Source of the DNA: a virus
IMG/VR virus record: IMGVR_UViG_3300010218_000006
Span: 1-64,000 of that record
Length of the DNA: 64,000 nt
Reading direction: 5' to 3' (one strand)
Shown here: positions 1 to 64,000 of the stretch, in pieces
How the letters are laid out: each line of letters opens with the position of its first letter
Numbering within the stretch: position 1 is the stretch's first letter
Position numbers and translations under genes: made by a program
The notes under the pieces: model-generated
What the model was told of the DNA's origin: nothing
The model's input: the letters and a program-made list of their open reading frames with translations, nothing else
The model's database searches: none

Positions 1-157
1 CCACTTCTAAGCCGTCTGTAGGGGGGTACATAACTTTAGATGGATTAACGGCAGAAAGCTCTGCCATACGTGTTTGCTTAGATTCCTTGGGCGTTGCATG
101 CAGCCAGCCTAATTGCCTTGCATAAAGACAAAGAGACTGAACTACTTCCCCAAAAAA
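1..157 (-). CDS. tail assembly chaperone -1 frameshift extension (gpT-like segment); continues past window start
   Basis: The -1 frame entered at slippery site 151-157 stays open to position 1. It carries an in-frame ATG at 67-65 (MAELSAVNPSKVMYPPTDGLEV...). Confidence 0.55.
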
Positions 158-546
158 GCGGAGGTATCCTCAATGGCAGTTTCGATTTGTTCTTTGATCC
201 AGCTAAACTTAGGATCGCTATAAAGGGAGCGAATTGCAACGTCATTGTCTACGGGGGCTTCATTGTAGGACAGGTTGCTGAAACCTTCTGTGCAGGCAAC
301 GAGGATATCAAGGCCATCTTCGCGCATAGACTCGGCAGTGGAGACTTTACCCTTACCACGTTTGAGTAGCTTATTCTGAAGTGCTGTGATAGCATTACGA
401 TGTTGCTTCGAGCTAGTACCGTAAATCGTTGCTACAATAGGTTGTGTTTTGGCATCATCTGCAAACAGGAGTTCTTCCGTTACAGGATGACGAAGTTGAT
501 ACTCAGTGGACTCGTTCAGGGCGAGAGAATTGAGATTGAAAGACAT
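142..546 (-). CDS. tail assembly chaperone (gpG-like)
   Basis: 134-aa ORF directly downstream of the major tail gene. The slippery heptamer lies 2 codons before its stop and the -1 frame beyond is open, which is the canonical gpG/gpGT arrangement. Confidence 0.6.
   Translation of the reverse strand: MSFNLNSLALNESTEYQLRHPVTEELLFADDAKTQPIVATIYGTSSKQHRNAITALQNKLLKRGKGKVSTAESMREDGLDILVACTEGFSNLSYNEAPVDNDVAIRSLYSDPKFSWIKEQIETAIEDTSAFLGK
151..157 (-). promoter_or_regulatory. candidate -1 programmed ribosomal frameshift site T_TTT_TTG
   Basis: The minus strand reads GCT TTT TTG GGG AAG TAG in the zero frame. The X_XXY_YYZ heptamer is followed by an open -1 frame. Confidence 0.5.
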
Positions 547-647
547 ATTAGTTCCTTTTGATAGAGAATAAAATTTAGTTGTTTTGCATGTCTGTGCATG
601 CTATTATGTTGTTTCGTTCTGCGTCCTCGTTAGAAGCTACAGAAGGA

Positions 648-713
648 AAAGCCCTTCCTTCCACGATAAGAGCCGACTCTGAAGACCGGATATGGGACGA
701 AAGGAAGGGCTTT
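648..713 (-). promoter_or_regulatory. long-stem structure in major tail/chaperone intergenic gap (function unknown)
   Basis: Perfect 13-bp inverted repeat AAAGCCCTTCCTT / AAGGAAGGGCTTT with a 40-nt spacer, inside a 190-nt gap. Confidence 0.5.
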
Positions 714-714
714 G

Positions 715-730
715 TTCTCAATGTTGAGAA
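715..730. repeat. TTCTCA-N4-TGAGAA palindromic motif copy
   Basis: TTCTCAATGTTGAGAA, 6 nt downstream of the major tail gene stop. Confidence 0.9.
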
Positions 731-736
731 ATGTGT

Positions 737-1174
737 TTACACTTCCACTACGTCAGAGTTCAACGACAAGTCAGTAGATGCCATAGTGATGGAGTCAACA
801 CCGCCGAGAGTAACTTTAAACGACATAACTTTTGCAGCGAAGTAGTAAATAGAGCCGTCTTGCAGGACCACCTTAATTGAGTGGTCAGCATCCGAAGACA
901 GTGCAGTTTTCATTGCAGTCTGGCCTGCGTCTCCGCTATCAAGGTTCATCTTGAGAGCCATGCTGCCATTTTCATAGGAGCCTTTGAGCTTCCTTGTGCG
1001 CCTGTTACCTACGCTCGTCGCTTTAATCTCGTTATAGGTCGCAAGGCTGAATTCGCCCATGTCGTTGATTTCACCTACGGCAGTATAAGAAACTGCGCCA
1101 AACCCCGCCGCATCAAGCGTTGCCGGTGCTTCACCGATAGAGAGGGTACTGCCTGCGGTACTTTGAATTGTCAT
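737..1174 (-). CDS. major tail (tube) protein
   Basis: 145-aa ORF placed between tail-terminator-like genes and the chaperone. Its size and beta-rich sequence are typical of small siphovirus tube proteins. Confidence 0.6.
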   Translation of the reverse strand: MTIQSTAGSTLSIGEAPATLDAAGFGAVSYTAVGEINDMGEFSLATYNEIKATSVGNRRTRKLKGSYENGSMALKMNLDSGDAGQTAMKTALSSDADHSIKVVLQDGSIYYFAAKVMSFKVTLGGVDSITMASTDLSLNSDVVEV

Positions 1175-1201
1175 TTGTATTTCCTTTAAATATTTATTGT
1201 G

Positions 1202-1546
1202 TTAGCCGAGCAAGCAAGCATCAACGCCGGTGCCGCCAGTCATGGCGATCGTGCCCTGCAAGTATGCTGAAATCGAATCGAGCCTTACAGCTTTGTACGC
1301 ATTTGCTGGTACAGTGATTGCGATACCTGTCGATACGTCCAGAGTAGTCCCCGTATTAGGCACAGGGACAGTCGTTCCAGAAGCGCCATCAATTGTCACT
1401 GTGACATCAGAGCCGGTGGTATTGTAAAGAACTAGAATCGAATTCGTGCCAGCCGTATAAGCGAACGTGTCACTAGCCCCAAGAGAAAGTTTTGTTGGTG
1501 TAAACGCACCAGCTACGTTAATATTCGTTTTGGCTAGAGTTGCCAT
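1202..1546 (-). CDS. hypothetical virion protein (Gly/Thr-rich, beta-sandwich-like)
   Basis: 114-aa ORF tightly packed in the tail gene array. No recognisable motif. Confidence 0.5.
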   Translation of the reverse strand: MATLAKTNINVAGAFTPTKLSLGASDTFAYTAGTNSILVLYNTTGSDVTVTIDGASGTTVPVPNTGTTLDVSTGIAITVPANAYKAVRLDSISAYLQGTIAMTGGTGVDACLLG

Positions 1547-1555
1547 TTAATGTCC

Positions 1556-1951
1556 TTAATAATTTTCATGTCTGTAATGAATTACAACTGGGAGGACATA
1601 CCATCCTGAAACATCATTGATAGCCCTCTCTATGCTTGGAGGCTTCTCAATCGAGACAGCCCCACTTTTTGGAACTAACGGGAATAATGCTGCAATACTG
1701 TCTGCAATAGCTTGAGCAGGGCCGCTACCCTCTCCGCTAGGAATCCATACATTAATCTGAAAGATTCCCACTTCTCGTGTCTTGTCTCCTTTGGCTGTAC
1801 GTGCTATAGTGGCAGCAGGGAGAAGAAAGCATTCAATATATGTTCCGCTAGAAGGCTTTGTGAAAGGGACATTCTCAAATGAAACAGGAATAGACTGAGA
1901 TGATGCCCACGTATTTAGTGCTGATTCAAAATAGGCTCTTACTGTGCTCAT
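1556..1951 (-). CDS. tail terminator / tail completion-like protein
   Basis: 131-aa ORF immediately upstream of the tube gene region. The call rests on position and size plus a resemblance to DUF4128/gpU-type proteins judged from memory only. Confidence 0.4.
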   Translation of the reverse strand: MSTVRAYFESALNTWASSQSIPVSFENVPFTKPSSGTYIECFLLPAATIARTAKGDKTREVGIFQINVWIPSGEGSGPAQAIADSIAALFPLVPKSGAVSIEKPPSIERAINDVSGWYVLPVVIHYRHENY

Positions 1952-2379
1952 CTAATTATCTCTTTAATTTTTATGAAGCTCCGCTCCACCATTCTGTAAG
2001 GGCCGACATTCCCGCTCCAAGGGGCATCAAGCCAACCTAAACGTTCGGCCAATATGCCATACGGAACATTGTTAGTTAGCGTAACCGCACCATCTTTGCC
2101 GTAGAATATCTTCTGATTGGCTAAGGAGTTAATTCGTGCTAGGCTATCAGAGCCGTAAGGAGACGTTGCAGAGGTCAGTTCAGACGATGGCGAAGTACCT
2201 ATTTGCGTGTACCACTGATTAGCAAACAATCCTTTAGCTGTTTTGCCGGGATTGTCTGGCGAAGGGGATAGGTAGACTATCGAAGAGAATAACTGGCTTG
2301 TTATGGAGTAACTTTTCTTATCAACTGCCTCAAGAATTTTTTGGCAGTTTGCTTTTACTGAGTCTGCGAAACTGCCCAT
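1948..2379 (-). CDS. neck / head-tail joining protein (HK97 gp10-like)
   Basis: 143-aa ORF with a 4-nt overlap to the next gene. C-terminal NVPYGILAERLG...GPYRMVE resembles the gp10-family pattern. Confidence 0.4.
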   Translation of the reverse strand: MGSFADSVKANCQKILEAVDKKSYSITSQLFSSIVYLSPSPDNPGKTAKGLFANQWYTQIGTSPSSELTSATSPYGSDSLARINSLANQKIFYGKDGAVTLTNNVPYGILAERLGWLDAPWSGNVGPYRMVERSFIKIKEIIR

Positions 2380-2401
2380 AATACTTTCTCAATTGAATAA
2401 C

Positions 2402-2430
2402 ATTATACCACAGTAGTTGTGTTTTGTCAA
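2402..2430 (-). promoter_or_regulatory. consensus sigma70-type promoter TTGACA-N17-TATAAT
   Basis: The minus strand reads TTGACAAAACACAACTACTGTGGTATAAT. It is identical to 13345-13373 except at 1 nt. Confidence 0.7.
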
Positions 2431-2450
2431 TAGCTTGACCGGTGGAGAAT

Positions 2451-2762
2451 TTACAAAAGTTTGCAAGAAAGCACGAAATGCCTGCTGAATTTACGGGACG
2501 GGGTATTACTTGTCTCTATGTGGTTTATTAGAGTGTAGACAGTTCCACGGACACCCCCTGTAATAAACACGGACGTTATCGTGCCAGATATTTGCTCACT
2601 AGATAGAGTAATGTCAGCCGTAGATGCTCCAGATAGTGTAGTGACTTCCCATGTGCTTGTAGTGATTGTCTCTCCAGTTGACAATTCTCCTACATAATCC
2701 AGACTGTAATCTAAGGCGGATGCCGGCGAAATGTCTCGTTCAATACTGGTTGGTGTTATCAT
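2451..2762 (-). CDS. hypothetical virion-associated protein
   Basis: 103-aa ORF in the late array; Ser/Thr-rich. Confidence 0.45.
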   Translation of the reverse strand: MITPTSIERDISPASALDYSLDYVGELSTGETITTSTWEVTTLSGASTADITLSSEQISGTITSVFITGGVRGTVYTLINHIETSNTPSRKFSRHFVLSCKLL

Positions 2763-2769
2763 AGTATCC

Positions 2770-3153
2770 TTACTCTGCTTTTATAGTCCTGCTAGTGCTC
2801 TCAACTACTATAGACCTACCACTTGATGCTGTACGCAATAAGCGCCTCAGCGATGGCACATAATCCCCCGCTGTGGCAGTATACGTTAAGGAGAGCGACA
2901 TTCCGTCAGTATGGAAGGTTCTTGATGAACAGGTCAAATATCTATTATAAAAGAGTGAAACAGTGCTTGTTGATTGAGAAAAAGACCCTGTTGACACGTT
3001 CAATGAATAGACCCCAACTGGTGAGTAGCTAAGAGTTACAGGATTTCCTGAAAAAATGAAAGATGCTGCGGAGCAATTTAATACATATCCGGAAGAAGTG
3101 ATGTCACTACTAGAACCGATTGAAATACCCCCAACAGCGGACGATCCTATCAT
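2770..3153 (-). CDS. hypothetical Ser/Thr-rich protein
   Basis: Start moved to Met14, which has an AGAGG RBS and sits just after the upstream stop at 3156. 127 aa. Confidence 0.4.
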   Translation of the reverse strand: MIGSSAVGGISIGSSSDITSSGYVLNCSAASFIFSGNPVTLSYSPVGVYSLNVSTGSFSQSTSTVSLFYNRYLTCSSRTFHTDGMSLSLTYTATAGDYVPSLRRLLRTASSGRSIVVESTSRTIKAE

Positions 3154-3155
3154 AT

Positions 3156-3842
3156 CTACCTCTTTGGAAGATGTCGCAGTGCTGTGGCGCAATACTGCGC
3201 AATCAAGCCATAACCCCAGTTATTGAGGTGCGTTGAATCGTAAACATATGGCCTCATTGATAGGCGCATGAAGTTAGTACCGCTTGCAACAAAAACCCCG
3301 TGCGCACGAACGTCAACAACAGCATGTGCTCCCATCTCTCTATAATTTCTTTTTATATAGTTGTCGTAGTCTAGCAGGGTGTTGTTACCACTTACTAAAT
3401 CGCTTCCATAGACAGAACTGCCATCGACACTGTACCGGGGTAGTGTGGTCAGTAATATGACCTTTAATCCCGGCATGGCGGTAGTTCGTGCTGCAATATA
3501 ATCTGCACATTGCTGCCCTGTTTGAGTCCCGGTAACATCATTAAACCAAATTGTATTGGTTCCTTCCCAAATAAGCAGCACATGAGACTTCCCATCCTCG
3601 TATAACGCATCAACAGATGCCCCACGCGCAGTCATACTGTTGGTGTTGTTAAACGTACTTCCGCTGACTGCGAGGTTTGTCAATGTGGCCCCATTCATCG
3701 GGGGAAGTGCTTGTAGTTGCTGAGGCAGTGTACTTCCTGCAGTTGACCCTATGCCATAAACTAAGGAGTTACCTTCAAAAATCACTTTAGTTTTGGTAGT
3801 ATCATAAGGCATCTTAATACTACTGTCGGAGAATGGCCCCAT
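3156..3842 (-). CDS. SGNH/GDSL-family hydrolase (esterase/deacetylase)
   Basis: All four SGNH blocks are present: FEGNSLVYG (block I Ser), NLAVSGS (II), WEGTN (III), DSTHLN (V, DxxH). Confidence 0.75.
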   Translation of the reverse strand: MGPFSDSSIKMPYDTTKTKVIFEGNSLVYGIGSTAGSTLPQQLQALPPMNGATLTNLAVSGSTFNNTNSMTARGASVDALYEDGKSHVLLIWEGTNTIWFNDVTGTQTGQQCADYIAARTTAMPGLKVILLTTLPRYSVDGSSVYGSDLVSGNNTLLDYDNYIKRNYREMGAHAVVDVRAHGVFVASGTNFMRLSMRPYVYDSTHLNNWGYGLIAQYCATALRHLPKR

Positions 3843-5869
3843 TATACAAGCCCCACAGCATCTAGCAATGTGATCTTTGCATCAGAGCCGACAACCAAGT
3901 TAAAGTATTTATTAACTGCATTCACTGTAGGCCAATGTCCAATTTCCACGAAAGTAGTGGGGGATGCTACTGCGGCTACTTCAGCGTAAACGGCTGTACC
4001 AGAACGCCTAATACGGATGATATCACCTTCTGCTGGTGCTCTATTCGCTGTTACTGTGACAGGGCTTGCTGCCGCGCTTAACGAATAGCTCCCTGCTGTG
4101 ATTCCTAGATAGACCGCCATGTTACCGATTGGCTGATACGTCGGTCCGGTACTCTCCAAGCCGAACGCCATACCATTCCCGGAAACCTGCTCAAAGCGCA
4201 TGGACAGGGAACCGTCAACGCCAGACGCCCCCAAGGTCATGTTTGCACAAGCTTCTTGGTTAGTGAATGTACCTGCATTCGTACCTGTATAAGTGTATGG
4301 ACCTGTACCTGTCTCGGTGAGGCCAGTCTTAGATACAAATCTCGGGTAAGAACTTGCTATTGGCGTGACACTATTTGAAGCTGGCGACGGTGTAGATGTA
4401 CCTATTGCATTGGTTGCGGTTGCTGTAAACGTATAAGCCGACCCATTTGTCAAACCAGAGACAGTAATCGGACTTGTTGTTCCCGTTCCAGTAAAGCCCC
4501 CCGGAGATGAAGTTATTGTGTATCCTGTAATAGCACTACCTCCGTTTGAAGGTGCGGTGAACGCCACACTTGCTGAAGAATCTCCAGCAGTAGCTGTTGG
4601 TGCTGACATTTGAGCTGGAGCCGATGCTGCTGCAAATACATTGTTTGTTACACTTACGGGTCCAAAGGATGCTACTGCGTTTCCTGCGGGGTCTGCCAAC
4701 TTACTTGTTCCGGGTTGTGTATAACTTACAGTAATTGTGTCGCCTTGCGCGTAGGCCGAATTAGCGGTAACTGAAACTATACTTCCGCTAATAGAGACAG
4801 AGCTTGCAGTTTTTCCACCACTTAAAGTAAACGAAGATGCCGCAGGTAAGGTTGCGCCCAGTGCCTCGCTCATCGTAATTTGGACGACAGTTGGGCTGGT
4901 ATTTGCAACCTGAGCACTGACAAATGTTGGAGGCGTTGAATCAACAGCTTGTACATTATCGGTGATTGCTAGAGTAAATCCAGCCATCTCATTGCCAGAC
5001 GGGTCTTTAAGATTGTTTGTCCCATCCGGGGTGTACGTAACGTTGACGGCCTCCCCGTTTACAAAAGCTGTTGAGGTAACAAGTCTGACGGTATTTGTGC
5101 TAATAGTGGTGCTACTTATCGGGTGACCCGGTATAGTGAATGTACTGCTTGGTGGATTAGTTGTTGCATCCAATGTTTCAGACATTGTGACGATAATAAG
5201 CGTAGGCGTTGCGTTCTCTACAGTCGCAGTGGAGGCCGTCGGAGCCACTACGTCGATAGCCACAGCATTCACTGCCTGCGTTATAAAATACCACGTATCG
5301 TAACCATCATTAAAAAACTGGACGATGTTAACAATTCCGTTTCGGTTGTCATAACCAGACGAGCCGCCGTATTCTGTCATGCCTGTAAAGGTTGGGGTAT
5401 GCACTCCGTCTGCTACGAGCCTTACATAAACAGAGGCACCTTTTATTGGGCTTGCAGCTACAGTAAATGACAGCACAGAGCTTACAACCTGCTGCGGCAT
5501 GTAGCGATTTCCGTTGGCAGTAAGCGGTACTGTAGAAGAAAAACTAATATCATCTACTGTAAAAAACTTCGCAATCTGGCATGAAGGCAGCGTTACAAAC
5601 ACGCTTTTTTGCCCAGCAGGGAAAGTCACTGCCAAGCCTGCATTGGAGCTGCTTAATACACTTTGTCTGGACAGTGTAACAGAGTCTGTAAGCGTGTATG
5701 TCCCAATTTCCCAGTTTCCAGCAACATCTGCGACACAAACCGGAATGCTTGAAGTACCAGTTGATAGCGAAGATGCGAATGCCCTTGCGCCTGTAACTGC
5801 ACCAAAGAGCGTTATAGTTGTTGTATTTGTTACACTGCTTGTTTCTTCAACACGGTCTGCATAAATCAT
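3842..5869 (-). CDS. fibre-like protein with tandem Ig-like repeats, an FN3 domain and a C-terminal beta-sandwich
   Basis: 675 aa. It has two repeats of about 95 aa (ATPTLIIVTMSE.../TSPTVVQITMSE...), an FN3-like segment (APTATAGDSSASVAFTAPSNGGSAITGYTI...) and a fibre-type N-terminus. Confidence 0.6.
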   Translation of the reverse strand: MIYADRVEETSSVTNTTTITLFGAVTGARAFASSLSTGTSSIPVCVADVAGNWEIGTYTLTDSVTLSRQSVLSSSNAGLAVTFPAGQKSVFVTLPSCQIAKFFTVDDISFSSTVPLTANGNRYMPQQVVSSVLSFTVAASPIKGASVYVRLVADGVHTPTFTGMTEYGGSSGYDNRNGIVNIVQFFNDGYDTWYFITQAVNAVAIDVVAPTASTATVENATPTLIIVTMSETLDATTNPPSSTFTIPGHPISSTTISTNTVRLVTSTAFVNGEAVNVTYTPDGTNNLKDPSGNEMAGFTLAITDNVQAVDSTPPTFVSAQVANTSPTVVQITMSEALGATLPAASSFTLSGGKTASSVSISGSIVSVTANSAYAQGDTITVSYTQPGTSKLADPAGNAVASFGPVSVTNNVFAAASAPAQMSAPTATAGDSSASVAFTAPSNGGSAITGYTITSSPGGFTGTGTTSPITVSGLTNGSAYTFTATATNAIGTSTPSPASNSVTPIASSYPRFVSKTGLTETGTGPYTYTGTNAGTFTNQEACANMTLGASGVDGSLSMRFEQVSGNGMAFGLESTGPTYQPIGNMAVYLGITAGSYSLSAAASPVTVTANRAPAEGDIIRIRRSGTAVYAEVAAVASPTTFVEIGHWPTVNAVNKYFNLVVGSDAKITLLDAVGLV

Positions 5870-5885
5870 CTAATTACCGCCTCGT

Positions 5886-6308
5886 TTATGCGTCGGTTAA
5901 AACGCCATTTGTTTGGTCAAAGCCCACCGTAAATGTCTCTGATGGGCCGGGGGAGATACTTGCACCATAATCAGAGAAGCCGATCAACTCTTTGTTAGTT
6001 GCAGTGTCATTGTAAAGCACTGCGTAACGGAAGGGGCCGAAGCCCGTAGTAGCGGAGAACACGACATTGCTAATGACCAGCTTATATGTTCCAGAGGTCT
6101 GTGTTGAACTTACTTGGGCCGATACTGTACCTCCTGCCGTGTACCCTCCACCAGTTGCGAGGTCGATCAAATCCGCATAAACTGAGTTAGTTGCTACTGG
6201 TGCCGTATTTGTTAGCATCACCTTAAGCGTGTCGCTCGCTAGATTATGCACCTTCTCATTGACTGCTTTTGTAAAGCTATTAAACTTCTGAAAACTAGCT
6301 GCAGGCAT
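5886..6308 (-). CDS. hypothetical virion protein
   Basis: 140-aa ORF between the connector genes and the fibre gene. Confidence 0.45.
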   Translation of the reverse strand: MPAASFQKFNSFTKAVNEKVHNLASDTLKVMLTNTAPVATNSVYADLIDLATGGGYTAGGTVSAQVSSTQTSGTYKLVISNVVFSATTGFGPFRYAVLYNDTATNKELIGFSDYGASISPGPSETFTVGFDQTNGVLTDA

Positions 6309-6326
6309 GTTTGTCCTTGATAATTG

Positions 6327-6728
6327 TTATCGCCTTATATACAACTCGATCAATATTTGATCTGTTGCGTCAGGGGTAATTTCTTTGAATGTGAGAATGC
6401 GCCACAACACGCCGTTAATCTCCACCTTGTCTGCTGCTGGATTTACCACGAGTGCGACTGCTTCAGTGTCAGATTTGTTTGGAGGGCGAATATACAGTTG
6501 CTTGTCGCCACTTTGAATTAACGTGTTCGGTGCAACTGTCAAACCATTGCTGCGGAGATTCAAGTCCATCTGAATAGCCTTGACAGGAATGCTCAAATAA
6601 TTTACAGTGTTTGTTCCTGTAGACGGATCATATGCAGATGTTCCGTCAGGTTGCAGATAGGTGGCTGTAAAGCCAAACTCTTGCATGAACTCAGAAACAG
6701 CTCCGTCAAAATCTGAAAGGGCTGTCAT
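6327..6728 (-). CDS. head-tail adaptor / head closure protein
   Basis: 133-aa ORF with a 4-nt overlap to the upstream connector gene. Called from position and size. Confidence 0.4.
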   Translation of the reverse strand: MTALSDFDGAVSEFMQEFGFTATYLQPDGTSAYDPSTGTNTVNYLSIPVKAIQMDLNLRSNGLTVAPNTLIQSGDKQLYIRPPNKSDTEAVALVVNPAADKVEINGVLWRILTFKEITPDATDQILIELYIRR

Positions 6729-7201
6729 AGGATATTCTCAAGCAGAGAGTTGCTGTCAAGTCCGTTGCCAAGGATGCCGGTGCGAGAACCATCATTGGGC
6801 GATATGTCAGCATTGAACGCGAGTTGCTGGCTTCCGTTGATAGCGTAATTCTTGTTCCAGTCTTGTTGAAACTGGATGAGAGGGTGTACAGTAGCTCCGG
6901 GGCCAATTGCGATAGGACTAATTTGCATGAAATTAGGGTCGCGTGTGGTTAGGAGGAGGAACTCTTTATATTGCTTGAAAGCATCACTTCCCCATACTTC
7001 CAGTTGCGCGAGCTTCCTGTGCGTTTTGAAGGACAAGAGTCCTAGAATATACATTGCACAGGTTTTTGCGGCTTGTGGGAGATTGCCGCTGGCGTCTGTT
7101 ATCGCTTGGGAATAAACACTATCAGGGAGGAATGCAAGATCACTAATGTCGGCACACCTCAAGCGGACTTTTCCTATATCAGTATTGAAGTCTACTGCCA
7201 T
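6725..7201 (-). CDS. head-tail connector (gp6-like) protein
   Basis: 158-aa ORF, the first gene after the capsid block. Its N-terminal pattern is typical of gp6-like connectors. Confidence 0.45.
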   Translation of the reverse strand: MAVDFNTDIGKVRLRCADISDLAFLPDSVYSQAITDASGNLPQAAKTCAMYILGLLSFKTHRKLAQLEVWGSDAFKQYKEFLLLTTRDPNFMQISPIAIGPGATVHPLIQFQQDWNKNYAINGSQQLAFNADISPNDGSRTGILGNGLDSNSLLENIL

Positions 7202-7251
7202 CTATTTTCTCCATGTTCTTTATAAACCCTCACATGAAGGCTTATGAAGAA

Positions 7252-7269
7252 CAGCCGCGAAAGCGGCTG
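7252..7269 (-). terminator. GNRA-capped hairpin downstream of the HNH cassette
   Basis: CAGCCGC-GAAA-GCGGCTG. The flanking T-tract on the minus strand is only weak. Confidence 0.35.
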
Positions 7270-7275
7270 TGTTTT

Positions 7276-7509
7276 CTATGCTAGAAGCTTGTCCCAAGAG
7301 TCAAGAAGTTTTTCTTCAAGGCTGGCGGGGTCTTCGTGGTCACATACAGGGCAACCGTAACCTAATATGTGATTCAGGGGCGTCATATAAAACTCTCCGT
7401 GCTGCTTGCAGATAATCTTAATTGGCATTAGTGGGTCAATATACTCGGGCATAATTTCCTTTATTGGTTTGAGAATTAGCATTATAACTTGTTTCTTGCT
7501 TTTCCTCAA
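7276..7509 (-). CDS. zinc-ribbon protein (homing-endonuclease-associated CxxH...CPxC motif)
   Basis: CKQHGEFYMTPLNHILGYGCPVC. The ORF overlaps the 3' end of the HNH ORF, so its start is uncertain. Confidence 0.4.
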   Translation of the reverse strand: MRKSKKQVIMLILKPIKEIMPEYIDPLMPIKIICKQHGEFYMTPLNHILGYGCPVCDHEDPASLEEKLLDSWDKLLA

Positions 7510-8188
7510 CTGGCATGTCAGGCCACCAACGGTTGCCTTTAGATGTGTTTTCTATCTTCGGGATAATTCTGAGGTTAGAGGAGCAGTGGAGTCCGCAGAC
7601 TGTTTTTGAATTCAAAGGCACGATATGGTCTACTTCAAATTTTATTCCAGTAGAATTTGAGCGCAGTTTTGATAAATGGTATACTTCCTCAACTAAAAAC
7701 TCTTCCCACTCATCGGACGACCATGACGGTATCGCCCTCTTTTTGATAGCTTCTCGTCTTGCCTGATTCATTGAGAGTTTGTGCCTATTACTTGATCTCC
7801 ACTTATTGACTTGATCTGTTATTCTTTGTCTGTGTAATTCTCTGTGCTTTCTTCTAACAGAATTAATATCTTCAACATCTCTGCTACGACGTTGTTCTTT
7901 AATCCTGTCCACATTCTCTTTGTAATACTGTTTAGCCGACTCTAAGGCTGCAAGAGGATTTTCTTTATATTTTTCTCTTCTCTTTTTATTTACGGTTTCT
8001 TTATTATTTTTACTTGAGGCTTTTCTTTGTTGCCTTACCTTTTCCGCATATGCTGGGTCTTCGAGTCTTTTCTTCTTCTTAATCTCTGAGCACTTCTTAC
8101 AGCAATTAAGAACCCCTTGTGTTCCTTTTATGTTTTTGTAGAACTCCGACAAATCTTTATCTGTTTTACAAATGTTACATATCTTCAT
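7436..8188 (-). CDS. HNH homing endonuclease-like protein
   Basis: HNH core EVDHIVPLNS...CGLHCSSNLRIIPKIENTSKGN and an N-terminal Cys cluster. It is inserted between the capsid and connector genes. Confidence 0.75.
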   Translation of the reverse strand: MKICNICKTDKDLSEFYKNIKGTQGVLNCCKKCSEIKKKKRLEDPAYAEKVRQQRKASSKNNKETVNKKRREKYKENPLAALESAKQYYKENVDRIKEQRRSRDVEDINSVRRKHRELHRQRITDQVNKWRSSNRHKLSMNQARREAIKKRAIPSWSSDEWEEFLVEEVYHLSKLRSNSTGIKFEVDHIVPLNSKTVCGLHCSSNLRIIPKIENTSKGNRWWPDMPVEEKQETSYNANSQTNKGNYARVY

Positions 8189-8196
8189 TTAATTTC

Positions 8197-8238
8197 CTTA
8201 TTAAAACCAACTTCTCATTATACACAAAAAGTTGGTTT
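8197..8238 (-). terminator. rho-independent terminator after major capsid gene
   Basis: 10-bp perfect stem AAACCAACTT/AAGTTGGTTT followed by TTTTAAT on the minus strand. Confidence 0.6.
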
Positions 8239-8280
8239 AGATCAAGAAACTGGTCGGTATTTATCCGACAAAGTTTATTA

Positions 8281-9303
8281 CTACGACTTAGTGAGTTCGA
8301 TAACTAGCTCAGGGCGCATCAAGGCATTCACGAAATTGGACTCGGTTTCGATTTCAATTTTCTCGCCCTTCGGATCGGCGTACTCAAACATATACACCTG
8401 TTCACCGATAGTGTTTGCCAAATCAAACTTGTTAGCGGGGGAGAAGTAGGTGCGAAACACATCGCTACCTTGCGGCAGCATGTAAGCCTTGTCAGCAGTG
8501 ATAAGCTGAGTTCCGTTATACGCATCCCGCATTTCTACGAAACGGACTCCGCTGAAATAAAATTCGCGGTGTCTGACCGTAGCACTACCATTAGCGGATA
8601 GGCGTTGACGCAAAGGTTCTTGTGTAGACGTATAATATTGAAAGGCCGTCTTTACTGTGGCGTGGCTAATCAGTGCAGCAAACCAAGTGGGGGAGCACAA
8701 AGCAACTACGCCAGCCATCTGAGTAGACGAGCCTGCGTTATCTTGGATATAGGCGATAGCCTTTTCTACTTGACCAAGAACGTCTGTGGTAGCTGTCGAA
8801 AATGCGAAGTCAACGGTAGAACGCGATTTACCGAACTCAGTGAACCAATTCTGGCTGACAGTTCCGCTAGGTGCATACACAGTTCCTGCGGTGATGGCTT
8901 GTGCGCGAGCGGCTTCAAGAGTCCAAGCATGGTTCATACGGATACGCTCCATCTTCCGCATACGCACTGCATCGAGTGTGTCGGCGGCGGCAGGGTTGCC
9001 ATAGGCGCGCTTACCTTGCAAGTCTTGTGGAGTGATATAGTCAACATCCGGGAAGTGGGGAACTGCGAAAGTGTGCAGTTTACGCACATAATCTTTACCT
9101 ACATTTCCACGCTCACCGCGAACACGGTCAACAATCAGGGCACCCCCTTTAATAATTTCCTCGAACACAACTGTATGTTCCGCAACACCTTCTTCTTGGA
9201 AAATTCCAAGTTGACCAATGGTTCCCCACGAGTTTGGCACTACAGAAATTTCCTCGGTCCAATCCGCTACTTCAAAGCCATTGGCAAACGATCTGATAAT
9301 CAA
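8281..9303 (-). CDS. major capsid protein (lambda gpE-like family)
   Basis: 340 aa. It follows the protease, scaffold and decoration genes, and its N-terminal region resembles capsid-E family proteins. Confidence 0.7.
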   Translation of the reverse strand: MIIRSFANGFEVADWTEEISVVPNSWGTIGQLGIFQEEGVAEHTVVFEEIIKGGALIVDRVRGERGNVGKDYVRKLHTFAVPHFPDVDYITPQDLQGKRAYGNPAAADTLDAVRMRKMERIRMNHAWTLEAARAQAITAGTVYAPSGTVSQNWFTEFGKSRSTVDFAFSTATTDVLGQVEKAIAYIQDNAGSSTQMAGVVALCSPTWFAALISHATVKTAFQYYTSTQEPLRQRLSANGSATVRHREFYFSGVRFVEMRDAYNGTQLITADKAYMLPQGSDVFRTYFSPANKFDLANTIGEQVYMFEYADPKGEKIEIETESNFVNALMRPELVIELTKS

Positions 9304-9318
9304 AATATACCTCTTATA

Positions 9319-9963
9319 TTAAATTTGTTTAAATTTTGAAACCCACTCTAGCCAATTGCTATCGTTTACCGGATTCCAGTTTTGTTTCTTTATCTTTTTG
9401 CAAATAGCAAAAGACGAGTAAAGCGTGTCTAACTTAAAGTGCTTTGACACCTTCGTGTATCCTTGCTTCGGATTTTCTGTTAAGTATTTATGGATTAAGT
9501 CTGCTATACGCCAAACATTGCTATTTGAAGCTGGGTGTAGCCACTCTGGACCATTGACTTTAGGCGCGATTAAATGCTTACTATTTTCTTTCCTAGTTTC
9601 GTAGCTCACGCTCCTAGACCCATCTAGCATTTTTAATCTGGCGGCTTCAGAATGTTTCCTTCCGAGCATTGGAGGAGACTCACCGCCTATGTTAATATTC
9701 CACCCAATATTTGGAGCTGGCCTTAGAATATTTTCTATTTGCCTGCAGTAATCGGAGTCGGCTACAAGTAATGTGTCAACTTGCAACTTTTCTCCGTACT
9801 TGTTTATTGCATGACTTATTGGATAGTTTTTACCTGCCCTTGCATTGTGCCTGTGCTCCCTGAACCTTTTCTTAATACCTCCTACGGTTATACCCACATA
9901 ACCCTGAGAAAATACGTCATTATGTTCAGGAAGCCTAATCCAGTACACTATGCACTTTACCAA
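9319..9963 (-). CDS. GIY-YIG homing endonuclease-like protein
   Basis: VYWIRL...GYVGIT...RFREHRHNA (GIY-YIG core) plus a NUMOD3-like GRKHSEAARLKM. It is wedged between the decoration and capsid genes. Confidence 0.7.
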   Translation of the reverse strand: MVKCIVYWIRLPEHNDVFSQGYVGITVGGIKKRFREHRHNARAGKNYPISHAINKYGEKLQVDTLLVADSDYCRQIENILRPAPNIGWNINIGGESPPMLGRKHSEAARLKMLDGSRSVSYETRKENSKHLIAPKVNGPEWLHPASNSNVWRIADLIHKYLTENPKQGYTKVSKHFKLDTLYSSFAICKKIKKQNWNPVNDSNWLEWVSKFKQI

Positions 9964-9972
9964 TTTCAGACC

Positions 9973-10389
9973 TTAGATAGTCGTTTCAACGATAATGCCA
10001 AGAGCTTTGAGCGATGCATAGACAGCATTCTTCTCGTTAGTCGTGTCCGTGCCTGCACCCATCACCAAAGCATCTTTCGACACGACAGCAGGGCCGCGAG
10101 TCAGCGCCAGAACATTAGTATCAGTCGTGGCAGGAATTGCCATGTCATACGAATTACCTTGTGCATCAGCAATCACAACAGCCGCTGCAGTTTCGCTGCC
10201 ATCTGCCGAAGAAGCATCTTGCAATTTGTATTTACCAGTGGCAGTGACTTTGCCAAGAACGGTGCCAACTTTGTAGGTTTGAGCAGCGTCGTTAACAACC
10301 ACCACATCACGGCAGTAACGTACTTCGGGGGCCAGTTCGTATTTAACGACAGTCGAGAAGCGATTCGAGCTAGTAGCCAGAACAGTCAT
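9973..10389 (-). CDS. head decoration protein (lambda gpD-like)
   Basis: 138 aa, directly upstream of the capsid block. Sequence pattern is gpD-like. Confidence 0.5.
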   Translation of the reverse strand: MTVLATSSNRFSTVVKYELAPEVRYCRDVVVVNDAAQTYKVGTVLGKVTATGKYKLQDASSADGSETAAAVVIADAQGNSYDMAIPATTDTNVLALTRGPAVVSKDALVMGAGTDTTNEKNAVYASLKALGIIVETTI

Positions 10390-10404
10390 TTGTATTTCCT
10401 TTAA

Positions 10405-10929
10405 TTATTTAGCTTGATATTTATCTTCAAGAGCTTTCATAACTGCGCTCTTTTCAATAGTCTTGGAAGCATCTGCCTTAGCATCAACTCCAACGTCCTT
10501 AAACATTTCCGACTGTGCTTCTTGCTCAATCGATCCTGCCAGAGCAGAAACTACTGCCTCGAATGCTGCGTCTTCCATTCCTTCAGTTGCTGCCAGCAAT
10601 TTAGTAGCCTTGTCGTTTTCACCGATAGCAGCCATCACTTTCTCTTTACGAGCAGCAGCTTGTTTAGCTTTTGCATCGGCCACAAGAGCAGCCTTGGCAG
10701 ACTCAGTCTCTTGCATTGCAGCTTCAGCCTTGGCAACTTTCTCTGCCATTTCTGCCAGAGCACTTTGCAGGGTTTCCATTTCAGCAGTTTTAGAAGCGAG
10801 AGTTTCTTGTGCTTGCTTCAACTGTGCTGCCATTTGTTCATCAACAGCAGGAGTTGCTGCCTGCTTATCCTCTTTCTTCATTTCTTTGCTTCCTTTTTCA
10901 CCACTAAAAAATTTTTTAAACGCTCCCAT
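10405..10929 (-). CDS. scaffolding protein
   Basis: Ala/Glu/Lys-rich coiled-coil protein located after the protease. Start set at Met14, which has an AAGGAG RBS. Confidence 0.55.
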   Translation of the reverse strand: MGAFKKFFSGEKGSKEMKKEDKQAATPAVDEQMAAQLKQAQETLASKTAEMETLQSALAEMAEKVAKAEAAMQETESAKAALVADAKAKQAAARKEKVMAAIGENDKATKLLAATEGMEDAAFEAVVSALAGSIEQEAQSEMFKDVGVDAKADASKTIEKSAVMKALEDKYQAK

Positions 10930-11794
10930 CGGAGGCTCCTTTTGTTTGATCCAAGACGTACTGCACAAACTCTGAACGTGTCATGATCTTATTGATCAGT
11001 CCTAGATCAAGTGCATCTTGTGCCATGAAAGTCTTGGCTTCTGTCCCTTTAATTGTTTCGGGAGTCATTGCTGTGTACTGTGCAACGTGCGATACGAAAT
11101 CTTCGTACAGAGAATCTACTTTTGTCTGCAAATCTTCTAAGAACCCCTCTCTCCACGAGCCGTCTGCGGCGAAAGGTACTTTTGAGTCACCTGCTGTAAT
11201 GAATGTACGGGAGTAGCCTTCTTGCTCAAGGGCTTTGCTATCGTTGAGTAATGCTATCAACACGCCTATGCTGCCCGTTTCTGCGTAAGGATTTGACACT
11301 ACGATATCCGCAACACAGGCAAAAACATAGGCTGCACTTGCGCACAAACCGTCGTTGTAAGCAACTAGCATTACACCGGAGTCGTCACACATTTGGCGCA
11401 GTTCGTTGCTGCACTCAAAGGCTCCATATCCTTGCCCACCGCCTGAATCAATATTCAAAACAATAGTGTCTACACCTGCCTCAATCAGTTCTTCAGCTTG
11501 CTCAAGGATGCTTTCGTAAGAGCATCCAACTTTTCCACACAATCCATAAACAGGCTTGTAAGTAAGAGCGCCAGTAATATCGATAACGCCCACACCCATC
11601 TCTGGATCAAAGTCATCAATGTCGTCTGGTTCTTCGTCACCCTCGTCGTCATCACCAACATCAGGCATAACCATCAGGCCAACTTTGTTACGTTCTTTAA
11701 TAAATGCGGCAGCAAAATCAAAGGTTTTTTGATCCACTAAGTGAGGGGTGTTATAAAGGCTCACTAAGAGCCTATGTAGCGAGTGTGCTTTCAT
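10916..11794 (-). CDS. prohead protease, S49 (SppA/lambda gpC-like) family
   Basis: NIDSGGGQGYG...CASAAYVFAC...ETGSIGV motifs, located immediately after the portal gene. Confidence 0.75.
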   Translation of the reverse strand: MKAHSLHRLLVSLYNTPHLVDQKTFDFAAAFIKERNKVGLMVMPDVGDDDEGDEEPDDIDDFDPEMGVGVIDITGALTYKPVYGLCGKVGCSYESILEQAEELIEAGVDTIVLNIDSGGGQGYGAFECSNELRQMCDDSGVMLVAYNDGLCASAAYVFACVADIVVSNPYAETGSIGVLIALLNDSKALEQEGYSRTFITAGDSKVPFAADGSWREGFLEDLQTKVDSLYEDFVSHVAQYTAMTPETIKGTEAKTFMAQDALDLGLINKIMTRSEFVQYVLDQTKGASDGSV

Positions 11795-11808
11795 TGCACT
11801 CCTTTTAT

Positions 11809-13317
11809 TTATTCTGCATTTTCGGTATTGGCAGCAGAGTTGTCTTGAGGGCTGACACTATTAGCGGTCCCATTCATACCCCCTGAAGGTGTATTCAAGC
11901 TGTCCCCAGATCGGCTTTGGGTATCCGTAAGCGTCATAGCGTCAACGTCCGGCGCTTCATCATCCCCTTTTGCCGGTACTCCCATAGCTTCTCTGACACG
12001 ATTCAAGATTGGCCTATCGACCTCGACTAATCCAACTGCTTTAACTCTCTGCAGGTACTTGCCCAGCTCATCTAGGGACACCTTCTCAATATCAGAGTAG
12101 ACGAATTTAGGCAGTCTCTCAGTGCTCCAGCCGTTCATTTCGTACAGGCTGCGCATCAAGTCCATATTAAGAACTTCAGCGATTTCTTTAAGCCTGTAAT
12201 CGATAGCAAGGGCAAGAATGCTTGTCTTGGCATCTGCGAGAGAGAAACTTCCTGTGCCGTCCGCGCCCATTTTGAGCACATCGACGGAAAGCGCCGAAAG
12301 AATGTCATTCTGAAGCCGCTTAATAACCGCCTCAGTGTCAATCTTCGGAGTGCCCCTATCAGACATCAACTCATACTTAAACAAATTGAGCTTAGACTCA
12401 GGATCAATCATGTTAGGGACTAACAAGCCCCTAGACGTTCCTGCGTTATAATTGTTGATGATTGTCTGGAAAGCGGATACTACAGCCTTGTCCTCTGCAC
12501 TTGCATTCGGGTCAAGATACTTAGGGGGAATCTCAATCTTGAGAATTCCTTGCACATCTTTTGCAATAGAAAGGAGTTCTTGGTCTGCCAGAAGGGACAA
12601 TTGTTTGAAAGCCAAATATATGGGCTTCAAAATTGAATTTCCTTCTGGATTCCCTTTAGTGCCTGAGCACGTAAAAAGTAGAAACTTCTCACGAGGAATC
12701 TCGATCAGTCCCCGTTCATTTGTCCTATTAAGGAACCTAGCGCCGTTTTCAAGGTACTGTAGATTTTGCTCTACACGGATAAGGTCTGCACCATCTTCGG
12801 AGAACACCCAACGGGAAATTGTCTCTTGACTTCTGACTGGCAGCTTCTTGATGCCTACCAACCCATCGTTCCATCTGCTCCCATTGCGCTTCAGACGCCT
12901 ACGGAATACTTTCTCATTTACTGAGAATCCGTATTCAAGGTAGGGTATAATGCTTTCAATGAAATTGCCCCAACTCTGTTCCATGTCGTCCATCATCGTC
13001 TTGACAATGGCTGCTCGTTCTTTTTCTTGCTCTGTGGCATCGGAAGGGGGTTGAACGTCCCATTCGACACGAGAAAGAAGTAAACGATAGATGGTTAGGG
13101 CTGCACCCACTGTGGGGTTGTTCCGCATCTCGTTAATGGTGCGGATAAATTGCGGGTAGCGGAACGCTAGGACAGGTTCTTCCCAAATGAATCCGTTGCG
13201 TGTTTTCAGGCCAAGAAAGCCTTGTTCGCCTAAAGAGATTCGTGGAATAACTGCTGAAGGATCGGGTTGAAGTGCTGCAGGAAGACCGCCATCCGGCGAT
13301 TGATCTGCTGATGGCAT
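11809..13317 (-). CDS. portal protein
   Basis: About 503 aa, between the terminase and protease genes. Start moved to the ATG at 13317, which has an RBS and lies downstream of the promoter at 13345-13373. Confidence 0.7.
   Translation of the reverse strand: MPSADQSPDGGLPAALQPDPSAVIPRISLGEQGFLGLKTRNGFIWEEPVLAFRYPQFIRTINEMRNNPTVGAALTIYRLLLSRVEWDVQPPSDATEQEKERAAIVKTMMDDMEQSWGNFIESIIPYLEYGFSVNEKVFRRRLKRNGSRWNDGLVGIKKLPVRSQETISRWVFSEDGADLIRVEQNLQYLENGARFLNRTNERGLIEIPREKFLLFTCSGTKGNPEGNSILKPIYLAFKQLSLLADQELLSIAKDVQGILKIEIPPKYLDPNASAEDKAVVSAFQTIINNYNAGTSRGLLVPNMIDPESKLNLFKYELMSDRGTPKIDTEAVIKRLQNDILSALSVDVLKMGADGTGSFSLADAKTSILALAIDYRLKEIAEVLNMDLMRSLYEMNGWSTERLPKFVYSDIEKVSLDELGKYLQRVKAVGLVEVDRPILNRVREAMGVPAKGDDEAPDVDAMTLTDTQSRSGDSLNTPSGGMNGTANSVSPQDNSAANTENAE
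12911..12927. repeat. TTCTCA-N5-TGAGAA motif variant inside portal CDS
   Basis: TTCTCATTTACTGAGAA. Confidence 0.7.
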
Positions 13318-13344
13318 ATTTATTTCCTTTTTTAATTGAGTGCT

Positions 13345-13373
13345 ATTATACCACAATAGTTGTGTTTTGTCAA
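13345..13373 (-). promoter_or_regulatory. consensus sigma70-type promoter TTGACA-N17-TATAAT
   Basis: The minus strand reads TTGACAAAACACAACTATTGTGGTATAAT, about 30 nt upstream of the portal ATG. Confidence 0.7.
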
Positions 13374-13434
13374 GAGTTTTGACTAAAAATGTCAAGTTTC
13401 ATATTTTCAATATGCTGTTTGCCACTTTCGTAGC

Positions 13435-15882
13435 CTATATTGACACGATAGGTGATGCTTGGGACATGTCTGGTAGGGAGAATGTTGGGATGGTGATTTG
13501 ACGAGCTAATGTAGAAAATGCGTCAGAAGTCGCATCCACCTGATCGTCCTTTTGAGTACGCAATCCACTAAACTCCTCAAGTTCATTGAAGAATGCCTCG
13601 TTCCAATCCCCTCTTACAATCCTCACAGAGCCGCTTTCCGCTAATGCAGAGAATGGCTTAAATCTTGTCACTTTACCACTATGCCCTGAAATGCTACATG
13701 TTCTTGCAGGAACACCGTGCTCTGCTAATACTCTCAGGTAGAAGGCATTAGCTGTCTTTCCTGCTGCTCCGGGGTCCATAGGAATTGTGACATGACACTC
13801 CTCAATGCCGTCTGCAAGTGCAACGTCCACCACAGTTTTAAGAACCTTGTCAGTTCTTGCTCTGAACCTTACAACATCTTCTATATAGTAGATGCCATAC
13901 TTATCCCGACTCATCTTGACACCAACCGTCCAGTCGGGGTTGGGCAAAGCTGCGCTTACCTCACTGCCTGCAAAGTCCCAAGACCTTACACGAGAGATCG
14001 GGTTGTCAGGAGGAAAATCCACGACAGGTGTCCATTCCCTTTTGAAATAACCCGCACCAGATTCTTTGGCTGTCCAACTCCCATGCAGGTATTTAAGCTG
14101 GTTAACTTTAGGCTGCGCCAACAAGTTTGCCAAGTACGATGTATTTCTTGGAGGCAACAAATACGGATTGTCGAATACTCCAGTAGGAATAAAACGAAAG
14201 GATTTGGGCATGCAAAGACGTAGACGTTCTTCTTTAGTGAAGTTCATCATCTCTTGCTCAGTCATTCCGTGAGCATAAATCATGTTGCGTGGCTTACCGT
14301 ATAACTCAAACACTTCCTCAGGAGAGTTCCCCCAATGTGCCTTGTTATCAATAACGATAAACCATCTAATTCTGTGCTCAGTGCCCTCTACAGGGACTCC
14401 CGTCTCGGGGTCTAGGCAGAACTCAACCCAGTTTTTCAGAAAAGAATTGATGTCTGGATTCGCAGTCAGGATCAGTTGAGGATGAATCTTTGAGTGTGCG
14501 GATCGGATACGAGAGAGTAAAAATAGGATTTGATGTTCTGTCCATTTGTCTGCAGCTTCGTCTACGAGGGCGCGAACTAGCTGTGATCCTTGCCAAGAGC
14601 CTAGGTCGTCGTCGCAGGCAATTGCGGAGAAGCTAATAACAGCCCCAGATTTAAAATCCCACTTGAGAGCCTGTGACTTGAACTCCCCGCCAAAATCTGT
14701 ATATACCTGCTTGCTCTCATCCACTAAACCGCCTTGGCGAGTGAGTTCTGGCCGAGTTCTACGGAAGATAGTACAGCGAAAATTAGGGTCGTGGATGCCG
14801 TCTAAGTTTTTAGTAAGGCACGTAAAACTGTTGTGGGTTACAATAAAATCTGTTGTTACAAACAGTTTCTCGCTACCAGATATGGAAATGCAGGTAGCAA
14901 AGTCTTTTCCAACGGGATGTATGTCGCTAATCCTGTTACCAACACCTTTTGGACGGCAACGGGAAACTTTCCTACTCAAGCGAAACAACCTTGCAGAGTC
15001 TTCTCCGCGTATATAGAGCTTATATACCTTGCTGCAAAATACCCTTTCTCCGTCTTTTTTATAACTTCCGATTTTTGTTGTCTGTGTTACTGTGTAACCT
15101 AAGCTCCTGAGAAGATAAGTGACTCCCATAGCTAGTTCTTCAGATGTTGTATCAAAAAAGGTCTTACCGGCAGAAGACACATACCCGTCTGTGTCCATTA
15201 AACCTTGGACGATACTGAACCTGTCTTCTACAGAAGCTTCAAGATATTGCTTTGGAATAAACTTAGTTTGGGATAGACTCCCATTCAGGCCCAACTCTCT
15301 TAGTTGCGGTGAAATTCCTATTACGGTCCTACTTATGGCCTTGTTTGCTGCTCGATTTTTTATTTGAGGCTTACCCAACTGGTAGCCTGCAGTTTCTATT
15401 GACCTGAATATATCGTCATCCATAGATGTCATCTGGCAGCTTCCGTTTACAGAGATATATCCATCTCCAAGAGCGCAGCCCAGCACATACGGATCGATTG
15501 GTAGGTAACTTTTTTTGCCAAATTCAACCGGCTTTACTACTGGTGTAATAGGTAGGTTTTTCCTTTTCCCTGACTTTTTGGCATTCTCTCTACGTACTTT
15601 ACTAAGCAGTTCTAAAGTAGTTTTTACTTTAGTGGCTGACTTTCCTCTACCGGCTTCGTGGTATTGCCACAAGTGCTCTCCGCAGCAGTCTATGGTTCTA
15701 CCATCTTGGAACGTGACTCTATAAATGTCAACGATTCCTTGAGGCCATACGTTCTCAACTTTTTCAACATTGTTGGAGGGAGTTACAACTAAGTCTCCGA
15801 CCTTAATATCCTCAATGTTAATGAATCCGCTAGGAGTTAATACTTTTTCACCATGCCGTAGCGCCTTACCACCCCCGGCTCC
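13435..15882 (-). CDS. terL: terminase large subunit, exon 2 (contains intein)
   Basis: After intein removal the sequence reads GAGGGK|SFT (Walker A), LVDEAAD (Walker B) and LTANPD, followed by a nuclease domain. The ATG called at 15885 is intron sequence. Confidence 0.85.
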   Translation of the reverse strand, partial: GAGGGKALRHGEKVLTPSGFINIEDIKVGDLVVTPSNNVEKVENVWPQGIVDIYRVTFQDGRTIDCCGEHLWQYHEAGRGKSATKVKTTLELLSKVRRENAKKSGKRKNLPITPVVKPVEFGKKSYLPIDPYVLGCALGDGYISVNGSCQMTSMDDDIFRSIETAGYQLGKPQIKNRAANKAISRTVIGISPQLRELGLNGSLSQTKFIPKQYLEASVEDRFSIVQGLMDTDGYVSSAGKTFFDTTSEELAMGVTYLLRSLGYTVTQTTKIGSYKKDGERVFCSKVYKLYIRGEDSARLFRLSRKVSRCRPKGVGNRISDIHPVGKDFATCISISGSEKLFVTTDFIVTHNSFTCLTKNLDGIHDPNFRCTIFRRTRPELTRQGGLVDESKQVYTDFGGEFKSQALKWDFKSGAVISFSAIACDDDLGSWQGSQLVRALVDEAADKWTEHQILFLLSRIRSAHSKIHPQLILTANPDINSFLKNWVEFCLDPETGVPVEGTEHRIRWFIVIDNKAHWGNSPEEVFELYGKPRNMIYAHGMTEQEMMNFTKEERLRLCMPKSFRFIPTGVFDNPYLLPPRNTSYLANLLAQPKVNQLKYLHGSWTAKESGAGYFKREWTPVVDFPPDNPISRVRSWDFAGSEVSAALPNPDWTVGVKMSRDKYGIYYIEDVVRFRARTDKVLKTVVDVALADGIEECHVTIPMDPGAAGKTANAFYLRVLAEHGVPARTCSISGHSGKVTRFKPFSALAESGSVRIVRGDWNEAFFNELEEFSGLRTQKDDQVDATSDAFSTLARQITIPTFSLPDMSQASPIVSI
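14830..15864 (-). mobile_element. intein (345 aa) with LAGLIDADG homing endonuclease, class 3 signature
   Basis: It starts ALRHGEKVLTPSG after Walker A Lys and ends VTHN|S. Two LAGLIDADG motifs are present (LGCALGDGYI, IVQGLMDTDGYV), as is the Trp(B12)-Cys(F4)-Thr(G5) triad. Confidence 0.85.
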
Positions 15883-16139
15883 CATTATTTTCGAGTAATC
15901 TCGCTACAATTACTCCGCTTTCGCTGCTGCAATTTAGTTTTTATATTTGCAGATAAGACTATATCTTCGCTTCTTGTTTAAGAAGGACTCCCGTTTCCAC
16001 TCGCTTGAGTGTACGGCTCGCGCCTAGTCGTTGAACGTTATTCTCAGGATTGAGAATCTTCGCTGCTGGTTATCTTTCTCAAGACTTTCCAGCAATTAGA
16101 GAGTTGTTTTTTACCCTTGGAGGCAGATTAGTGTTGTTT
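15883..16139 (-). mobile_element. group I intron (ORF-less, IA-like) in terminase large subunit gene
   Basis: The P, Q, R and S core elements, the P1 guide pairing with U.G at the 5' splice site, and a terminal G are all present. Splicing restores an in-frame P-loop. Confidence 0.85.
16041..16056. repeat. TTCTCA-N4-TGAGAA motif copy (forms intron P6)
   Basis: TTCTCAGGATTGAGAA on the plus strand. This is the same duplex 16-mer as at 16496 and 30780, in inverted orientation. Confidence 0.9.
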
Positions 16140-16223
16140 ACCACCAAGCAGGATGACATCTGTTGTGTTATCCGTTAAAAATAGCCGCTGTTTTTCCGAC
16201 GCGGGACCGTAAATCTTACTCAT
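16140..16223 (-). CDS. terL: terminase large subunit, exon 1 (28 codons)
   Basis: AAGGAG RBS followed by the ATG at 16223. The exon encodes MSKIYGPASEKQRLFLTDNTTDVILLGG and ends in the T that pairs with the intron guide G. Confidence 0.8.
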
Positions 16224-16354
16224 AAGCAACTTTCTCCTTGTTTCAAAATAACCTCCTCATAGGTTTGTTAATGATTTTAAAGGAGCACAATCAGGATTAC
16301 TGAGGAGGTTGTCTTGGAGGAGACTCCCGATCATGCTGCTTTAAAACCACTTCA

Positions 16355-16392
16355 AACAAAAAGCCCCGCTCAGACTTAATCCAAACGGGGCT
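16355..16392 (-). terminator. terminator-like hairpin with T-tract
   Basis: The minus strand reads AGCCCCG-N17-CGGGGCT followed by TTTTGTTT. Confidence 0.5.
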
Positions 16393-16495
16393 GTCTGCAA
16401 GGACGTACCTTGCAGGAAATGACGAAATTCTTGCATAGGCGGCACGCTCCCTTCCCCTATGACCCGCCAAAGCATTCTCTTTGGCCTCTCCACTA

Positions 16496-16511
16496 TTCTC
16501 AATCCTGAGAA
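16496..16511. repeat. TTCTCA-N4-TGAGAA motif copy
   Basis: TTCTCAATCCTGAGAA, 3 nt downstream of the stop of 16515..16865. Confidence 0.9.
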
Positions 16512-16514
16512 ATC

Positions 16515-16865
16515 TTAATCCAACGTCCTAACCGTAGTAAAATCAACTATCGGCCTTTTAGACCCTTCGTCAGACTCTACAAGCCTCCCATTACTGCCGC
16601 CCTTAACAAGCTTCAACTCTGCCACCATACGCTGAATCTTATCCGCATTAATCTTCTCTGTAACATCAATATGAAAGTCTAGCAGCTTCGTAGCAGCCGT
16701 CAGACGAATCTTCTCATCCTCGCTGTGCATACACTTAAGCAACACATCTACAGCCTCTATGGACGCCTTATCCAACGCCTTGAGCAGCTTTTTCAGCTTA
16801 ATCTCATCTTGCGTAAAACTGATGTCATCCTTGATTACAAGTAGTTGAGAGCTATTATTGCTCAT
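16515..16865 (-). CDS. terminase small subunit candidate
   Basis: 116-aa helical ORF, the first gene after the late promoter and immediately upstream of terL. Assigned by position only. Confidence 0.35.
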   Translation of the reverse strand: MSNNSSQLLVIKDDISFTQDEIKLKKLLKALDKASIEAVDVLLKCMHSEDEKIRLTAATKLLDFHIDVTEKINADKIQRMVAELKLVKGGSNGRLVESDEGSKRPIVDFTTVRTLD

Positions 16866-16899
16866 GTGTGCTCCCGCTAATTAATTTTCTAATATAAAC

Positions 16900-16928
16900 A
16901 TTGTATCACATAAGTTGCATTTTGTCAA
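16900..16928 (-). promoter_or_regulatory. sigma70-type promoter TTGACA-N17-TACAAT (late operon)
   Basis: The minus strand reads TTGACAAAATGCAACTTATGTGATACAAT. Confidence 0.65.
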
Positions 16929-16976
16929 GCCCCCTTGATGCAGAATTTCTTTAGAGCAACAAACTTGACAGGAACA

Positions 16977-17005
16977 CTTGACAAATTACAACATTTATGG
17001 TACAA
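16977..17005 (+). promoter_or_regulatory. sigma70-type promoter TTGACA-N17-TACAAT (divergent)
   Basis: TTGACAAATTACAACATTTATGGTACAAT. A second TTGACA lies 12 nt upstream. Confidence 0.65.
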
Positions 17006-17036
17006 TTGCGTTATAAATAAATTCTGCGAGACATTC

Positions 17037-17252
17037 ATGACAACAAAAATAGATGACCTCTATAGCATGTCCATCAATCAGATTGCCATACGTTTCTCCC
17101 AAATCTCCCGCCAACGTATCTCACAAATTGTTGCACTCCTCATAAAAGATGATGATGTGGATACGCTTTGGAAAGTGAACCAAGCTAAGGTTGTGCTCAA
17201 AGAGGCTAAGAAGAAACGTAAAAGAGAACTTAGGAAAGCTTCTCAACAATGA
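17037..17252 (+). CDS. small HTH-like protein
   Basis: Start moved downstream of the promoter. Contains SINQIAIRFSQISRQRISQIV (HTH-like) and a basic tail. Confidence 0.45.
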   Translation: MTTKIDDLYSMSINQIAIRFSQISRQRISQIVALLIKDDDVDTLWKVNQAKVVLKEAKKKRKRELRKASQQ

Positions 17253-17341
17253 GAAATTCTTCTTGACAATATGTTTGACGCAGATCAAAATGACTTTCAT
17301 GGCTTCAACGAAGACAAGATCAACACAACATCAGGAGGAAC

Positions 17342-17554
17342 ATGACTTACCCAAAACAATATCCAGAATACGCTACAGGAGACTTCAGTTGCTCCTTCCA
17401 CTGGCGCTCTCCAAATAAGAAATTGCACAGCATCTTCGTATCTGATGCAGAAAATCTACAATCTGCCCAAAAGCTTGTCATGCAGCATTTGCACGAAACA
17501 ATGGAAGTGTATGTACTCCCTGTGCTGGCTCTGATTAAAGGAGGTAAGGCATGA
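17342..17554 (+). CDS. hypothetical protein
   Basis: 70-aa ORF with a GGAGGAACATG RBS. Confidence 0.5.
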   Translation: MTYPKQYPEYATGDFSCSFHWRSPNKKLHSIFVSDAENLQSAQKLVMQHLHETMEVYVLPVLALIKGGKA

Positions 17555-17694
17555 CGGAAAAACGCTTGGCATCTGTTGAAGACAGTTTTGATCTTGAAGA
17601 GTGGGTTATGGAGTATGACTTAGAAGAAACTCGCAACGATCCGCATTACAGTATTTACTACACACCTGAATATGAAGAGGAGCCTTCCAAATGA
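17551..17694 (+). CDS. hypothetical acidic protein (47 aa, below ORF-track cutoff)
   Basis: ATGA overlaps with both neighbouring genes, and a GGAGGTAAGG RBS. Confidence 0.45.
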   Translation: MTEKRLASVEDSFDLEEWVMEYDLEETRNDPHYSIYYTPEYEEEPSK

Positions 17695-17948
17695 AACAAA
17701 CTAAATCAATCGTAAATCCGTCCCTATTCGCTTTCGTAGCAGAAATCGAAGAAGCAATCTTGGAAGGTTGGAACCTAGACCTTGAAGATAATCCTCCTGT
17801 CACTTGGGGAGTTGTGTACGAATGCGGTTTGGTTCGAGATGTAGAGGAAGAAACTCCCGACCCTTCTGCAGCTCCTAAGCCAAAAATGACTCGTGCAGAA
17901 GCCCTTGCAGCAGCTCGTAAAGCTAAGGCTGAGAAGAAATTGGCATGA
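17691..17948 (+). CDS. hypothetical protein
   Basis: 85-aa ORF, translationally coupled. Confidence 0.5.
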   Translation: MKQTKSIVNPSLFAFVAEIEEAILEGWNLDLEDNPPVTWGVVYECGLVRDVEEETPDPSAAPKPKMTRAEALAAARKAKAEKKLA

Positions 17949-18142
17949 AATCTAAAACACTCAAGGAACTGGAAGCCGAGAATGCATTCCTAGCCTCCCT
18001 TCTCAACTCTTTCTGGACAGGGGATGTTCCTGAGAATGCCTCTTTGGATCACCTTGTTCTTGCTAAGGCTGGAAGGCATCGGTTGCAGGAGATGAGTAAG
18101 AAGCCTGTGTTGTTGACAGGTGGTGTAAGTGGTGGCAGTTAA
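17945..18142 (+). CDS. hypothetical protein
   Basis: 65-aa ORF with an ATGA overlap. Confidence 0.45.
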   Translation: MKSKTLKELEAENAFLASLLNSFWTGDVPENASLDHLVLAKAGRHRLQEMSKKPVLLTGGVSGGS

Positions 18143-18167
18143 TTATCAATAAACAATAAGAGGTGTT

Positions 18168-18932
18168 ATGAGTCGAAATGCGTCGCGGATGCGCAAAAAG
18201 GAGCCAATGGTTGCAGACAAGGCTGTAGTTACAAAAGCTAAGTTTGCTGATGCTAACGAGGGTAAGTTAAAAAGTTTCACCCCAACGCCTTCACAAAAAG
18301 AACTGATAAACACAATCCGTGCCAACGTACTTACTTGGGTAGACTCTCCAGCCGGTAGTGGCAAAAGTTCAACAATCCTGTGGCACTTTGCTAAAGAGTA
18401 TTTGGTAGATCATTCAAAACATATTATTGTTGTACGTACTCCTGTTGAATTCTGTGATGACAAGATTGGGTACTTGCCAAACTCCTTGGAAGCTAAACTA
18501 GAAGTGCATTTTGCGTCTTCCAAGAAGATTCTTGAAGATTTTCTCGGGAAAGGGAGAGTTGCTGCTGATATGGACCAGAGAATTCATTTCAAGATTCCGA
18601 ACTACCTGCTCGGCTCTACTTTAGATAACGCTCTCGTTCTTATCGACGAGGCACAACAGCTTTCTCCGCAAATTCTGAAGCTACTACTAGAACGTATCGG
18701 GAAGAACAGCACGGTTGTTGTGGCGGGAGACTCAAATCAATTGTTTGACGCCAAAGGTAAGCGGAATGGCTTGGCTGATGCAATCGAGCGATTCTTTAAA
18801 TTTGAAGATGGTTGGGTTATTCCTAAATATGAGAATATTGGATACCACGAGTTCTCTATCTCTGAAATCATGCGGTCTGAGATTTGTAAGACGGTTGTTA
18901 CTGCATACAGTGGAATGAAAGGTGGTATTTAA
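18168..18932 (+). CDS. phoH: PhoH-like ATPase
   Basis: Walker A SPAGSGKS, Walker B VLIDEAQQ, and a PhoH-type GDSNQ motif. Confidence 0.8.
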   Translation: MSRNASRMRKKEPMVADKAVVTKAKFADANEGKLKSFTPTPSQKELINTIRANVLTWVDSPAGSGKSSTILWHFAKEYLVDHSKHIIVVRTPVEFCDDKIGYLPNSLEAKLEVHFASSKKILEDFLGKGRVAADMDQRIHFKIPNYLLGSTLDNALVLIDEAQQLSPQILKLLLERIGKNSTVVVAGDSNQLFDAKGKRNGLADAIERFFKFEDGWVIPKYENIGYHEFSISEIMRSEICKTVVTAYSGMKGGI

Positions 18933-19702
18933 TGGGGCGGGTGTATATTCGGAAAGACTACTCAGGAGAAAAGTTTGGAAGGCTCCTTATTCTTTATGAC
19001 GAAAAAGATATTATCAAAGACGGAATAAAAATCAGGGTTGTAAAAGTCAGGTGCGAGTGCGGCACAGAATACTCTCCTAGGCTGCACTCGTTAACTAACG
19101 GCTCTATAAAGTCCTGTGGGTGCCTCCATAAAGAGGCTGCAAGTAAGACGTGCATAGACAGAAATACTACTCATAAGGACAGTAAGTCTAAGGAGCACAA
19201 CGCCTGGCAGCAGATGTTATGTAGATGCAGGAACACATCAAGAAAAAACTATGATAAGTACGGAGGAAGGGGCATAAAGGTAGATGCTTCTTGGGAGAAA
19301 TCTTACGAAACTTTTCTAAAAGACATGGGCAGAGCGCCCGACAGCACTAGAAAGTGGTCTGTTGGTAGGAAAGATAATAACGGAGACTACTGCCCAAGCA
19401 ATTGTCGTTGGGAAGCTATTGAGCAACAGGCAAGAAACAGAGGTATGCAGAAGAACAATACAACAGGCTTAGGTGGAGTTTATCCAAAGAGATATAGAGG
19501 TATTTTACATTATGTGGCTGATTGGTACGACTTTGAGATAAAGAGAAGAAAAACGCGCATCTTCTCTACGCGCAAGTATGGGGAAGCAGTTGCTTTAGCG
19601 TTAGCTAAAGAGTGCCGTAAAAATGCGCTAGAAGAAATGAACACAAGGGGTGCTGGATATTCTGAACAGCACGGTAATCCAAGGGAAATTAAGGAGAAAT
19701 GA
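18932..19702 (+). CDS. AP2-domain homing-endonuclease-like protein
   Basis: N-terminal FGRL...CECG...L.NG..KSCGC zinc motif, plus a C-terminal AP2-like NTTGLGGVY...Y.A.W...R. It is inserted between phoH and the ClpP-like gene. Confidence 0.55.
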   Translation: MGRVYIRKDYSGEKFGRLLILYDEKDIIKDGIKIRVVKVRCECGTEYSPRLHSLTNGSIKSCGCLHKEAASKTCIDRNTTHKDSKSKEHNAWQQMLCRCRNTSRKNYDKYGGRGIKVDASWEKSYETFLKDMGRAPDSTRKWSVGRKDNNGDYCPSNCRWEAIEQQARNRGMQKNNTTGLGGVYPKRYRGILHYVADWYDFEIKRRKTRIFSTRKYGEAVALALAKECRKNALEEMNTRGAGYSEQHGNPREIKEK

Positions 19703-20361
19703 TGAATGAGTTTAAGATTGACAAACTAAATGAAAAACGAGCAGGCTATCCTTTCTCCGAGTATGATGAATTCCCTATCACGTATTCGCCGGTTAAGGCA
19801 GGCGTGTATAATATCTACCTTTACGGAACGATTGAATCCCCTCAACAGTTCATTGGAGCGGTCGAAGTGCTTAATGCCGCCACAGAGAATGACATAGTTG
19901 TTATCCATCTTCAGACTAATGGAGGCTCCCTTGACGCAACTGACACGTTACTCCAAGCAATGTCCCACACAGACGGAAGGATTATCGTAAAAGCCTCTGG
20001 AGGTGTTCATTCAAGCGGCACAATTATTCTACTTCACGCTGACGAATTTACCCTATCAGATAATTCTAATTTCCTTATACACAATGGATCGACAGGAACA
20101 GGTGGTAAGTATTCTGATTACAAAGCTGAGACGGCCTACACCTTGAAGCATATGGAAAAAGTGTTACGGCACACATATACAGGATTTCTTTCAGAAGCTG
20201 AGATGGAAGATTTGTTGCGTGGAGTTGACTTGTGGCTTGGGCCTGAAGAGTTCTGTGAACGCTACAACAAACGCAACGAATACTTCCTCGCTAAAGAAGC
20301 CGCTGCAAAGGCTCCTGCCAAGAAATCCCGCAAGAAAAAGGAAGCTCCTCCTGAGCTGTAA
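19699..20361 (+). CDS. ClpP-like serine protease family protein
   Basis: GGVHSSGT (Ser), FLIHNG (His) and Asp in ClpP-like spacing. It lies outside the head module. Confidence 0.55.
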   Translation: MMNEFKIDKLNEKRAGYPFSEYDEFPITYSPVKAGVYNIYLYGTIESPQQFIGAVEVLNAATENDIVVIHLQTNGGSLDATDTLLQAMSHTDGRIIVKASGGVHSSGTIILLHADEFTLSDNSNFLIHNGSTGTGGKYSDYKAETAYTLKHMEKVLRHTYTGFLSEAEMEDLLRGVDLWLGPEEFCERYNKRNEYFLAKEAAAKAPAKKSRKKKEAPPEL

Positions 20362-20365
20362 TCAT

Positions 20366-20399
20366 AAGCCCTCACAGAAATGTGTTGGGCTTTTATTTT
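20366..20399 (+). terminator. rho-independent terminator
   Basis: AAGCCC-N15-GGGCTT followed by TTATTTT. Confidence 0.55.
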
Positions 20400-20457
20400 G
20401 CTTGCGTTTTGTAAAAGGACGTTACAGAATTGTAGTTTTTATATTTAAGGAGAGAAC

Positions 20458-20881
20458 TTGAAATTTCCATTTGAACACTTGACACAAGCTATTGCACCAA
20501 CTGGCTCACGTTATGTTTGTAATCCTGCTCCGACAGATACAGATGAGGATTATGTTATTCTTGTGCATCCAGATAAATTCGATAAGCTGACGTGCGAACT
20601 GTTTCAAAGCGATTATGAACTTGGAGGGTCAGATATTTGTGGAGCAGAGGAATCTGATATCAGTGAGTGGGACGGATTCCAGTCGTGGAAGAAAGGGGGA
20701 GATCAACCTTATCATCACAACAAGCAAAGATTTCTTTGACAAGTTTGTGAAAGCTACAGAGATGGCTAAGGAACAGAATCTTCTTTTGAAGGATGAGAGG
20801 ATTACCTTGTTTCAGAAGATTCTGTACAACAACGATCCTAAGTTTGGCGCTTGGGTTTTGGATGGTAAATGTGCACAGTAA
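20458..20881 (+). pseudogene. nucleotidyltransferase-fold-like gene interrupted by a frameshift in a G5 run
   Basis: ORFs 20458..20739 and 20615..20881 join as ...SWKKGEINLIITTSK... if G5 (20695-20699) is read as G4. The N-terminus carries a GS-x11-DTDED motif. Confidence 0.55.
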
Positions 20882-21057
20882 AACAACTTAAAGACTGGCT
20901 TGAGCAGTTTCCAGATGATACCAAGGTGCAAGTGTTGCAACAAGAGTACGCAATAAATTGGGATACAGAAGTAGAGTATGTTGATCTAAGTTTGTCTGAG
21001 TATAGTGATAATTGGAATTATGATAAAGGTATGAATGTTTTATACTTAGGAAATTGA
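20869..21057 (+). CDS. hypothetical protein
   Basis: 62-aa ORF at the end of the plus-strand array. Confidence 0.45.
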   Translation: MCTVKQLKDWLEQFPDDTKVQVLQQEYAINWDTEVEYVDLSLSEYSDNWNYDKGMNVLYLGN

Positions 21058-21070
21058 CATAGCATAGAAC

Positions 21071-21093
21071 GGCTCTTATGTCCTTTAAGAGCC
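21071..21093. terminator. hairpin between convergent genes
   Basis: 8-bp stem GGCTCTTA/TAAGAGCC. Confidence 0.45.
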
Positions 21094-21096
21094 TAT

Positions 21097-21294
21097 CTAT
21101 AGCATCCCATCAAACATGTACCAAAGTATTCTGATCGAATCTTTATGGTCTAAATCAAAAGCCTCTTTGCACATGACAGAATACTCTGCTATTTTTACAA
21201 TAGGCTCGTCTGCATCGTAGCCTAGAAGCAGACTCAGTTTGGCTAATGCTTTGAGGGCAGATTCTTTGTCCATGTGCGTATTTTCTTTGTGCAT
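21097..21294 (-). CDS. hypothetical protein downstream of recombinase
   Basis: Start set at Met19, which has an AAGGAG RBS. 65 aa. Confidence 0.45.
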   Translation of the reverse strand: MHKENTHMDKESALKALAKLSLLLGYDADEPIVKIAEYSVMCKEAFDLDHKDSIRILWYMFDGML

Positions 21295-21358
21295 GTCGTT
21301 CTCCTTAAAATTAAACTTTACACCCTCCCTATAAAGCCGTATTGACATACGTCAAATG

Positions 21359-22006
21359 TTATGCGGCTTTATTTCCTTTATATTGCTTCTTACGAGCCTC
21401 AAACTCTTCCTCGTAGGCTTCCATGCTATCTTTCCATTTGGAAATATTCCTTGCGATGCTGTTACGTGGCACTTTGTATTTCTTTGCCAGATCATCTAGC
21501 GTAGCTCCGTCCTCTTTCTCTTGGCAAAGCTTGCGCAGAAGCGTAGGGTGAATCTTGAGAGGCTGTCCTAGTTTTGTTCCTTGTGCTTTTGTACGAGCTA
21601 GGCCGGATTTTGTTCGAGTAACAATATTGTCCCTTTCCATCTCAGCCATGCAAGCAAAGATGTGCGTAATCATCTTCCCCGCTGGCCCTGTCAAGTCTGC
21701 CCCAAGCTGCATCACTTCCAAGCTAACACCCATAGCCTTGAAAGCCTCTACAGTGGAGAGGATATCGATAGCATTGCGGCCAAGACGGTCTAGCATTGTC
21801 ACAATAACACTGTCCCCTTGCTGCAACACAGCCATCATTTGCTTGAAGGCAGGGCGCTCAAGAGCCTTAATGGTGCCTGAGACTCCATCATCAGCGTAGA
21901 AATTCCCATCAGCTACAGCATAGCCCTTGTCACGGATTTGCTTCTTTTGGTTCTCTGTGGTTTGTCCTTTATCTGTGGACACGCGTAGGTAGGCGAAGAT
22001 GGTCAT
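21359..22006 (-). CDS. small serine recombinase (resolvase/invertase family)
   Basis: FAYLRVSTDKGQTTENQ (catalytic Ser), VTMLDRLGRN, and a C-terminal HTH LDDLAKKYKVPRNSIARN. 215 aa. Confidence 0.85.
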   Translation of the reverse strand: MTIFAYLRVSTDKGQTTENQKKQIRDKGYAVADGNFYADDGVSGTIKALERPAFKQMMAVLQQGDSVIVTMLDRLGRNAIDILSTVEAFKAMGVSLEVMQLGADLTGPAGKMITHIFACMAEMERDNIVTRTKSGLARTKAQGTKLGQPLKIHPTLLRKLCQEKEDGATLDDLAKKYKVPRNSIARNISKWKDSMEAYEEEFEARKKQYKGNKAA

Positions 22007-22036
22007 GAATTGCTCCTTTGTTTATCTGATGTAGTG

Positions 22037-22065
22037 ATTATAGATAGTTATCCCATTAATGTCAA
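22037..22065 (-). promoter_or_regulatory. consensus promoter TTGACA-N17-TATAAT for recombinase
   Basis: The minus strand reads TTGACATTAATGGGATAACTATCTATAAT. Confidence 0.7.
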
Positions 22066-22199
22066 CAGGTTTGTGGGATTTCCTTTACAGGGTAAGAAAT
22101 AATTATCTCCAGCCTCTTTATACATAAATCTTATAAACAAGCAAAATTTCTGTTAGAATTGTTATATTAAATAATATTTCCATTAAAGCTACGAAGGCT

Positions 22200-22228
22200 T
22201 TGACATTTCTCAATGCATGTGGCAGAAT
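22200..22228 (+). promoter_or_regulatory. promoter TTGACA-N17-CAGAAT
   Basis: TTGACATTTCTCAATGCATGTGGCAGAAT, upstream of gene 22256. Confidence 0.55.
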
Positions 22229-22255
22229 GTCTTACGAATTCTTTAAGGAGAAACA

Positions 22256-22513
22256 ATGAAACTAGACGTAGATGTTGCAGATGGGAAATATACAGTGCAT
22301 ATTAATGATGGGAACATGAAGGCAACTCGTTACGGGATGGCTTGGCGTCACCTTACAGGAGATAATTTGATTTACTGGCTTGCTGTGGAGCTTGCAGAGG
22401 CGAGGGATATTATTCAGGATATGCGGCTTAATAGACAAGTAGATACGAGAAACACATTCAAGGATTCTCCTTACCACTTACCTGATCCAAGCGATAAGGA
22501 GGGGCTTATCTAA
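22256..22513 (+). CDS. hypothetical protein
   Basis: 85-aa ORF with an AAGGAG RBS. Confidence 0.55.
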   Translation: MKLDVDVADGKYTVHINDGNMKATRYGMAWRHLTGDNLIYWLAVELAEARDIIQDMRLNRQVDTRNTFKDSPYHLPDPSDKEGLI

Positions 22514-22623
22514 TGAAAGGCTACGCACACATGAGCAAAGAGAGTGTAATTTCTCTTGCAGAGTGCTCACAAATCTTACTGTGTTTGTGTAACGTGAACA
22601 ATTTACTAAAGGAGACAAAATGA
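22513..22623 (+). CDS. hypothetical 36-aa protein (below ORF-track cutoff)
   Basis: TAATG and ATGA overlaps with the flanking genes. Confidence 0.35.
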   Translation: MKGYAHMSKESVISLAECSQILLCLCNVNNLLKETK

Positions 22624-22838
22624 GCATTAAAGTAGGAGAGGAGCTTGGAAGCAAACTTGTAAAGCTTTTAGGCTTACCAGAATATACAGTATCATTTACG
22701 CTTCGCTGTGCTGTAAATGAAATTGTAACAGTGACTTGCGAATATTACCCTGAAGGTCATCTGGAAGATGCTGGTCAGGAAGACTATGAGACTGTGTTTG
22801 CAGAATATCGGTTGGAGAGGATCGAGAGTGAACTGTGA
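22620..22838 (+). CDS. hypothetical protein
   Basis: 72-aa ORF with an AAGGAGACAAAATG RBS. Confidence 0.55.
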   Translation: MSIKVGEELGSKLVKLLGLPEYTVSFTLRCAVNEIVTVTCEYYPEGHLEDAGQEDYETVFAEYRLERIESEL

Positions 22839-23579
22839 TTTGATGCTAGGAGATTGTCTGGAGAGAATGGATGAGATTGGAGACTGCAGTGTAGATGCAA
22901 TCATAGCTGACCTCCCTTACGGTACAACACAGTGTAAATGGGATAGTGTGATTGACTTAGTTACTTTATGGAAACAATTTAAAAGAGTTTCCAAACCTAC
23001 AACTCCTATTGTCTTATTCGCCCAAACCCCTTTTGACAAAGTATTGGGATGCTCCAATCTTGTATGGCTTAAGTACGAGTGGGTATGGGAGAAGACTAAC
23101 GCTACAGGTCATCTCAATGCTAAGAAAGCCCCAATGAAGGCTCACGAGAATATTCTTGTATTCTATGACAAGCCTCCGACATACAATCCTCAGAAGACTT
23201 CGGGCACACTAGGAAAGTGAGTAAGGCAGAGCATCGTGTAAATTCAATGGACAGCGATTGCTATAATAAAGGATTCGTCAGAAATACTTATGATAGCGAT
23301 GAGCGTTACCCTAGAAGCGTTCAAGTTTTTAAGAGTGATACACAAAAACAGGCTTTACATCCTACACAGAAACCTTTATCTTTGTTGGAATATCTTGTCA
23401 AAACATACACTAATCAAGGTAACACTGTGCTGGATTGCACAATGGGGTCAGGCACAATAGGAGTGGCATGTGTCAACCTTGGAAGAAATTTTATCGGTAT
23501 TGAGAAAGATGAGAATTATTATCAAATAGCTTTTGAGCGGATTGCTAATGCACAAGGGAATTTGAAAGAATCTGTGTAG
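22828..23579 (+). pseudogene. beta-class N6A/N4C DNA methyltransferase split by a -1 frameshift at GGAAAG_TGA
   Basis: The N-terminal part carries IIADLPYGT (DPPY-type motif IV). The C-terminal part carries RYPRSV, HPTQKP and DCTMGSGT (motif I). The frames switch at 23214-23220. Confidence 0.7.
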
Positions 23580-23660
23580 TTATTGTCCAATCATTAGGTC
23601 TGTCCAATAATAATGGACGAACAAGACTACTGGACAATATTTCTTAAAAGCAACACATAT

Positions 23661-23699
23661 ATGGCTTGTCTCTTCATTGAGGCAGGCCATTTTTATTTT
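23661..23699 (+). terminator. rho-independent terminator
   Basis: 12-bp stem ATGGCTTGTCTC/GAGGCAGGCCAT (2 G.U pairs) followed by TTTTTATTTT. Confidence 0.75.
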
Positions 23700-24760
23700 A
23701 AAAATTTTTTGAAGCACACCCTTCTCTGGCAATTTCAATATTGCTGTCTGGAAATATATCTAGACTACTTTAGAAGTCTTTAGAGGCTTTATATTTGTAG
23801 CTGCACCATCACTATTCCATCCCTTTTCTAATCGCTTGTAGGGGCTGTAAAGGCTTCCTATTGGCATTCTATTCTCTATTGTTCACTTTCGAGTTCAATT
23901 GTAGACGGCTTTTGAGGAAATGTCAAGTTTTCTGTTTTGGATTCAGTATTGCCTGTGGTGCTTAACCGGCCTTGGTAGGGTCTAAACAGGCTCTGATCCG
24001 CTGTAAAATATCGTTTTAAGACCGTTTCCAGCCCATCCAATACCTCCCTAGCCTCCATCCTAAACGATCGTTTCTAGCGCCTCTAATCGATTCATACAGT
24101 AGTTTTCGTTTCCCTGCTTGTCCCATTAACGGTCGATAGCGGTATGCCTCCTCGATAGGAGACGTTTAAAGCGATCTGTAGGGGAGATGTATAGCTGATT
24201 GATTTGATGCTGATAGCAGGCTGATTAGCTGCCTTGCCGTGCATGTTGAGTGCTGTCCGCTGGAGCTGGATAGCGTTATGCGTTGACTTGCTGCATTGAT
24301 TTAGTTATTGCTTGTATGCAATTGTTAAATCTTGATATCAGGAATGTCACATATTGGTACTGGAGCGTACCAAGATTGCTGAGTAGCATCAACTAGCATC
24401 ATATTTTAACAAACAGACTAGATTAATAGTTACTCGCAATAGACCTGCCACCACCTTACAAGCCATTGCAAAGCACAATAAGACTAACTTTAAGTCCCTT
24501 GCATAATGCAAGTATGTTACAAACAACATTGATTGCCGCTCATATAGTTATACGTAATAACTCTATGCAGTAGTATAACTATAAAGCATATAACCTACAG
24601 GTTAATTACGACTAGCATTGGATAACCACCCTATACAGCATTCTTAATAGCCAATTGCAAGCCCGTACAGGCCCCATAAGGCCGTCAATAAGCCTGCCCT
24701 ATACCACCCTACATACTCGCACAGAAACGCATTAGAAAGCCTGTAATCAAGCCACAATAG
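23700..24760. other. 1.06-kb ORF-poor, repeat- and palindrome-dense region bounded by convergent terminators
   Basis: The only ORF is a 60-aa one without an RBS. Several perfect palindromes and a recurring CCCTAYAC/CCYTACAG-type motif are present. Confidence 0.6.
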
Positions 24761-24783
24761 AAAAAGCCCGGACTATGCCGGGC
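24761..24783 (-). terminator. rho-independent terminator
   Basis: The minus strand reads GCCCGG-CATAGT-CCGGGC followed by TTTTTCTATT. Confidence 0.7.
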
Positions 24784-24804
24784 CTATGCTGGAGGGTGTG
24801 AGAC

Positions 24805-25041
24805 TTACTTGCCGAGGAACTTTTTAACCTCTTCTTTGAGTCTTTCGGCTTGACGCTTTTTGTTATGTTGCACCACGTATGCTTTTCCTGCTTGAATCCA
24901 TTTACCATCTTTAAGGTATTCGTTGCGGATAATGTTACCTGCGGACTCTACTACCCGCACTTTAGTGCCGTCGCTATATTCTACCTCGTAAGCCATTTCG
25001 CCCTTCATGCTGTAGATTTGTGCGTTTTTGATGGTAATCAT
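24805..25041 (-). CDS. hypothetical protein
   Basis: 78-aa ORF with a GGAGATAACAAATG RBS and its own terminator. Confidence 0.55.
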   Translation of the reverse strand: MITIKNAQIYSMKGEMAYEVEYSDGTKVRVVESAGNIIRNEYLKDGKWIQAGKAYVVQHNKKRQAERLKEEVKKFLGK

Positions 25042-25266
25042 TTGTTATCTCCGTTGGGTTGTTTGCTGCAGTGATGTAATCATCTCATGAATTTCTAACC
25101 TATGTCTACAATTATTTGAAATTATTTTCGTTGTATTTTCACCACAACATATAATTGCCCCAAAGCAACATGCCCGCATGCTTATAAGTTGCTATGCACT
25201 GCCTTCCCACAAAATGTCGCTGTCGCTCTAGGCTTCGCCTTTGCACAATCTCCCATATTCATGGTA

Positions 25267-25295
25267 TTGACAGATTGCAACATATGGTATATAAT
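25267..25295 (+). promoter_or_regulatory. consensus promoter TTGACA-N17-TATAAT
   Basis: TTGACAGATTGCAACATATGGTATATAAT. Confidence 0.7.
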
Positions 25296-25348
25296 AGACT
25301 CTTTATAAGTATATTCTACACACACACACTATAAAGGATGTTGAACGA

Positions 25349-25924
25349 ATGGCAGTAGATAAGCAAAAAGCAATCGATCTACGATTAGCAGGCAAAACAC
25401 ACAAAGAGATTGCACAAACAATAGGTTGCTCTGTTGCATGGTGCAAAGCCAACCTAAAAGGAATGAAGGCACCAAACAATGATGCCCCAGTAGTAGGGGA
25501 GATTGTAAGGCGGGGACTCTCTCAAACAGGAATAACTAACGGGGAGATATACCAGTTAGCAAAACAACATTACAGCCTTTCGCACAAACAACTAGACCTT
25601 AAAGTTGGACAACTAAAAAGACTTGCACTAAAGCAAAACAAAGATGTAGTAATCAGGCCGTACTGGTTAGTACCGTCATTACCTCAAGATAGTGTAAACA
25701 CAATGATGGACTCAGCTCAAGCAATCTATGAACGTATAAACCTTGCTTCGCTTGAATTTAGGGATAAGTATTGCTTAGATGAAACACACCATAAAAGCGT
25801 GTTTTATTCTATGTGTGCTTTAGCTAGTGGTGAGAGTAGCCCGTTGATGCCTCAAGGAATCTTGAGTTATGGAGATTACCTAACTTCCATCATTGATAGG
25901 CTAGAGGATCGGAAAAATAAGTAG
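25349..25924 (+). CDS. HTH DNA-binding protein (regulator or replication-associated)
   Basis: The N-terminal AIDLRLAGKTHKEIAQTIGCS resembles a sigma region 4 / LuxR-type HTH. Confidence 0.45.
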   Translation: MAVDKQKAIDLRLAGKTHKEIAQTIGCSVAWCKANLKGMKAPNNDAPVVGEIVRRGLSQTGITNGEIYQLAKQHYSLSHKQLDLKVGQLKRLALKQNKDVVIRPYWLVPSLPQDSVNTMMDSAQAIYERINLASLEFRDKYCLDETHHKSVFYSMCALASGESSPLMPQGILSYGDYLTSIIDRLEDRKNK

Positions 25925-26043
25925 TCGCCTTATAGACTATATACTATTTATAACTGAAAGTATATTTCAATAAATAGACTTCCGTCACCCTATTGACAAC
26001 AAGTAGATTTATACTTTCTTGAACACAGAAAATAGACCTTAAA

Positions 26044-26238
26044 ATGACCGAAGAAAAGTATGATTTAGTAGCACGATTCATCAATACACCTACACTAGAG
26101 AACATCTCTGATGCTGGCGTAGACGTACTATATGCAAGAATAATGAAACGTTTAAGAACTCGCCTTGCTAGACTGTTGTATTTAGACAACATTGACAGTA
26201 TGCCAGATCATGAAGTTTTGTTAAGACTTCACTTGTAA
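26044..26238 (+). CDS. hypothetical protein
   Basis: 64-aa ORF. Confidence 0.4.
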   Translation: MTEEKYDLVARFINTPTLENISDAGVDVLYARIMKRLRTRLARLLYLDNIDSMPDHEVLLRLHL

Positions 26239-26254
26239 ACATTGAAAGAAACCA

Positions 26255-26686
26255 ATGAATAATCCTTCACCTTCCTACCTCCTGTTTTACTATACCTCCT
26301 GTAATGCAAAAGATATCGGCCTACCCGTCTCTGAGTCTAATATGCTTTCCGCTTTGATAGCTCACTGTGACGAGCAAGCAAAAGGATATGTTGCATCTTT
26401 GTCTTTAGAAGAGATAAGAGCCAAAACTGGAATGTCAATTAGAACAGTCCTATCTTGTCAAAAGAAACTTATAGATAAGAATTATATTAAGGTATTGTCA
26501 GGCCGAGGACTGGGAAACTGTAACAAATACGTTATTAATTCGAGGAAAATTGTTGATGCGTACAACCTATCAAACGATCCTGTAATAATCTCAGATACTG
26601 CACTGGAACAATATGTATATGATAACGCTGTATCCTCTGAGATTGCGACTAGAGACACTACAGGCTTGCGTAAAGGAAAAGCCTAG
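26255..26686 (+). CDS. winged-helix DNA-binding protein (replication-initiator-like N-terminal domain)
   Basis: LSLEEIRAKTGMSIRTVLSCQKKLIDKNYIKV is a wHTH pattern. Confidence 0.4.
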   Translation: MNNPSPSYLLFYYTSCNAKDIGLPVSESNMLSALIAHCDEQAKGYVASLSLEEIRAKTGMSIRTVLSCQKKLIDKNYIKVLSGRGLGNCNKYVINSRKIVDAYNLSNDPVIISDTALEQYVYDNAVSSEIATRDTTGLRKGKA

Positions 26687-26690
26687 CCTA

Positions 26691-26731
26691 GAAACACAAA
26701 AGCCTGTATTGCCTTAATAGGCTTTACAGGC
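26691..26731 (-). terminator. terminator at end of early minus-strand array
   Basis: The minus strand reads GCCTGTA-N16-TACAGGC followed by TTTTGTGTTTC. Confidence 0.55.
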
Positions 26732-26751
26732 GAAGTTGCAGGCAATAAATC

Positions 26752-26856
26752 TTAAGCAACAATCACTTGATACATTACAAGAAGAATCCCACTAACAAAT
26801 ACTAAAGCCATTGCCGCATACATTGCCGTTTCGAGATGCCTTAGAAACTTAGTCAT
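26752..26856 (-). CDS. 34-aa hydrophobic peptide (below ORF-track cutoff)
   Basis: MTKFLRHLETAMYAAMALVFVSGILLVMYQVIVA, with a GCGGAGAAAATC RBS and an upstream TTGCAA-N17-TATTCT promoter. Confidence 0.45.
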   Translation of the reverse strand: MTKFLRHLETAMYAAMALVFVSGILLVMYQVIVA

Positions 26857-27009
26857 GATTTTCTCCGCTTGTTTGTTGGTATGCCTAAAGAATAGGGCAT
26901 CCTGCCCACAATTGCAAGCCTTATTTGCACAAAACAGAAAATAATTTATTTGTTGCTACATTACAACGTTTCCGTAAAATTCCCGCTATTCACAATCCGC
27001 ACGGAAACG

Positions 27010-27273
27010 TCACAAACGAAACATAATGTCTGGCACTCCTTTTGCTTTAGCTTCGTCTTTAGTCAATGGCTTGTCTGATATAACCTTGTATTCTTCATGC
27101 CATAGGGAGTTTATAACAAGTCCTGAACAGCTTGCATACCCTAGAAACCCTTTTGCTGTCCATTCCTCGCCCCTTGCAAGCTTGTCCAATACATCAAAAT
27201 CTGCTTGCTCGGAATGTCCGTCTGCTAATGGCTCCCAAAATAAGCCGCAATGATATGTTATTGTTTTGTCCAT
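27010..27273 (-). CDS. hypothetical early protein
   Basis: 87-aa ORF in the co-oriented array. Confidence 0.5.
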   Translation of the reverse strand: MDKTITYHCGLFWEPLADGHSEQADFDVLDKLARGEEWTAKGFLGYASCSGLVINSLWHEEYKVISDKPLTKDEAKAKGVPDIMFRL

Positions 27274-27275
27274 GT

Positions 27276-27467
27276 TTAGTCTGCCAGAGATACGCCAATG
27301 CCATATTTAGAAACAAGCCGGTCCGCTTCTTTTAAGGCGTCTGTTCTTGTCATGTTTGGAAATTTTGCCGTCAACTCGTTTGCAAGTCTGGCAACATCAT
27401 TGATAATTGCCGTTTCCCTTTGATGTTGCATTCTCTGCCACCTTCGAAGCTGAGTCATATTCATCAT
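27276..27467 (-). CDS. hypothetical early protein
   Basis: 63-aa ORF, tightly coupled. Confidence 0.5.
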   Translation of the reverse strand: MMNMTQLRRWQRMQHQRETAIINDVARLANELTAKFPNMTRTDALKEADRLVSKYGIGVSLAD

Positions 27468-27583
27468 TTCACCTCAACAATAAGCCACGACGCAATAAGC
27501 GCCTCAACAAATTCCTCGAATGTTGCTTCCGTTGCTTGTGTGACGTTTTCCATGTCTGCCTCTGTTTGTTGATCCAATGAATG

Positions 27584-27612
27584 CATTATTGCACAGAGAA
27601 TTCTCAATTGCA
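27584..27612 (-). promoter_or_regulatory. early promoter TTGCAA-N14-TGC-AATAAT (extended -10)
   Basis: The minus strand reads TTGCAATTGAGAATTCTCTGTGCAATAAT. Confidence 0.6.
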
Positions 27613-27616
27613 AGAA

Positions 27617-27826
27617 TTATTTTATCTTCTCTCTGAACTTGTCTACATCATCTTGCGTGATGTCTGATTTGTCAGAAAGCCTAAAGTCTCCTACTTCCAG
27701 CGTAGTAGATAGCCAATCAGTGGCGCACCAATCATTCCCAAAATCTATAACTTTTTCTGTGCCAATAAAGCACATGTAATTGCCCCAACGGTTCTTTTTG
27801 ATTCTTATTGTTCTGTTCATAAGCAC
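27617..27826 (-). CDS. hypothetical early protein
   Basis: 69-aa ORF. Confidence 0.5.
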   Translation of the reverse strand: MLMNRTIRIKKNRWGNYMCFIGTEKVIDFGNDWCATDWLSTTLEVGDFRLSDKSDITQDDVDKFREKIK

Positions 27827-28019
27827 TCCAGTTATTTAGGAACAACATCAAGCAGCCATTCCCCACTACAGGAACAGAACACTAAAGCACAAATGTACAG
27901 CCCTGTACGCTCTAGCTTGTTCCTTGCAATCTCTGCAGCTTCTTTAGACCAGAATGGAATGAATGTATCTTTAGACATTACATCAGACATGACAGCCCCT
28001 GCGATAATTTAATACAACA

Positions 28020-28048
28020 ATTATTGCATATGTCTTGAGGAAATGCAA
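28020..28048 (-). promoter_or_regulatory. early promoter TTGCAT-N14-TGC-AATAAT
   Basis: The minus strand reads TTGCATTTCCTCAAGACATATGCAATAAT. Confidence 0.6.
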
Positions 28049-28236
28049 ACGAAAACGTTCCTATCAAGTTTGATGCCTGATAGGAATTCTCAATTGTGGG
28101 AATAGGGTAGGCTATACACCCCAGTAAAACCCATTACGTTTCTTCGCTTCAAGCCAACGATCAAACGGCACATATTCTCGTGTATATTGCATCTCTGCAA
28201 TGTGAGCATTTACGGCGCTGTCATAGATTGAATACA

Positions 28237-28434
28237 TTACAAAATCTCCAATCGGATTGGGTGGAACAGTCTTTCTTCACCTGTAGCAAGTTTTACGAGT
28301 ACGCAAACCTCTTTGTAGTCGTTCAGCCCTAGGCCCGTAACGTGCCCTACTTCGTCCGGCTTCACCAGATTATCGGCAATCTCTACCACACTACCTAGTT
28401 TAAACTGTCCAATGTCTGATTTGATATAAACCAT
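28237..28434 (-). CDS. hypothetical early protein
   Basis: 65-aa ORF. Confidence 0.5.
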   Translation of the reverse strand: MVYIKSDIGQFKLGSVVEIADNLVKPDEVGHVTGLGLNDYKEVCVLVKLATGEERLFHPIRLEIL

Positions 28435-28442
28435 GATAGCCC

Positions 28443-28655
28443 TTAAATCGATTTAAACGCGTTTTGAGCCGTTTTCTGTGTTTCCCTTGTCCAGACCTTC
28501 CCCTGCTGCTTTAAGGCGCTCTGAGGCCGTTTAAAGGCTTCTGCTTTAGGCTTTGTGCGGACATTCTTTGTGTATGATGTATTTGTTTGCATGTTATGCA
28601 TTCTCAAGAAAATAAAACATTGATTGATAGCTATACAAGCCGCTATACGCTTCAA
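28443..28655 (-). CDS. hypothetical basic protein (start uncertain)
   Basis: 70-aa ORF with internal Met19 and Met22 as alternative starts. Confidence 0.4.
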   Translation of the reverse strand: MKRIAACIAINQCFIFLRMHNMQTNTSYTKNVRTKPKAEAFKRPQSALKQQGKVWTRETQKTAQNAFKSI

Positions 28656-28703
28656 TGCCGTAGGGCAATCCTTTGGACAAGCCTGTAAGGACGTTGTGTG
28701 TCA

Positions 28704-28892
28704 CTATACACTCCGGCCAACGACACGCATTGCTTTCTTCATTGCAATTTTGCGCTGATGTGCATTGCCGCTAATGCCTGACAGCTTTCGTGCATAACGT
28801 TTGCCTTTTGGAGCTTCTACGCCGTGGTCAATGAATTTGCCCAGTGATACGGCATTGCGGGCTTCGGTGCGTGTGCTAAAGAAAATTTGCAT
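28704..28892 (-). CDS. hypothetical basic protein
   Basis: Start moved to Met26, which has an AAGGAG RBS. 62 aa. Confidence 0.5.
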   Translation of the reverse strand: MQIFFSTRTEARNAVSLGKFIDHGVEAPKGKRYARKLSGISGNAHQRKIAMKKAMRVVGRSV

Positions 28893-28915
28893 TGCTATCT
28901 CCTTTTGAGGATTAA

Positions 28916-29113
28916 TTAAGAACCGTTTGAAATCTTGCCGTCGCATGCAAAAGCATGAAACATGCAATAACCTAACTCCTTTGCCGCGTCATCGTAGGGC
29001 AATCCTTTAGTTACCTGAAACCCATATGTAACTGTAAAACTATCAATTCCAGTCTGTTCTACTTTAATAGGGAATGCCATGTCGTTAAATTCCGCAACTA
29101 ATTGTGTTTTCAT
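28916..29113 (-). CDS. hypothetical early protein
   Basis: 65-aa ORF downstream of the promoter at 29172-29200. Confidence 0.5.
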   Translation of the reverse strand: MKTQLVAEFNDMAFPIKVEQTGIDSFTVTYGFQVTKGLPYDDAAKELGYCMFHAFACDGKISNGS

Positions 29114-29171
29114 TTCGCCATCTTTCCGAATAATAACTTTCGTTTAGCTCAGTTCGTTAGTCAATGAACCT

Positions 29172-29200
29172 ATTATTGCACATGATTTCAGGCATTGCAA
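29172..29200 (-). promoter_or_regulatory. early promoter TTGCAA-N14-TGC-AATAAT
   Basis: The minus strand reads TTGCAATGCCTGAAATCATGTGCAATAAT. Confidence 0.6.
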
Positions 29201-29478
29201 GAAGTTTCTTGTTGTTTATTAACAACAAACTTGATTGAAAGCGTTCTGTCAATAACGTGACGGTCGCCGAAATTGAAGTCGTCAACAATCTTGCCGTACA
29301 CAATACGAACAGAATCTCCGTCTCGCACATCATTGATCGACACTAAAGCCATGTCTAAGCCGTCAAGCTTTGTTCGGAAGAATCCACCATCTAGAAATAA
29401 TTCCATCAATTCTTGAGAGGATTTGTCGGAGTCGCCTGTTAGGGGGAAAATCACATGTGATTCCATTGTGTGTAGCAT
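29188..29478 (-). CDS. hypothetical early protein
   Basis: 96-aa ORF. Confidence 0.5.
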   Translation of the reverse strand: MLHTMESHVIFPLTGDSDKSSQELMELFLDGGFFRTKLDGLDMALVSINDVRDGDSVRIVYGKIVDDFNFGDRHVIDRTLSIKFVVNKQQETSCNA

Positions 29479-29527
29479 GTTGGGCCTCGTTGTTTGTTAG
29501 CGTGTAAGGCTATCATTGCAAATAACT

Positions 29528-29758
29528 CTAAATATTTTTCTTTAGATTGTTCTTTTCCAAAAACTCATCAATTGTCTTCTTGCACTCTACAACTGTATCT
29601 TCTGCGATCCATCGTTTCATGCCATTAAGGGGATCATAAATTACATAATAGGCAACATCTTGTTTTCTCGGTTTCCGTGGAATAACAACAGAATTAACAA
29701 CTTTAAAATCTGCTCCGGCATGATATTCAGGCAATATCACAAAACCTTTGTATTTCAT
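29528..29758 (-). CDS. hypothetical early protein
   Basis: 76-aa ORF with an AAGAGGCACAAAATG RBS. Confidence 0.55.
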   Translation of the reverse strand: MKYKGFVILPEYHAGADFKVVNSVVIPRKPRKQDVAYYVIYDPLNGMKRWIAEDTVVECKKTIDEFLEKNNLKKNI

Positions 29759-29791
29759 TTTGTGCCTCTTTGGTTGTTATTGAATGAGTCT

Positions 29792-29821
29792 ATTATTGCA
29801 AATTTCCTGCGAGAATTCTAA
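29792..29821 (-). promoter_or_regulatory. early promoter TTAGAA-N15-TGC-AATAAT
   Basis: The minus strand reads TTAGAATTCTCGCAGGAAATTTGCAATAAT. Confidence 0.5.
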
Positions 29822-29980
29822 TTGATTTTGCCTATTACCTGTTATTGTTTAATAGCATTTGATGCCACCCATTCGGTGCAACGCTTCCGGCTCAGGCTTG
29901 AGAACTGGATTTTTCCCGAATGGGATAAAATCACTTGCCACAATGCACAGTTACGTTTTACGGCATATATGCTGGACATA

Positions 29981-30445
29981 TCATTCCCCAAAATAAAATT
30001 GACGGCAATAGTCAAGCAGGGTTTCTTGTTCTGCATCAAAAAATCGAGTCCACGTAGTGCCCCAATCTTGATATTCGATCCATGCCCGGCAAGGTTCATT
30101 GTGTTCGTCAAGTTCTCCCCGAATCTGCGCGGCAGGGCCACCAGTGCAAAGCAGGATGCGGAATTCGCTTGCCTCCAATGTCTCGCCCAAGCTGTGCCAA
30201 TCGGAGCGCACTTCAACGGATAGCGGATCATTGTTGATAGCTTCGCGGACAGCATCTTCGCTATCATATCCGGATGCCTGCTCTGTCAACTCTTGCAACT
30301 CTTCTTTTTCATCGTCTGACATGTCCCCCTGTTCCATGTCCTGCAATTCTTCCAGCCGGTCGAAATCGCATTGCAAAGCATGCACCAATTCGACGATGCT
30401 GGCGTATTGTGCAGCGGCTTGGGATTGTGCGTTATCTTTTTCCAT
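29981..30445 (-). CDS. highly acidic early protein
   Basis: 154 aa. The N-terminal half is about one third Asp/Glu (DRLEELQDMEQGDMSDDEKEELQELTEQASGYDSED). The two antisense and overlapping ORFs at the same locus were rejected. Confidence 0.55.
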   Translation of the reverse strand: MEKDNAQSQAAAQYASIVELVHALQCDFDRLEELQDMEQGDMSDDEKEELQELTEQASGYDSEDAVREAINNDPLSVEVRSDWHSLGETLEASEFRILLCTGGPAAQIRGELDEHNEPCRAWIEYQDWGTTWTRFFDAEQETLLDYCRQFYFGE

Positions 30446-30511
30446 TTCAGGCTTTCAAAGAGTTATTTAGAACAAGCTTCATTTTACATATAATTTTACG
30501 GAATGCAAGAA

Positions 30512-30763
30512 CTAATTCTTGATAGATTTTTGTTTTATATTTAGCTTGCATTCACCGTATATTTTTTGCAATTCAATGAGTAAAGGTAGGTATTCATCTT
30601 TAGATGCGAGTACCGTTATCGATAACAACCCTTTATAATCCGCTTCGCCGTGCTGTCCGATGTGCTGATAAGACATCATCAGACCGTTGTAAGGGTTCAC
30701 TTGTTGCGGGAAGAACGCAATAATATCTTGCTCCGATTTAAACTTTCTGAATATAACATCCAT
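30512..30763 (-). CDS. hypothetical early protein
   Basis: Start moved to Met28 (GGGGAAAATAATG). The palindromic motif lies in its leader. Confidence 0.5.
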   Translation of the reverse strand: MDVIFRKFKSEQDIIAFFPQQVNPYNGLMMSYQHIGQHGEADYKGLLSITVLASKDEYLPLLIELQKIYGECKLNIKQKSIKN

Positions 30764-30779
30764 TATTTTCCCCGTTAAT

Positions 30780-30795
30780 TTCTCAATCCTGAGAA
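30780..30795. repeat. TTCTCA-N4-TGAGAA motif copy
   Basis: TTCTCAATCCTGAGAA, identical to the 16-mer at 16496-16511. Confidence 0.9.
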
Positions 30796-30840
30796 TTGTT
30801 CCCAATTGATACCTAAGTATTGCACTCCTATTACCGCATG

Positions 30841-31023
30841 TCAAGCACTTTTCGCAGATTCTTTCAATGCCTCGCCAATCCGCCTGTAAGCTTCCTTTGT
30901 CATTCCTTCTTCTAGTATGTAGAGGAGCAATGATTCCAGCTCTTTACAATGCTCTGCAATGATCTTTACAGTGTCCACAGGCGATTCTTTAGGCTCAGAC
31001 GATAGAAGCTTATCGGATGTCAT
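30841..31023 (-). CDS. hypothetical early protein
   Basis: 60-aa ORF, coupled by a 4-nt overlap. Confidence 0.45.
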   Translation of the reverse strand: MTSDKLLSSEPKESPVDTVKIIAEHCKELESLLLYILEEGMTKEAYRRIGEALKESAKSA

Positions 31024-31178
31024 TTAATCGCCCCATAGGCCAGCGTGACGCACCATATAATGATTTGTACGCCATCCTTCCAAGCTGTGCGCTTATATGG
31101 CCTTGTCGGATTCAGGATGCCAGACTTATTAGCAAATTGATCTGCTGCAGCATAGTCGTTAAATTTGATAGTGGTCAT
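31020..31178 (-). CDS. hypothetical 52-aa protein
   Basis: Start moved to Met46 because a TTGACA-N17-TATCGT promoter lies inside the longer ORF. Confidence 0.4.
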   Translation of the reverse strand: MTTIKFNDYAAADQFANKSGILNPTRPYKRTAWKDGVQIIIWCVTLAYGAIK

Positions 31179-31220
31179 GAAGGTTCCCTGTTTGTTATTG
31201 AAAGCATAACAATAGCAGAG

Positions 31221-31249
31221 ACGATAGCAGGTGGTTTGATATTTGTCAA
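31221..31249 (-). promoter_or_regulatory. promoter TTGACA-N17-TATCGT
   Basis: The minus strand reads TTGACAAATATCAAACCACCTGCTATCGT. Confidence 0.55.
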
Positions 31250-31384
31250 ATGTTATTTGATTGGATGCTGGAAATTTATTTGTAGAAAATTCTTGCGTGT
31301 TATGGAATATCATGCAATAATGAATTTATCGGCACTGTTTCAGTGGTCGATTAATCCGAAGCTGGGCGAGTGAATTGTATAGCA

Positions 31385-31413
31385 GATAAAAAGAAAGCCA
31401 GCGCGAAGCTGGC
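31385..31413 (-). terminator. rho-independent terminator
   Basis: The minus strand reads GCCAGC-TTCGC-GCTGGC followed by TTTCTTTTTATCT. Confidence 0.65.
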
Positions 31414-31423
31414 TAGTGTATTG

Positions 31424-31630
31424 TCAGATAAAAAGAATTTTTGGCTCTTGCCTGTTTGCTGCTAGTGCCATTTTACAAGCCTTTTGATAATGCTCTAGAC
31501 AGAGTTGCCTTGCTTCCTGCTCAGTTTTGAATCTTCCAATCTTTTTAGGCTTTTCGTCGCAGTCATTACCATCCGAATACATCTTATGAAGCGATACAAG
31601 ACCATTTGCAATATAATAACAATATATCAT
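31424..31630 (-). CDS. hypothetical early protein
   Basis: 68-aa ORF. Confidence 0.5.
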   Translation of the reverse strand: MIYCYYIANGLVSLHKMYSDGNDCDEKPKKIGRFKTEQEARQLCLEHYQKACKMALAANRQEPKILFI

Positions 31631-31643
31631 GCTATGCCTTAGT

Positions 31644-31901
31644 TTATTGTTTTGCGTGAAATGTTAGGAAATTATTAAGATAACTAATTCCCATTTCCAA
31701 ACCTGCTATGTCTGATCCTATGTCTTTTGCAACTTCGCAGGCTGCAGAGCCGTCAGGTAGGATAAAATCTAATGTAGTGGTGGCATGGCTTTTCTTTGCG
31801 GCCAATACCGTAGAATCTTTGTCAATATATTGTTTTGCTCGCTGGAGATGATACAAAACAGTTCCAATGCTTCGCACTTGCGCGGCTGTTAGTTTTGCCA
31901 T
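31644..31901 (-). CDS. hypothetical early protein
   Basis: 85-aa ORF. Confidence 0.5.
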   Translation of the reverse strand: MAKLTAAQVRSIGTVLYHLQRAKQYIDKDSTVLAAKKSHATTTLDFILPDGSAACEVAKDIGSDIAGLEMGISYLNNFLTFHAKQ

Positions 31902-31909
31902 GATATGCC

Positions 31910-32074
31910 TTATGCGTCTGGATGTTCTGAATTATAGACATCTTTTGCAAGTTCTAGCAGAGTTTTTGCTTGCTCTTCGGTTAGTCCGTTATGCTCTGCA
32001 AATGTTGGAATTGATGCGTAGTTATTCCACCAATCAAGATATAACAGCGTTAGATATTGCCTAGCGTTTTGCAT
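31910..32074 (-). CDS. hypothetical 54-aa protein
   Basis: Start moved to Met35, just after the upstream stop at 32076. Confidence 0.4.
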   Translation of the reverse strand: MQNARQYLTLLYLDWWNNYASIPTFAEHNGLTEEQAKTLLELAKDVYNSEHPDA

Positions 32075-32075
32075 A

Positions 32076-32288
32076 TTATCCTTTATATCCGAATTCTTGA
32101 GCGATGGCAACTTCGCCGGGCGAAAGCTTGCGAATACGTGCCCACTCAATAGCCTTTTCTCTAATCTCTTTACCACCTACGGCCTTGCACATGATTTGTT
32201 CGTGCGCAGTTTGGCACATGGCGAGATTTTCTGTTAGTGCGTCTTTTAATTGCTTGATTGTCCAAGCAGGGATTCTATTGCCGTTCAT
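32076..32288 (-). CDS. hypothetical early protein
   Basis: 70-aa ORF with a 4-nt overlap to the upstream gene. Confidence 0.5.
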   Translation of the reverse strand: MNGNRIPAWTIKQLKDALTENLAMCQTAHEQIMCKAVGGKEIREKAIEWARIRKLSPGEVAIAQEFGYKG

Positions 32289-32536
32289 TGTGTCGCCTTG
32301 TATTGTTTCGCCATAAATTCATTAACACCATAGCCAAAAATAGTATCTGACGCAACATCTAACAGTCTTTCGACAAAGAATGTTTCATCGTCAAAATCTG
32401 TATATGTGTTTCCATCGGAATCAATCTTGTTTTCGCATGTGCTAAATACTGAGTGATTCTTAAAGCCAAGTGCGCGCATCGTGCTTTCGGCATCTTTACG
32501 CGACTTAAACGGGCCGGCAATAGTTTGAGTTTTCAT
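32285..32536 (-). CDS. hypothetical early protein
   Basis: 83-aa ORF downstream of the promoter at 32570-32598. Confidence 0.5.
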   Translation of the reverse strand: MKTQTIAGPFKSRKDAESTMRALGFKNHSVFSTCENKIDSDGNTYTDFDDETFFVERLLDVASDTIFGYGVNEFMAKQYKATQ

Positions 32537-32569
32537 ATGAGCGCCTTCAATGTATTAGCAGGAACCCAC

Positions 32570-32598
32570 AATATAGCAAGCTTTCCGCACACGTGCAA
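32570..32598 (-). promoter_or_regulatory. promoter TTGCAC-N17-TATATT
   Basis: The minus strand reads TTGCACGTGTGCGGAAAGCTTGCTATATT. Confidence 0.55.
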
Positions 32599-33045
32599 GA
32601 AAATTTTATTTTCTCTTATGCATTGACGACTGGGAAATTTAAGCGTAGATTCTGCAAATCGGCGTAAATCGACTGAGGAGAGTGTATTGCCTAAATATTT
32701 GTAATGTAACTTAAAACTATCATTAACGCGTTATCGATTGATTTATCAATCATAAGTAGGGAGACGGAATCGCCGAAGGGCATTAGTTGACATATCAACG
32801 ATTGACAATGCAAGTATTGACATCAAGCAACATCTGCGCCTGCGCGAAAATACACATGCACCATATATTCTCTATATTTCCGCTCGGGCGCGCGCATGAG
32901 AGTCGGTGTAGCAATTTTTCACATTGTGAAATGGCCCCATCAGAATCGACTTTACGATTTTCTGGAACGAGCATTTCTGCCTTACAGCAAAACTGCATAT
33001 ATTTTATATTGTATGCAAACTTAAGTGCATAAGTAGTAAGTAGAA
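32599..33045. other. ORF-poor region with TTGA/TCAA palindrome array, 15-bp-phased TTGACA triplet and AT-rich tract
   Basis: Contains GATTGAT-TT-ATCAATC (32736-32751), TTGACA at 32787, 32802 and 32817, TTTCACA-T-TGTGAAA (32917-32931), a GC block GGGCGCGCGC, and an AT-rich stretch at 32995-33015. Confidence 0.55.
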
Positions 33046-33408
33046 CTACTCATAAGGAAACGGCTCAATCACAGGAGCCTTAGTAAGATACTGAAAGTGT
33101 GTTACATTCCTGCCAAAGTTAATTGGACTACCGCCAACATACCCACGATACCAATAAGCATTACCTTCGTAGTCAATTTCCTTCAGCATTGCAACGCCTA
33201 CACGAATTGCAGGTTTCTTAAACAGCTCGCTCCAATATTTATCTGAAGTATTCAGTTCATCATTCTCCAACAACTGCACCCAAACATCCTTCGGAGGTAG
33301 GTTATTCACATCAAGCACAGGTATCCAGCGATAATCACATGTACGTACTTTCTTGCCTTGATCGAGGTAAACCTTCATCCAATCTTCTTCTGTTTTGATT
33401 GTCCACAT
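33046..33408 (-). CDS. hypothetical early protein
   Basis: 120-aa ORF with an AAGGAGCACCATAATG RBS. Confidence 0.55.
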   Translation of the reverse strand: MWTIKTEEDWMKVYLDQGKKVRTCDYRWIPVLDVNNLPPKDVWVQLLENDELNTSDKYWSELFKKPAIRVGVAMLKEIDYEGNAYWYRGYVGGSPINFGRNVTHFQYLTKAPVIEPFPYE

Positions 33409-33639
33409 TATGGTGCTCCTTATTAAATATTATTGAAGATCAAATTATGCCACACTTTATAGGCAAAGGTAGGGGAATGCTGCGTACATCTGGCCATACA
33501 TTCTGGAAATCGAGGAATCAGTCTCAAAAATTCAGGAATTCATTCCTAAAATCCAAAATAGCCTTCCCAATACCTAGAACATCCCTCAAGCATGCCTCGT
33601 ATGCTTGCGAGAACGGCCATAGAAGCGTTTAAATTGCTC

Positions 33640-33831
33640 TCAAGCTACCACCATAGCCTGAACAGGAATAAAGGGCTGTAAGCCTAGATACTCTGCGCCC
33701 CAGAAGGCCACTTGCGCTTTAAATGCGGATGCGGCGCGAGAACGGTAAGCATAATAGCTCCTGAAGTGCCTACTTCCATATTTCCCCACATACTTCCCCT
33801 CTCGCTTATTTCTGCTTTGTGTAATTTTCAT
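33640..33831 (-). CDS. hypothetical basic protein
   Basis: 63-aa ORF with a GGAGGATTTATG RBS. Confidence 0.5.
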   Translation of the reverse strand: MKITQSRNKREGKYVGKYGSRHFRSYYAYRSRAASAFKAQVAFWGAEYLGLQPFIPVQAMVVA

Positions 33832-33878
33832 AAATCCTCCAAATTATGTCCGAAAAATGTATAAGAATTTCTGACAAA

Positions 33879-34070
33879 TCACTTTCTCTCAATCCTGAAA
33901 GTAATTCCTTGCTCATCAATAACAATCCCTGCAACGTACTCGTCTTCACTAACAAGAAGCTCTCCTGCTTCCTTCATTGTACGGATAATTCTATTAAAGC
34001 TTGCAAAAGATATGACGCCACATTGATCTTCTACAGGAATGTTAGCACGTCCTGATAGTGTTATTTTCAT
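33879..34070 (-). CDS. hypothetical early protein
   Basis: 63-aa ORF, adjacent to the upstream stop. Confidence 0.5.
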   Translation of the reverse strand: MKITLSGRANIPVEDQCGVISFASFNRIIRTMKEAGELLVSEDEYVAGIVIDEQGITFRIERK

Positions 34071-34253
34071 TTATTGCTCCATAAACAGTTTGTTGCAGGA
34101 AGGGCACCCGTACACAGGAACACGATCTGTACTGTAGAAAGCCTTACGCTCAAGTTCAATAGGAAGTTGGTAGAATTCTCCTTCGCTCCCCTCTACAACA
34201 CCCATAACATCTCCGCTCCAGCCGTGCTCGTATTCACAATGTGGGCATTTCAT
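34071..34253 (-). CDS. zinc-ribbon protein (60 aa)
   Basis: Start moved to Met40 (AAGGAGAAAGAGATG). Contains CPHC...CPSC. Confidence 0.5.
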   Translation of the reverse strand: MKCPHCEYEHGWSGDVMGVVEGSEGEFYQLPIELERKAFYSTDRVPVYGCPSCNKLFMEQ

Positions 34254-34321
34254 CTCTTTCTCCTTCAAAATAATATGTGCCAAGAATACACTCCCTAGCA
34301 CATCCTTGTCAAGCTGAAAAT

Positions 34322-34513
34322 TCAGGAATTTGGTTTCAGAAACTGGAAGCGATAAGAGACATGCCCACATTCAGGTTGAAGACACTCCAAACGATTCCAC
34401 AGAAATCCTTTTCCTAGCATTGTGCTGTGGCAATGAGGGCAGAAACTTGAGAAGAACGCCCCCTCGTGGATAATCCTATTGGGAGGTGCTTTTGGAGTGG
34501 AAGGGACTTTCAT
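34322..34513 (-). CDS. zinc-ribbon protein
   Basis: Contains CPHCH...CLQPECGH. Confidence 0.45.
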   Translation of the reverse strand: MKVPSTPKAPPNRIIHEGAFFSSFCPHCHSTMLGKGFLWNRLECLQPECGHVSYRFQFLKPNS

Positions 34514-34531
34514 AGTATTTACTCACTTCTT

Positions 34532-34756
34532 TCAAAAATCTAAACTGACCTGTTGGTTCTTGAAATAATCTGGCTTGAACCTTTCGGAATTGGGGTTTCC
34601 ATTATATTCCCAAACCATTTCATAGCCATTACACTCGTAAAATTCTCGGGCTTGAAAGAAATGGTCCCAGTCATACGATGTTCCGTCAGGTTCACGACTC
34701 TTATACCAGACCTCCATCATATTCCCTGTAACAGAGATTTTCACAATTGGCTTCAT
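34532..34756 (-). CDS. hypothetical early protein
   Basis: 74-aa ORF with an AAGGAGAATATATG RBS. Confidence 0.55.
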   Translation of the reverse strand: MKPIVKISVTGNMMEVWYKSREPDGTSYDWDHFFQAREFYECNGYEMVWEYNGNPNSERFKPDYFKNQQVSLDF

Positions 34757-34765
34757 ATATTCTCC

Positions 34766-35326
34766 TTAATACTTCTTCCCACCAACAGACTGCCGAGCAT
34801 CTTTAGAATGGTCGATTCTTGAGCGATTATATTCCATCTTCTCCGCAATAGCTCCTCCAATATCATACCCATAAGCACCCGATAAGTCCATGATTCGAAT
34901 CACAGCATCGGCAAGCTCCACTTCAGCCATCTTTCGATGCGGCAGCTTATCGTCCACGCAGTCTTTCCTATCACCTTCCATAGCTTCCGCAATCTCTGAT
35001 ACGATTAGCATGAGCTTGTTACTGAATGTTAGAGGATTGTCTTTTGTAGGATTGCCTTCTGCATCATGCCACCACCCTGCATCGTAGGAAGCTGTGTGAC
35101 ACACTTGCTGGAGGAGGTTGGCTGCTGATTCTACCTCTGCTGCAACTGGCGTACAAGCTTCCGCAGGAATATAGTATTCTTTGTGTATTGCATTATATTT
35201 ACCATCTAAGTCTTGATGAATCTCTAGTACAACAAATTCATCCCCAAGAAACTTATCAATTGCCCAAGCATACGCAACTTTTTCATGAACAATCTTCACA
35301 CGTTGCCCGATTTTAAATTCTTTCAT
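34766..35326 (-). CDS. MazG-like nucleotide pyrophosphohydrolase with N-terminal SH3/KOW-like domain
   Basis: LIVSEIAEAMEGDRK...EVELADAVIRIMDL...AIAEKMEYNRSR is the all-alpha NTP-PPase pattern. Confidence 0.6.
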   Translation of the reverse strand: MKEFKIGQRVKIVHEKVAYAWAIDKFLGDEFVVLEIHQDLDGKYNAIHKEYYIPAEACTPVAAEVESAANLLQQVCHTASYDAGWWHDAEGNPTKDNPLTFSNKLMLIVSEIAEAMEGDRKDCVDDKLPHRKMAEVELADAVIRIMDLSGAYGYDIGGAIAEKMEYNRSRIDHSKDARQSVGGKKY

Positions 35327-35338
35327 AATCACTCCCAA

Positions 35339-35713
35339 TTAACTAAAAACAACCCAATACGCACTGTAAACTAATAGTAGGACTCCCCATGTAATTAGGG
35401 GAATTCCTATCCCCCATACGAGTGCACCTGAGGCAATCATACCGAATTCTCTACAGCCGTCCTTGTACTCTCGGTATATTCCAGTAGCAATACCTATAAA
35501 AATAAGTAATATTGTAATCTTTATAGCAATAATCTCAGAAGAAGACAGGGAAGAAGGGTACACAGTATTGACACAAGAAGCGTATTCTTGCATCTGTGAA
35601 ATTGAGGCTTTTGCACTGTCAAATACTTGAATCACACTCTTACAAGCCATTTCTTTAGCTTCTTGTGCTTGTTCTGCAGCAATCACTGCAATAGCTGTAG
35701 CTCCTGTGCTCAT
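35339..35713 (-). CDS. membrane protein
   Basis: 124 aa with at least two hydrophobic helices in the C-terminal half. Confidence 0.5.
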   Translation of the reverse strand: MSTGATAIAVIAAEQAQEAKEMACKSVIQVFDSAKASISQMQEYASCVNTVYPSSLSSSEIIAIKITILLIFIGIATGIYREYKDGCREFGMIASGALVWGIGIPLITWGVLLLVYSAYWVVFS

Positions 35714-35997
35714 TGCATTCCTCCTTTAAAATCATACTCATTCAAACTCTTCTCTCCCGAAAGCTGTGCAATACGTGAATGCAACACATCGTGCTCAGAA
35801 TAATATTGTGCAATTGTCTTGGCTTGATCCTGAGCAACAATCTGGAGAGCCTTAAATTTTTGATTAAGAGCTTCTACAGTGTTCCACATTGCTACCATAC
35901 ACTCGTCGTACAGGTCGAAACTATCCTGCTGCATATTGAGCAGGCTTTCCAGATACATCTGATGGCATTTGATGCCAATGTCGTCATTGTTGTTCAT
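35710..35997 (-). CDS. hypothetical early protein
   Basis: Start at Met8, which has a GAGGAGG RBS. Confidence 0.5.
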   Translation of the reverse strand: MNNNDDIGIKCHQMYLESLLNMQQDSFDLYDECMVAMWNTVEALNQKFKALQIVAQDQAKTIAQYYSEHDVLHSRIAQLSGEKSLNEYDFKGGMQ

Positions 35998-36158
35998 TAT
36001 TCTTCCTCCTCGCACCATTCAAGAATTTCATCAAAGCATTTCTCACACATCCCTGAAATCTGTGTCTCAGCAGCACCTTCTTGCGTGAACACGTTTTCTT
36101 TAGAGAACTCCTCTTTGCAACATACGCAGTTCGTATAATTAAGTACCTTTACAGTCAT
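35997..36158 (-). CDS. Cys-rich small protein
   Basis: Start at Met11 (AGGAGAGGAAGAACAATG). Contains CVCC...CEKC. Confidence 0.45.
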   Translation of the reverse strand: MTVKVLNYTNCVCCKEEFSKENVFTQEGAAETQISGMCEKCFDEILEWCEEEE

Positions 36159-36337
36159 TGTTCTTCCTCTCCTATAAAATAATTGCAATGTAGCCCATCG
36201 TGTTGGAGGCTATGAACAAAGGCTATTTGGCGTATTTGAATATCCTCTGGAAAATCAACATCTGTAAAGCGCAGACACTTCTCTTTGATTGTGCAGCCAT
36301 AGCCTCTGCACCGGCATGTGTCGTATGAGAGCTTCAA
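36155..36337 (-). CDS. Cys-rich small protein, first gene of early array
   Basis: 60-aa ORF downstream of the promoter at 36367-36395. Confidence 0.45.
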   Translation of the reverse strand: MKLSYDTCRCRGYGCTIKEKCLRFTDVDFPEDIQIRQIAFVHSLQHDGLHCNYFIGEEEQ

Positions 36338-36366
36338 GTATTCTCCTTGTGTTTGTTGACATACGT

Positions 36367-36395
36367 AATATATTCTGCGACATTCTTTCTGTCAA
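36367..36395 (-). promoter_or_regulatory. promoter TTGACA-N17-TATATT (early leftward operon)
   Basis: The minus strand reads TTGACAGAAAGAATGTCGCAGAATATATT. Confidence 0.65.
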
Positions 36396-36482
36396 GGAAA
36401 TGTTTGAGATTTGTCAAACAATGATGCCTAGAAACAACAATGTGACGTGGCTACAACAATTTCTCAAGCATGAGAATTTCTA

Positions 36483-36511
36483 TTGACACAGGGTATTTAT
36501 ACCAATAGAAT
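36483..36511 (+). promoter_or_regulatory. promoter TTGACA-N17-TAGAAT (rightward operon)
   Basis: TTGACACAGGGTATTTATACCAATAGAAT. Confidence 0.65.
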
Positions 36512-36538
36512 GAGCAACAATTCAACAAGGGAGGGCTT

Positions 36539-36835
36539 ATGAAAGCTAGCGATGTTTTAAGGAAGGCTGCTGAAGATATCAGTAATCAAATGAATTACGA
36601 CGATGCCAACGGGTGTTGTGATGCTATAGAGCATGCTTTCGGAGGCTGGCACGAGTACCCAGACGCCAAGTATCGTGCTTATGAGGATTTGAGAGATTTG
36701 TTTGAGAATGAGGAGGCGTACTGGTTTGGGCTACCTTGGACAGAAGACAATACAAGAGTAAATACAGAAGCACAAAACCACCGAATCATTGCCCTTCTGT
36801 TGACAGCAGATATGGCAGAAAGCGTGGGAGACTGA
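36539..36835 (+). CDS. hypothetical protein
   Basis: 98-aa ORF with a GGGAGGGCTTATG RBS. Confidence 0.55.
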   Translation: MKASDVLRKAAEDISNQMNYDDANGCCDAIEHAFGGWHEYPDAKYRAYEDLRDLFENEEAYWFGLPWTEDNTRVNTEAQNHRIIALLLTADMAESVGD

Positions 36836-36836
36836 T

Positions 36837-37043
36837 ATGACAGACAAAGAAAAATTGGAAAAGTTGCTGACGGAGTTTGGTGTAAAATTTAGTATTGGGC
36901 AACAAGAGGGCTGGCATGACACCATCACTGTGATAGAAAACTTGTACGACCGCAACTCAAAGGTAGGAGGCTATTGCGGTTTTTACACAACATTCGTCTT
37001 TGATAAAACTGGTAAATTTATTAGCATGGGAGCATGGGAATGA
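36837..37043 (+). CDS. hypothetical protein
   Basis: 68-aa ORF, coupled. Confidence 0.5.
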   Translation: MTDKEKLEKLLTEFGVKFSIGQQEGWHDTITVIENLYDRNSKVGGYCGFYTTFVFDKTGKFISMGAWE

Positions 37044-38077
37044 CTGAGCGAGCACTGGCAACAATTCGTAAGATTGACGAAATTAAGACACATCCTAACG
37101 CGAATGCATTGGACATTGCTGTTATTGACGGATGGCAATGTGTAGTCAAGCGAGACGAATACAAGGCAGGAGATATTGTAGTGTTTTGCGAAATCGACTC
37201 TTGGATTCCCGACAGCATTGCCCCATTTCTCAGTAAAGGTAAGAAGCCACGAGAATATGAAGGTGTTGCAGGAGAACGTCTACGTTCAATTAAGCTTCGT
37301 GGGGAGTTGTCACAGGGTTTGGTACTTCCTTTAACTGGCTTTGACGCTTACTTTAAAGACGCTGGTAAAACATTATTTAATGTCGGAGACGATGTTACAG
37401 TCTTCCTAAACATCAAGAAGTGGGAAAAGCCCATCAACCCGCAGCTTGCGGGGCTTGCAAGAGGAAACTTCCCGTCATTTATCCGCAAGACAGATCAGGA
37501 ACGCATTCAGAATCGATTTAAACGCATCTCTGAAGAACAGAAGCAAGACTTGTATGAAGTGACGTTGAAGATTGATGGAAGCTCTTGTACGTTCTACCAT
37601 AAAGATGGGGAAGTGGGAGTATGCTCTCGTAATCTTGAGCTGAAGACGGATGAGAGTAACGCTAACAATATGTACGTCAAAATGTTCAATGATCTTGGCT
37701 TGCGTGATAAACTGACTAATCTCGGCCTGAATATTGCTATTCAAGGAGAGCTTTGGGGAGCAGGGATCAACGGAAATTGGGAAGGTATTTCGGATGTCCG
37801 CTTTAATGTGTTCGACATTTTTGATATTGACAAACAATCCTATATGAATGCAACAGGTCGTCGCAATATCACAGAAATGCTAGGACTGGACCATGTACCC
37901 GTGATTGAGCATACAACTCTTGAAAAGTTCAACTCTGTTGCAGATTTTCTTGCTTATGCAGATCGTCCGAGCATTTATAATAAGGTTGCTGAAGGCGTGG
38001 TTTTCAAGTCTATTTCAGCCCCGGATTTCAGCTTTAAAGCAATCAATAATAATTTCCTTTTGAACGGAGGAGAGTGA
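37034..38077 (+). CDS. RNA ligase (N-terminal OB-like domain plus adenylyltransferase domain)
   Basis: Motif I KIDGSSC, EGVVFK (motif IV-like), and an N-terminal IKTHPNANALDIAVIDGWQCVV OB-like module as in DraRnl-type ligases. Confidence 0.65.
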   Translation: MGMTERALATIRKIDEIKTHPNANALDIAVIDGWQCVVKRDEYKAGDIVVFCEIDSWIPDSIAPFLSKGKKPREYEGVAGERLRSIKLRGELSQGLVLPLTGFDAYFKDAGKTLFNVGDDVTVFLNIKKWEKPINPQLAGLARGNFPSFIRKTDQERIQNRFKRISEEQKQDLYEVTLKIDGSSCTFYHKDGEVGVCSRNLELKTDESNANNMYVKMFNDLGLRDKLTNLGLNIAIQGELWGAGINGNWEGISDVRFNVFDIFDIDKQSYMNATGRRNITEMLGLDHVPVIEHTTLEKFNSVADFLAYADRPSIYNKVAEGVVFKSISAPDFSFKAINNNFLLNGGE

Positions 38078-38209
38078 ATGCCTACATTGTACGAAATCAT
38101 CAAGTCCTTGCAAACAACGCAAGGCAGTAATGCAAAGCAAGCAATTCTTGACGCGAACAAGAATAATGAGTTGTTGCGGGAGTATATGAAGGCTGTTGCA
38201 TTCTTCTAA
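38078..38209 (+). pseudogene. diverged relic of a DNA ligase 5' end (43 codons)
   Basis: MPTLYEIIKSLQTTQGSNAKQAILDANKNNELLREYMKAV aligns with the ligase N-terminus MELYNIIEQLKNAEGTKEKQRILDNNKDNELLKAYFKAI. About half the positions are identical by eye. Confidence 0.7.
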
Positions 38210-38217
38210 AATAAGTT

Positions 38218-39189
38218 ATGAAATTACCTAGTAATAAGAGGTTCATAAACCTTGAAAGCCGACAAATTGACGACATAACAGTTCTAAAATATATCGGCAA
38301 GAGCAAGAACAAACAATCTTTATACCTTTGTGAATGTGTGTGCGGCACGCGGGTAAGCCGCTCGTATTCGACACTTATAGGTAAAGGTAACCATAATTGC
38401 GGATGCAAAAAGAGGCTAAGATTTACTGCAAAGATGTCAAGAGGGTGGGAGCACCATGCGTACCAGATAGCTAATCTGATACCAAATTATTTTGCTGTCG
38501 ATGTTAAAGATGGGAAATGTACATCTAGCTGGAAATTTTATTGCAACGTTTGTGGAGAGTATTTTGAGCGGTCCCCAAATAGGCTTAAAAGGCATCCAGA
38601 CGTGTACCCATGCTCCTGTAGGTTTCTGATTAACGAAGACATCCAATCTGTTGAAGATGAAATAGGGACTGCCTGCGCAGCCGCAAACATTATTTTTGTC
38701 GGGTGGGTAACGGACAAGTACCTTGGAAGAACTAGCACATTTGTTCACGTAAGCTGCCCTGTACACAAGGACGTAAAGACTGTCTCAGTATCAGAGTTAA
38801 TAAACCACCAAACTGGTTTATTATGCTGTGCTACCAGAGGGTTTAAGACAAACCGTGAAGGCTATTTTTATCTGACTAGATGGAATACAGAAGATGGATG
38901 GTTTTTGAAATTTGGTATAACAAACAATGTCAAAAAGAGATTTAAGACGCAAAAATCTAAAACTTCTGTTGACGGTTGCCTACTACTTTCTGTAAAGTTT
39001 GATGTAGGCACATTGGCAAAACAACTAGAAGACGTGTTTAAGGAAAACTTTAAGGGCGGCTATGTAAGTAAGCAACTATTTCCAGATGGCTATACAGAAA
39101 CATTTGAAAGACTAAGGTTTTTAGAGGCAGTGAGCCTAGTAACAAACTTCATTGAAAAGGCGGGACATGGAACTCTACAATATTATTGA
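38218..39189 (+). CDS. homing-endonuclease-like protein (Cys-rich N-terminal domain plus T5orf172/GIY-YIG-superfamily C-terminal domain)
   Basis: CECVCG...GNHNCGC motif shared with 18932..19702. The C-terminus reads GYFYLTRW...FLKFGITNNVKKRF. Confidence 0.55.
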   Translation: MKLPSNKRFINLESRQIDDITVLKYIGKSKNKQSLYLCECVCGTRVSRSYSTLIGKGNHNCGCKKRLRFTAKMSRGWEHHAYQIANLIPNYFAVDVKDGKCTSSWKFYCNVCGEYFERSPNRLKRHPDVYPCSCRFLINEDIQSVEDEIGTACAAANIIFVGWVTDKYLGRTSTFVHVSCPVHKDVKTVSVSELINHQTGLLCCATRGFKTNREGYFYLTRWNTEDGWFLKFGITNNVKKRFKTQKSKTSVDGCLLLSVKFDVGTLAKQLEDVFKENFKGGYVSKQLFPDGYTETFERLRFLEAVSLVTNFIEKAGHGTLQYY

Positions 39190-40546
39190 GCAACTAAAAA
39201 ACGCAGAGGGTACAAAAGAGAAGCAACGCATACTCGACAACAACAAAGATAATGAATTGCTTAAAGCATACTTTAAGGCAATCCTTGATCCATCCGTGTC
39301 CTATTACCAAACAACTCTACCTAAGTTTGCAAACGCACCAGAATCTTGCCGGCTGCCTTTCAGATTTAGCACGCTTGATCTACTCAAATCTCTTTCTGAA
39401 AGACGTGTTACGGGAAATACTGCTAAAGAGTATCTTGCGCGTGGAGTGTTATCAATATCTGACGACGAAGCTCAAGAACTTATTGAGCACATCATCAAGC
39501 GCAAGATTGCAGGAGCAAATGTTGGAGAAACTGCGGTGCTGAAGACATGGCCCGGATTGTTCTTTGTTCCCGGATACATGCGCTGTAGTTTGATGACGGA
39601 CAAGATTCGCAAGCACTTTGAAGGGCTAGATGCAATTATCTGTCAAGTAAAGGCTGACGGATCGTTTCTGTACTTGATGAAGCGCCCGAATGAATACCCT
39701 AAGGCGTTCACCCGTAATGGTAACGCATACCCTCGATGGCTGGCTATACTGCTAGGAGATGGCTTGCCAGAAGGTGTGAATGTCGTCCTTGCAGGGGAGC
39801 TATTGGTATATCCAGCGGGGCAGTGTCAAGCGTTTCCGCTATCCCGTAAAGAGGGTAACGGAGTGCTGAATTCTGTCCTTCAGGGCGAGGACATTGAATC
39901 GTTTGATGAGTACAACTTCTGCATGCAAGCGTGGGATGCACTTCCTGTTAGGGATTTTGAAGAAGGCTTGTGCGAGATTGAGTACACTCATCGCTTCGAT
40001 AAGCTCTTAAAGTTCGCAGATGAGTGTCCTAACATCGAAGCGATTGAATCACACGTTGTCAACAATCTTGAGGAAGCCTACAAAATTTATTCCAAATACA
40101 CAGCAGCAGGCTTTGAGGGAGCTGTCATCAAAGACCCTTCGGCTCCTTGGAAGGATCACACAAGTCCTTTCAATGTCAAGCTGAAAATTGAGTTTGAATG
40201 TGAGATGAAAATCACAGGCTATTACGAAGGCGAAGGAAAAGCCAAAGGAATGCTGGGAGGCTACACAATGGCATCTTCTGATGACAAAATCGTGACGAAT
40301 GTCGGCTCAGGATTTTCTGACAAGCAACGTAAAGATGCGTGGGAAGCAATTTGCAACGGAGACTCGCCTACAGGATACATTGCCACAATCAAAGCGAATG
40401 ACATCATCTCGAAAGAGGGAAGCAATGTTGAGAGTCTGTTCCTGCCAATCTTTATTGAGCATCGCTATGACAAGAATGAAGCGGACAGTAGCGAACGCAT
40501 TCATGCACAATTGGAAGCCGTGAAGAATGGAGGGGTGAAATGCTAA
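39167..40546 (+). CDS. ATP-dependent DNA ligase
   Basis: Motif I QVKADGSF, GELLV (III), FEGAVIK (IV), NVKLK (V). Start set at Met6. Confidence 0.8.
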   Translation: MELYNIIEQLKNAEGTKEKQRILDNNKDNELLKAYFKAILDPSVSYYQTTLPKFANAPESCRLPFRFSTLDLLKSLSERRVTGNTAKEYLARGVLSISDDEAQELIEHIIKRKIAGANVGETAVLKTWPGLFFVPGYMRCSLMTDKIRKHFEGLDAIICQVKADGSFLYLMKRPNEYPKAFTRNGNAYPRWLAILLGDGLPEGVNVVLAGELLVYPAGQCQAFPLSRKEGNGVLNSVLQGEDIESFDEYNFCMQAWDALPVRDFEEGLCEIEYTHRFDKLLKFADECPNIEAIESHVVNNLEEAYKIYSKYTAAGFEGAVIKDPSAPWKDHTSPFNVKLKIEFECEMKITGYYEGEGKAKGMLGGYTMASSDDKIVTNVGSGFSDKQRKDAWEAICNGDSPTGYIATIKANDIISKEGSNVESLFLPIFIEHRYDKNEADSSERIHAQLEAVKNGGVKC

Positions 40547-40842
40547 ATTGCTACGGACTCGATGCACACTACTTCAAAGAGAAGCTGTCGTTAATTGTGA
40601 GAGACATCAATAGTTACACTCCCGAAGAACTGAAGCGAGAGCTTGAGAAGCTTGTTAATGTGTTGGACAGAGGGGAAGTGAATAAACATACTGAAGATGA
40701 ATTACCGACACGATATTCAACAGTAGCTTATATGGATGTTTTGGCCTTCAGTGATTTAGAGCACGAAATGTATTGCAATAAAATAGAAAACGTGTTAGGT
40801 GGTCTTTCCTTTGTTAATAGTGTTGAGTGTGGTGAGGTGTGA
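40540..40842 (+). CDS. hypothetical protein
   Basis: 100-aa ORF overlapping the ligase stop. Confidence 0.5.
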   Translation: MLNCYGLDAHYFKEKLSLIVRDINSYTPEELKRELEKLVNVLDRGEVNKHTEDELPTRYSTVAYMDVLAFSDLEHEMYCNKIENVLGGLSFVNSVECGEV

Positions 40843-40965
40843 ATAACCTTTGATTTTTGTCAACATCGGAACTTTTCTAACGGGTACAGTGTCTACATGG
40901 ACAGCGAAACAAAGAAACGCTTCCAGAAACAACTTACTTGACACAACCCCTTAAAGGAGAATCAC

Positions 40966-41841
40966 ATGAACGCAACGAAAGCACAAGCTGCAACGCATAC
41001 CACAGCATCTTTCCAAAAATCTGAAAAGGAACGCGCAGCAATCCTTTCCAATGGCAATATTGCAGAAGCTTCACAGCCTGCCAAAGCAGCATACAAGCCT
41101 GTGACAATGAAAGCAATGATTGATGCCATCTCTGATGCAGGCGCTTGGAGCAAGCAAGCCCTTGAAATTGAGCTTGCAACGGGCTTGGCATTGTTTGTTG
41201 AGAATGACGGAGTGAGCCTTGCCTCGAAGAAGCTGCTGCAAGACATTTACGGCCAAGCAGGTTATAAGGTGGATAGTATTTCTGCCGCTGACTATAAGAC
41301 ATGCAGACGCCGGATCGATGCAAGCTCAGAACTCTATCAGCACATCGGACACGACGAAATCGTTTCTTGGATTGGCCGCGCAAAAGACCGCAATGCCATT
41401 CAGAAGATTGTTACCAATCTGGAACAATACAATCTGACAGGCATTCAGAGCGTGTTTACTCTTGTTGGCAAGAAGCAGGCTGCGAAGGATAAGGCAACAT
41501 CTCAGCCATTAGCAGCCCCTTCGCAGAAGCCTTCAGAGGCCCCACAAGGCGCTGAACAGCCCTCGGCAATAGCAGCACAAGGGGGAGCTGAGAAAACGTC
41601 TCCTGAAGGCTCTCAGCAGTCTTTAAATGACACGGCCAAACTAATAGGAGCTGCTGTTGCGGAAGGACGGGCTGCACGAGGACGTAGAGCAAGTGATGTT
41701 GAAGGAGCTGTGACAATCAAGACAGCACACCTTGCAATTACTGTTGCTCCTGATGTGCCTAAGGAAGAATTGATGGAGATGAGCATGAAGCTACTGGAAT
41801 ACATCAACACAATGCAGGCACAGGAAGCAGCAATACATTGA
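40966..41841 (+). CDS. hypothetical protein with low-complexity Ala/Gln/Pro linker
   Basis: 291-aa ORF with an AAGGAGAATCACATG RBS. Confidence 0.55.
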   Translation: MNATKAQAATHTTASFQKSEKERAAILSNGNIAEASQPAKAAYKPVTMKAMIDAISDAGAWSKQALEIELATGLALFVENDGVSLASKKLLQDIYGQAGYKVDSISAADYKTCRRRIDASSELYQHIGHDEIVSWIGRAKDRNAIQKIVTNLEQYNLTGIQSVFTLVGKKQAAKDKATSQPLAAPSQKPSEAPQGAEQPSAIAAQGGAEKTSPEGSQQSLNDTAKLIGAAVAEGRAARGRRASDVEGAVTIKTAHLAITVAPDVPKEELMEMSMKLLEYINTMQAQEAAIH

Positions 41842-41883
41842 AGCTCAATGTATTGAGGAATTTTCTAAATATTGAGAATTCTC

Positions 41884-41912
41884 TTGACAAGCCCTAATCA
41901 TAGAGATATGAT
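41884..41912 (+). promoter_or_regulatory. promoter TTGACA-N17-TATGAT
   Basis: TTGACAAGCCCTAATCATAGAGATATGAT. Confidence 0.6.
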
Positions 41913-41919
41913 TAGGGCT
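41890..41919. repeat. perfect 12-bp inverted repeat overlapping promoter spacer, -10 element and start site (operator candidate)
   Basis: AGCCCTAATCAT-AGAGAT-ATGATTAGGGCT. Confidence 0.85.
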
Positions 41920-41940
41920 AATTCATTTGAGGAGAAGACC

Positions 41941-42201
41941 GTGAGTTATCAAACAGACGAATACGCAGTGACAGTTAAAGTGGTTGACAAAGGATACTTT
42001 AAGAGTGTGGTTGGTTGTGTAGGAGGGCGAGAGTATATATCATTCTCAAATCAAGTATCTAATAAGTGGGGAGTCTCTGGTAGTACATGCTTATCTACGC
42101 AGGATTATAAACTCGCTACGGCCACTATTGAGTGCTACGCAAAGAGTCTTGAAATGGTGGAGCATATTAAAGCAGCAACTTGTAGTCATTGTGGAAAATA
42201 A
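41941..42201 (+). CDS. hypothetical protein
   Basis: GTG start with a GAGGAG RBS, downstream of the promoter. 86 aa. Confidence 0.5.
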   Translation: MSYQTDEYAVTVKVVDKGYFKSVVGCVGGREYISFSNQVSNKWGVSGSTCLSTQDYKLATATIECYAKSLEMVEHIKAATCSHCGK

Positions 42202-42327
42202 ATGACACCAGCACTGTACATTCTTAGCTTCGTAGACGACTTCGGCAATCAGATTATTTCTTGCGACATGGAGTATGATTGCTACACGCAGCGTTATAAT
42301 TGGTTTTGTGAGGGGGCGCATGTCTAA
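42202..42327 (+). CDS. hypothetical 41-aa protein (below ORF-track cutoff)
   Basis: Fills the gap and overlaps the next start. Confidence 0.35.
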   Translation: MTPALYILSFVDDFGNQIISCDMEYDCYTQRYNWFCEGAHV

Positions 42328-42526
42328 AATTAAAATTTCTGGAAATAAGATAGAGTTGGATGGGCAAAGGTCTGTTTCTATGGGGGAGCACGGCGGACAC
42401 TACTACATCAATTACGTTAATAACGGAACCAGCACACAGATAAAACTTACACCAGAAGCTCTTTGGGCTACACTGGTACTGGGAGAAGAATCTTTACGGG
42501 AGGATAAGCCTAATGTTAACAATTGA
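42320..42526 (+). CDS. hypothetical protein
   Basis: Start at Met16. 68 aa. Confidence 0.45.
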   Translation: MSKIKISGNKIELDGQRSVSMGEHGGHYYINYVNNGTSTQIKLTPEALWATLVLGEESLREDKPNVNN

Positions 42527-42683
42527 TCCTGTTCTGCTAGACCTCACAGATGTTCCTGCCGAATTATTGTTTGCTCTTTCTGCAAAAGCAGATTATAATA
42601 TGACATATGAGGCGGGAGGTGAAAGTGACTACCCGCATTGGGCTGATGATGTTATCAGGAAATATAAAGAGAAGGAGGAATGA
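42513..42683 (+). CDS. hypothetical 56-aa acidic protein (below ORF-track cutoff)
   Basis: ATG at 42513. Its stop lies 1 nt before the next ATG. Confidence 0.4.
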   Translation: MLTIDPVLLDLTDVPAELLFALSAKADYNMTYEAGGESDYPHWADDVIRKYKEKEE

Positions 42684-42684
42684 A

Positions 42685-43464
42685 ATGACTTTTACGGGCG
42701 AAACCTATCATGGCAGTTCACGAGAGGTGTTTGAGGCAGTCCACTTAGGAGGAAATAAACAAGCAGCGCGCAGAAATGAGCACGGAGATTATGTTTTACC
42801 GTCTGTTCAGGATGCTTATGCAGGGTGGAGTTCGTGCATGGATCACTTCTTCGCCAACCAAGCAGCACAAAGCGCACAAGTGCCGGAAAAGCAGTTGCTT
42901 GGTTGGGCTATTAAGACTACCTCACACCAAGCGCGGCCCTCACCATCTGGCGCAGGGGATGAACTGCCGCCACTGCCCATCTCTACCCACTGCCCGCCTT
43001 ACCCCGGATCAGACGACGCTGCATTTACTGCCGACCAAATGCGTGAGTATGCCCGTCTCGCACTCTCCCGCGCCAAGCAAGCAGCACAGTCGTCGCCAGC
43101 GGTGAGCGATGAAAACGGAAATCTTCCCTGCCCGTTCTGCGGAGGCGTATGTGATCCGAACGGATGGTACGGGGAGAATACCGACGGAACGGAAAAGCAC
43201 GGCCCTGAATGCGAAACATGCGGTGCATGCGCGGAAACTATTGCGCAATGGAATACTCGCACCCTTCTCTCTCAGCCAGCAGAACAAGTGCCAGTGGAGG
43301 CTATTGGACGATTGCTTGAGGCTGCAATGAATGACGCTATTAAGAATGGCGCAAACAGCATTTCGATGCCGGACGAGTACGTTGAAATTGCCGTATGGCT
43401 TGCCGCTATAGCCCCGCAACCAAATTATTTTTCTTCGAAAAATGCTCAAGGAGGCGACAAGTGA
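42685..43464 (+). CDS. protein with Lar-family restriction-alleviation-type zinc ribbon
   Basis: LPCPFCGGVCDP...GPECETCGACAETIAQWNTR matches the Lar-type CPFCG...C..CG...WN.R pattern. Start at Met27 with a GAAGGAGG RBS. Confidence 0.5.
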   Translation: MTFTGETYHGSSREVFEAVHLGGNKQAARRNEHGDYVLPSVQDAYAGWSSCMDHFFANQAAQSAQVPEKQLLGWAIKTTSHQARPSPSGAGDELPPLPISTHCPPYPGSDDAAFTADQMREYARLALSRAKQAAQSSPAVSDENGNLPCPFCGGVCDPNGWYGENTDGTEKHGPECETCGACAETIAQWNTRTLLSQPAEQVPVEAIGRLLEAAMNDAIKNGANSISMPDEYVEIAVWLAAIAPQPNYFSSKNAQGGDK

Positions 43465-43811
43465 TAAAGCCTGTCATGAGTATGTTTGCAACGCGGCTTG
43501 AATGCTTGGAGGCGCGGGACAAGTACCACATTGACCGCATCGCTGAACTTGAGGCTGCTCTTGAGCAGGCGAAAGAAGCCAAAGGCAATCTGGAACGGCA
43601 GAACGCGGAGCTGCGGAATACAGCGCAAACAGCCATAAAAGCCGCTTACTACGAAGGTTTCTTCGCTATGGAAACCTACAACGATACACAGCTAAATGAT
43701 GTGGGCGAAGCATTCAATAAATCCGATGCAGCGAAAGCTATTGGCGACATCGCAGCCGATCAGAAAGGCAAAGCATCTATTGCGCAAGCTGGGAAGGAGC
43801 AAGGGAAATGA
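43461..43811 (+). CDS. coiled-coil protein
   Basis: GTG start after an AAGGAGG RBS, with a GTGA overlap to the upstream stop. Confidence 0.45.
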   Translation: MIKPVMSMFATRLECLEARDKYHIDRIAELEAALEQAKEAKGNLERQNAELRNTAQTAIKAAYYEGFFAMETYNDTQLNDVGEAFNKSDAAKAIGDIAADQKGKASIAQAGKEQGK

Positions 43812-43975
43812 AATACCAACTGTCCAACATGATCCTAGCATTCCTGTCGGGATGCCTTCTTGTGCTTACTGTCGTTCTCTGGCTGCTTGGGCACGATCCC
43901 ATCCCGTACTGCTCGATGACTTTCATAGCGTTCATTCTTGGGTTTTGGGAGCATCAAGATACTGAGGACAAATAA
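43808..43975 (+). CDS. 55-aa two-helix membrane protein (holin-like; below ORF-track cutoff)
   Basis: MKYQLSNMILAFLSGCLLVLTVVLWLLG...MTFIAFILGFW, with ATGA and TAATG coupling. Confidence 0.4.
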   Translation: MKYQLSNMILAFLSGCLLVLTVVLWLLGHDPIPYCSMTFIAFILGFWEHQDTEDK

Positions 43976-44166
43976 TGTACGCCTGTTACAACAAACCTCC
44001 TGCGAAAGACTTCCTCACAGTGTTTGATGGCTATGAGGACGAGAGTCGTTCAAAAGTGAAGACGAAAGAGATTCCTAATAGAATGACGAGAGATTGTCAA
44101 TACAGCAAAGATACTGTAGATGTTGGATGTGCAGGGTGTATTCATAATATGGGAGAGAGCGTATGA
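43975..44166 (+). CDS. hypothetical protein
   Basis: 63-aa ORF. Confidence 0.45.
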   Translation: MYACYNKPPAKDFLTVFDGYEDESRSKVKTKEIPNRMTRDCQYSKDTVDVGCAGCIHNMGESV

Positions 44167-44345
44167 ACTTAGAAGAATTTATATGTTTCAGAGACGCTTA
44201 TGTAGCACTTCTTAGGCTTCCTTATGGAACATTTAGAGCAGAGAATCAATATCTGCTGATTAGTCTACGAGATACGATAGCAAATGCATTTGGCGTGAGT
44301 GGAGAAGAAGTACAAAGCTACTATGAGGAACGGGAGAATGACTAA
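44163..44345 (+). CDS. hypothetical protein
   Basis: 60-aa ORF with an ATGA overlap. Confidence 0.45.
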   Translation: MNLEEFICFRDAYVALLRLPYGTFRAENQYLLISLRDTIANAFGVSGEEVQSYYEEREND

Positions 44346-44502
44346 ATCGGAACAACTTGCTTATGAGTTAGGAGTTGAGCTTGCTGTAACAATATGCTCA
44401 GAGCTTTGGAATGAAGGACGCTCTGTACAAGACGTTACACAACACATTAAGGAAACTTGTCTCTGCGAGGCTGAGGAAACTTTGGAGGCTTCCCGATGTT
44501 AA
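44338..44502 (+). CDS. hypothetical 54-aa protein
   Basis: Start at Met14 of ORF 44299..44502. Confidence 0.4.
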   Translation: MTKSEQLAYELGVELAVTICSELWNEGRSVQDVTQHIKETCLCEAEETLEASRC

Positions 44503-44915
44503 AATCTCTCTTCACAATAGCCCTAGCCATTCTCCCCATTAAATCCTGCTTGGCACATTCTGAGCAGGCTTGCCTTGCGTCTGCTGTATATTATGAGGCA
44601 AGGGGTGAGTCTGTCGTAGGGCAGCGAGCCGTAATGGACACTATCCTTAATCGTGTGAAGCATTCTGGCAGAAGCATTTGTGGCGTTGTGCTGCGTAAGG
44701 GTCAGTTTGAGTGGACTAGTACAAAGCCTATATTGCCATTCAATCAGGAGATGAAAAATCTCTTGCAAAGGGCTAGAGCTTCTGGTAGAGTGCTGCTGTC
44801 AGATACATATTTGTTCTTCTTTCACAAGAGGCTTAATCCTTCTTGGGCGAAGAAATTGAAATGTGTTGTCATTGAGAATGTTAAATTTTGTAGGGAGGAG
44901 CCTAAAAGTGAATGA
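44496..44915 (+). CDS. SleB/CwlJ-type cell wall hydrolase with signal peptide (endolysin candidate)
   Basis: Signal-like MLKSLFTIALAILPIKSCLA, then AVYYEARGESVVGQRAVMDTILNRV...GQFEW. Confidence 0.6.
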   Translation: MLKSLFTIALAILPIKSCLAHSEQACLASAVYYEARGESVVGQRAVMDTILNRVKHSGRSICGVVLRKGQFEWTSTKPILPFNQEMKNLLQRARASGRVLLSDTYLFFFHKRLNPSWAKKLKCVVIENVKFCREEPKSE

Positions 44916-45324
44916 GCCTAAATTTAAAGTGGGACAGAAAGTAAAAGTTGTTAAAGGTGGTTGGGGTATTCATCCCTCAGATATTGGACAAGTAGTCGTA
45001 ATTGCTTCTCAGCCACGTAAATGTACAGATGCATGTTCTTGGGAATATACTGTATTAGGTAAATTGCCTAATACAGATGGTTGCTATAATGATTATAAAG
45101 TGGGTGAAGGAAATAGGGGCGTTTGTGAGGAAAGCTTTGAAGCAATTGAAGAGATTCCTCAAGAGAATGCCGAAGCCGATATCCAATTCAACATTACTCG
45201 TGACGAAGATGGCTACATTGACATGACAATTTTTGGAAATCTATCTACATACCAAATCAAGGTTCTCATGGATGTTGCTCTTGGTCCTAAAGAGGAAGAT
45301 AAGATAAAAATTGTTTGGCGATAA
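44908..45324 (+). CDS. hypothetical protein
   Basis: GTG start after a GGGAGGAG RBS. 138 aa. Confidence 0.5.
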   Translation: MNEPKFKVGQKVKVVKGGWGIHPSDIGQVVVIASQPRKCTDACSWEYTVLGKLPNTDGCYNDYKVGEGNRGVCEESFEAIEEIPQENAEADIQFNITRDEDGYIDMTIFGNLSTYQIKVLMDVALGPKEEDKIKIVWR

Positions 45325-45340
45325 ATCTCAATATTGAGAA
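45325..45340. repeat. degenerate TTCTCA-N4-TGAGAA motif copy
   Basis: ATCTCAATATTGAGAA, immediately after the stop at 45322-45324. Confidence 0.7.
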
Positions 45341-45451
45341 ATCATCTCAGTGAGCAAAAAGATTAAGTGGCACGAAATGGCATTCCCGCCTATTAATTTG
45401 TGGAATTCATTTTTAATGCGTGTTCATGTTACGGAAAATAAGGAGAAGATT

Positions 45452-45790
45452 ATGGGAGTAAGTTACAGGCCAGTATTGGCAATCGGTGCAGAGTTTGAAG
45501 ATGCAAGTGAGTGTGTAGATTTGCTTAGGCATCTTCTAAGCGCAGATGATCTACTCACCATCGGAGATGAGGGAGATAGCTTTATTTCTGAATTAACTAT
45601 CAACATGATGTACCGGCCTGCTGTAAAGTGCTTGAATTTGTACAGCGGGTATGGCTGGTATGTCGGCTTTGATCTAAGTGTTCGGGATGTAGAGAAATTT
45701 AGTGAGAATGTTGCAGACGCTATTCAGAAATGGAATGAGATGTTTCCTGATGTGCCTGCACAGATTATTCACACTGTTAGGGTTTCTTGA
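45452..45790 (+). CDS. hypothetical protein
   Basis: Start at Met35 with an AAGGAGAAG RBS. Confidence 0.5.
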   Translation: MGVSYRPVLAIGAEFEDASECVDLLRHLLSADDLLTIGDEGDSFISELTINMMYRPAVKCLNLYSGYGWYVGFDLSVRDVEKFSENVADAIQKWNEMFPDVPAQIIHTVRVS

Positions 45791-45800
45791 GGAGAAGAAT

Positions 45801-45956
45801 ATGAACGAAGAAATGGTTACGATTAGTAAGAGCGAGTACGAAAGTTTGCTAGAGGATTCTCTATGGCTGTCTGCACTAGAGGCTGCAGGCGTTGACAATT
45901 GGCAAGGATATGATTCTGCCAGAGAGATTTACGAAGAAATGCAGGAAGAAGAATGA
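45801..45956 (+). CDS. hypothetical acidic 51-aa protein
   Basis: Start at Met34 with a GAGGAGAAG RBS. Confidence 0.45.
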   Translation: MNEEMVTISKSEYESLLEDSLWLSALEAAGVDNWQGYDSAREIYEEMQEEE

Positions 45957-46156
45957 ACCAATTGATTCCAGCATCTATTTTAGACAAGGGCATAGCGTCA
46001 GAATACGAGTTAGCCTTTGCTATGCGTCTTGGCGAGAAGCACGTCGAAGTTTCTTCTGATGAAGACATTACATGCGAAATCGTTTGCTATTTCTGGCAAG
46101 GGAAGATGTATATTACAGATGTTAAATATAAGGGGCAACAAAATGCGAATGACTAA
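45953..46156 (+). CDS. hypothetical protein
   Basis: 67-aa ORF with an ATGA overlap. Confidence 0.5.
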   Translation: MNQLIPASILDKGIASEYELAFAMRLGEKHVEVSSDEDITCEIVCYFWQGKMYITDVKYKGQQNAND

Positions 46157-46259
46157 AATTAAAGACACAAACGATTTGGGCGTATTCAAGGATATTGTAA
46201 CGCTGCAAATTGCACCGCAAGACGGTGCTGTTGAGTATGCTGAAGGGACGAAGATTTGA
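46143..46259 (+). CDS. hypothetical 38-aa protein
   Basis: Internal Met43 of ORF 46017..46259. Weak support. Confidence 0.3.
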   Translation: MRMTKIKDTNDLGVFKDIVTLQIAPQDGAVEYAEGTKI

Positions 46260-46492
46260 TGGTAATATACAACAAACTAACTATTGAAAATTTGGAAGCA
46301 ATTCGTAACAGGGCCAAGACCAAGGAGAATGGCGTCTATAGGTTTCGAGGAATTCACTACCGTGTTCGAAAGAACGCTGTGACACACTACGCATGTGGTG
46401 GAGAGGTACTAGAGAATTACGGTAACTTCCATGTATGCGTCGGAACATACGACACGAGAGAAGATGCAGTACAAATGTTGAAAGGTATTTGA
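46256..46492 (+). CDS. hypothetical protein
   Basis: 78-aa ORF. Confidence 0.5.
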   Translation: MMVIYNKLTIENLEAIRNRAKTKENGVYRFRGIHYRVRKNAVTHYACGGEVLENYGNFHVCVGTYDTREDAVQMLKGI

Positions 46493-46785
46493 TGATTACA
46501 TCATTTTACGACGAATGGCGAAAGAAAGCCCAAGAATACAAGCCTGCCAAAGAAATTGCACAGAATGTACTGTGGCTGAAGCAAATGGGCATCATGTCAG
46601 AGCACTTCAAGAAGATTGATGTTGGCAACAAAATTATTACAGAAGCCTTTCTCAACCACATGATGCAGCTTGCTTACGATATGGGCTGTAAAGCCATTGA
46701 AGAGCGTTCTTATGAAGCGGGGCGTGAGAGTATGTGGAAGGAAGTGCTGGAGAAGTTGGGTGTGGATTATGAGAGGGGTTATTGA
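46492..46785 (+). CDS. hypothetical protein
   Basis: Start at Met20 with a TGATG overlap. Confidence 0.5.
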   Translation: MITSFYDEWRKKAQEYKPAKEIAQNVLWLKQMGIMSEHFKKIDVGNKIITEAFLNHMMQLAYDMGCKAIEERSYEAGRESMWKEVLEKLGVDYERGY

Positions 46786-47432
46786 TGTTTGATGCAAAAC
46801 TTATCGCAGTAACGCAGCCAGTAGTAGATGGCATCGAAGATGTAAAAGAACTTATTGCCTATTGTGCAAGAGTGAGTAACCCTGCCAATCAACACAATAT
46901 GGACACAGCAGAAAAGCTTCTTGCTTACTTGAAGAAGTACAAGCATTGGAGTCCTTTCGAGATGGCGAATGCTGTAGTGGAAGTGAATTGCCCTCGTGAC
47001 ATTGCTCGCCAATTGCTGCGCCATCGCAGCTTCAGCTTTCAAGAATTCAGTCAGCGTTACGCAGATGTATCGCAGCTTGAAAGCGCATTCTGCATTCGTG
47101 ACCTTCGTATGCAAGATACAAAGAATCGCCAAAACAGTATTGACACAGATGATGAGATTCTTAAGCGTTTGTGGGCAGATATGCAAAATGAAGTGCTTAG
47201 TCTTGTGAAGGAACGCTATAGTCAAGCTTTGGAGTTTGGTATTGCAAAAGAAGTTGCTCGTGTTATACTTCCCGAAGGGTTGACGATGAGTCGTCTATAT
47301 GTCAATGGAACACTTCGTTCATGGATGCATTACTTAGACGTTCGTATGGAACGGGGAGTAACGCAAGAGGAACATGTAGTGCTGTCTACATTGATTGCAG
47401 AGCAAGTTAATAAAGCATTTCCGATTGTCTGA
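46782..47432 (+). CDS. thyX: FAD-dependent thymidylate synthase ThyX
   Basis: ThyX signature RHRSFSFQEFSQRY (RHRxxSxxxxSxRY), and a size of 216 aa. Confidence 0.9.
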   Translation: MMFDAKLIAVTQPVVDGIEDVKELIAYCARVSNPANQHNMDTAEKLLAYLKKYKHWSPFEMANAVVEVNCPRDIARQLLRHRSFSFQEFSQRYADVSQLESAFCIRDLRMQDTKNRQNSIDTDDEILKRLWADMQNEVLSLVKERYSQALEFGIAKEVARVILPEGLTMSRLYVNGTLRSWMHYLDVRMERGVTQEEHVVLSTLIAEQVNKAFPIV

Positions 47433-47457
47433 TGGCGAGAATTACACTGGAAATCAA

Positions 47458-47667
47458 ATGACATTACCACACTTCGTAGGCACCATTATGCTTGTCTTCC
47501 TCGTGCTGTCCTTGGCAGGAACATTCTTAGCTATTTATAAGCCTGTCTTGGCACAAGCAATCAAATTTTGGTCTAGTGTAGCTTCTTGTATAGTCGCCCT
47601 CGTAGCCTACATTGCCCTGTGCATTTGGCTTATCGTACATTGGCATGAAACAATAAAGGCTCTATAA
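47458..47667 (+). CDS. membrane protein (69 aa)
   Basis: Two hydrophobic helices. Start at Met22. Confidence 0.45.
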   Translation: MTLPHFVGTIMLVFLVLSLAGTFLAIYKPVLAQAIKFWSSVASCIVALVAYIALCIWLIVHWHETIKAL

Positions 47668-47684
47668 TGGGCCTTTCTTTATTT
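47655..47684 (+). terminator. terminator-like hairpin
   Basis: AAAGGC-N10-GCCTTT followed by CTTTATTT. Confidence 0.4.
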
Positions 47685-47694
47685 GGAGCAGGGA

Positions 47695-48021
47695 ATGAAA
47701 GTGAAGATTGTTAAGGCAAGGCTAAAAACGTTTTGGTACGCTGATCGTATTGGCGAGGTGTTTGATGCGGAGAACGCAAGTAGTATAGATTGGAAACTGG
47801 TTGAAGACCCTAGCAGTTATGTTGAGAAAGAAGATTGTGAAATAATTCCTTCACAGTTCCGCATCATGCGTCAGAAGGCTCCCGGAAAGAAATACAAGAC
47901 ACGAGGAACAATCCTGCACGGCATTGACGAAGCCAAGAATCTTCTGAGGCAGTTGCGAGAGAATTTTCCTCAATACAAATACATTCTTGTTGAAGTGGTG
48001 GAAGGAGATATGGATGTGTAA
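47695..48021 (+). CDS. hypothetical protein
   Basis: GGAGCAGGGAATG RBS. 108 aa. Confidence 0.5.
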   Translation: MKVKIVKARLKTFWYADRIGEVFDAENASSIDWKLVEDPSSYVEKEDCEIIPSQFRIMRQKAPGKKYKTRGTILHGIDEAKNLLRQLRENFPQYKYILVEVVEGDMDV

Positions 48022-48247
48022 TTATTCTGTGGGGAGTGTTCAATCAAGGCTGCAGAGCCGTATTTCTATTCGGTCTTCTGTTATAACAGAGTTGCTAGAG
48101 GATATTAAGTCACTTAAGGGAGGTGAACGCGCTCCGCTTGTTGGCAGCTATCTTGTAGGGCTTAAAGCTACTCTGCGGAGGGTTGAAGCAGATCAGAAAT
48201 TGGATAAACAACTCATGTCTCTTGCGTATTGGGGAGTGTCATGGTAG
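48014..48247 (+). CDS. hypothetical protein
   Basis: Start at Met10. Coupled. Confidence 0.45.
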   Translation: MCNYSVGSVQSRLQSRISIRSSVITELLEDIKSLKGGERAPLVGSYLVGLKATLRRVEADQKLDKQLMSLAYWGVSW

Positions 48248-48447
48248 TTACACGCTACGATCCGATTACTGTAGAAGATTCTTACGGAAGTTTCGCAACT
48301 ATGGGAGAAACATCTTCAGGAGATTATGTAGAATATGGTGCGTATAGAAACCTTATATACACATTGAAGGTTGTACTAGATTGCGGAGTTCCCGCAGAGT
48401 TTAGAAGTTTAAAGTGCATGATTGATAACATATTCAAGGAGCTTTGA
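48241..48447 (+). CDS. hypothetical protein
   Basis: Start at Met5 with a GGGGAGTG RBS. Confidence 0.45.
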   Translation: MVVTRYDPITVEDSYGSFATMGETSSGDYVEYGAYRNLIYTLKVVLDCGVPAEFRSLKCMIDNIFKEL

Positions 48448-48448
48448 T

Positions 48449-48643
48449 ATGGATTCTGTAAACCGTTATGATCCAGTAATTATTTCTGTAGGAGACGATC
48501 TTAGCCCTGTAATGGAAGAATCCTACACAGGAGATTACGTAAAATACGAAGATTGGGAGGAGTTGGCCGATAAGCTCTTGGATTTACGATGTGAATTAGA
48601 GACTCTCAAAAGCAAAATTACAGACCTTTGGAGGGAGATTTAA
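48449..48643 (+). CDS. hypothetical protein
   Basis: Start at Met10 with an AAGGAG RBS. The N-terminus VNRYDPVII resembles the previous gene's TRYDPITV, so the two may be paralogues. Confidence 0.45.
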   Translation: MDSVNRYDPVIISVGDDLSPVMEESYTGDYVKYEDWEELADKLLDLRCELETLKSKITDLWREI

Positions 48644-48644
48644 C

Positions 48645-48860
48645 ATGGGATGGTCAAGAGGTAGTGAGATTATGGAGAAGATTATTCCCATTATTGAGAA
48701 TGTCTATATCGGGGCTATAGGCGAGACTGAGGCTTTCAAACAGTTGATTGCCCTCTTCGAGAGGCATGATTGTGATACGCTAGACGATTGCGATGGACTT
48801 AGTACAGCATTTGACGAGGCTTTGAGAGAAGCCCACCCTGAATGGGACGAGGAGGAATGA
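48645..48860 (+). CDS. hypothetical acidic protein
   Basis: 71-aa ORF. Confidence 0.5.
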   Translation: MGWSRGSEIMEKIIPIIENVYIGAIGETEAFKQLIALFERHDCDTLDDCDGLSTAFDEALREAHPEWDEEE

Positions 48861-49033
48861 TGAAAATTCTTAAAATCATCTTTGGTTTCCTTCTTGCAAT
48901 GTCTTCGTTGTGGGTTGGAGCTTGGCATTTGGGGCAGGTGGAGTATAACCATTGGAGTGCGTTTCCTGCGGTTATGACTACGGCGATTTTTATAATGATT
49001 GGTGGAGCTTTGGTGGCTGGTGGGGTTGTGTAG
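48857..49033 (+). CDS. membrane protein (58 aa)
   Basis: GAGGAGGAATG RBS and two hydrophobic helices. Confidence 0.45.
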   Translation: MMKILKIIFGFLLAMSSLWVGAWHLGQVEYNHWSAFPAVMTTAIFIMIGGALVAGGVV

Positions 49034-50758
49034 ATGAGTCAATCAGGATATGAGAAAGGTGGGAGGATTTTGGCAGCGAAAAAATTTAGTGGAACAAAAG
49101 AGGAACTTGAGACTGTAGATGATGTAAGTAAATACCCCGTAATGGCAATCCCGGAGCGTGGTATCTCAAAAGCTGCTGCGGAGCACTTCGGAGTTAGAAC
49201 AGCACTTAGTCAGACGGACGGCAAGACACCTATTGCCCATTACTTTCCATACACATACGAGGGGGATATTGTTGGGTACAAAAAGCGCGATCTAACTGTT
49301 CCAAAAATGGCAGAGCGGCACTTCACAACCATTGGATTTCAGAGTGTGAAGTGTGATTTGTTTGGTATGTCTGTGGGAAATAAGACGGGGGGAAAGAAGG
49401 TTTGGGTAACTGAGGGGGAATATGACGCCATAGCAACATGGGATGTCATTAAAGCTAAATATCCAAGCTCCAATCCTACAGTGCTAAGTATCAGCAACGG
49501 AACTGCCAATGCCGTTCAAAACATTGGACAGAAGCACAATCAAACGTACCTTCGGAAATTCTCTGAATGCATCCTCGCATTCGATGCGGATAAGGCAACA
49601 CAAGAGGAACGTGAAAAGCAAAAGATAATGAAAGGGCGTGATGCTGTAGCTGCGGTGTACAGTCTCATGCCTGATATTCTTGTTGCCGACTTCCCTGACG
49701 ACTACGATCCATGTGACATGGTGCGTGAGGGTATGGCAGAGCAGCTCTACTGGTGCTGTATGAAGCCTAAGAGTTACACGCCGGATGGTTTTATCAAATA
49801 CGAAACTATTCAAGATAAGGCGTCAGAACTGCCCCAACTAGGCAAGCCTTGGCCGTGGCCCTCAATGACTAAGTTAAGTCTTGGCAGGCGCTTAGGTGAG
49901 GGGCATTACATTGGCGCTGGCGTAAAAATTGGTAAGAGTGAGTTTGTCAATCAACTATCTGAACACATCATCAAAACTGAGGGAGGACGAATTGCCTTAT
50001 TCAAGTTTGAAGAGGAGCCTGAAGTAACTTGCAAGAAAGTTGCCGGAAAGATGTTCGGCAAGGACTTCACTAATCCTGAGAAAGTAATTTTTGTAGATGA
50101 AGACGGAGTTTTTAAGGATATCTACGGGAAAGAGATTTTCAACATTGAACACGGGTTTTTCGATCAAGATACTCTGAAGAAGGCTGTAGATGCTGTAGGG
50201 GATAATGTAATCTACTATAACAATTACGGCGCTTGCTCGTGGGACGTTGTTAAAGGGGCTATCCGACATGCTGTGCTAGTAGAAGGAGTCACTGATATTG
50301 TACTTGACCCTATTAGCCGGATGGTGCAAGGACTTACGGCTTCAGAGGCGAATACAGCACTAGAGAAGTTTGCAGACGAACTGAGCAAGATGGCTAAAGA
50401 CCTTGGGTTCATTTACTATTGCTTTTGCCACTTGAAGTCTCCAGACTCAGGCCCACCACATGAACGGGGAGGCAAAGTGTTGAGCCATCAATTCACAGGT
50501 AGTCGTGCAATGATGCGTAGTACCTATTACATGTGGGGAATTGAGCGCAACAAAGACCCTGACTTGTCACAGAAGGAAAGAAATACGTCTACAATTGTGC
50601 TGCTAGAAGATCGTAAATACGGGCGTAGCGGATACTTCAAGGTGTACTACGATCAAGACACAGGAGAGTACATGGAACCGCCAGAAGGCTTTTTGGAGAG
50701 TGAGGTCGAAAGATTGAGTGATTATGTTCCACCAAAACCGGGAAGTAGTCCGTTCTAA
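49034..50758 (+). CDS. bifunctional primase-helicase (T7 gp4-like)
   Basis: Toprim VWVTEGEYDA and AFDADKA, then helicase Walker A GAGVKIGKSEF and DnaB-like motifs. Confidence 0.8.
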   Translation: MSQSGYEKGGRILAAKKFSGTKEELETVDDVSKYPVMAIPERGISKAAAEHFGVRTALSQTDGKTPIAHYFPYTYEGDIVGYKKRDLTVPKMAERHFTTIGFQSVKCDLFGMSVGNKTGGKKVWVTEGEYDAIATWDVIKAKYPSSNPTVLSISNGTANAVQNIGQKHNQTYLRKFSECILAFDADKATQEEREKQKIMKGRDAVAAVYSLMPDILVADFPDDYDPCDMVREGMAEQLYWCCMKPKSYTPDGFIKYETIQDKASELPQLGKPWPWPSMTKLSLGRRLGEGHYIGAGVKIGKSEFVNQLSEHIIKTEGGRIALFKFEEEPEVTCKKVAGKMFGKDFTNPEKVIFVDEDGVFKDIYGKEIFNIEHGFFDQDTLKKAVDAVGDNVIYYNNYGACSWDVVKGAIRHAVLVEGVTDIVLDPISRMVQGLTASEANTALEKFADELSKMAKDLGFIYYCFCHLKSPDSGPPHERGGKVLSHQFTGSRAMMRSTYYMWGIERNKDPDLSQKERNTSTIVLLEDRKYGRSGYFKVYYDQDTGEYMEPPEGFLESEVERLSDYVPPKPGSSPF

Positions 50759-50765
50759 ATAGCCC

Positions 50766-50794
50766 TTGACAACCAACAACGCGTAGCGTACACT
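50766..50794 (+). promoter_or_regulatory. promoter TTGACA-N17-TACACT
   Basis: TTGACAACCAACAACGCGTAGCGTACACT. Confidence 0.6.
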
Positions 50795-50826
50795 CTGTTC
50801 ATTCCAAATTAATTAAGGAGAACAAA

Positions 50827-50991
50827 ATGACTCAACAATCAATCATCCAAGCAATCATTGCCATCTGGTTCGTATTTTTCTTTGCAACTATGGATGCCAG
50901 CAAGGGCAGCTTTCTGCATAAAGTGCTGTACAAAATGCTTCCAGCTATGTTTGCATTCTTGCTTGGCCTGATCGTTTTTAAAGTGATTTGA
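50827..50991 (+). CDS. 54-aa membrane protein (below ORF-track cutoff)
   Basis: AAGGAGAACAAAATG RBS. The product reads MTQQSIIQAIIAIWFVFFFA...AMFAFLLGLIVF. Confidence 0.5.
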   Translation: MTQQSIIQAIIAIWFVFFFATMDASKGSFLHKVLYKMLPAMFAFLLGLIVFKVI

Positions 50992-50997
50992 GGCTGC

Positions 50998-51192
50998 ATG
51001 ATTACAGAAGATCAACTTATCATCGGCAAACAATACGTTGTACGAAATCAAGGGACGTGCATTACACCTGATACGGTTAATGTAACGGTGCGCTGGATTG
51101 GTGCCGGAACTGTCCACTACACAATGGAAGATAGCCAGAAGATACGGGAAACTTCTGTTGACAGGTTTCTATCTATCTTGAATGAGGAGTGA
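50998..51192 (+). CDS. hypothetical protein
   Basis: 64-aa ORF. Confidence 0.45.
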   Translation: MITEDQLIIGKQYVVRNQGTCITPDTVNVTVRWIGAGTVHYTMEDSQKIRETSVDRFLSILNEE

Positions 51193-51301
51193 TTGCCGTG
51201 CAACGAATCGTATGTGCAGCCATCACACACATACACAGAATAATATCGTGAATGTGTGAAGATGTGCATGCAATTGTGATACTATGCTGTGCAACTATCA
51301 T

Positions 51302-51326
51302 TAAGGGAGAAAACAAATGCAAAAAG
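51302..51326 (+). repeat. 25-nt direct repeat copy 1 (RBS + start region)
   Basis: TAAGGGAGAAAACAAATGCAAAAAG, identical to 51626-51650. Confidence 0.95.
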
Positions 51327-51628
51327 TTATTCGAGATGGCAAAGTCGCTGTACTATATTCTCCGGGGTATGGTGCTGGTTGGAGTTCATGGGGCGCTCCT
51401 TTAGAGGCTATTTTCCATCCAAAGCTCGTAGAGCTTGTGGAGTCTGGAAATCAAAAACTTATCACACGTGAGTTGTGCCAAGAACTCTTTAAGGATGAGT
51501 GGTATCTTGGTGGCGCTGAAGACTTGAGTATTGAGTGGCTTTCAGAAGGCACTGCGTTCGAGATTGATGAGTACGATGGTTCGGAAAGCGTCAGGGTTAT
51601 GATGGATGCTGAATTTATTATCGCATAA
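51317..51628 (+). CDS. hypothetical protein
   Basis: 103-aa ORF bracketed by the 25-nt repeats. Confidence 0.55.
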   Translation: MQKVIRDGKVAVLYSPGYGAGWSSWGAPLEAIFHPKLVELVESGNQKLITRELCQELFKDEWYLGGAEDLSIEWLSEGTAFEIDEYDGSESVRVMMDAEFIIA

Positions 51629-51650
51629 GGGAGAAAACAAATGCAAAAAG
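51626..51650 (+). repeat. 25-nt direct repeat copy 2
   Basis: TAAGGGAGAAAACAAATGCAAAAAG. Confidence 0.95.
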
Positions 51651-51859
51651 ATCAATTCGCCATTATCTATAACCCAAATCGTTACTTAACGAAGCACGAG
51701 GTTTGGTGCAAGGGTGTTGTTACAAGCCACGACAATTTTGGCAATATGCACACTTGCACACGTTCCCGTTGCATCAACGCATACAAATCTGAAGAGAAAG
51801 CATCTCTCGCAAAGAAGTATTACGAGAGCATTCAGGAATTTAAGGGAGAAGCGGCATGA
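51641..51859 (+). CDS. hypothetical protein
   Basis: 72-aa ORF. Confidence 0.5.
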   Translation: MQKDQFAIIYNPNRYLTKHEVWCKGVVTSHDNFGNMHTCTRSRCINAYKSEEKASLAKKYYESIQEFKGEAA

Positions 51860-52110
51860 AGAGAATCATCAAAACAAGTGGAGTAGAGATGCACATCCCC
51901 GTAAAGCTGGATTTTGAGATTTTGGCAGGGAGCTTGACGGAAAGTGAGGCTTTTGAACTTATAAAAATTCTTGAGAAAAAGCAGGAAAATTGGGGCCTCT
52001 GCTATGACGTAACTAAGCACTTTGTATCAGAAATGCAAAAGCTTGCACAAGAAGATATTGAGCAGTCTTACACAGGGTGGATCAAAGATGTAGTTGTTCC
52101 AGAGGATTAA
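51856..52110 (+). CDS. hypothetical protein
   Basis: 84-aa ORF with an ATGA overlap. Confidence 0.5.
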   Translation: MKRIIKTSGVEMHIPVKLDFEILAGSLTESEAFELIKILEKKQENWGLCYDVTKHFVSEMQKLAQEDIEQSYTGWIKDVVVPED

Positions 52111-52112
52111 CT

Positions 52113-52277
52113 ATGAATAAACAAGAATGGATTGCAGAATTTGCCAAAGAGTTCCAAGCACAGACGCAGATGAGATATGGAGCTTGCTTTGATGTGGCTG
52201 ACTCTGTGTATGAATACTATTTCGACGTGTCCCCTGATGAGGCTGTGCAGGAAGAACTGAGTCATTGGGGCGATTGA
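52113..52277 (+). CDS. hypothetical 54-aa protein
   Basis: Start at Met13. Confidence 0.4.
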   Translation: MNKQEWIAEFAKEFQAQTQMRYGACFDVADSVYEYYFDVSPDEAVQEELSHWGD

Positions 52278-52280
52278 CAT

Positions 52281-52886
52281 ATGAACATTCTTTCTGCTGA
52301 AGATTTTGAGCGACTGAAAGCTACAGGCTTGCTCTACGTTGTATTAGACGAATGCGACGGGTCTTTCGAGAGCTATTTGAAAATTTATGGAGAGGAGCCT
52401 ACAGTGGCTGAGAAGAAATATGATTTAGGGAATATCAAGATTCGTGTTAAGGATGCTGAGCATTGTCGAAAAATTCAAGAGCACTTGTTCAAGTTGGGAT
52501 GTAGATGGGAATCTGCTACTGGTATGGCGGGAGTAGTTAAACATTTGGAGGATGCTAGTTACCTGTACGTCTACGCAGATGGATTAATTCTGTACTCAGA
52601 TAGCTACACCGACGAAGATTATTTTAAAAAGCATCAAAACACTGAGCATACTTTCTCCGACGAAGAAATCGGATACAAGCCTCTTCTGCCAGAAGTAGAC
52701 ATGTCAAAGTGTCCCCCAATGCCGTCTGTGAAGCCTCCTCTCGGCCTTCGTCCAAAGTATATCGTTGACAAGGAGCGTATGCAGGAGATTCTTGAGGCTA
52801 TGGAGAGGTATGTTGCAGAAGAGAAGAAGATTCCTACGGATTGGTTTAATGAGTTGGAAGATTTGAATGAGAGTTCTCATTGTTGA
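52281..52886 (+). CDS. hypothetical protein
   Basis: 201-aa ORF. Confidence 0.55.
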   Translation: MNILSAEDFERLKATGLLYVVLDECDGSFESYLKIYGEEPTVAEKKYDLGNIKIRVKDAEHCRKIQEHLFKLGCRWESATGMAGVVKHLEDASYLYVYADGLILYSDSYTDEDYFKKHQNTEHTFSDEEIGYKPLLPEVDMSKCPPMPSVKPPLGLRPKYIVDKERMQEILEAMERYVAEEKKIPTDWFNELEDLNESSHC

Positions 52887-52889
52887 GAA
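52874..52889. repeat. TTCTCA-N4-TGAGAA motif copy
   Basis: TTCTCATTGTTGAGAA, overlapping the stop codon at 52884-52886. Confidence 0.9.
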
Positions 52890-52912
52890 ATAATAGGGAG
52901 GGATGGCAGTTA

Positions 52913-53230
52913 ATGAGCAAAGTTTATTATTTTGTATTCACTCAAGGCCAGTACGAAGAATATGACATACAAGAGATTTGTGTATGCGATCATGAAGTGA
53001 CTCCAAGGGAATATGCAGTCTATATGGAAAAATATGAGAGCACGTTGGAAGAGGTGTTTGGAAGAATTCCGAAAATTGATCTGGGAACTTGTTACAAGCC
53101 TTCGGATTACAACTCAAAAGAGCATGCGGAATATTGTAAATGGATTGAAGATAATGACCCTGTAAAGGCATTTAAAGAACTGCATGGGATGAAACCTTTG
53201 GAGTGTGTAGAATTGTATTGGAGGGGCTGA
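52913..53230 (+). CDS. hypothetical protein
   Basis: Start at Met12 with a GGGAGGGATGG RBS region. Confidence 0.5.
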   Translation: MSKVYYFVFTQGQYEEYDIQEICVCDHEVTPREYAVYMEKYESTLEEVFGRIPKIDLGTCYKPSDYNSKEHAEYCKWIEDNDPVKAFKELHGMKPLECVELYWRG

Positions 53231-53276
53231 TTTTTGGAACGTGAAGAAGCTGTGAAGGCTGCTTAAGGGAGGGTTG

Positions 53277-55400
53277 ATGAGTTCGGTTCAGGGATGGTGT
53301 TTCGACTGGGAGGGGGATGACCTCTACTTGCTCGCAACAAAAGCATGGTATGGGAGATTCACATCCTTAGATAAAACTAGGACGATGTGTATCTACCCAT
53401 TCCGTGAAGGTATTGAAGAAACGTACAATAAAATTTACGAATGGGTTCACAGCTTCCCTGACGGGGCATTGGTGGTTGGGCATAATATTCTCGGGTACGA
53501 TCTATTCTTGCAATGGAAGCTGTTTGGAGTAAAGCCACGATTTGGAAAGAAAGGTAGTGACTGGCTTCTTGACAAGCCTGTGCAATTTGTGGACACACTT
53601 TATTTGTCAATGTTCATATCGCCCGATCTTCCTTTTCATTCACTAGAATACCTGTCAAAAGGTACGACAGACGAAAAGATAAACTATCGACAGAAACTGA
53701 TTGATGAAGGTGCGCTGCCGGCGGATGCCCCGAAAGGTGCTGAATTTAAATTCTATCATCCGTTCATGGACACCTATTGCGACGCTGACGTTCTTGCAAA
53801 TATTGGTATCTTCTGGACTTGGTGGAATCGTGCTAAAGAGTTGTACGGCGATGACTGGCTTCACAGCTCTTATAAATGTGGGCAAAAAAGTTTCGCACTC
53901 ATGAAGGCGCAGGAATTTACCGGCGTCGTATTTGACCGCGAGCTTGGTAAAGAACTTGTAGTGAGACTCAAAAACGACCTTGAAGAAATCTCAGCAAATG
54001 TTCTTCCGCAACTTCCTCCGCGCCCATTGAAGAAAGGTGAAGAGTCCGATTATTCAATGCCAGCGAAGCCCTATAAAAAGGATGGCAGCTACAGTAGCCA
54101 CATGCTCAACTTCATTTCAAAGCATAGCGGTATCGACAAGGGGGACGGTGTTGTAGAGTTTTATGGTGAGGATTATAAAGTCGAGCCAAAGAAGTTGCTC
54201 AATGTAAAACTTCCTATGGAGATGAAAGACCAATCTGCCTTCAAAGACTGGCTTCTTGAACAGGGTTGGAGGCCATCATTCTGGAATATCAAACGTGGAA
54301 CGGATGGAAAGCCTCTCCGTGATCCGAAGACAAAGAAAGTAATTGAGACTTCACCTAAATTGCAAGAAGCTGGCAGGTTGTGCCCATCTCTTGAAGAACT
54401 GGATGGCCCATTGGTGAAGGAAGTTGTACGTTACCTTAGCTTGAAAAATCGTCTTGGTGTATTAGAGGGGTGGCTGAACAACTGGAGGCTTGACTGGGAT
54501 GGGTGTATCGCTCAACAAACCACAGGGATTACACCCACACATAGGCAATGCCACGCAGTTTTGGTGAATGTCCCGAAGGCGCAAGACGGTGTGCATTACG
54601 GTAAAGAGTTTAGAAGCTTGTTTGGGGTTGACAAAGGAGAGGTACAAGTAGGTATTGACTGTGCTGCTGGAGAAGCTAGGTGCGAAGGCCATTACACGTT
54701 CAAATATGATGGTGGGGCATATGCCGCAGAGCTTCTGAAAGGTGACATTCATTCCAAGAATGCTAAAACATTCTACCCTGTTGAAACAAAGGATATTGAC
54801 ATCTTCGCTTCTGACTTTGATAAGGATAGTAAGGTTTTTAAGCCGTTCCGTTCTAAGAGCAAGAACGGGAAATATGCCCTGACATTTGGATGCAGTTATC
54901 CGAAGCTTGCAAAGACTCTTGGAAAACCTGAACATGAGGGCAAGCCGTTGTATGAGCAGTTCTGGCTGGATAACGAAGCTCTTGGTAAGTTAAAGGAGGC
55001 TGTTGAGAAATACTATGAGACAACAGGGATGAAAAAGCAGGTTCCAGCGATTGATGGGCGATTCTTGATGGTGAGGTCAAAGCACTCGTTGATTAATCTG
55101 CTGTTCCAAAGCTGCCTTGGTATCCTGATGGAATACGTTTGCTGTTTGTTCGATCAAGCAATGGGAGAGATGGAGATTGATGAACGTGGACGACCATACT
55201 ACCTTTACAAAGGGGGGTATATTGTGAAACGTAGAACATTTAGTCACGACGAACTTCAGGTTAGCTGTCCTCCTGAGATTGCTGATGAGATTGGACAACT
55301 CGTAGCAAATGCTATTACGAAGGCTGGAAAACTGTTGAAGATTGCTGTGACAATGGAAGGGGAGTACAAAATTGGAAGAAACTGGTGTGAAACACATTAA
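53277..55400 (+). CDS. family A DNA polymerase with 3'-5' exonuclease domain
   Basis: Exo I FDWEGD, motif A DCAAGEAR, motif B KNGKYALTFG, motif C SHDEL, and the C-terminal GRNWCETH typical of Pol I-type enzymes. Confidence 0.85.
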   Translation: MSSVQGWCFDWEGDDLYLLATKAWYGRFTSLDKTRTMCIYPFREGIEETYNKIYEWVHSFPDGALVVGHNILGYDLFLQWKLFGVKPRFGKKGSDWLLDKPVQFVDTLYLSMFISPDLPFHSLEYLSKGTTDEKINYRQKLIDEGALPADAPKGAEFKFYHPFMDTYCDADVLANIGIFWTWWNRAKELYGDDWLHSSYKCGQKSFALMKAQEFTGVVFDRELGKELVVRLKNDLEEISANVLPQLPPRPLKKGEESDYSMPAKPYKKDGSYSSHMLNFISKHSGIDKGDGVVEFYGEDYKVEPKKLLNVKLPMEMKDQSAFKDWLLEQGWRPSFWNIKRGTDGKPLRDPKTKKVIETSPKLQEAGRLCPSLEELDGPLVKEVVRYLSLKNRLGVLEGWLNNWRLDWDGCIAQQTTGITPTHRQCHAVLVNVPKAQDGVHYGKEFRSLFGVDKGEVQVGIDCAAGEARCEGHYTFKYDGGAYAAELLKGDIHSKNAKTFYPVETKDIDIFASDFDKDSKVFKPFRSKSKNGKYALTFGCSYPKLAKTLGKPEHEGKPLYEQFWLDNEALGKLKEAVEKYYETTGMKKQVPAIDGRFLMVRSKHSLINLLFQSCLGILMEYVCCLFDQAMGEMEIDERGRPYYLYKGGYIVKRRTFSHDELQVSCPPEIADEIGQLVANAITKAGKLLKIAVTMEGEYKIGRNWCETH

Positions 55401-55962
55401 CTGGCACGACTGGTTCTATTACGACGAGACAAGCAAGAGTTGCCTGAGGTGGAAGGTTGATAGAGCGAGCGGAAGAAACTTGCAGACATTTAAAATAAGG
55501 GCCGGGGACGAGGCTGGCACACTTGATACAAACAAACACTGGCAAGTCAAGCTGCACAAGAAACTTTACCACATTCACGTTATTATATGGGAGATGCACT
55601 ACGGAAAACTAGAGGAGGATTTAGTTATAGACCATTTCGACCGAGACTCGACTAACAACAAAGTGGCTAATTACAGGGCTGTACCTCAGATTGTTAATAC
55701 AAGAAATAGGAAAGCAAACAGAAACAACACATCAGGAGTGCACGGTGTAAACTTTTACACAAATAATCAAGGCTATTCTTATTGGACAGCACAGTGGAGA
55801 ACTCTAAATAATAAGAACGCGGCAAAGTCGTTTTCCGTAATGAAACACGGCTACGAACAAGCCTTCATCCTAGCCTGCGCCTACCGCGAAAAGATGATCG
55901 CAGAACTAAATGCTCAAGGTGCAGGCTACACAGAAGACCACGGAAAGCGTCTTGCAGCATGA
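55372..55962 (+). CDS. HNH + AP2-domain homing endonuclease-like protein (start uncertain)
   Basis: VIDHFDRDSTNNKVANYR (HNH_3-like) plus an AP2-like SGVHGVNFY...YWTAQW. It overlaps the last 29 nt of the polymerase gene. Confidence 0.65.
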   Translation: MEETGVKHINWHDWFYYDETSKSCLRWKVDRASGRNLQTFKIRAGDEAGTLDTNKHWQVKLHKKLYHIHVIIWEMHYGKLEEDLVIDHFDRDSTNNKVANYRAVPQIVNTRNRKANRNNTSGVHGVNFYTNNQGYSYWTAQWRTLNNKNAAKSFSVMKHGYEQAFILACAYREKMIAELNAQGAGYTEDHGKRLAA

Positions 55963-56369
55963 CCCGCCTAGACGCTCCCAACAGAAAATACTACACACCC
56001 CCTTCCAAAACCCACTACACGCGCATCAGAGACGCTTGTATAGAATCCTTGGCAGGATATGTAGGAACGCACAAAGACCGCCTACGCATCGAATTAAAGC
56101 TTCCTGCGTATGTGCGTCTTCCAAAGAGCTTTCCTAAGCCTACACATGCAAAGAATCTGGAAGGAGGCTTTTCATACAATGTGCAGGAAGTGTTGGATTG
56201 GCTATGTGGGAAAGGCTTCTCTGATGTGTCCTCAAAGGATATTGCAACAGCTAGGTATTCTTTTGCACAGATTACACGCAGACTAGAAGAAACATTCCTT
56301 GACATTGCGCAAGATGTGGAGGATAATTCTGATATTGATGATTTTGAGGAGGAAGGGAGAAATGGATAA
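55959..56369 (+). CDS. hypothetical protein
   Basis: 136-aa ORF with an ATGA overlap. Confidence 0.5.
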   Translation: MTRLDAPNRKYYTPPSKTHYTRIRDACIESLAGYVGTHKDRLRIELKLPAYVRLPKSFPKPTHAKNLEGGFSYNVQEVLDWLCGKGFSDVSSKDIATARYSFAQITRRLEETFLDIAQDVEDNSDIDDFEEEGRNG

Positions 56370-56553
56370 CATTTCGACATATCAAGCACACGGCTTCCGT
56401 AGCCGAGAAGACTATTTAGAAAGCTTGTCAGAACTCTATCACGCCCCTCAAGGCACTGTGGAGCTTCTTGCAAAGCTTTATGGCCCTGAAGAAGATTTCA
56501 AGGGATTGGTGCTGGCATTGGAAGAATACGATGAAATATTGGGGAGGATTTGA
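56362..56553 (+). CDS. hypothetical protein
   Basis: Start at Met22 with a GGAAGGGAG RBS. Confidence 0.45.
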   Translation: MDNISTYQAHGFRSREDYLESLSELYHAPQGTVELLAKLYGPEEDFKGLVLALEEYDEILGRI

Positions 56554-56555
56554 GA

Positions 56556-57128
56556 ATGAGTGAATGGATTAAGTGGGAGGGTGGAGAGTGTCCTGTAGTA
56601 GACGGGACAATTGTAGAAATAAAGATTGATGGAAGAGTAGAGGAAGAGCAATGCGCAGCCGAAGAATGGCGCTGGTGCCACAATGGATCGTCAGATATTA
56701 CGGAGTTTCGTGTTGTTGTTGAAGAAGCTAAAGATATAGTGCCCGATAAAAAAGGCCCACTGAAAGACTCGGGAGAACGCAGAGAAACTGGAACTGGCGC
56801 TGTACGAGATAGAGCGCAAGGAAAGGGAAGATTTGATCTTATACCAATGCAGGGTATGTTGCTGTGTGCTATGCAGATGGAGGCAGGTGCTGCTAAGTAT
56901 TCAGAAAGGAATTGGGAAAAGGGCATGCCTCTGTCGTGGTTTGCTGACAGTGCTCAACGGCATCTAGGAAAGTTTATTGCGGGGTATGACGACGAGCCAC
57001 ATCTTAGCGCCGCCATTTGGAATCTCATGTGTCTGGCAGAAGGTCAAGAGCGAATCAAACAGAATATGTGGCCGCAGGAGTTTGATGACCTACCCCACAC
57101 CTATGCCGGAAAACAACCAAGTTTTTAA
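56556..57128 (+). CDS. dATP/dGTP pyrophosphohydrolase-domain (DUF5664-like) protein
   Basis: KDSGERRETGTGAVRD...GRFDLIP...AAKYSERNWEKG...DEPHLSAAIWNLM pattern, recalled from memory. Confidence 0.45.
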   Translation: MSEWIKWEGGECPVVDGTIVEIKIDGRVEEEQCAAEEWRWCHNGSSDITEFRVVVEEAKDIVPDKKGPLKDSGERRETGTGAVRDRAQGKGRFDLIPMQGMLLCAMQMEAGAAKYSERNWEKGMPLSWFADSAQRHLGKFIAGYDDEPHLSAAIWNLMCLAEGQERIKQNMWPQEFDDLPHTYAGKQPSF

Positions 57129-57136
57129 GGGTAGCT

Positions 57137-57346
57137 ATGGCTCAATCTAAACAGCGAAGCTTTGTTGAAGCTTGGATTAACATTGCAATTGGTTTCGGGA
57201 TTAATTTCGTAGCTAACATGGTTGTGTTTCCTTCGATGGGGTATAAGCTTACTGTGCATGACGGATTGGTTGTAGGAGTTATATTCACACTCATCAGCCT
57301 TGTGCGGCAGTACATCATTCGTCGCTGGATGAATAAAAAGGACTAA
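57137..57346 (+). CDS. membrane protein
   Basis: 69 aa with two hydrophobic helices. Confidence 0.5.
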   Translation: MAQSKQRSFVEAWINIAIGFGINFVANMVVFPSMGYKLTVHDGLVVGVIFTLISLVRQYIIRRWMNKKD

Positions 57347-57347
57347 A

Positions 57348-57488
57348 ATGTTTTCACTGATTAATTTGTTTTTCGCATTTCTGATGTTCTACATACTATT
57401 GGAAAGTGAGATGGATAAGGCAGGAACCGTAATTAACGTCGTTGGAATTACTTTGAATATTCTTGTCGTGATTGCACACTTAAAATGA
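57348..57488 (+). CDS. 46-aa membrane peptide (below ORF-track cutoff)
   Basis: MFSLINLFFAFLMFYILL...VVGITLNILVVIAHL. Confidence 0.35.
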   Translation: MFSLINLFFAFLMFYILLESEMDKAGTVINVVGITLNILVVIAHLK

Positions 57489-57566
57489 GCTTCCTAGCAC
57501 AATGGCTACTCTACCAAGAGCTTGTAAAGAAATATTGGGATCGTGTGATGAAGGATTGGATTAAGG

Positions 57567-57818
57567 ATGAATAGCATCTACCACACAGACTTTCCTCTCA
57601 CAATCCGTAATGAAGAAACAGGAGAAGATACTGAAGTAGAGTGCTCATTCCATTTCTTTGAAGCATGGCAAGGAAGTTATTTCGATCCTCCTGAACCATC
57701 TTCTATAGAGATTGTTGATATTACATACAAAGGAAAGAGCATTATTAACAGCCTCTCCTCATGGGAGTATGAAGCAATTCAAGATGAACTGTTGAGTTGT
57801 ATGTTGAAAATTTATTAA
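57567..57818 (+). CDS. hypothetical protein
   Basis: 83-aa ORF. Confidence 0.5.
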   Translation: MNSIYHTDFPLTIRNEETGEDTEVECSFHFFEAWQGSYFDPPEPSSIEIVDITYKGKSIINSLSSWEYEAIQDELLSCMLKIY

Positions 57819-57828
57819 AGGAGACTCC

Positions 57829-58464
57829 GTGAAGGTAAAACATTTCACAGAAAATAATAAGGGAGTGGATTACGTTGTAGGGGATATTCATGGCTGCTTT
57901 AGAAAGCTGCAAGTGGTGCTTGACGAAATTGGATTCGACTATGACAACGATAGGCTGTTCTCTGTAGGTGATTTGGTTGATCGTGGCCCTGATTCTGAGT
58001 TAGCTGATGAATGGCTTGCAAAGCCTTGGTTCCATGCTGTAAGGGGAAATCACGAGCTGATGGCTATTGATTATCTCGAAGGTGTTGTAGAGAGATACAT
58101 TTACTCATACAATGGAGGAGACTGGTTTCTAGAGCTAACAAAAGACGAACAGCTTCAGTTTGTTGCTAAGTTCTCAAAGCTTCCTGTGGCAATTGATATC
58201 CGAGTAGGCGGCAAACTCTACGGAATTATCCATGCAGAGTGCCCTGTGGCGAATTGGAGTGACTTAGAGGAAGCTTTGAATGGACCTAACGGAGAGGGGT
58301 ATGAGAACGCAGCGTTGTGGAATCGTGATCGTTACAATTACAAAGATACAAGTGTTGTGCAGGCAGTAGATAAGATTTTTGTTGGACATACCCCGCTGAA
58401 ACAAGTGTTGGAACTCGGCAACACAATTTACATCGACACCGGCGCGCTTTCCAAGGCCAAATGA
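57829..58464 (+). CDS. Ser/Thr protein phosphatase-type metallophosphoesterase (lambda PP-like)
   Basis: GDIHGC, GDLVDRGP and GNHE motifs. GTG start after AAGGAG. Confidence 0.8.
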   Translation: MKVKHFTENNKGVDYVVGDIHGCFRKLQVVLDEIGFDYDNDRLFSVGDLVDRGPDSELADEWLAKPWFHAVRGNHELMAIDYLEGVVERYIYSYNGGDWFLELTKDEQLQFVAKFSKLPVAIDIRVGGKLYGIIHAECPVANWSDLEEALNGPNGEGYENAALWNRDRYNYKDTSVVQAVDKIFVGHTPLKQVLELGNTIYIDTGALSKAK

Positions 58465-58494
58465 CAGTAATGAGAATTTATTAAAGGAGGTGAT

Positions 58495-58749
58495 GTGGAG
58501 GATATCTTTGCTCAAATGGAATTTGGTAAGCTGGCTTTAATTAAAATTAAACCTACTGACCCTAACTTTAGACTATACAAGGCAGGTTGGCTTGGAAAGA
58601 ACAACGAAAGAGACGTAATGGAAGTCACAGGAGCAGTTTTTAGGACTGCCCTCAAGGGGAGACGCAAAGGAGAGCTTTGCATAATTGTTCCCGGAACTGA
58701 GCGCACAGCATATATTACAGCAGCAGAGATTGACCAATTTAAGGAATAA
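58495..58749 (+). CDS. hypothetical protein
   Basis: GTG start after AAGGAGG. 84 aa. Confidence 0.5.
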   Translation: MEDIFAQMEFGKLALIKIKPTDPNFRLYKAGWLGKNNERDVMEVTGAVFRTALKGRRKGELCIIVPGTERTAYITAAEIDQFKE

Positions 58750-58750
58750 T

Positions 58751-58966
58751 ATGAAACATAAATTGCCAGAAAGCTTCACACCTAGCCGCACATTTCTTTC
58801 TCCTGAGCGTCTTGAAGAGGAGTCTTTTGAGGACTACAAGCGTCGCCGTAAGGCTGGCAATGCTTATGTGAATCAAACACGGACGAAGATGTTTTGGGAT
58901 AGCTATAATCAGGGCACGTATGCATGTCGTCCAAATGCCGTGCAACATGGGCAAGGGATTTGTTGA
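58751..58966 (+). CDS. hypothetical basic protein
   Basis: Start at Met23. 71 aa. Confidence 0.45.
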   Translation: MKHKLPESFTPSRTFLSPERLEEESFEDYKRRRKAGNAYVNQTRTKMFWDSYNQGTYACRPNAVQHGQGIC

Positions 58967-59145
58967 TGACATTTCTAATTCTGCTGGCTACATTTCTTGG
59001 CTTAATGTTTTGGTCAAAGAAACTGAGTGATAAAGACAACTACTCATGCTACCTCACTGCATCTGCGGGAGGACTTGTTGCAATCGCGCTAATTTGTGAC
59101 GGAATCTACGAGATTTATAAGCATGTCAGTGTGGCATTTAGTTGA
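58966..59145 (+). CDS. membrane protein (59 aa)
   Basis: Start at Met15. Two hydrophobic helices. Confidence 0.4.
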   Translation: MTFLILLATFLGLMFWSKKLSDKDNYSCYLTASAGGLVAIALICDGIYEIYKHVSVAFS

Positions 59146-59170
59146 CATGAGGAATTAGTTAGTATATAAT
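59142..59170 (+). promoter_or_regulatory. consensus promoter TTGACA-N17-TATAAT immediately upstream of tRNA
   Basis: TTGACATGAGGAATTAGTTAGTATATAAT. The -10 element ends 11 nt before tRNA position 1. Confidence 0.7.
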
Positions 59171-59181
59171 GACGTTTCACT

Positions 59182-59256
59182 CTCTCGTTAGCTCAGCGGA
59201 ATTAGAGCAACGGGTTTCTACTCCGTAGGTCGTAAGTTCGAATCTTACACGAGAGG
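59182..59256 (+). tRNA. tRNA-Arg (anticodon UCU); CCA encoded at 59257-59259
   Basis: Hand-folded cloverleaf: acceptor CTCTCGT/ACGAGAG, D stem GCTC/GAGC, anticodon stem ACGGG/TCCGT with loop TTTCTAC, and T arm GTAAG-TTCGAAT-CTTAC. Confidence 0.9.
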
Positions 59257-59276
59257 CCAAATTTTAAAGGGGCTAA

Positions 59277-59561
59277 ATGCTTAAATTTATCGGAAGCTTC
59301 GCTCTAAGCGTTGCAGAATATTTCCTAGACGCTTATGTGCTTACAGTGCTGTGGAGTTGGTTTATTGTCACAACATTTCATCTGCCTGAGTTGACAATCT
59401 ATGCAGCTATGGGTGTGGCGTTGGTTGTGAATTACCTCACTAAGCAATCTGATCTTGCACCAAAAGAAATTGAAGATAAAGTCTTCAAAGAGCATGTATT
59501 TGGTTTTATAAAGCCATTGCTAGGCTTGCTGATCGGCTGGAGTATCAAGATTTGTATGTAG
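59277..59561 (+). CDS. membrane protein
   Basis: 94 aa with three hydrophobic segments. Confidence 0.5.
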   Translation: MLKFIGSFALSVAEYFLDAYVLTVLWSWFIVTTFHLPELTIYAAMGVALVVNYLTKQSDLAPKEIEDKVFKEHVFGFIKPLLGLLIGWSIKICM

Positions 59562-59564
59562 GAA

Positions 59565-59580
59565 TTCTCATTCTTGAGAA
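59565..59580. repeat. TTCTCA-N4-TGAGAA motif copy
   Basis: TTCTCATTCTTGAGAA, 3 nt after the stop at 59559-59561. Confidence 0.9.
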
Positions 59581-59645
59581 TAGGCTTGTACAAAAGCCTC
59601 TTTAAGCAAGTGCATTGTACAATTTTAACGAAAAGGAAATACCAA

Positions 59646-60278
59646 GTGGTAGATAAGAAACAAGTGTATGGCGTTCTGGAAGGCACTCTTGCCTATGCAA
59701 AAATTGCTCAAGCAGACACGAAGTATCAGTCCAAAGATACTGAATACTCAATTCAAGTAATTGTTGACGAAGATGCCGCAGATGCTTGGGACGAGCAATT
59801 CAAGAAGCAGCCTGCAAAGAAAATCAAGGCAACAGAGTTTGAGGGGAAATACAAATTCCCTTGCCCAATCAAGGGAGCAAAGAATGTCTTTGCAATCACT
59901 CTGAAGCGTGATGCTACAAAAGACGGTGAACCATTCTACCCTGAGAATCGTCCGAAGGTTTTTCTCGACACAGAAGAAGGTCGTCTCGATATCACAGAGT
60001 CACGACTGATTGCAAACGGCTCTGTCGGAAAAGTATCTTACCGCATCAACGAGAATGATTTTGGGCGATTCGCCAAGCTTGCAAATGTGCTGCTGAATGA
60101 AGACGGCTTCGTTGAGTATGTGAGCACAGGCGGTGGCAAGGCTGGCTCTGAGTTTGGAGATGATAAGCCTGTTGTCAAAGAAGCCCCTCGCGAAGAAGCT
60201 ACTAAGGCTCGTAAGCCAAAAGCTGAAAAGCCTGTTCAAGAGACTTCTGAAGATGGTGAGGATTCACCGCCGTTTTAA
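59646..60278 (+). CDS. ssDNA-binding protein (T7 gp2.5-like / DUF2815-like)
   Basis: GTG start. Acidic C-terminal tail ...SEDGEDSPPF typical of SSB tails. Located in the replisome gene neighbourhood. Confidence 0.5.
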   Translation: MVDKKQVYGVLEGTLAYAKIAQADTKYQSKDTEYSIQVIVDEDAADAWDEQFKKQPAKKIKATEFEGKYKFPCPIKGAKNVFAITLKRDATKDGEPFYPENRPKVFLDTEEGRLDITESRLIANGSVGKVSYRINENDFGRFAKLANVLLNEDGFVEYVSTGGGKAGSEFGDDKPVVKEAPREEATKARKPKAEKPVQETSEDGEDSPPF

Positions 60279-60289
60279 TCTGTATCGAT

Positions 60290-60326
60290 GCCTGCAAGCT
60301 CAAAAGGCTTTGCAGGCTTTTTGTTT
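60290..60326 (+). terminator. rho-independent terminator
   Basis: GCCTGCAA-N12-TTGCAGGC followed by TTTTTGTTT. Confidence 0.7.
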
Positions 60327-60336
60327 AGGAGAGTTA

Positions 60337-61125
60337 ATGACGCAACATAGTAAAGAATTAGAAGCAATCAAGAACGCTGCATACCACTTCCTGCCATCTG
60401 GCGCATTTATTGCCGGAGGCTCTTTGACAAGTGTATTTACAAACAGCCCGATCAATGATGTCGATATCTACTTTAAAACGCAGAAAGATTTTATCCTTGC
60501 TGTGGGACAAGCATATGATGAAGGTTTGTGGTGCGTATCCGCATCTGATCGTGCTGTCACTTTCGTCAAGGATAGCTCTGTTATCCAGCTTATGCATTTT
60601 GATTTCTTTGCATCTGCTCAAGACATATTCGATGCCTTTGACTTCACTGTAGCAATGGCTGCATACGACATTGATAAAGAGGAATTTGTATTCCACGAGG
60701 ACTTCCTCAAACATGCCTCACAACGATTCTTACGCTTCCATAGCGGAACCCGTTACCCGTATGGCTCTTTGCTGCGTGTTCTCAAATACCAACAACGCGG
60801 ATACACGATTGGCAAAGGCGATTTGCTGCGCATTGGTTTGAGTCTTCAGAAAGTGACATTGAATACTTGGGAAGATTTGGCAACGGCTATTGGCGGGCAG
60901 TATGGAGAGAAAGCTTTGATTGAGACAGACAAGCAATTCTCTATTGACGCTGCTGTTGATTTGTTCAAAGAGTCTGAGTTTGTTGTGGCAAAGCAATCTG
61001 AAGCAATGCCGGGGAACGCTTATGACTTGTTGGAGAAGATTGGTGTGAGCGTTGACGGATTTGATGAAGTTGATATTGAATTCCTGAAGGGTTGGAAGTA
61101 TAGCAGCTTCCTCAAATTCAAATGA
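60337..61125 (+). CDS. nucleotidyltransferase-fold-like protein
   Basis: Start at Met69 (AGGAGAGTTAATG). Contains AGGSLTSVFTNSPINDVDIYF, a GS-x11-DxD pattern. Confidence 0.4.
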   Translation: MTQHSKELEAIKNAAYHFLPSGAFIAGGSLTSVFTNSPINDVDIYFKTQKDFILAVGQAYDEGLWCVSASDRAVTFVKDSSVIQLMHFDFFASAQDIFDAFDFTVAMAAYDIDKEEFVFHEDFLKHASQRFLRFHSGTRYPYGSLLRVLKYQQRGYTIGKGDLLRIGLSLQKVTLNTWEDLATAIGGQYGEKALIETDKQFSIDAAVDLFKESEFVVAKQSEAMPGNAYDLLEKIGVSVDGFDEVDIEFLKGWKYSSFLKFK

Positions 61126-62144
61126 CGACACTGTTATTTGACTATGACCCAATCTTGTACGCAGCAGGCAGTATTGGAGAAAAAAGAAGCATCAAAGTAG
61201 TGCATAATCAATCTGGGGATGAATACGAGTTTGATACACGAACTAAATTCTGGGGTCACTGGAAGACAAAATCTGGAGGTTGGTTAGCGGAGTACAATCT
61301 TGGAAAAGAAAGTCCACGCACTACAGATGAATTTACAATCACAGACGTACAAACTCCGGAGCCTATAGAGAACTGTTTGCATGTGATTAAGCGAATGATT
61401 GCTTCAACAGTGGAAGCCTTGGGCACTAGCACATATTACGGATATAGCGGTAAAGGTAAAGTGTTTCGAGAAGATGTCTCTACCATCTTAAAATACAAAG
61501 GCAACAGAGACGGCATGCTTAGGCCAATACATCTTGACGATCTGAAAGAGTATTTGTGTAAGTGGCATGCATGTGAAATTATTCAGAACATTGAGGCTGA
61601 CGACCAGTGTTCCATAGACAGCACAGCGGCTTGGAAGAAATGGAATAGGACAAAGAGCGATAAAGATAAATTGTATCTTGCCTTTGTAGATAAAGATTAT
61701 CTCCAGACAGCGGGTCACTTGTTCAATACAAACACACTTGCTCCCGTGTGCTCTTATGATGGTTTTGGTTGGCTGAAGATTAACGACAAAGGGGAGGTTA
61801 AAGGCAGAGGAAGGCTTTGGCTTTATCATCAAGTTATGAGCCAAGATGATTCTGATAATTATGCCGCAAATAGTGCATCGACAATGAAATGGGGAGAGAA
61901 ATCAAGCTATAAGTTGTTGAAGGATTGCAAGACCGATGTAGAGGCATTTCAAGCGATGCTTGAGGGCTACAAGAAACTCTACCCTGCTAAGAAGGTAATT
62001 ACTGGCTGGCGCGGTAATGAGATTGAGATTGATTGGTTGTACGTTCTCCAAGAAAACTTCAACCTTGCCAAGATGATGCGAACTCCTGATGAAAAACTAA
62101 CAGATATTCGACAAGTGCTAACAACCCTCAAAATCCCACATTGA
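61122..62144 (+). CDS. 5'-3' exonuclease (T7 gp6-like)
   Basis: LLFDYDPILYAAG, IEADDQCS and FVDKDY acidic clusters in gp6-like order. Located in the replisome neighbourhood. Confidence 0.5.
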   Translation: MTTLLFDYDPILYAAGSIGEKRSIKVVHNQSGDEYEFDTRTKFWGHWKTKSGGWLAEYNLGKESPRTTDEFTITDVQTPEPIENCLHVIKRMIASTVEALGTSTYYGYSGKGKVFREDVSTILKYKGNRDGMLRPIHLDDLKEYLCKWHACEIIQNIEADDQCSIDSTAAWKKWNRTKSDKDKLYLAFVDKDYLQTAGHLFNTNTLAPVCSYDGFGWLKINDKGEVKGRGRLWLYHQVMSQDDSDNYAANSASTMKWGEKSSYKLLKDCKTDVEAFQAMLEGYKKLYPAKKVITGWRGNEIEIDWLYVLQENFNLAKMMRTPDEKLTDIRQVLTTLKIPH

Positions 62145-62154
62145 AAGGAACAAA

Positions 62155-62529
62155 ATGAATTTGCCAGAGAAGTTTACAGTTAAAAATACCTGCAATAAGC
62201 AAGTGTTTGAGGTAATACGTAACGAGGGGGCATATGCAGTGTTTCCAGTTGACAACTTGGGCAATTGGGGAGGGTTCTGCAGAGAGTCTGTAGAAAGCTT
62301 CATCGAACGCGGCTTGTGGGAAATTACTGAGGAAACTAAGCCATCTCTCCTTGAAAAACTCAAGCAACTAACCATTGACACTTCAACAAACGTCTTCATC
62401 GTCAACGGACAATATGAAGTGTATTTTGACGAGTTCAGCAACCCTGCTAAAGCATCTTCTGAAGAAGAACTTGAGAAAATTATTGATGCTATTCTTTTGT
62501 TGAATAAGGCTGTGAATGGGGAAGAATAA
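62155..62529 (+). CDS. hypothetical protein
   Basis: 124-aa ORF. Confidence 0.5.
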   Translation: MNLPEKFTVKNTCNKQVFEVIRNEGAYAVFPVDNLGNWGGFCRESVESFIERGLWEITEETKPSLLEKLKQLTIDTSTNVFIVNGQYEVYFDEFSNPAKASSEEELEKIIDAILLLNKAVNGEE

Positions 62530-63064
62530 GGAGCCTTGGGAAGCTTATCCTTCCATCTGGAAAAACAAAACAGCATTCTTTACATACTTACGAGGTCATT
62601 TAAGACTCTTATGGAGCCGTTATCCAGCGAAACTTCAGTGGAAAGCCAAGCAACTTATTACACCCCCAAAAGATTACACAGGCAGGGCGAAGAAGCTAGG
62701 TAAATGCCATTATTGCGGAGAATGGTTTGCGGCGAGCCACTTGGAGGTAGATCACGTAGAGCAGGCGGGTCAATGTAATTCTTGGGAAACTGCACATAAG
62801 TTCTTGGAGAACCTTTTAGACTGTAACAGTAATTGGGTGTTGGCAGATAAGGCTTGTCATAAAATAAAGAGTTACGCGGAAGCTCATGACATTTCCTTTG
62901 AAGAAGCTAGAGCAGAGAAGATGGCAATAGCATTCCTGAAAGAAAATAGTGTGAAAGAACAACTTGCTTATCTTCAAGAAAAGGGCTATAATTCTGTTAC
63001 AGTGTCAAATGCAGGAAAAAGGCGAGCAGCGTTGAAAGAAATCTTTCTTAAGGAGAAAATGTGA
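62516..63064 (+). CDS. HNH nuclease-like protein
   Basis: CHYCGEWFAASHLEVDHVEQ...ADKACHKIK (the C..C...H..DH...H arrangement). Confidence 0.5.
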   Translation: MGKNKEPWEAYPSIWKNKTAFFTYLRGHLRLLWSRYPAKLQWKAKQLITPPKDYTGRAKKLGKCHYCGEWFAASHLEVDHVEQAGQCNSWETAHKFLENLLDCNSNWVLADKACHKIKSYAEAHDISFEEARAEKMAIAFLKENSVKEQLAYLQEKGYNSVTVSNAGKRRAALKEIFLKEKM

Positions 63065-63966
63065 ATAGCGAAGAAATTAATGTTGGGGATTTTGTTGAGG
63101 TTGTTAATGAGGGTCGTAACTATGACTACTACAAGGATTGGGCAACAAAGTACCAGTTGAAAAGCTTCTTAAAAGGTAATCCTGCGCATATCGGCACGAA
63201 ATGTAAAGTTGTCGTAAAAGCCCCTCACGGGACATATAGTGACACTCTTCTCGGTATCGAAGACACATCTGGAAAACAATTCATCATTGGAATTGAAGGA
63301 GTGAAGAAAATTAATAAGCCTTTCACGCTACCTGAGAAGTTTATTATGAAATCTGAAGATACGTCTTGGCTAACTACACTTGTTGGTGATGCATATTACT
63401 GTGAAGCCACCATAAGTAAGTTCCATTCTGGTCCTTATACGGAAGAGCGTCTGACCAAAATTATTAAGGAGTGTGGCTACACAATCGAACCTATCGAAGA
63501 AGCTAACGGCGTAGACGGCGAAGGGAAGCCTTTCAATTTTACAAAGGAAATGCTTCGGCCCTTCATGCGTGTGAAGACGAAGAACGGGAGTATGTGGGCT
63601 GTTATTCCTAATGTGCAAGACAACGTGGACGACACTCTTGTACTATCTAGCGGCAACGGTTGGGAATGCTTTGGAACGGATTTTGAAGAAGACTATGAAA
63701 AACCCTATGAGGCTATAGAAGTGTACGAGTGCCCGACAAGTAACTACGAGATGGTTGATATCTCCAAAGTGGGAGAGCTTATTTGGAAAGCATATGCAAC
63801 GGGTGGAGTCATCTCTGAAGGCTTTGCAGAAGAAATTCCCAATGTTGAGAATAATGTTCTGCAAGAGAGTAATTTCGAGCAACGGCTGAAGCATATTGAG
63901 GATACGCTGGCTGCGGTTAATTCCAAGATTGCTAATCTTCAGCGGAATAATACACTCTTCCGTTGA
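63061..63966 (+). CDS. hypothetical protein
   Basis: 301-aa ORF with a GTG start overlapping the upstream stop. Confidence 0.5.
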   Translation: MNSEEINVGDFVEVVNEGRNYDYYKDWATKYQLKSFLKGNPAHIGTKCKVVVKAPHGTYSDTLLGIEDTSGKQFIIGIEGVKKINKPFTLPEKFIMKSEDTSWLTTLVGDAYYCEATISKFHSGPYTEERLTKIIKECGYTIEPIEEANGVDGEGKPFNFTKEMLRPFMRVKTKNGSMWAVIPNVQDNVDDTLVLSSGNGWECFGTDFEEDYEKPYEAIEVYECPTSNYEMVDISKVGELIWKAYATGGVISEGFAEEIPNVENNVLQESNFEQRLKHIEDTLAAVNSKIANLQRNNTLFR

Positions 63967-64000
63967 ATACAAGGAGCTATATTGAATAACGAAAAAGAAT

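Follow-up and report, generated by a model that had tools for sequence, protein, structure and literature searches.

The window analysed here, a 64,000 nt stretch of DNA from an IMG/VR virus record, carries on its minus strand a large terminase gene (terL) of the Terminase_6 family, which we assign to a tailed phage, uncultured and about 90 kb in size, and which, as judged from its sequence, is interrupted twice within the codons of the Walker A P-loop. The interrupting elements, a group I intron and a class 3 intein, are both ordinary examples of familiar types of selfish element. With the two of them in terL, the mature protein would need RNA splicing followed by protein splicing, at sites 18 nt apart. 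Exon 1 (16140..16223 (-), 28 codons, MSKIYGPASEKQRLFLTDNTTDVILLGG) is preceded by an AAGGAG ribosome-binding site, and its peptide is colinear with the start of homologous proteins whose genes lack the intron, the matching sequence in homologue P0001 being MGKVYGPASEKQRLFLTDNTTDVILLGG. The start of exon 2 (15865..15882 (-)) supplies the last six N-extein codons, GAGGGK, comprising the Walker A glycine-rich loop and Lys-1, and it matches the homologue P-loop GGGAGGGKS. Beyond the intein, the C-extein (13435..14829 (-)) begins at Ser+1 (14827-14829) with SFTCLTKNLDG and encodes the rest of the ATPase, the RNaseH-like nuclease domain and the stop codon. The resulting precursor is 843 aa long, with a 34-aa N-extein (exon 1, 16140-16223, plus GAGGGK) and the intein at residues 35-379. 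After both splicing events the mature TerL has 498 aa and shares 93% identity with P0001 (499 aa) along its whole length.

The mechanical open reading frame (13435..15885 (-), 816 aa) starts MGAGGGK|ALRHGEKVLTPSG... and the initial annotation of this DNA took MGAGGGK as the start of the protein. This proved wrong, exon 1 and the group I intron directly upstream having been overlooked, and the ATG in question (15885-15883) constitutes the final three bases of the intron. The accompanying placement of the intein at residues 8-352 holds for the mechanical frame but not for the real precursor. The intron conceals the first 28 codons of terL, and gene callers place false ATG or TTG starts inside the P-loop both in this terL and in about one third of its relatives, while intein-bearing copies appear about 345 aa too long in annotation. 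The protein itself matches Terminase_6N (25.2 bits, cut-off 22), Terminase_6C (65.1 bits, cut-off 22.6) and TIGR01630 (60.4 bits, cut-off 41.65), and profile matches indicate an N-terminal P-loop ATPase and a C-terminal RNaseH-like nuclease. Its best cultured match in a tblastn search was the annotated TerL of Pseudomonas PA10-like phages, at about 42% identity, and a megablast comparison of positions 13400-16900 of the window with GenBank phages yielded no match; no cultured phage is closely related to this one.

The 257 nt, ORF-less element at 15883..16139 (-) is identified as a group I intron (Rfam RF00028) that is predicted to be self-splicing. Its score of 61 bits (E 7e-15) exceeds the gathering score of 50, and the core is similar to that of other group I introns from phages. 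P1 forms between the 5'-exon sequence CUUGGUGGU and the internal guide GCCUCCAAG, with a U.G pair that involves U16140, the last base of exon 1, and P10, formed between the intron and exon 2, is a weak pairing of about 3 bp. The intron ends ..AAUAAUG15883, its 3' terminal base being the G of the spurious ATG, and this 3' splice site was chosen because it is the only one that generates the LLGG|GAGGGKS of the homologues. Alternative sites were tried in frame after G15904 and G15892 and out of frame after G15902. The former two would give ..LLGG|RDYSKIMGAGGGK and ..LLGG|KIMGAGGGK, respectively, and were rejected because intron-less homologues carry no extra residues before GAGGGKS; the last, with a better P10 of 5 bp (AGAUU/AAUCU), was rejected because its frame runs into a stop codon.

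An Rfam analysis of five related copies revealed homologous introns in L003, L004, L005 and L006, with scores of 66.8-89.6 bits that all exceed the gathering score. Those of L003 and L006 occupy the same site as the intron in the window, and the intron ends of L003 and L004 share the context ..AU(A/U)UG|G, which also counts against the alternative 3' splice sites. Among six homologous intron copies, compensatory double changes occur at 29 of the 51 consensus pairs and, for the site-b introns, the internal guide co-varies with the exon. The relatives carry introns at three nearby terL sites, one of them has two introns around a 9-nt exon, and an intron is presumed in P0104; in this family of phages, a stretch of terL of about 21 nt may thus be a hot spot, with no fewer than three intron sites as well as one intein site. 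No further intron was detected in an Rfam scan of the whole window, which yielded a single tRNA-Arg.

Between the Lys and Ser of the Walker A motif lies an insert of 345 aa (15864..14830 (-)), ending ...DFIVTHN and followed by SFT, which we identify as an intein with predicted protein splicing. The proposal, made in the initial annotation, that its removal restores GAGGGKSFT is borne out by intein-less homologues of up to 93% identity that read this motif unbroken. Thus P0001 reads ...DVILLGGGAGGGKSFTCLTKNLDG, as do dozens of homologues, and an uninterrupted ...GGGAGGGKS... is present in about 64 of the 120 best TerL homologues, with an exact match to the doubly spliced product at the junctions. 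At the level of DNA, the empty allele L001 can be aligned straight through the junction, and empty alleles were seen for both intron and intein. The possibility that the insert is a conserved, non-excised domain of terminases, raised at the outset, was checked, and intein-less homologues such as P0001 show that it is excisable.

The N-terminal splicing region (15520..15864 (-), about residues 1-115) contains blocks A and B, with the key residues Ala1 (GCG, 15862-15864), Cys61 (B7), His64 (B10, 15673-15675) and Trp66 (B12, 15667-15669), all on the (-) strand. The C-terminal region (14830..14943 (-), about residues 308-345) contains blocks F and G, with Cys325 (F4, 14890-14892), Phe335, Thr343 (G5, 14836-14838), His344 and Asn345 (14830-14832). 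All the splicing motifs quoted in the initial annotation were located, ALRHGEKVLTPSG at intein positions 1-13, CCGEHLW at 60-66, DFATCISI at 321-328 and FIVTHN at 340-345, and the C-terminal junction ..VTHN|S (14827-14838) occurs without variation in the homologues. The suggested combination of Hint and LAGLIDADG domains is supported by Pfam, by a PDB sequence search and by the predicted fold, and the HMM searches that had been recommended placed LAGLIDADG_3 and Hom_end above their cut-offs and Hint_2 below (21.5 vs 28.4 bits). A match to gp41-1 in the PDB had an E value of 1.9e-9 with a single sequence and up to 1e-15 with a profile, the profile matches being gp41-1_WCT (E 1e-15), wild-type gp41-1 (2e-12) and MchDnaB1 (7e-3); further PDB matches of the splicing domain were the Prp8 intein and a BIL domain. 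The AlphaFold model of the intein, modelled without exteins, has a pLDDT of 86, with the last five residues below 50, and Foldseek matched it to PI-SceI (E 9e-16) and to mini-inteins. Agreement of this strength between sequence and fold matches goes far beyond chance. GC3 is 0.38 in the intein and 0.45 in the C-extein, and a six-frame scan of the window with the family HMM detected no second intein of the same type.

By definition, class 3 inteins lack a nucleophile at residue 1 and have Trp at B12, Cys at F4, Thr at G5 and Ser or Thr at +1 (Tori et al. 2010, PMC2807308) and, as had been noted earlier, the complete set is present here in Ala1, Trp66, Cys325, Thr343 and Ser+1. Residue 1, encoded by GCG, is Ala and not Cys, Ser or Thr, and it is also Ala in all seven homologues with a complete N-terminus. 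The Trp two residues after the block B His (H64-L65-W66) is invariant; its counterparts in the alignment are HQW in MchDnaB1 and MsmDnaB1 and HLW in gp41-1_WCT. The block F Cys that replaces Asp (C325 in ATCISI) is likewise invariant and aligns with vrCveV of MchDnaB1, liCieV of gp41-1_WCT and the Asp of wild-type gp41-1. Thr343, which precedes His-Asn in VTHN, is again invariant, and the +1 nucleophile is a Ser encoded by AGT (14827-14829). In alignments A1 and A2, A1, W66, C325, T343, H344, N345 and a +1 Ser or Thr are invariant in ten homologous TerL inteins of 53-65% identity, and H64 is invariant in homologous TerL inteins. A profile alignment places W, C and T in register with those of the class 3 intein MchDnaB1, for which a structure has been solved (6rix), and of gp41-1_WCT (6riz), such that C325 and T343 align with C124 and T143 of the former and C107 and T123 of the latter (residues from PMC7664689). 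The signature points to a splicing pathway via a block F thioester. However, grafting A1 and WCT onto gp41-1 produced a non-splicing protein (Beyer et al. 2020, PMC7664689), and the signature alone is therefore insufficient proof of class 3 chemistry, the biochemical criteria for which are a thiol-labile branched intermediate, formed via an obligatory block F Cys, and N-terminal cleavage that is independent of the +1 residue (PMC2807308).

The region between the splicing blocks (14944..15519 (-), about residues 116-307) is assigned as a double-motif LAGLIDADG homing endonuclease, with cleavage activity predicted from the sequence and the modelled fold. Both motifs quoted at the outset were found, 90 aa apart: LGCALGDGYI (aa 128-137, 15454-15483 (-)), which includes Asp134, and IVQGLMDTDGYV (aa 218-229, 15178-15213 (-)), which includes Asp226. 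In each, an acidic residue precedes Gly (LGCALGD134G and GLMDTD226G). Pfam scores were 36.3 bits for LAGLIDADG_3 (cut-off 22.5, E 6.7e-9) and 31 bits for Hom_end (cut-off 21.1, E 2.9e-7), and Foldseek matched the domain in the AlphaFold model to PI-SceI, TliVMA, PI-PfuI, I-DmoI and I-Tsp061I. Both motifs, with their terminal Asp, are intact and conserved across eight full-length homologues, and the pLDDT of the domain is mostly about 90. The domain is absent from the natural mini-inteins P0017 and P0043, whose existence fits the expectation from a homing cycle.

The intein family is very large, with 4055 cluster representatives at E<=1e-10 in an exhaustive phmmer search with a single sequence; a word-indexed protein search with a mini-intein profile gave six matches only. 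Among 234 related intein copies, 144 combine A1 with WCT and 28 combine P1 with WCT, residue 1 being Ala or Pro in 172. Most insertions follow a P-loop Lys, position -1 being Lys in 141 of 194 related inteins, and the +1 residue among the relatives is Thr in 146, Ser in 60 and Cys in nine. The same intein type occurs at the same K|S site in the more divergent TerLs P0123, P0124 and P0126, and its presence across divergent TerL exteins suggests recent mobility. [quoted passage not shown]

The arrangement very probably reflects two-step self-splicing, first of the RNA and then of the protein by the class 3 route, combined with LAGLIDADG homing in the terL P-loop, a mechanism that we have drawn from Tori et al. 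2010 (PMC2807308) and Beyer et al. 2020 (PMC7664689). In the RNA step, suggested by structure and homology, the 257-nt intron (15883-16139) would leave the pre-mRNA and exon 1 (..ILLGG) would be joined to exon 2 (GAGGGK..), creating an 843-codon frame. Since residue 1 of the intein is Ala, protein splicing cannot start by an N-S/N-O acyl shift. Cys325 (F4), positioned by His64, Trp66 and Thr343, would attack the Lys(-1)-Ala1 bond to produce the block F branched thioester, from which the N-extein would pass to the Ser+1 hydroxyl, giving a block G branched ester. The intein would then be released by Asn345 cyclisation, and an O-N shift would generate the Lys-Ser bond, restoring GAGGGKS and thus ATPase activity. 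At the DNA level, the endonuclease of the free intein, with Asp134 and Asp226 as the probable catalytic residues, would cut intein-less terL at GGTAAG|AGT, the targets being terL alleles of co-infecting relatives. Recombinational repair would copy the intein in and, where the donor carried both elements, the intron, which lies 18 bp away, would come along by co-conversion.

It is possible, although rather unlikely, that the intein splices while its endonuclease is inactive, the element being immobile and retained solely because the Walker A motif would not survive an imprecise loss. The deletions in mini-inteins P0017 and P0043 show that endonucleases do decay in this lineage, but the intact and conserved motifs of the window intein and its eight full-length homologues, the confidently modelled domain, and a spread over divergent exteins that implies recent mobility all argue for a functional enzyme. 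Far less probable is a route other than class 3, such as direct attack by Ser+1 on the N-terminal junction in the manner of the class 2, KlbA-like inteins, with WCT serving merely a structural role. Ala1 by itself would also fit class 2, and the failure of WCT-grafted gp41-1 to splice indicates that the motif is insufficient (PMC7664689), but class 2 inteins by definition lack WCT and their described attacking nucleophile is Cys+1 (PMC2807308). Moreover, W, C and T do not vary here and are found together with A or P1 in more than 170 of the 234 relatives, and the block F Cys is obligatory in the prototype class 3 intein (PMC2807308).

We attach very little weight to explanations of the upstream interruption other than an intron, whereby terL would start at ATG 15885, be made as two polypeptides or undergo a frameshift. 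ORF finders, and gene callers on many related contigs, do start at or near MGAGGGK, but ATG 15885 lacks a ribosome-binding site of the kind that precedes exon 1, and both the window intron and five related copies score above the gathering threshold of the Rfam group I model, with covariation. Furthermore, the exon 1 peptide, including the beta-strand required before the P-loop, is conserved and contiguous in intron-less homologues. Least credible of all are the ideas that the 345 aa form a fixed accessory domain which is never excised or that the gene is a dead pseudogene. The former is refuted in practice by the close homologues that lack the insert and have a contiguous P-loop, and 345 aa between the Lys and Ser of GxxxxGKS would preclude nucleotide binding (P-loop NTPase knowledge; Kelley et al., PMC5050341); against the latter, 816 codons are open and all catalytic splicing residues are conserved.

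Under the favoured mechanism of two-step splicing with homing, an essential packaging ATPase relies on successive RNA and protein self-splicing inside one catalytic motif. We consider it tentatively, as a possibility on the doubtful side, that the ORF-less intron and the endonuclease-bearing intein act as one composite mobile unit. If so, a LAGLIDADG break in a naive terL, repaired from a doubly occupied allele, would bring in the intron by co-conversion, and the intein would mobilise an endonuclease-less intron in a kind of "collaborative homing" that spans RNA and protein elements. Of the scorable intein-bearing homologues, two of six have the intron, as do about 38 of 102 intein-less ones; it is not enriched with the intein, and this provides no evidence of an obligatory linkage. 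The locus is a compact natural system for studying competition and cooperation of selfish elements over one conserved target, and it could reveal whether an intron lacking a homing endonuclease can ride on that of an intein. In addition, the nearest relative of this natural A1/W/C/T family with a solved structure is a class 1 intein, gp41-1. The pairing bears on the debate as to whether class 3 diverged from class 1 or arose by convergence (PMC7664689), and the family could provide working class 3 scaffolds near gp41-1, a widely used engineering intein. The overall scientific value is modest.

The class 3 DnaB inteins compared, those of mycobacteriophage Bethlehem (the prototype) and of M. smegmatis and M. 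chimaera DnaB1 (PDB 6bs8 and 6rix), resemble the TerL intein in lacking a nucleophile at residue 1 and in having Trp B12, Cys F4, Thr G5, a C-terminal His-Asn and Ser or Thr at +1. They are also inserted right after the P-loop Lys, the N-extein of MchDnaB1 ending ..SVGK (PMC7664689), and an aromatic residue lies 10 positions past the block F Cys in both the TerL intein (Phe335) and MP-Be (Phe330). The profile alignment with MchDnaB1 is in register across the entire splicing domain, yet the similarity is weak (E 7e-3). Moreover, their host protein is the DnaB helicase and not TerL, and the Msm and Mch DnaB1 inteins are mini-inteins that, unlike the window intein, lack an endonuclease. The closest solved relative by sequence is gp41-1, a naturally split intein of a cyanophage-like metagenomic helicase (PDB 6qaz; engineered variant gp41-1_WCT, 6riz), with about 38% identity over blocks A-B and the same ..THN|S C-terminus. 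In contrast to the window intein, however, it is class 1 (Cys1, Phe at B12, Asp at F4), split and without an endonuclease, and its engineered A1/W/C form is incapable of splicing (PMC7664689), whereas the TerL intein belongs to a conserved, natural A1/W/C/T family and resides in an essential gene. PI-SceI (VMA1), TliVMA and PI-PfuI likewise have a Hint domain interrupted by a double-motif LAGLIDADG endonuclease; PI-SceI matches in fold (Foldseek E 9e-16, TM 0.65) with only 16-17% sequence identity, and it differs in being class 1 (Cys1), 454 aa long and equipped with an extra DNA-recognition region.

Inteins in the TerL ATPase domain have been described for mycobacteriophages and actinobacteriophages, including those at the "classic" P-loop Lys-Thr/Ser site TerL1-a, and class 3 WCT inteins with LAGLIDADG endonucleases are known from actinophage TerL, with 287 class 3 inteins reported in actinophages, most of them in TerL and Cas4 (Kelley et al. 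2016, PMC5050341; bioRxiv 10.1101/2025.01.02.630785). For several TerL inteins both splicing and endonuclease activity have been proven by experiment (PMC5050341; bioRxiv 10.1101/2025.01.02.630785), and those named class 3 by Kelley et al. occupy sites c, d and e (PMC5050341). The actinophage hosts are Terminase_1/actinophage TerLs, whereas that of the window is of the Terminase_6 type, and no adjacent intron was reported there, unlike in the window terL. Group I introns together with an intein occur in the SPbeta ribonucleotide reductase genes bnrdE/bnrdF (Lazarevic et al. 1998, as cited in PMC6293099), and crAss-like Delta/Zeta phages carry genes with both group I introns and an intein (PMC7886860). 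Although a non-exhaustive literature search yielded no description of an 18-nt intron-intein spacing, these systems resemble the window terL in that self-splicing RNA and protein elements reside in essential conserved genes, and the window terL differs from them in that the two elements lie so close together, within one catalytic motif, and that the intron is ORF-less.

The main value added by the analysis is a corrected model of the terL gene, which encodes the large terminase on the minus strand and comprises exon 1, a group I intron and an exon 2 carrying an intein. The mechanical ORF at 13435-15885 (minus strand) extends over 816 codons and begins MGAGGGK followed by ALRHGEKVLTPSG. Its C-terminal 460 residues match Terminase_6N and Terminase_6C in Pfam, residues from about 10 to 300 match LAGLIDADG_3, Hom_end and, weakly, Hint_2, and in NCBIfam the same ORF matches the psiM2_ORF9 terminase domain together with several intein-containing equivalogs. 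The initial annotation had started the gene at this MGAGGGK, and that start has to be given up: its ATG constitutes the 3' end of an intron, and a 28-codon exon 1 lies upstream (16140-16223, minus strand), encoding MSKIYGPASEKQRLFLTDNTTDVILLGG in a frame different from that of the ORF, with an AAGGAG ribosome-binding site in front and a stop codon after it.

Between exon 1 and GAGGGK, Rfam family RF00028 is matched at 61 bits (gathering score 50; E 7e-15), yielding an intron of 257 nt, without an ORF, at 15883-16139 (minus strand), and no other intron was detected in a whole-window Rfam scan. The end of the 5' exon, CUUGGUGGU, pairs with the internal guide sequence GCCUCCAAG, a pairing that includes U.G at U16140, and the intron terminates in ...AAUAAUG, the last G (15883) being the G of the spurious ATG. 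Other 3' splice sites which were in frame, or offered a better P10, were rejected because they would add residues, or a stop, present in no homologue. The intron interrupts terL 18 nt ahead of the intein insertion point, and the intein itself occupies 14830-15864 (minus strand), 345 codons that open with Ala (GCG), close with Asn (AAC) and are followed by Ser (AGT).

Joining the exons and removing the 345-residue insert generates a protein of 498 residues which, used as a query, gave 1422 matches. One intein-less homologue, P0001, is 93% identical to it over 100% of its length and reads MGKVYGPASEKQRLFLTDNTTDVILLGGGAGGGKSFTCLTKNLDG, thereby reproducing both predicted junctions exactly, and the DNA of an empty allele (L001) can be aligned across both terL junctions. 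The P-loop region is uninterrupted in about 64 of the 120 best homologues among these matches, P0001 included, which upholds the earlier view that the insert is excisable rather than a conserved domain of the terminase.

For about 38 of the same 120 homologues, the called gene starts within the P-loop or shortly after it (MGAGGGKS, MAGGGKS, MGGKS, MKNLDG...). The contigs of three such calls were examined, and in all three a group I intron scoring over the Rfam threshold lies directly upstream. The introns lie at 2760-3003 in L003 (89.6 bits; site LLGG/GAGGGKS), at 1263-1512 in L005 (66.8 bits; GGGAG/GGKS) and, in L006, at both 980-1214 (74.4 bits; LLGG/GAGGGKS) and 1224-1476 (78.9 bits; GGGAG/GGKS), and a further one is present at 2756-3003 in the intein-bearing contig L004 (73.4 bits; GGG/AGGGK). 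Apparently, therefore, P-loop introns account for the N-terminal truncation seen in about one third of the gene calls for related terL genes. The two homologous introns of L006 flank a 9-nt mini-exon, GGTGCGGGT, that specifies the P-loop residues Gly-Ala-Gly; they lie in a region (940-1500) of ENA ERZ28594974 scaffold_196, the contig which carries the TerL protein P0047.

The introns of the window and its relatives are homologous to one another. A six-copy alignment revealed compensatory double changes in 29 of 51 consensus pairs, and P1 is among the compensated helices, such that the guide sequence tracks the exon. The three intron sites, the first of which is also used in the window, fall within 9 nt of P-loop codons and, together with the intein site, provide at least four insertion points in about 21 nt. 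Directly upstream of terL exon 1, L003 and L005 carry free-standing ORFs (2098-2670 and 346-1155, respectively, both on the plus strand) with a C-terminal region in common. The L005 ORF scores just under the Pfam cut-off for DUF723 (20.3 versus 20.9 bits) and shows a weak AP2 match, which is confined to L005; the ORF of L003 has no Pfam match. These ORFs may encode a homing endonuclease serving the intron; no such free-standing ORF occurs in the window.

The source phage is uncultured and produced no megablast match to GenBank phages; the closest annotated TerL proteins, about 42% identical, are from Pseudomonas PA10/Zigelbrucke-like phages. Related contigs range from 75 to 94 kb; downstream of terL they encode a Portal_Mu protein and a Peptidase_S49 protease. 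Between an upstream 116-aa ORF (16515-16865) and exon 1 of terL there is a GC-rich hairpin with a run of U residues after it (16345-16400, minus strand; GCCCCGUUUGG...CUGAGCGGGGCUUUUU), which resembles an intrinsic terminator; a partial match of this element to the sRNA Atu_C7 falls below the Rfam threshold. The window carries one tRNA-Arg (anticodon TCT, 59182-59259, plus strand) and none just upstream of terL, unlike the related contigs L001, L003, L004, L006 and L007, where one to three tRNAs occupy that position.

For the intein, the initial annotation was borne out in its essentials. ORF translation places the 345-codon insert between Lys and Ser of the Walker A motif, all of the motifs quoted there are in place, with the two LAGLIDADG motifs 90 residues apart, and the proposed combination of Hint and LAGLIDADG domains is sustained by PDB sequence and profile matches, structure prediction and Pfam. 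The best PDB sequence matches are to the gp41-1 intein (E 1.9e-9) and, over the endonuclease part, to PI-SceI. A profile of seven splicing domains from the TerL intein alignment retrieved gp41-1_WCT (6riz; 1e-15), wild-type gp41-1 (6qaz; 2e-12), the class 3 MchDnaB1 and MsmDnaB1 inteins (7e-3 to 2e-2), and also a bacterial intein-like domain and Prp8 inteins. An AlphaFold model built on ten homologues (mean pLDDT 86, pTM 0.83) gave PI-SceI as the best Foldseek match (E 9e-16, TM 0.65), followed by TliVMA, PhoVMA, PI-PfuI and I-DmoI, and then by the mini-inteins gp41-1 and Mch/Msm DnaB1.

With the insert alone as query, LAGLIDADG_3 and Hom_end exceed their Pfam cut-offs, and the acidic residue preceding Gly is retained in both LAGLIDADG motifs (Asp134 and Asp226) and conserved in homologues. 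In two TerL homologues, P0017 and P0043, this site holds the same intein shortened to about 150 aa by deletion of the endonuclease domain, as the homing cycle predicts. The intein has a GC3 of 0.38 versus 0.45 for the C-extein, and no second intein of this family was detected in the window. In some relatives, P0121 (94 aa, from a contig of 165 kb) and P0100 (803 aa), the called gene begins at residue 2 of the intein or ends within it some 90 residues in, perhaps because of additional interruptions, frameshifts or inteins in decay.

Class 3 inteins are defined by a non-nucleophilic residue 1, co-varying Trp B12, Cys F4 and Thr G5, and Ser or Thr at +1 (Tori et al., PMC2807308), and the signature positions were restated later (PMC5050341). 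The signature that had been read from the window intein is complete, with Ala1, His64-Leu-Trp66, Cys325 in ATCISI, Thr343-His-Asn345 and Ser+1, and all ten homologous TerL inteins, with overall identities of 53-65%, share every one of these residues. A profile alignment with MchDnaB1 (6rix) spans the whole splicing domain and sets HLW on HQW, atCisi on vrCveV and vTHN on pTHN, and Phe335, an aromatic residue ten positions past the block F Cys, is equivalent to Phe330 of the class 3 prototype, the DnaB intein of mycobacteriophage Bethlehem. The class 3 reading is supported on every sequence criterion. Following from class membership, splicing would begin with attack of Cys325 on the Lys-Ala1 bond, the N-extein would then be passed to Ser+1, and cyclisation of Asn345 would be followed by an O-N shift.

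Block B position 7 is usually Thr in class 1 inteins. In the window intein it is Cys61 (15682-15684, minus strand), which is invariant in the TerL clade, and Cys occurs there in 113 of 220 relatives. Cys61 adjoins the active site, such that a disulfide with Cys325 is thinkable and, speculatively, could be redox sensitive. When Ala1, Trp and Cys were grafted onto gp41-1, the product was unable to splice (PMC7664689), indicating that the class 3 signature, though necessary, is not enough by itself.

The splicing domain of the window intein, used as query in an exhaustive phmmer search, retrieved 8732 cluster representatives at E<=1e-3, of which 4055 reached E<=1e-10. The top 150 proteins contained 234 located intein copies, 144 with Ala1 and 28 with Pro1 in combination with Trp, Cys and Thr; Cys or Ser at position 1 is limited to a handful of the 234 copies. 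Cys1 or Ser1 was recorded together with the Trp-Cys-Thr residues in 16 of 234 relatives. Lys occupies position -1 in 141 of 194 copies, usually as part of G-x-G-K, and residue +1 is Thr (146), Ser (60) or Cys (9). The window element is thus typical of a very large family of class 3 inteins which favours P-loop Lys/Ser or Lys/Thr sites. In profile comparisons, this family of natural inteins with Ala1, Trp, Cys and Thr matches gp41-1, a split intein of class 1, far better (E 2e-12) than it does the archetypal class 3 DnaB1 inteins (E 7e-3). That likeness, and the relatives combining Cys1 or Ser1 with the signature, bear on the published case for a convergent origin of class 3, as opposed to its divergence from class 1 (PMC7664689).

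Among the TerL homologues compared, the intron is not enriched in intein-bearing alleles and, consequently, the two elements appear to move independently. Established homing biology would nevertheless allow co-conversion from a doubly occupied donor to bring in both.

In mycobacteriophages, inteins occupy the TerL ATPase domain, including the 'classic' P-loop Lys/Thr site, and TerL inteins of class 3 whose LAGLIDADG endonucleases are active have been described as well (PMC5050341); a 2025 survey of actinobacteriophages counted 287 class 3 inteins, the majority of them in TerL and Cas4 (10.1101/2025.01.02.630785). Group I introns and inteins share genes in crAss-like phages (PMC7886860), and Lazarevic 1998 is cited in PMC6293099 for the same arrangement in SPbeta. 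The window intein, its sequence claims confirmed, is a further example of an already described kind. Less usual are the lack of an ORF in the intron, the class 1 status of the nearest solved relative of the intein family, and the spacing of intron and intein, 18 nt apart within one catalytic motif. The main points of note are this spacing and the insertion hot spot in related phages.

Follow-up and report, generated by a model that had tools for sequence, protein, structure and literature searches.

A predicted ORF-less group I intron within the Walker A motif of a phage TerL gene, with relatives at staggered sites

The large terminase (TerL) gene described here is very probably split by a 257-nt group I intron lacking an ORF, which would be removed by the two-step guanosine pathway, with excision of an intein from the protein to follow. 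It lies on the minus strand of the window, a 64,000-nt stretch of viral DNA (positions 1 to 64,000 of IMG/VR record IMGVR_UViG_3300010218_000006). The sequence, a match to the Rfam model, covariation among relatives and colinearity with uninterrupted homologues are the observations from which we infer the chemistry and the splicing. Terminase group I introns are known already, as is the combination of an intron and an intein in one gene; particular to the window, as read from its sequence, is an ORF-less intron that interrupts the Walker A codons, has a class-3-type intein six codons away, and belongs to a family with staggered sites. The gene model comprises:

16362..16392, minus strand: terminator-like hairpin with a T run, from a consensus scan (score about that of shuffles)
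16234..16239, minus strand: ribosome-binding site AAGGAG, 10 nt upstream of the ATG at 16223, read from the sequence
16140..16223, minus strand: TerL exon 1, 84 nt (28 codons), MSKIYGPASEKQRLFLTDNTTDVILLGG, ending in U16140 at the predicted 5′ splice site
15883..16139, minus strand: group I intron, 257 nt, without an ORF (Rfam RF00028, covariation, fold)
13435..15882, minus strand: TerL exon 2, beginning GGA GCC GGG GGT GGT AAG (GAGGGK)
14830..15864, minus strand: intein, 345 aa (ALRHGEKV...IVTHN), carrying a LAGLIDADG endonuclease domain and separating Lys from Ser in Walker A

The ORF visible in this region (13435..15885, minus strand) has 816 aa, the first residues being MGAGGGK. As an earlier reading made from the sequence alone had noted, the ORF listing contains nothing of at least 60 aa in the 630 bp upstream (between 15885 and 16515), where the biggest ORFs are of 57 and 53 aa. 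The AAGGAG, the ATG at 16223 and the 84-nt exon that it had pointed out were also found again; past exon 1, the frame from this ATG continues KQH and then meets a stop. Splicing at U16140|A16139 and G15883|G15882 is predicted to take out 257 nt, joining CTT GGT GGT to the first codons of exon 2 and yielding an 844-aa product in frame. The RNA junction would read ...CTTGGTGGT|GGAGCCGGG..., the ligated 40-mer spanning it GATGTCATCCTGCTTGGTGGTGGAGCCGGGGGTGGTAAGG, and the product minus its 345-aa intein would have 498 aa, with ...DVILLGG|GAGGGK|SFTCL... across the two joints. Group I chemistry requires a U before the 5′ splice site and a G at the intron end; a junction one base away (16141|15883) also fits the protein colinearity described below, but the pair given here is alone in providing both the U and the terminal G.

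A TerL protein search of a 5.8-billion-protein collection returned 1450 relatives, of which the best 120 clusters were inspected. The best relative, P0001 (499 aa, 93% identity, 100% coverage), reads ...TDVILLGGGAGGGKSFTCL and, across both predicted junctions, MGKVYGPASEKQRLFLTDNTTDVILLGGGAGGGKSFTCLTKNLDG; it is residue-for-residue colinear with the predicted product, and the exon-1 peptide agrees with its N-terminus at 26 of 28 positions. The in-frame ILLGG|GAGGGK joint and 498-aa product of the sequence-only reading are thus colinear with uninterrupted homologues; intact N-termini are found in about 69 of the 120 best clusters (P0001 and about 68 others). The spliced extein belongs with the Terminase_6-type TerL proteins, both its N-terminal ATPase domain (Terminase_6N, PF03237: 35.7 bits, cut-off 22, residues 26-300) and its C-terminal RNaseH-like nuclease domain (Terminase_6C, PF17289: 66.2 bits, cut-off 22.6) being above cut-off. 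Since the Terminase_6N match begins at residue 26, it reaches back into exon 1. A phmmer search of PDB sequences (E<=0.01) with the spliced extein gave no match. There is no close cultured relative among the 50,697 phage records to which 13300-16700 was compared by megablast, again with no match; the nearest cultured TerL proteins by tblastn are those of the Pseudomonas Pakpunavirus group (PAK_P1, PA10), at 42%.

Many database homologues also appear to "start" MGAGGGK (e.g., P0009, P0014, P0019, P0061, P0070, P0076, P0116), while others start LGAGGGK, MAGGGK or MGGK, and the public annotation of the source contigs (JGI 3300010224, 3300010383; ~82 kb) calls exon 1 as a separate 31-aa ORF beside the 816-aa one. 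Taken at face value, such calls suggest that TerL begins at the ATG at 15885 (816 aa) or is a pseudogene, with a dead relic of an intron upstream and an exon 1 that is a meaningless small ORF. We regard this as highly improbable. The exon-1 peptide is kept, together with its ribosome-binding site; translation beginning at 15885 would cost the protein the strand that enters the P-loop, together with the initial Gly of GxxxxGKS; and compensatory changes (below) keep all the paired regions, which is unexpected for a decaying relic. In addition, this intron precedes the ORF in all the truncated homologues whose contigs were fetched. Homologues genuinely starting MGAGGGK had been named beforehand as what would speak against an intron, and 8 of 8 contigs fetched for such truncated entries have intron sequence directly 5′ of the truncated ORF. 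In five the upstream intron scores above the Rfam cut-off (89.6 bits in L082, 73.4 in L087, 66.7 in L088, 66.6 in L085, and 62.7 in L084); L086 has a clear intron homologue under the cut-off, L081 terminates within the intron, and L083 holds its 3′ half only. Exon 1 is present upstream in the expected frame in 6 of the 8. The MGAGGGK-start entries, with no counter-examples, appear to be an annotation artefact of this same intron. Colinearity and the introns upstream of truncated homologues likewise support 16223 as the true TerL start; the ATG at 15885-15883 would be the end of the intron, boundary sequence rather than a start codon, as had been proposed from the letters of the window.

An assembly artefact, in which a chimeric join placed intron sequence before TerL, has one precedent among these contigs: L083 does look chimeric, its PolA ORF stopping at motif C and entering the 3′ half of a TerL-type intron. 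In the window, however, a complete intron is flanked by both exons; the identical 816-aa ORF is found with the same upstream ORFs on three contigs of ~82 kb (two shown, from two samples); and six related contigs from different samples carry complete exon 1-intron-exon 2 units, all of which leaves this explanation with next to no credibility. Translational bypassing or frameshifting across the gap was considered and rejected, the gap being 257 nt long, with stops in all frames and a full ribozyme core.

The Rfam Intron_gpI model (RF00028), a match to which was to be expected if the sequence-only reading was right, matches 16149..15939 (minus strand) at 61.0 bits (gathering cut-off 50; E 5.2e-13; model positions 1-253 of 253). 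When all of the window was scanned with Rfam at a permissive E<=0.1, no further intron appeared, and besides RF00028 only one tRNA (59182-59256) was matched. The minimum free energy fold recovers P4, P5, P6/P6a, P7, P7.1, P7.2, P8, P9, and P9.2 with no prior information, at -75.7 kcal/mol (z = -3.3); equally stable folds were reached by 0 of 200 shuffles. The conserved P, Q, R, and S elements first picked out by eye (16097-16085, 16071-16062, 16036-16023, and 15967-15956) stand at exactly those coordinates, as do the guide sequence and the terminal G15883. All the pairings listed there can form, although what was called P6 is the extension P6a, closed by a 3-bp P6 proper; similarly, the insertion noticed between P7 and P3′ is present and IA-like, but consists of two hairpins (P7.1 and P7.2) rather than one. 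The predicted structure is as follows:

16116..16148, minus strand: P1, in which exon CUUGGUGGU (16148-16140) pairs with guide GCCUCCAAG (16124-16116)
16125-16116, minus strand: guide sequence TGCCTCCAAG, read from the sequence
15987..16104, minus strand: P3, ACUCUC (16104-16099) with GGGAGU (15992-15987), enclosing P4-P6 and the 5′ strand of P7
16094-16089 with 16069-16064, minus strand: P4, enclosing P5 (covariation count)
16085-16081 with 16076-16072, minus strand: P5, with a GAGA loop (covariation count)
16063-16061 with 16037-16035, minus strand: P6, GCG/CGU, 3 bp (covariation count)
16057-16051 with 16046-16040, minus strand: P6a, the extension AUUCUCA/UGAGAAU (covariation count)
16029-16025 with 15961-15957, minus strand: P7 pseudoknot helix, GACUA/UAGUC, inside the R and S elements
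16024-16015, minus strand: P7.1, GGC[GCGA]GCC, between P7 and P3′
16011-15998, minus strand: P7.2, CACUC[AAGC]GAGUG, between P7 and P3′
15970..15985, minus strand: P8, CUUCUU[AAAC]AAGAAG
15952-15927, minus strand: P9, peripheral 3′ domain (covariation and fold)
15924-15917, minus strand: small hairpin GC[GAAA]GC, peripheral 3′ domain
15913-15895, minus strand: P9.2 terminal hairpin, followed by the tail ...GAAAAUAAUG to the terminal G15883

P1 covers nine positions, with a U16140.G16124 wobble at the splice site and one internal U.U. Most of the aligned introns have a GNRA-type loop on P7.1, which is GCGA in the window, and the P7.2 loop has a conserved AAG. An insertion of P7.1 and P7.2 between P7 and P3′ is the mark of subgroup IA, the usual phage type; Michel and Westhof, in 1990, are said to have defined IA by these extra pairings. 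The presence of both hairpins would place the window intron, as judged from its sequence, in the IA type (phage IA2-like). It encodes no homing endonuclease, the longest ORF touching it being 26 aa. A UAA in frame at 16130-16128, 3 codons past the 5′ splice site, would halt ribosomes before they reached the ribozyme core; this early stop is not kept in L082.

The fold was examined comparatively in an alignment of 10 complete introns, each with 10-11 nt of exon on either side: that of the window, six from contigs of truncated TerL ORFs (L082, L084, L085, L086, L087, L088), and three further ones on IMG/VR TerL loci (L013, L018, L042). The nine complete relatives measure 231-258 nt, and seven of the nine reach the Rfam cut-off, at 52-90 bits. 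The gathering score undercounts the family, missing L018, L086, and the partial L083, though these are clear homologues by alignment, so that membership is not cleanly decided by model scores alone; used on all 80 IMG/VR TerL loci, it finds introns only in L013 and L042. RNAalifold predicts 57 pairs for the alignment, 38 of them with compensatory changes. When a canonical group I structure with its P7 pseudoknot was written out and its pairs counted on the same 10 introns, 91.3% of cells were found to pair, vs. 36-44% with the 3′ partners slid by 1-3 columns. Changes on both sides are seen in 45 of 63 pairs, and 0 of 500 shuffles reached any of the measures; the shuffle control overstates significance since the sequences are kin, while the slid control and the distinct pair types are unaffected by this.

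P3, P4, P6, and P7 are 100% paired in this alignment, with compensatory changes in 5 of the 6 pairs of P3, and all 8 pairs of P7.1 and P7.2 taken together covary. Both strands of P7 change together in three relatives, which have GAUCA/UGAUC in place of GACUA/UAGUC, and P4 shifts from GCUGG/CCAGC to CGGUG/UACCG among relatives. Each of the 10 introns has U.G at its 5′ splice site and ends in G. The guide tracks the exon, its distal P1 pairs covarying: exon CUUGG faces guide CCAAG in the window, AUUGG faces CCAAU in L086 (C-G to A-U), AUGG faces CCAU in L018 (UUGG/CCAA to AUGG/CCAU), and GCGG faces CCGC in L087.

The same intron family occupies three staggered sites, confirmed in DNA, that span 9 nt of the Walker A codons, which is new. 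In the notation L-L-G-G^G^A-G^G-G-K*S, where ^ is an intron site and * the intein, the sites are:

Site A, the reference: GG|GAGGGK, in the window, L082, L086, and L018
Site C, +3 nt: GGG|AGGGK, in L085 and L087 (L087 also with an intein)
Site B, +9 nt: GGGAG|GGK, in L084 and L088; equivalent to GSAG|AGKS in L042
Site X, ~35 codons downstream: ...SQAG|GLFQ, in L013, where the exon end is GCGGGU as at site B

All the DNA-verified sites are in phase 0 and follow a GGU codon, with A, C, and B falling within 9 nt; at site A the window reads GGT GGT|GGA, and the intron-less L001 reads GGC GGC|GGC. Among the 120 best clusters, 17 ORFs start xGAGGGK, 12 start xAGGGK, 4 start xGGK, and 1 starts xGK, which suggests that ~28% of these closest clusters are interrupted within Walker A. 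The start of P0131 (MGGGKA...) would fit another site at +6 nt, and ORF starts at TKNLDG, RRTEPEL, and (L)IDESK hint at additional sites downstream. Site A itself has two intron lineages: core identity is 80% between the window and L082 and 81% between L086 and L018, with 60% between L086 or L018 and the window. From P9 to the 3′ end, the window intron most resembles the one at site B in L084 (71%, vs. 59% with L082). Such mixed similarity suggests that introns have recombined with one another or have switched sites.

Phage taxonomy and predictions of the packaging mechanism use TerL as the standard marker. In this clade, between roughly a quarter and a third of the database TerL entries would be N-terminally truncated by an unrecognised intron, lacking part of the ATPase P-loop where gene callers misread the intron as a truncated gene; for this marker gene the intron reading would supply a corrected model. 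The general principles of group I introns are unaltered by it. The staggered, endonuclease-free relatives form a comparative set for how ORF-less introns change site, and the locus offers a compact natural setting in which to study the sharing of one target by selfish elements.

Expression of the gene would then proceed as follows. The minus-strand transcript would carry exon 1 (16223..16140), the intron (16139..15883), and exon 2 (15882..13435), and the intron would adopt the canonical core (P1 and P3-P9, plus P7.1 and P7.2), its guide pairing with the last nine bases of exon 1 and forming the U.G wobble at U16140. An external guanosine would cleave after U16140, and the freed 3′-OH would attack after the terminal G15883, giving the in-frame ligation ...CUU GGU GGU|GGA GCC GGG GGU GGU AAG. 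Translation from the AUG at 16223 would yield the 844-aa precursor, from which the class-3-type intein would remove itself, restoring the Walker A loop GGAGGGKS and leaving the 498-aa TerL. The gene would thus need RNA and then protein splicing, at sites 18 nt apart, before producing an active packaging ATPase.

Some phage group I introns splice in vivo and not in vitro (PMC11878797), so that strict "self-splicing" may fail even where the intron is removed in infected cells. In a variant of the above, the window intron would be removed in vivo yet not be autocatalytic alone, needing a phage or host protein or the passage of ribosomes. Bastillevirinae introns have this behavior (the phiAGATE polymerase, terminase, and RNR introns and that of the SIOphi polymerase are spliced in infection, not in vitro; PMC11878797), and the window intron has two features in keeping with it: no P2 follows P1, where four relatives have a P2 hairpin, and P10 is weak, with three pairs at best read by eye (U.G, C-G, and U-A) and fewer in L082. 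P10 was dropped as support for the intron for the same reason. We think a need for such help unlikely, the core being complete, compact, and strongly covarying, and a sequence-related intron, in the phiNIT1 RNR gene, having self-spliced in vitro (PMC11878797).

The intein site is 18 nt (six codons) 3′ of the intron site, both within the 8-residue Walker A motif, and intein-free homologues read GGGK|SFTCL across it. LAGLIDADG_3 (36.3 bits) and Hom_end (31 bits) domains are both above cut-off; Hint_2 scores 21.5 bits (cut-off 28.4). Class 3 inteins are defined by the lack of a nucleophile at position 1 and by a Trp(B12)-Cys(F4)-Thr(G5) triad (PMC5050341). The features of this class in the window intein are Ala1, ..GEHLW.. 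in block B, ATCI in block F, and VTHN|S in block G. Ala1 and the His-Leu-Trp are invariant in 16 of 16 aligned inteins, and ATCI and VTHN in all 15 with a complete C-terminus, where the next residue is Ser or Thr. By sequence, this intein is class-3-type, and at the "classic" P-loop site. Mini-inteins with no endonuclease are also found (P0017, 154 aa; P0043, 148 aa).

Mycobacteriophage TerL proteins provide the closest parallel for the intein, with class 3 (WCT) P-loop inteins that share the Lys|Ser/Thr Walker A site, Ala1, and the Trp-Cys-Thr triad at B12/F4/G5 (PMC5050341, PMC2807308). In that survey, however, it is terminase_1 proteins that have the Lys|Thr P-loop site, and the one terminase_6-like site is in the C-motif (PMC5050341, PMC2807308), whereas the window has a terminase_6-type TerL with a P-loop intein and Ser as the extein nucleophile.

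Reviews place terminases among the usual phage intron targets (PMC3984707), and several known systems resemble the intron in part. Phage LL-H has a group I intron in its terminase gene (Mikkonen and Alatossava, 1995, as cited in PMC4299906); as proposed for the window, it interrupts the gene for the large subunit and is removed from the RNA, but in another phage lineage and another terminase family. TerL introns are also known in the Bastillevirinae phages Moonbeam, SIOphi, and phiAGATE (PMC4299906, PMC11878797), and share with the window intron the phage IA type. Their splicing has been shown in vivo and, for SIOphi, in vitro; TerL is interrupted in 5 of 52 of these genomes, sometimes by two or three introns (PMC11878797). 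Of 45 Bastillevirinae introns, 32 have homing endonuclease ORFs, and the mean length is ~800 nt, in contrast to the 257-nt, ORF-less window intron; and no adjacent intein is reported for the TerL introns, where the window has one.

By blastn, the nearest introns in cultured phages are those of the Nitunavirus (phiNIT1-like) RNR large-subunit gene and the phiKZ gp72/73 region; the P3-P7/P8 core of the window intron is 70-75% identical to these and other phage introns. They are of the same broad phage IA assemblage, and splicing in vitro has been shown for the phiNIT1 rNDPL intron (PMC11878797), but their host genes are different, and the core alone aligns (45-64% of the query), with the peripheral P1 and P9 unrelated. 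The SPbeta nrdE gene has both an intron and an intein (PMC3653736), and is likewise an essential phage gene interrupted at the RNA and protein levels; it is a different gene, and in the window the two elements are 18 nt apart in a single 8-residue motif. A full-text literature search that combined group I introns with the terminase large subunit and Walker A found no paper, which is weak evidence of absence.

Having no endonuclease gene, the intron must depend for its spread on a trans-acting factor or on reverse splicing. We suggest, tentatively and with considerable doubt, that the TerL Walker A codons in this uncultured phage clade might be a hotspot for one family of ORF-less group I introns moving between sites and genomes with no endonuclease of their own; their guide sequences are each matched to their own site, and ORF starts suggest two sites more than those seen in DNA. 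Three speculative routes can be imagined. Reverse splicing might insert the intron into GGU-ending targets matched by the short guide. Alternatively, the LAGLIDADG enzyme of the intein, 18 nt away, might mobilise it in trans through co-conversion, which would amount to "collaborative homing" between intein and intron. As a third route, neighbouring free-standing endonucleases could act in trans. Group I introns lacking an ORF have been described as homing in trans, in collaboration with free-standing endonucleases (reviewed in PMC3984707), which resembles the present case in having an ORF-less intron at a conserved site and candidate trans endonucleases nearby, as a lead only: besides the LAGLIDADG domain of the window intein, a T5orf172/GIY-YIG-like ORF immediately precedes TerL in L086, and in L084 a NUMOD3 ORF follows the portal.

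All four intron/intein combinations exist. Introns are found in ~5 of 19 intein-bearing alleles vs. about one third of intein-free alleles, counts that speak against tight intron-intein linkage. Hitch-hiking of the intron on intein homing was set aside on these grounds, intein-bearing alleles not being enriched for introns, and is kept as a low-probability lead. Exclusion of the intein by an intron at site B, 9 nt from the intein site, was also considered; the two were not seen together in one allele, but the alleles are far too few to support such a reading.

The source of the window is a roughly 82-kb uncultured tailed phage. The terminator-like hairpin sits between TerL exon 1 (downstream) and the preceding 116-aa ORF (upstream), which has no Pfam match. 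The other neighbours of TerL are:

11809-13395: Mu-type portal, downstream of TerL
10916-11794: S49 protease, downstream of TerL
18168-18932: PhoH-like ATPase, on the opposite strand to TerL
Clp-like protease, on the opposite strand to TerL

The large terminase (TerL) gene of the window, on the minus strand, is interrupted by an intein as well as by its ORF-less group I intron, both within the Walker A motif:

14830-15864, minus strand: intein of 345 aa with a LAGLIDADG endonuclease, inserted into the Walker A motif of TerL, separating its Lys from its Ser

Its Ala1, HLW, ATCI, and VTHN|S residues are invariant across relatives and are the signature of class 3 (WCT) inteins. Two TerL homologues (P0017 and P0043) have mini-intein versions without the endonuclease. 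Inteins 33-39% identical to the window TerL intein are also hosted by PhoH-like P-loop ATPases in many phage contigs, and by proteins whose Pfam domains are of helicase or RecA type (hits P0129 and P0138-P0236). The window PhoH gene (18168-18932) has no intein.

Additional interruption sites in TerL, downstream of the P-loop, are suggested by homologues (P0047, P0080, P0086, P0089, P0095, P0097-P0099, P0101, P0105, and P0110) in which (L)TKNLDG, RRTEPEL, or (L)IDESK marks the beginning of the ORF; one such site is confirmed by an intron at ..QAG|GLFQ in a related phage locus (L013).

The introns of three related TerL loci (L018, L086, and L083) are missed at the gathering cut-off of the Rfam Intron_gpI model (RF00028; 50 bits), although they align and covary with other members of the family; default-threshold Rfam scans therefore undercount TerL-type introns. 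The last of these loci is arranged as follows:

275-2512 of L083, a contig of Logan SRR22388220: PolA ORF, from alignment to the window PolA

The alignment of this ORF with the window PolA (53274-55400, uninterrupted) covers residues 1-658, and the ORF ends exactly at motif C (..SMVH|DE). Beyond this point lies sequence resembling an intron, which includes a P2 hairpin and the 3′ half of an intron of the TerL type; TerL exon 2 follows. Either L083 is a chimeric assembly, joined through a shared intron, or the TerL-type family is also present in polA motif C in a relative.

Free-standing endonuclease-like ORFs are found near intron-bearing TerL genes in two loci:

1272-2195 of L086: ORF of 307 aa, directly upstream of TerL exon 1, matching T5orf172/MUG113 (GIY-YIG-like) and zinc-finger DUF723/DUF4379
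5501-6407 of L084: ORF containing NUMOD3, after the portal gene

No comparable endonuclease-like ORF flanks TerL in the window. The window has a single tRNA gene (59182-59256), distant from TerL; in relatives, tRNA gene arrays lie just upstream of TerL (upstream flanks of L001-L022), the largest, with up to ~20 genes, being those of L010 and L012/L022.

Follow-up and report, generated by a model that had tools for sequence, protein, structure and literature searches.

A gene-free island in the genome of an uncultivated phage as a possible composite cis-acting control region

Why does a phage genome hold a gap of more than one kilobase between its genes, and which parts of such a gap, if any, serve the phage? 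The question is raised by the island at positions 23580-24804 of the window, by which we mean the whole stretch of 64,000 nucleotides that was analyzed (positions 1 to 64,000 of IMG/VR record IMGVR_UViG_3300010218_000006). With its 1,225 bp the island is the longest stretch of this 64-kb window without an ORF of at least 65 aa, the runner-up being 629 bp long, so that it was rightly called the largest non-coding stretch in a preliminary description. The terminators which were said to point into it from both sides were recovered by a terminator scan, at 23661-23690 on the plus strand and at 24785-24764 on the minus strand. The explanation which we favor, with a probability of about 35% by our own estimate, is that the island would be a composite cis-acting DNA control region rather than a genome end or a gene, whether for a protein or for a structured RNA. 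More specifically, and with modest confidence, the locus may combine a recombinase-linked or replication/maintenance site with an array of regulator-binding sites. The comparative basis for this reading is seven islands in total, that of the window and those of related metagenomic phage contigs designated L003, L004, L126, L151, L155 and L162.

The island is truly non-coding. Stop codons of all three types are found in each of the six frames, so that reassigning any one of them would leave every frame closed; a gene opened by recoding of one stop codon, a possibility considered beforehand, was thereby ruled out. Similarity of the island to its relatives in tblastx is equal across all frames, substitutions show no 3-nt periodicity and the indels are not multiples of three. 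A six-frame search against PHROGs did not bring to light remains of a known family of phage proteins, and a decayed gene was rejected on this ground. Two small reading frames were examined separately. The 60-aa ORF (23876-24058) has lost its start codon in L004 and is interrupted by a stop in L003, i.e. it is not conserved, and it was rejected as a real gene. In the 35-aa ORF nested inside the predicted transcript (see below) the changes in relation to L004 are solely non-synonymous, with 7, 13 and 9 mismatches at the three codon positions, and this substitution pattern led us to reject it as a real gene.

What all seven gene-poor islands have in common is a core, TTAAC-N39-AAATAT, located at 23962-24011 on the plus strand of the window and possessing a semi-conserved GGGTC(G/T)AAAC centre. 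Both motifs and the spacing between them are invariant in the window, L004, L003, L151, L155 and L126, while L162 has N37 instead, and they remain invariant where the neighboring proteins of the relatives are only 30-60% identical. The core is present in a single copy in the 64-kb window, for which reason a general class of promoters was rejected as its identity, and unrelated viral loci amounting to roughly 1 Mb gave no match to it. It is asymmetric and without recurrent dyad-symmetric subsites; no recurrent inverted repeat was detected in the 220 bp around it in the seven islands, in a test which demanded perfect 6-bp arms and could therefore miss imperfect dyad sites. In five of six islands the core coincides with a switch in strand composition. 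A core-like string in an intergenic gap of Acinetobacter phage TaPaz was not counted, as it is not scored by the profile of the seven cores, and the TaPaz locus is without a recombinase or HTH homologue.

The strongest comparative signal for the island is its linkage to a recombinase gene which the preliminary description had overlooked and which is its conserved neighbor throughout the family. This small serine recombinase of the resolvase/invertase type (215 aa, 21359-22006, minus strand; Pfam Resolvase E=1e-36, PHROG 'DNA invertase' E=2e-49) is encoded 1.6 kb to the left of the island and possesses its own perfect sigma-70 promoter at 22065-22037. It is as similar to the gamma-delta/Tn3 resolvase as it is to Gin, and its homologues, 45-62% identical, are found on many contigs of 82-90 kb in public metagenomes. 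In all five islands which have the orthologous gene in view (window, L003, L151, L155 and L162) the core is situated on the 5' side of that gene. The distance from the core to the recombinase start is 1.96 kb in the window, where an operon lies between, 2.1 kb, 3.0 kb and 2.3 kb in L003, L151 and L162, respectively, with genes between, and 0.34 kb in L155 with no gene between, while in L126 the core lies 0.23 kb directly upstream of a serine recombinase which is 32% identical. The invariance of the core beside the L126 enzyme would not be expected under recombinase-specific recognition, and is easier to reconcile with a factor of the host or with some other conserved protein. The contigs of a further group (L156) carry a 54%-identical recombinase and have no core within 6 kb. 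That the core would be the target of the family-wide small serine recombinase, and the two together a serine counterpart of P1 Cre-loxP for cyclisation or resolution of the genome, is a proposal which we regard as rather doubtful; such a target would be asymmetric, unlike known res or hix sites. An invertible DNA switch of the Hin/Gin/Cin type was also considered and rejected, since no conserved pair of inverted repeats flanks the region. Neither the order nor the orientation of the alignable blocks differs among the relatives, the only inverted element being the TGTCCA cluster of L004 described below.

Alignment of the island with related phages divided it into two halves, of which the left is conserved and the right cannot be aligned. 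The left part (23640-24145) is 74-85% identical to L004, the nearest relative, compared to 61.5% identity at the third positions of codons in the gene next to it, and on this comparison purifying selection acts on the DNA of the left ~0.5 kb, without a coding signature. The block at 23640-23760 is even 87-89% identical to L004 despite differing upstream genes. It contains the terminator hairpin (23661-23690, plus strand), which has a 12-bp stem followed by a T-run and is common to the converging methylase operon and a predicted leftward transcript, and directly after it a 22-bp tract composed of A and T only (23689-23710) that is 100% conserved in L004. Further to the right are the motif GGCTGTAAA-N3-TTCCTATT (23843-23862, plus strand), identical in L004, and the block CGCCTCTAATCG (24078-24089, plus strand), situated about 115 bp to the right of the TTAAC of the core and recurring with identical spacing in L003 (9101), L151 and L126, in the last case as CGCCTCTAAT. 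Between the stop codon of the methylase gene and the terminator lies a cluster of four TGTCCA-type half-sites (23583-23636, no strand assigned), two direct and then two inverted, 17 bp apart, with a dyad architecture. No second cluster of this kind exists in the 64 kb, and among the islands only those of the window and L004 have one, L003 lacking it; the L004 copy (597-650) has the same architecture and is situated, inverted, on the other side of the terminator. TGTCC half-sites presumably resemble the half-site of gamma-delta res, a point on which a literature check gave nothing usable.

The left part also contains a near-consensus sigma-70 promoter, TTGACA-17-TACAAT, at 23898-23926 on the minus strand, identified by a promoter scan with 11 of 12 matches. 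Both hexamers are kept in L004 (827-799), with five changes in the 17-nt spacer, while the promoter is absent in L003. Altogether 13 near-consensus promoters were found in the window, compared to about 0.85 expected by chance; the spacer measures 17 bp in every one of them, and each of the remaining 12 heads a gene or the tRNA. A non-coding transcript of about 240 nt (23650-23891, minus strand), its start placed according to the position of the promoter and its end at the shared hairpin, is therefore predicted, and an unstructured transcript of this length made from the conserved promoter is plausible. The minus-strand U-tract behind the hairpin is weak. The core is positioned upstream of this leftward promoter and outside the predicted transcript. 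L003, which lacks the promoter, keeps both the core and the downstream motif, the latter as GGCTGTAAA-N6-TTCCTATT, which argues that the conserved elements are independent of the transcript.

A non-coding RNA locus was one of the functions proposed earlier for the island, and in the form of a structured RNA it was rejected. Scanning with Rfam 15 covariance models gave no match at gathering score in the island, and relaxing the limit to E = 10 added nothing but matches below threshold, eukaryotic or unrelated, which sit on the terminator; the L003 and L004 islands likewise matched no Rfam family. The predicted transcript does not fold beyond shuffled sequences (z = +0.8 in the window, z = -0.55 in L004), folding of the whole island gave z = -0.6 and -1.5, and sliding z-scores are near zero on both strands of the conserved part. 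RNAalifold applied to six cores returned 0 pairs on the plus strand and -0.12 kcal/mol on the minus strand, i.e. no consensus pairing.

The right module (24150-24763, plus strand) could not be aligned with L004 or L003 except for a 44-nt patch. On its top strand G and T prevail until about 24370 and A and C from there on, and this alternating pattern recurs in L004 and L003. The four palindromes listed in the preliminary description all exist, most of them at the level of chance: perfect inverted repeats with arms of at least 6 nt number 6 versus 5.3 expected, those with arms of at least 7 nt number 3 versus 1.4, and the single exception is the inverted repeat of 11 bp at 24543-24583, which was equalled in 3 of 200 shuffles. 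The GCTGAT repeats were located in three copies at 24194, 24209 and 24220, and the listed CCCTAYA-like sites were also confirmed. Pooled over three related islands, CCCTAC/GTAGGG occurs 8 times compared to 1.1 in shuffles (none of 1000 reached 8), a count in which some copies are orthologous and therefore not independent; in all three islands the left-hand copies have the minus orientation and the right-hand copies the plus orientation. The motif [GC]CACAA is also oriented, with five copies on the plus strand and none on the minus strand of the window (0.82 in shuffles) and four copies in L126 (0.64 in shuffles), again on the plus strand only. Arrays of the best-repeated k-mer exceed shuffles only in L003, where the direct repeat CACACAACA is found six times compared to a maximum of 5 in 60 shuffles; L004 gave no excess, and in the window the best repeated 8-10-mer is not above dinucleotide shuffles.

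To the right the ancestral non-coding region is split by an inserted gene for a 78-aa protein (24805-25041, minus strand, PHROG 18800), which together with its own terminator (24785-24764) occupies 24764-25041 and which neither the L003 nor the L004 island possesses. The non-coding region continues at 25042-25348 (plus strand) with more CACAA-type motifs and a perfect sigma-70 promoter (25267-25295) for the next gene, which encodes a conserved all-helical protein of 191 aa with an N-terminal HTH (25349-25924, plus strand). Homologues of this protein are 30-79% identical; its AlphaFold2 model (pLDDT 89) gave no significant fold match in a Foldseek search of PDB. CACAA arrays are limited to islands followed by the HTH gene, and are present in three of the four such islands: L004 has the gene and lacks the array, while no arrays were found in L151, L155 and L162, for none of which an HTH homologue is in view. 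The 191-aa protein is, on this pattern, a candidate binder of the right-module repeats. The second neighboring protein, the 143-aa wHTH protein, had been described as similar to replication initiators, a likeness which goes back solely to weak matches (PHROG E=1e-5 and a Pfam score below cut-off). No homologue of it was found in 5.8 billion proteins or in any relative, nor a relative in PDB, and the L003 gene at the same position is unrelated. Accessory genes inserted in and around the island differ by lineage: the window has the 78-aa gene, whereas methylases, an HNH gene, PcfJ and a recombinase are found in other lineages.

Further searches for relatives gave little. Among 50,697 phage records there was no DNA match to the island or to the 24 kb around it and no tblastn match to either of the two neighboring HTH proteins. 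The neighboring proteins found no relatives in IMG/VR, where three DNA patterns gave chance matches or none, and two DNA patterns found no relatives in GTDB genomes. A metagenome scan with the HTH alignment yielded three loci, of which L126 alone was useful.

Several other readings have to be weighed against a composite control region. A possible, though tentative, one is a replication origin, in which leftward transcription, or a protein bound at the core and the repeats, would open the A/T tract, whereupon the T7-type primase-helicase and PolA-type polymerase of the phage would start replication. The strong promoter about 190 bp upstream of the fully conserved A/T-only tract is consistent with this, as are the A/T tracts flanked by G-rich sequence in the L003, L151, L162, L155 and L126 islands, the composition switch at the core, the replisome encoded by the phage itself and the weak initiator-like wHTH gene nearby; in L003 the six CACACAACA repeats are accompanied by two perfect DnaA boxes, with no others in the 20.6 kb. 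However, there is no perfect DnaA box in the 64-kb window, the repeats of the window and L004 do not form iteron arrays above shuffles, the promoter is missing in L003 and the wHTH gene is not shared with any relative. An origin of the iteron type is not supported in the window. It is unlikely that a small regulatory RNA, whether base-pairing or acting as a protein sponge, is the main product of the island and the rest of it merely regulatory. The promoter does belong to a set of 13 of which each member heads a transcription unit, one of them driving a tRNA gene, its hexamers are kept in L004, the sequence downstream of it is 79-85% conserved without a coding signature, and abundant intergenic sRNAs are known to be expressed in related virulent myoviruses (PMC4933390). 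Nevertheless, the fold is neither stable nor conserved, the U-tract is weak, the conserved elements persist in L003 without the promoter, and the family-wide core is not part of the transcript.

Distinctly unlikely is the explanation, applicable to the right half only, that the DNA is mostly neutral or decaying at a hot spot for insertion of accessory genes, with only the terminator and the promoters being functional. It would account for the failure to align the right half between relatives, for the different accessory genes in each lineage and for the chance level of most palindromes and repeats in the window, but not for a left half clearly more conserved than neighboring third codon positions, nor for a core that stays invariant among diverged proteins, and the lack of any remnant of a known phage protein family speaks against it as well. 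A site of packaging or a physical end of the genome, such as cos, pac or a terminal-repeat boundary, was also put forward in the preliminary description and is highly improbable. A single-copy conserved non-coding site and a switch in strand composition would be compatible with it, but the terminase genes are 7-8 kb away (13435-16865), none of the checkable long related contigs ends at the island, and the window carries no terminal-repeat signature.

The earlier suggestions hold only in general terms, in that the island looks functional as a non-coding locus with a selected left half and a conserved core; a structured RNA and, in the window, an iteron-type origin were not supported, and the terminus or packaging site gained no support. 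As a composite control region the island could work as follows. The core would be a protein-binding site cooperating with the recombinase, serving as a resolution or cyclisation site comparable to res or loxP, or alternatively a replication/maintenance site kept beside the recombinase system. The promoter would yield the unstructured transcript of about 240 nt, which might be regulatory or might open the adjacent A/T tract, and the variable right half would be an oriented array of short repeats to which the conserved HTH protein, the product of the downstream gene, binds. What has been established so far is a conserved and well-delimited non-coding module rather than a new mechanism. Should the core prove to be a site of recombination, maintenance or origin function, it would define a cis-acting element for a large uncultivated phage family. 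Since the phages of about 82-90 kb have a replisome of their own, they look virulent, and such a site would also explain why apparently lytic phages of this kind retain a small serine recombinase. A compact pair of site and recombinase with an unusual asymmetric site could also serve as a genetic tool.

Known systems resemble the island in part. Transcription-activated phage origins are represented by the primary origin of T7 and by oriF and oriG of T4, and iteron origins by lambda ori and P1 oriR. Like these, the island has a strong promoter followed by an A/T-only tract and genes of DNA-binding proteins nearby, and the L003 island adds DnaA boxes and direct repeats upstream of such genes; the window, for its part, has no significant iteron array, DnaA box or conserved initiator gene. 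The predicted transcript can be compared with sRNA1 and sRNA2 of the Pseudomonas myovirus PAK_P3, which are also promoter-driven short intergenic non-coding transcripts, about 100 nt long and discovered by RNA-seq (PMC4933390). Large terminase subunits of virulent Pseudomonas myoviruses of this kind are among the nearest relatives of that of this phage, but there is no sequence similarity to the PAK_P3 sRNAs, and the family core lies outside the predicted transcript. In relation to res/resolvase units, the core differs in lacking the recurrent dyad-symmetric subsites which define res, hix and six, in lying 2 kb from the recombinase gene of the window with an operon between, and in remaining unchanged beside recombinases only 32% identical; P1 Cre, a tyrosine recombinase, differs from the serine enzyme found here. 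Nevertheless, gamma-delta res-tnpR, Sin-resH and beta-six, and by its role P1 loxP-Cre, likewise have a single-copy non-coding site 5' of the recombinase gene. The window's recombinase also has a strong promoter of its own, as in res units, and in the most compact relatives, L155 and L126, the core is situated 0.2-0.35 kb from the recombinase start codon, again as in res units.

The gene-free stretch noted in the preliminary description is real: positions 23580-24804 (1,225 bp) form the window's longest stretch without an ORF of at least 65 aa in any frame, the second-longest being 629 bp, and both inward-pointing terminators were recovered by a terminator scan. Recoding of a single stop codon was rejected, as TAA, TAG and TGA are each present in all six frames of this island, and its six-frame translations gave no matches to phage protein families. 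Two small ORFs were also discarded as genes: one of 60 aa, whose start codon is gone in the related metagenomic phage locus L004 and whose frame is stopped in another, L003, and one of 35 aa below a minus-strand promoter, which differs from its L004 counterpart solely by non-synonymous changes. In the left half of the island (23640-24145) substitutions fall evenly on all three codon phases (e.g. 12/11/10 between the window and L004), indel lengths relative to L004 are not divisible by three, and tblastx against L004 scores similarly in all six frames.

This left half is 74-85% identical to L004, as compared with 61.5% for the third positions of codons in the neighbouring HTH gene (25349-25924, plus strand, 191 aa), and it is conserved DNA, neither coding nor folded RNA. 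The earlier suggestion of a non-coding RNA locus failed for a structured RNA: there were no Rfam matches in the island, its folding energies matched those of shuffled sequences on either strand, and RNAalifold predicted no base pairs on six aligned cores. The core itself, TTAAC-N39-AAATAT (23962-24011, plus strand), has both of its ends in 7 of 7 islands (the window and six related loci), with a gap of 39 nt, or 37 in the locus L162. Its centre is often GGGTCGAAAC; a GAAATAT(A)TC motif is common to several islands, as are CGCCTCTAAT(CG) about 115 bp right of the core and one to three A/T-only tracts left of it. In five of six islands the strand composition changes at the core, from G+T-rich on the left to C-rich and G-poor on the right. 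The core is single-copy across the 64-kb window, and a profile derived from it found no match in approximately 1 Mb of unrelated viral DNA. Because it is short, invariant, asymmetric and single-copy, with fixed internal spacing and without RNA structure, the core is best read, from its sequence, as a putative protein-binding DNA site.

A 565-bp intergenic gap of the cultured Acinetobacter phage TaPaz (locus L150, record positions 2356-2919) has TTTAAC-N41-AAATATCC and a core-reminiscent CCCTACAAAG motif. This string was rejected as a core, as the seven-core profile gives it no score and neither a recombinase nor an HTH homologue is present nearby; chance may account for it in DNA rich in A/T. 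Four TGTCCA half-sites, 17 bp apart, form a palindromic cluster at 23583-23636, the only one of its kind in the window; in L004 (597-650) the cluster is inverted and on the opposite side of the terminator, in the way a small operator-like element that is mobile or independently placed might be. We take the half-site to be similar to that of gamma-delta res.

The islands of L003 and L004 were reached through homologues of the 191-aa HTH protein, on contigs of 85 kb (54% protein identity) and 2.2 kb (79%), respectively; L003 has the gene order of the window (recombinase, methylase, gap, HTH gene), and no islands were found ahead of more distant HTH homologues. The serine recombinase (21359-22006, minus strand, 215 aa), 1.6 kb left of the island, proved more informative for finding relatives. 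Its homologues, 45-62% identical, occur on many 82-90 kb contigs, and gene-free gaps of 1.0-1.7 kb lie 5' of it in L151, L155 (directly adjoining the gene) and L162; the L156 group has the recombinase and no such gap inside 6 kb. The core lies 5' of an orthologous recombinase, reading away from that gene, in all five islands with one in view, and in L126, a more distant relative, the core module lies 230 bp 5' of another serine recombinase, which shares 32% identity. The left module of L126, at the recombinase (130-1295), and a repeat-rich module upstream of an HTH homologue (2877-3940) stand apart, so the two halves of the island are separable. Within the first 15 codons of the window's recombinase gene there is a perfect palindrome, TGTCC-N9-GGACA (21963-21981), which may function in autoregulation or may have arisen by chance. 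Two overlapping ORFs, 22768-23220 and 23217-23579 (150 and 120 aa), make up the N6/N4 DNA methylase at the position of a single 359-aa gene in L003; a frameshift, decay into a pseudogene or a two-part enzyme could account for the split.

The window, part of the 82,048-bp JGI metagenome contig Ga0136213_1000025, comes from an uncultivated tailed phage with no DNA-level matches among 50,697 phage records; its large terminase subunit (13435-15885, minus strand) shares only 34% identity with the best isolate match, from TaPaz. Phage-encoded replisome genes include a T7-type primase-helicase, PolA-type DNA polymerase, ligases and exonuclease, and promoter usage is host-type. Near-perfect sigma-70 promoters, matching TTGACA-17-TATAAT at at least 11 of 12 positions, occur at 13 sites (2430, 13373, 16928, 16978, 22065, 23926, 25267, 36395, 36483, 41884, 47640, 56299 and 59142; range 2402-59170) versus about 0.85 by chance. 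All 13 have a 17-bp spacer, 12 lie 25-45 nt ahead of a ribosome-binding site plus start codon or immediately 5' of a tRNA-Arg gene, and they appear to be the heads of phage transcription units; an extended AACTTGACATTT -35 region is common to several. The tRNA-Arg(TCT) gene (59182-59259) is driven by the perfect TTGACA-17-TATAAT promoter from 59142, which ends 12 nt 5' of it. Directly 5' of the terminase ORF, inside the 629-bp ORF-free stretch (15886-16514), lies a group I intron (15939-16149, minus strand; Rfam match of 61 bits, E=5e-13), and the JGI record gives intein-type Pfam matches (Hom_end, LAGLIDADG_3) in the terminase. Since the ORF's alignment with TaPaz TerL does not begin before roughly residue 27 of the latter, a short first terminase exon may lie 5' of the intron.

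The promoter inside the island, TTGACA-17-TACAAT (23926->23898, minus strand), keeps both hexamers in L004, with 5 of the 17 spacer bases differing. Its predicted transcript should start near 23891 and extend for about 240 nt to a hairpin that the converging methylase operon also has; the predicted RNA is rich in A and lacks structure.

Right of the core, a 78-aa gene that carries a terminator of its own and is missing in L003 and L004 splits the non-coding region in this phage; non-coding sequence resumes at 25042-25348, reaching the HTH gene's perfect promoter. The previously listed palindromes and repeats were all found in place. The palindromes do not exceed chance, as inverted repeats with 6- or 7-bp arms are equally frequent in shuffles, except for the 11-bp repeat at 24543-24583, reached in 3 of 200 shuffles; with no motif preselected, the best repeated 8-10-mer in the window's island was not above shuffles. 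The CCCTAYA motif gained statistical backing only when three related islands were pooled: CCCTAC/GTAGGG has 8 copies versus 1.1 in shuffles (0 of 1000 reach 8), with an identical orientation split in all three. [GC]CACAA occurs five times on the top strand and never on the bottom, versus 0.82 in shuffles. A separate 1-kb gap upstream of the L126 HTH homologue contains four exact matches and, on inspection, roughly eight GCACAAACAA-type direct repeats, and L003 has six direct repeats of CACACAACA (9390-9790) upstream of its HTH gene. In L151, L155 and L162 neither an HTH homologue nor CACAA-type repeats were found; L004 is an exception, with the HTH gene present and the array absent. Read most simply, these repeats are candidate binding sites of the HTH protein. 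L003 also has, at 9127-9164, two perfect DnaA boxes (TTATCCACA) as a 10-bp inverted repeat, the sole ones in 20.6 kb.

We consider the island, with a probability of roughly 0.35, a composite cis-acting DNA locus of three elements: a conserved core module, whose function would be linked with the serine recombinase or with replication/maintenance; a promoter, which would give a short non-coding transcript in the window's lineage; and a lineage-specific array, which would serve the neighbouring regulator. The strongest results against a res-like site are that dyad symmetry does not recur at the core and that the core is unchanged beside the 32%-identical recombinase. A replication origin is a tentative alternative: the promoter and A/T tract are like those of transcription-activated phage origins, but a significant repeat array is lacking in the window, perfect DnaA boxes are absent across its 64 kb and no conserved initiator was found. 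It is unlikely that a small RNA is the main function; L003 lacks this promoter, roughly 60 nt being absent at that spot, yet it retains the motif GGCTGTAAA..TTCCTATT and the core, and therefore the ~240-nt RNA cannot account for family-wide conservation. The right half (24150-24763) gave no alignment with relatives beyond a 44-nt patch, and that it is largely neutral DNA seems to us rather improbable; a packaging site or genome end, also proposed earlier, is very improbable.

By testable features the composite locus belongs to no Rfam family, iteron origins, res/hix sites or invertible switches. Its predicted transcript is like the intergenic sRNAs that PAK_P3-type phages possess (PMC4933390), and its layout is closest to that of a recombinase gene with an upstream site, the island being a fresh version of a familiar type of element.
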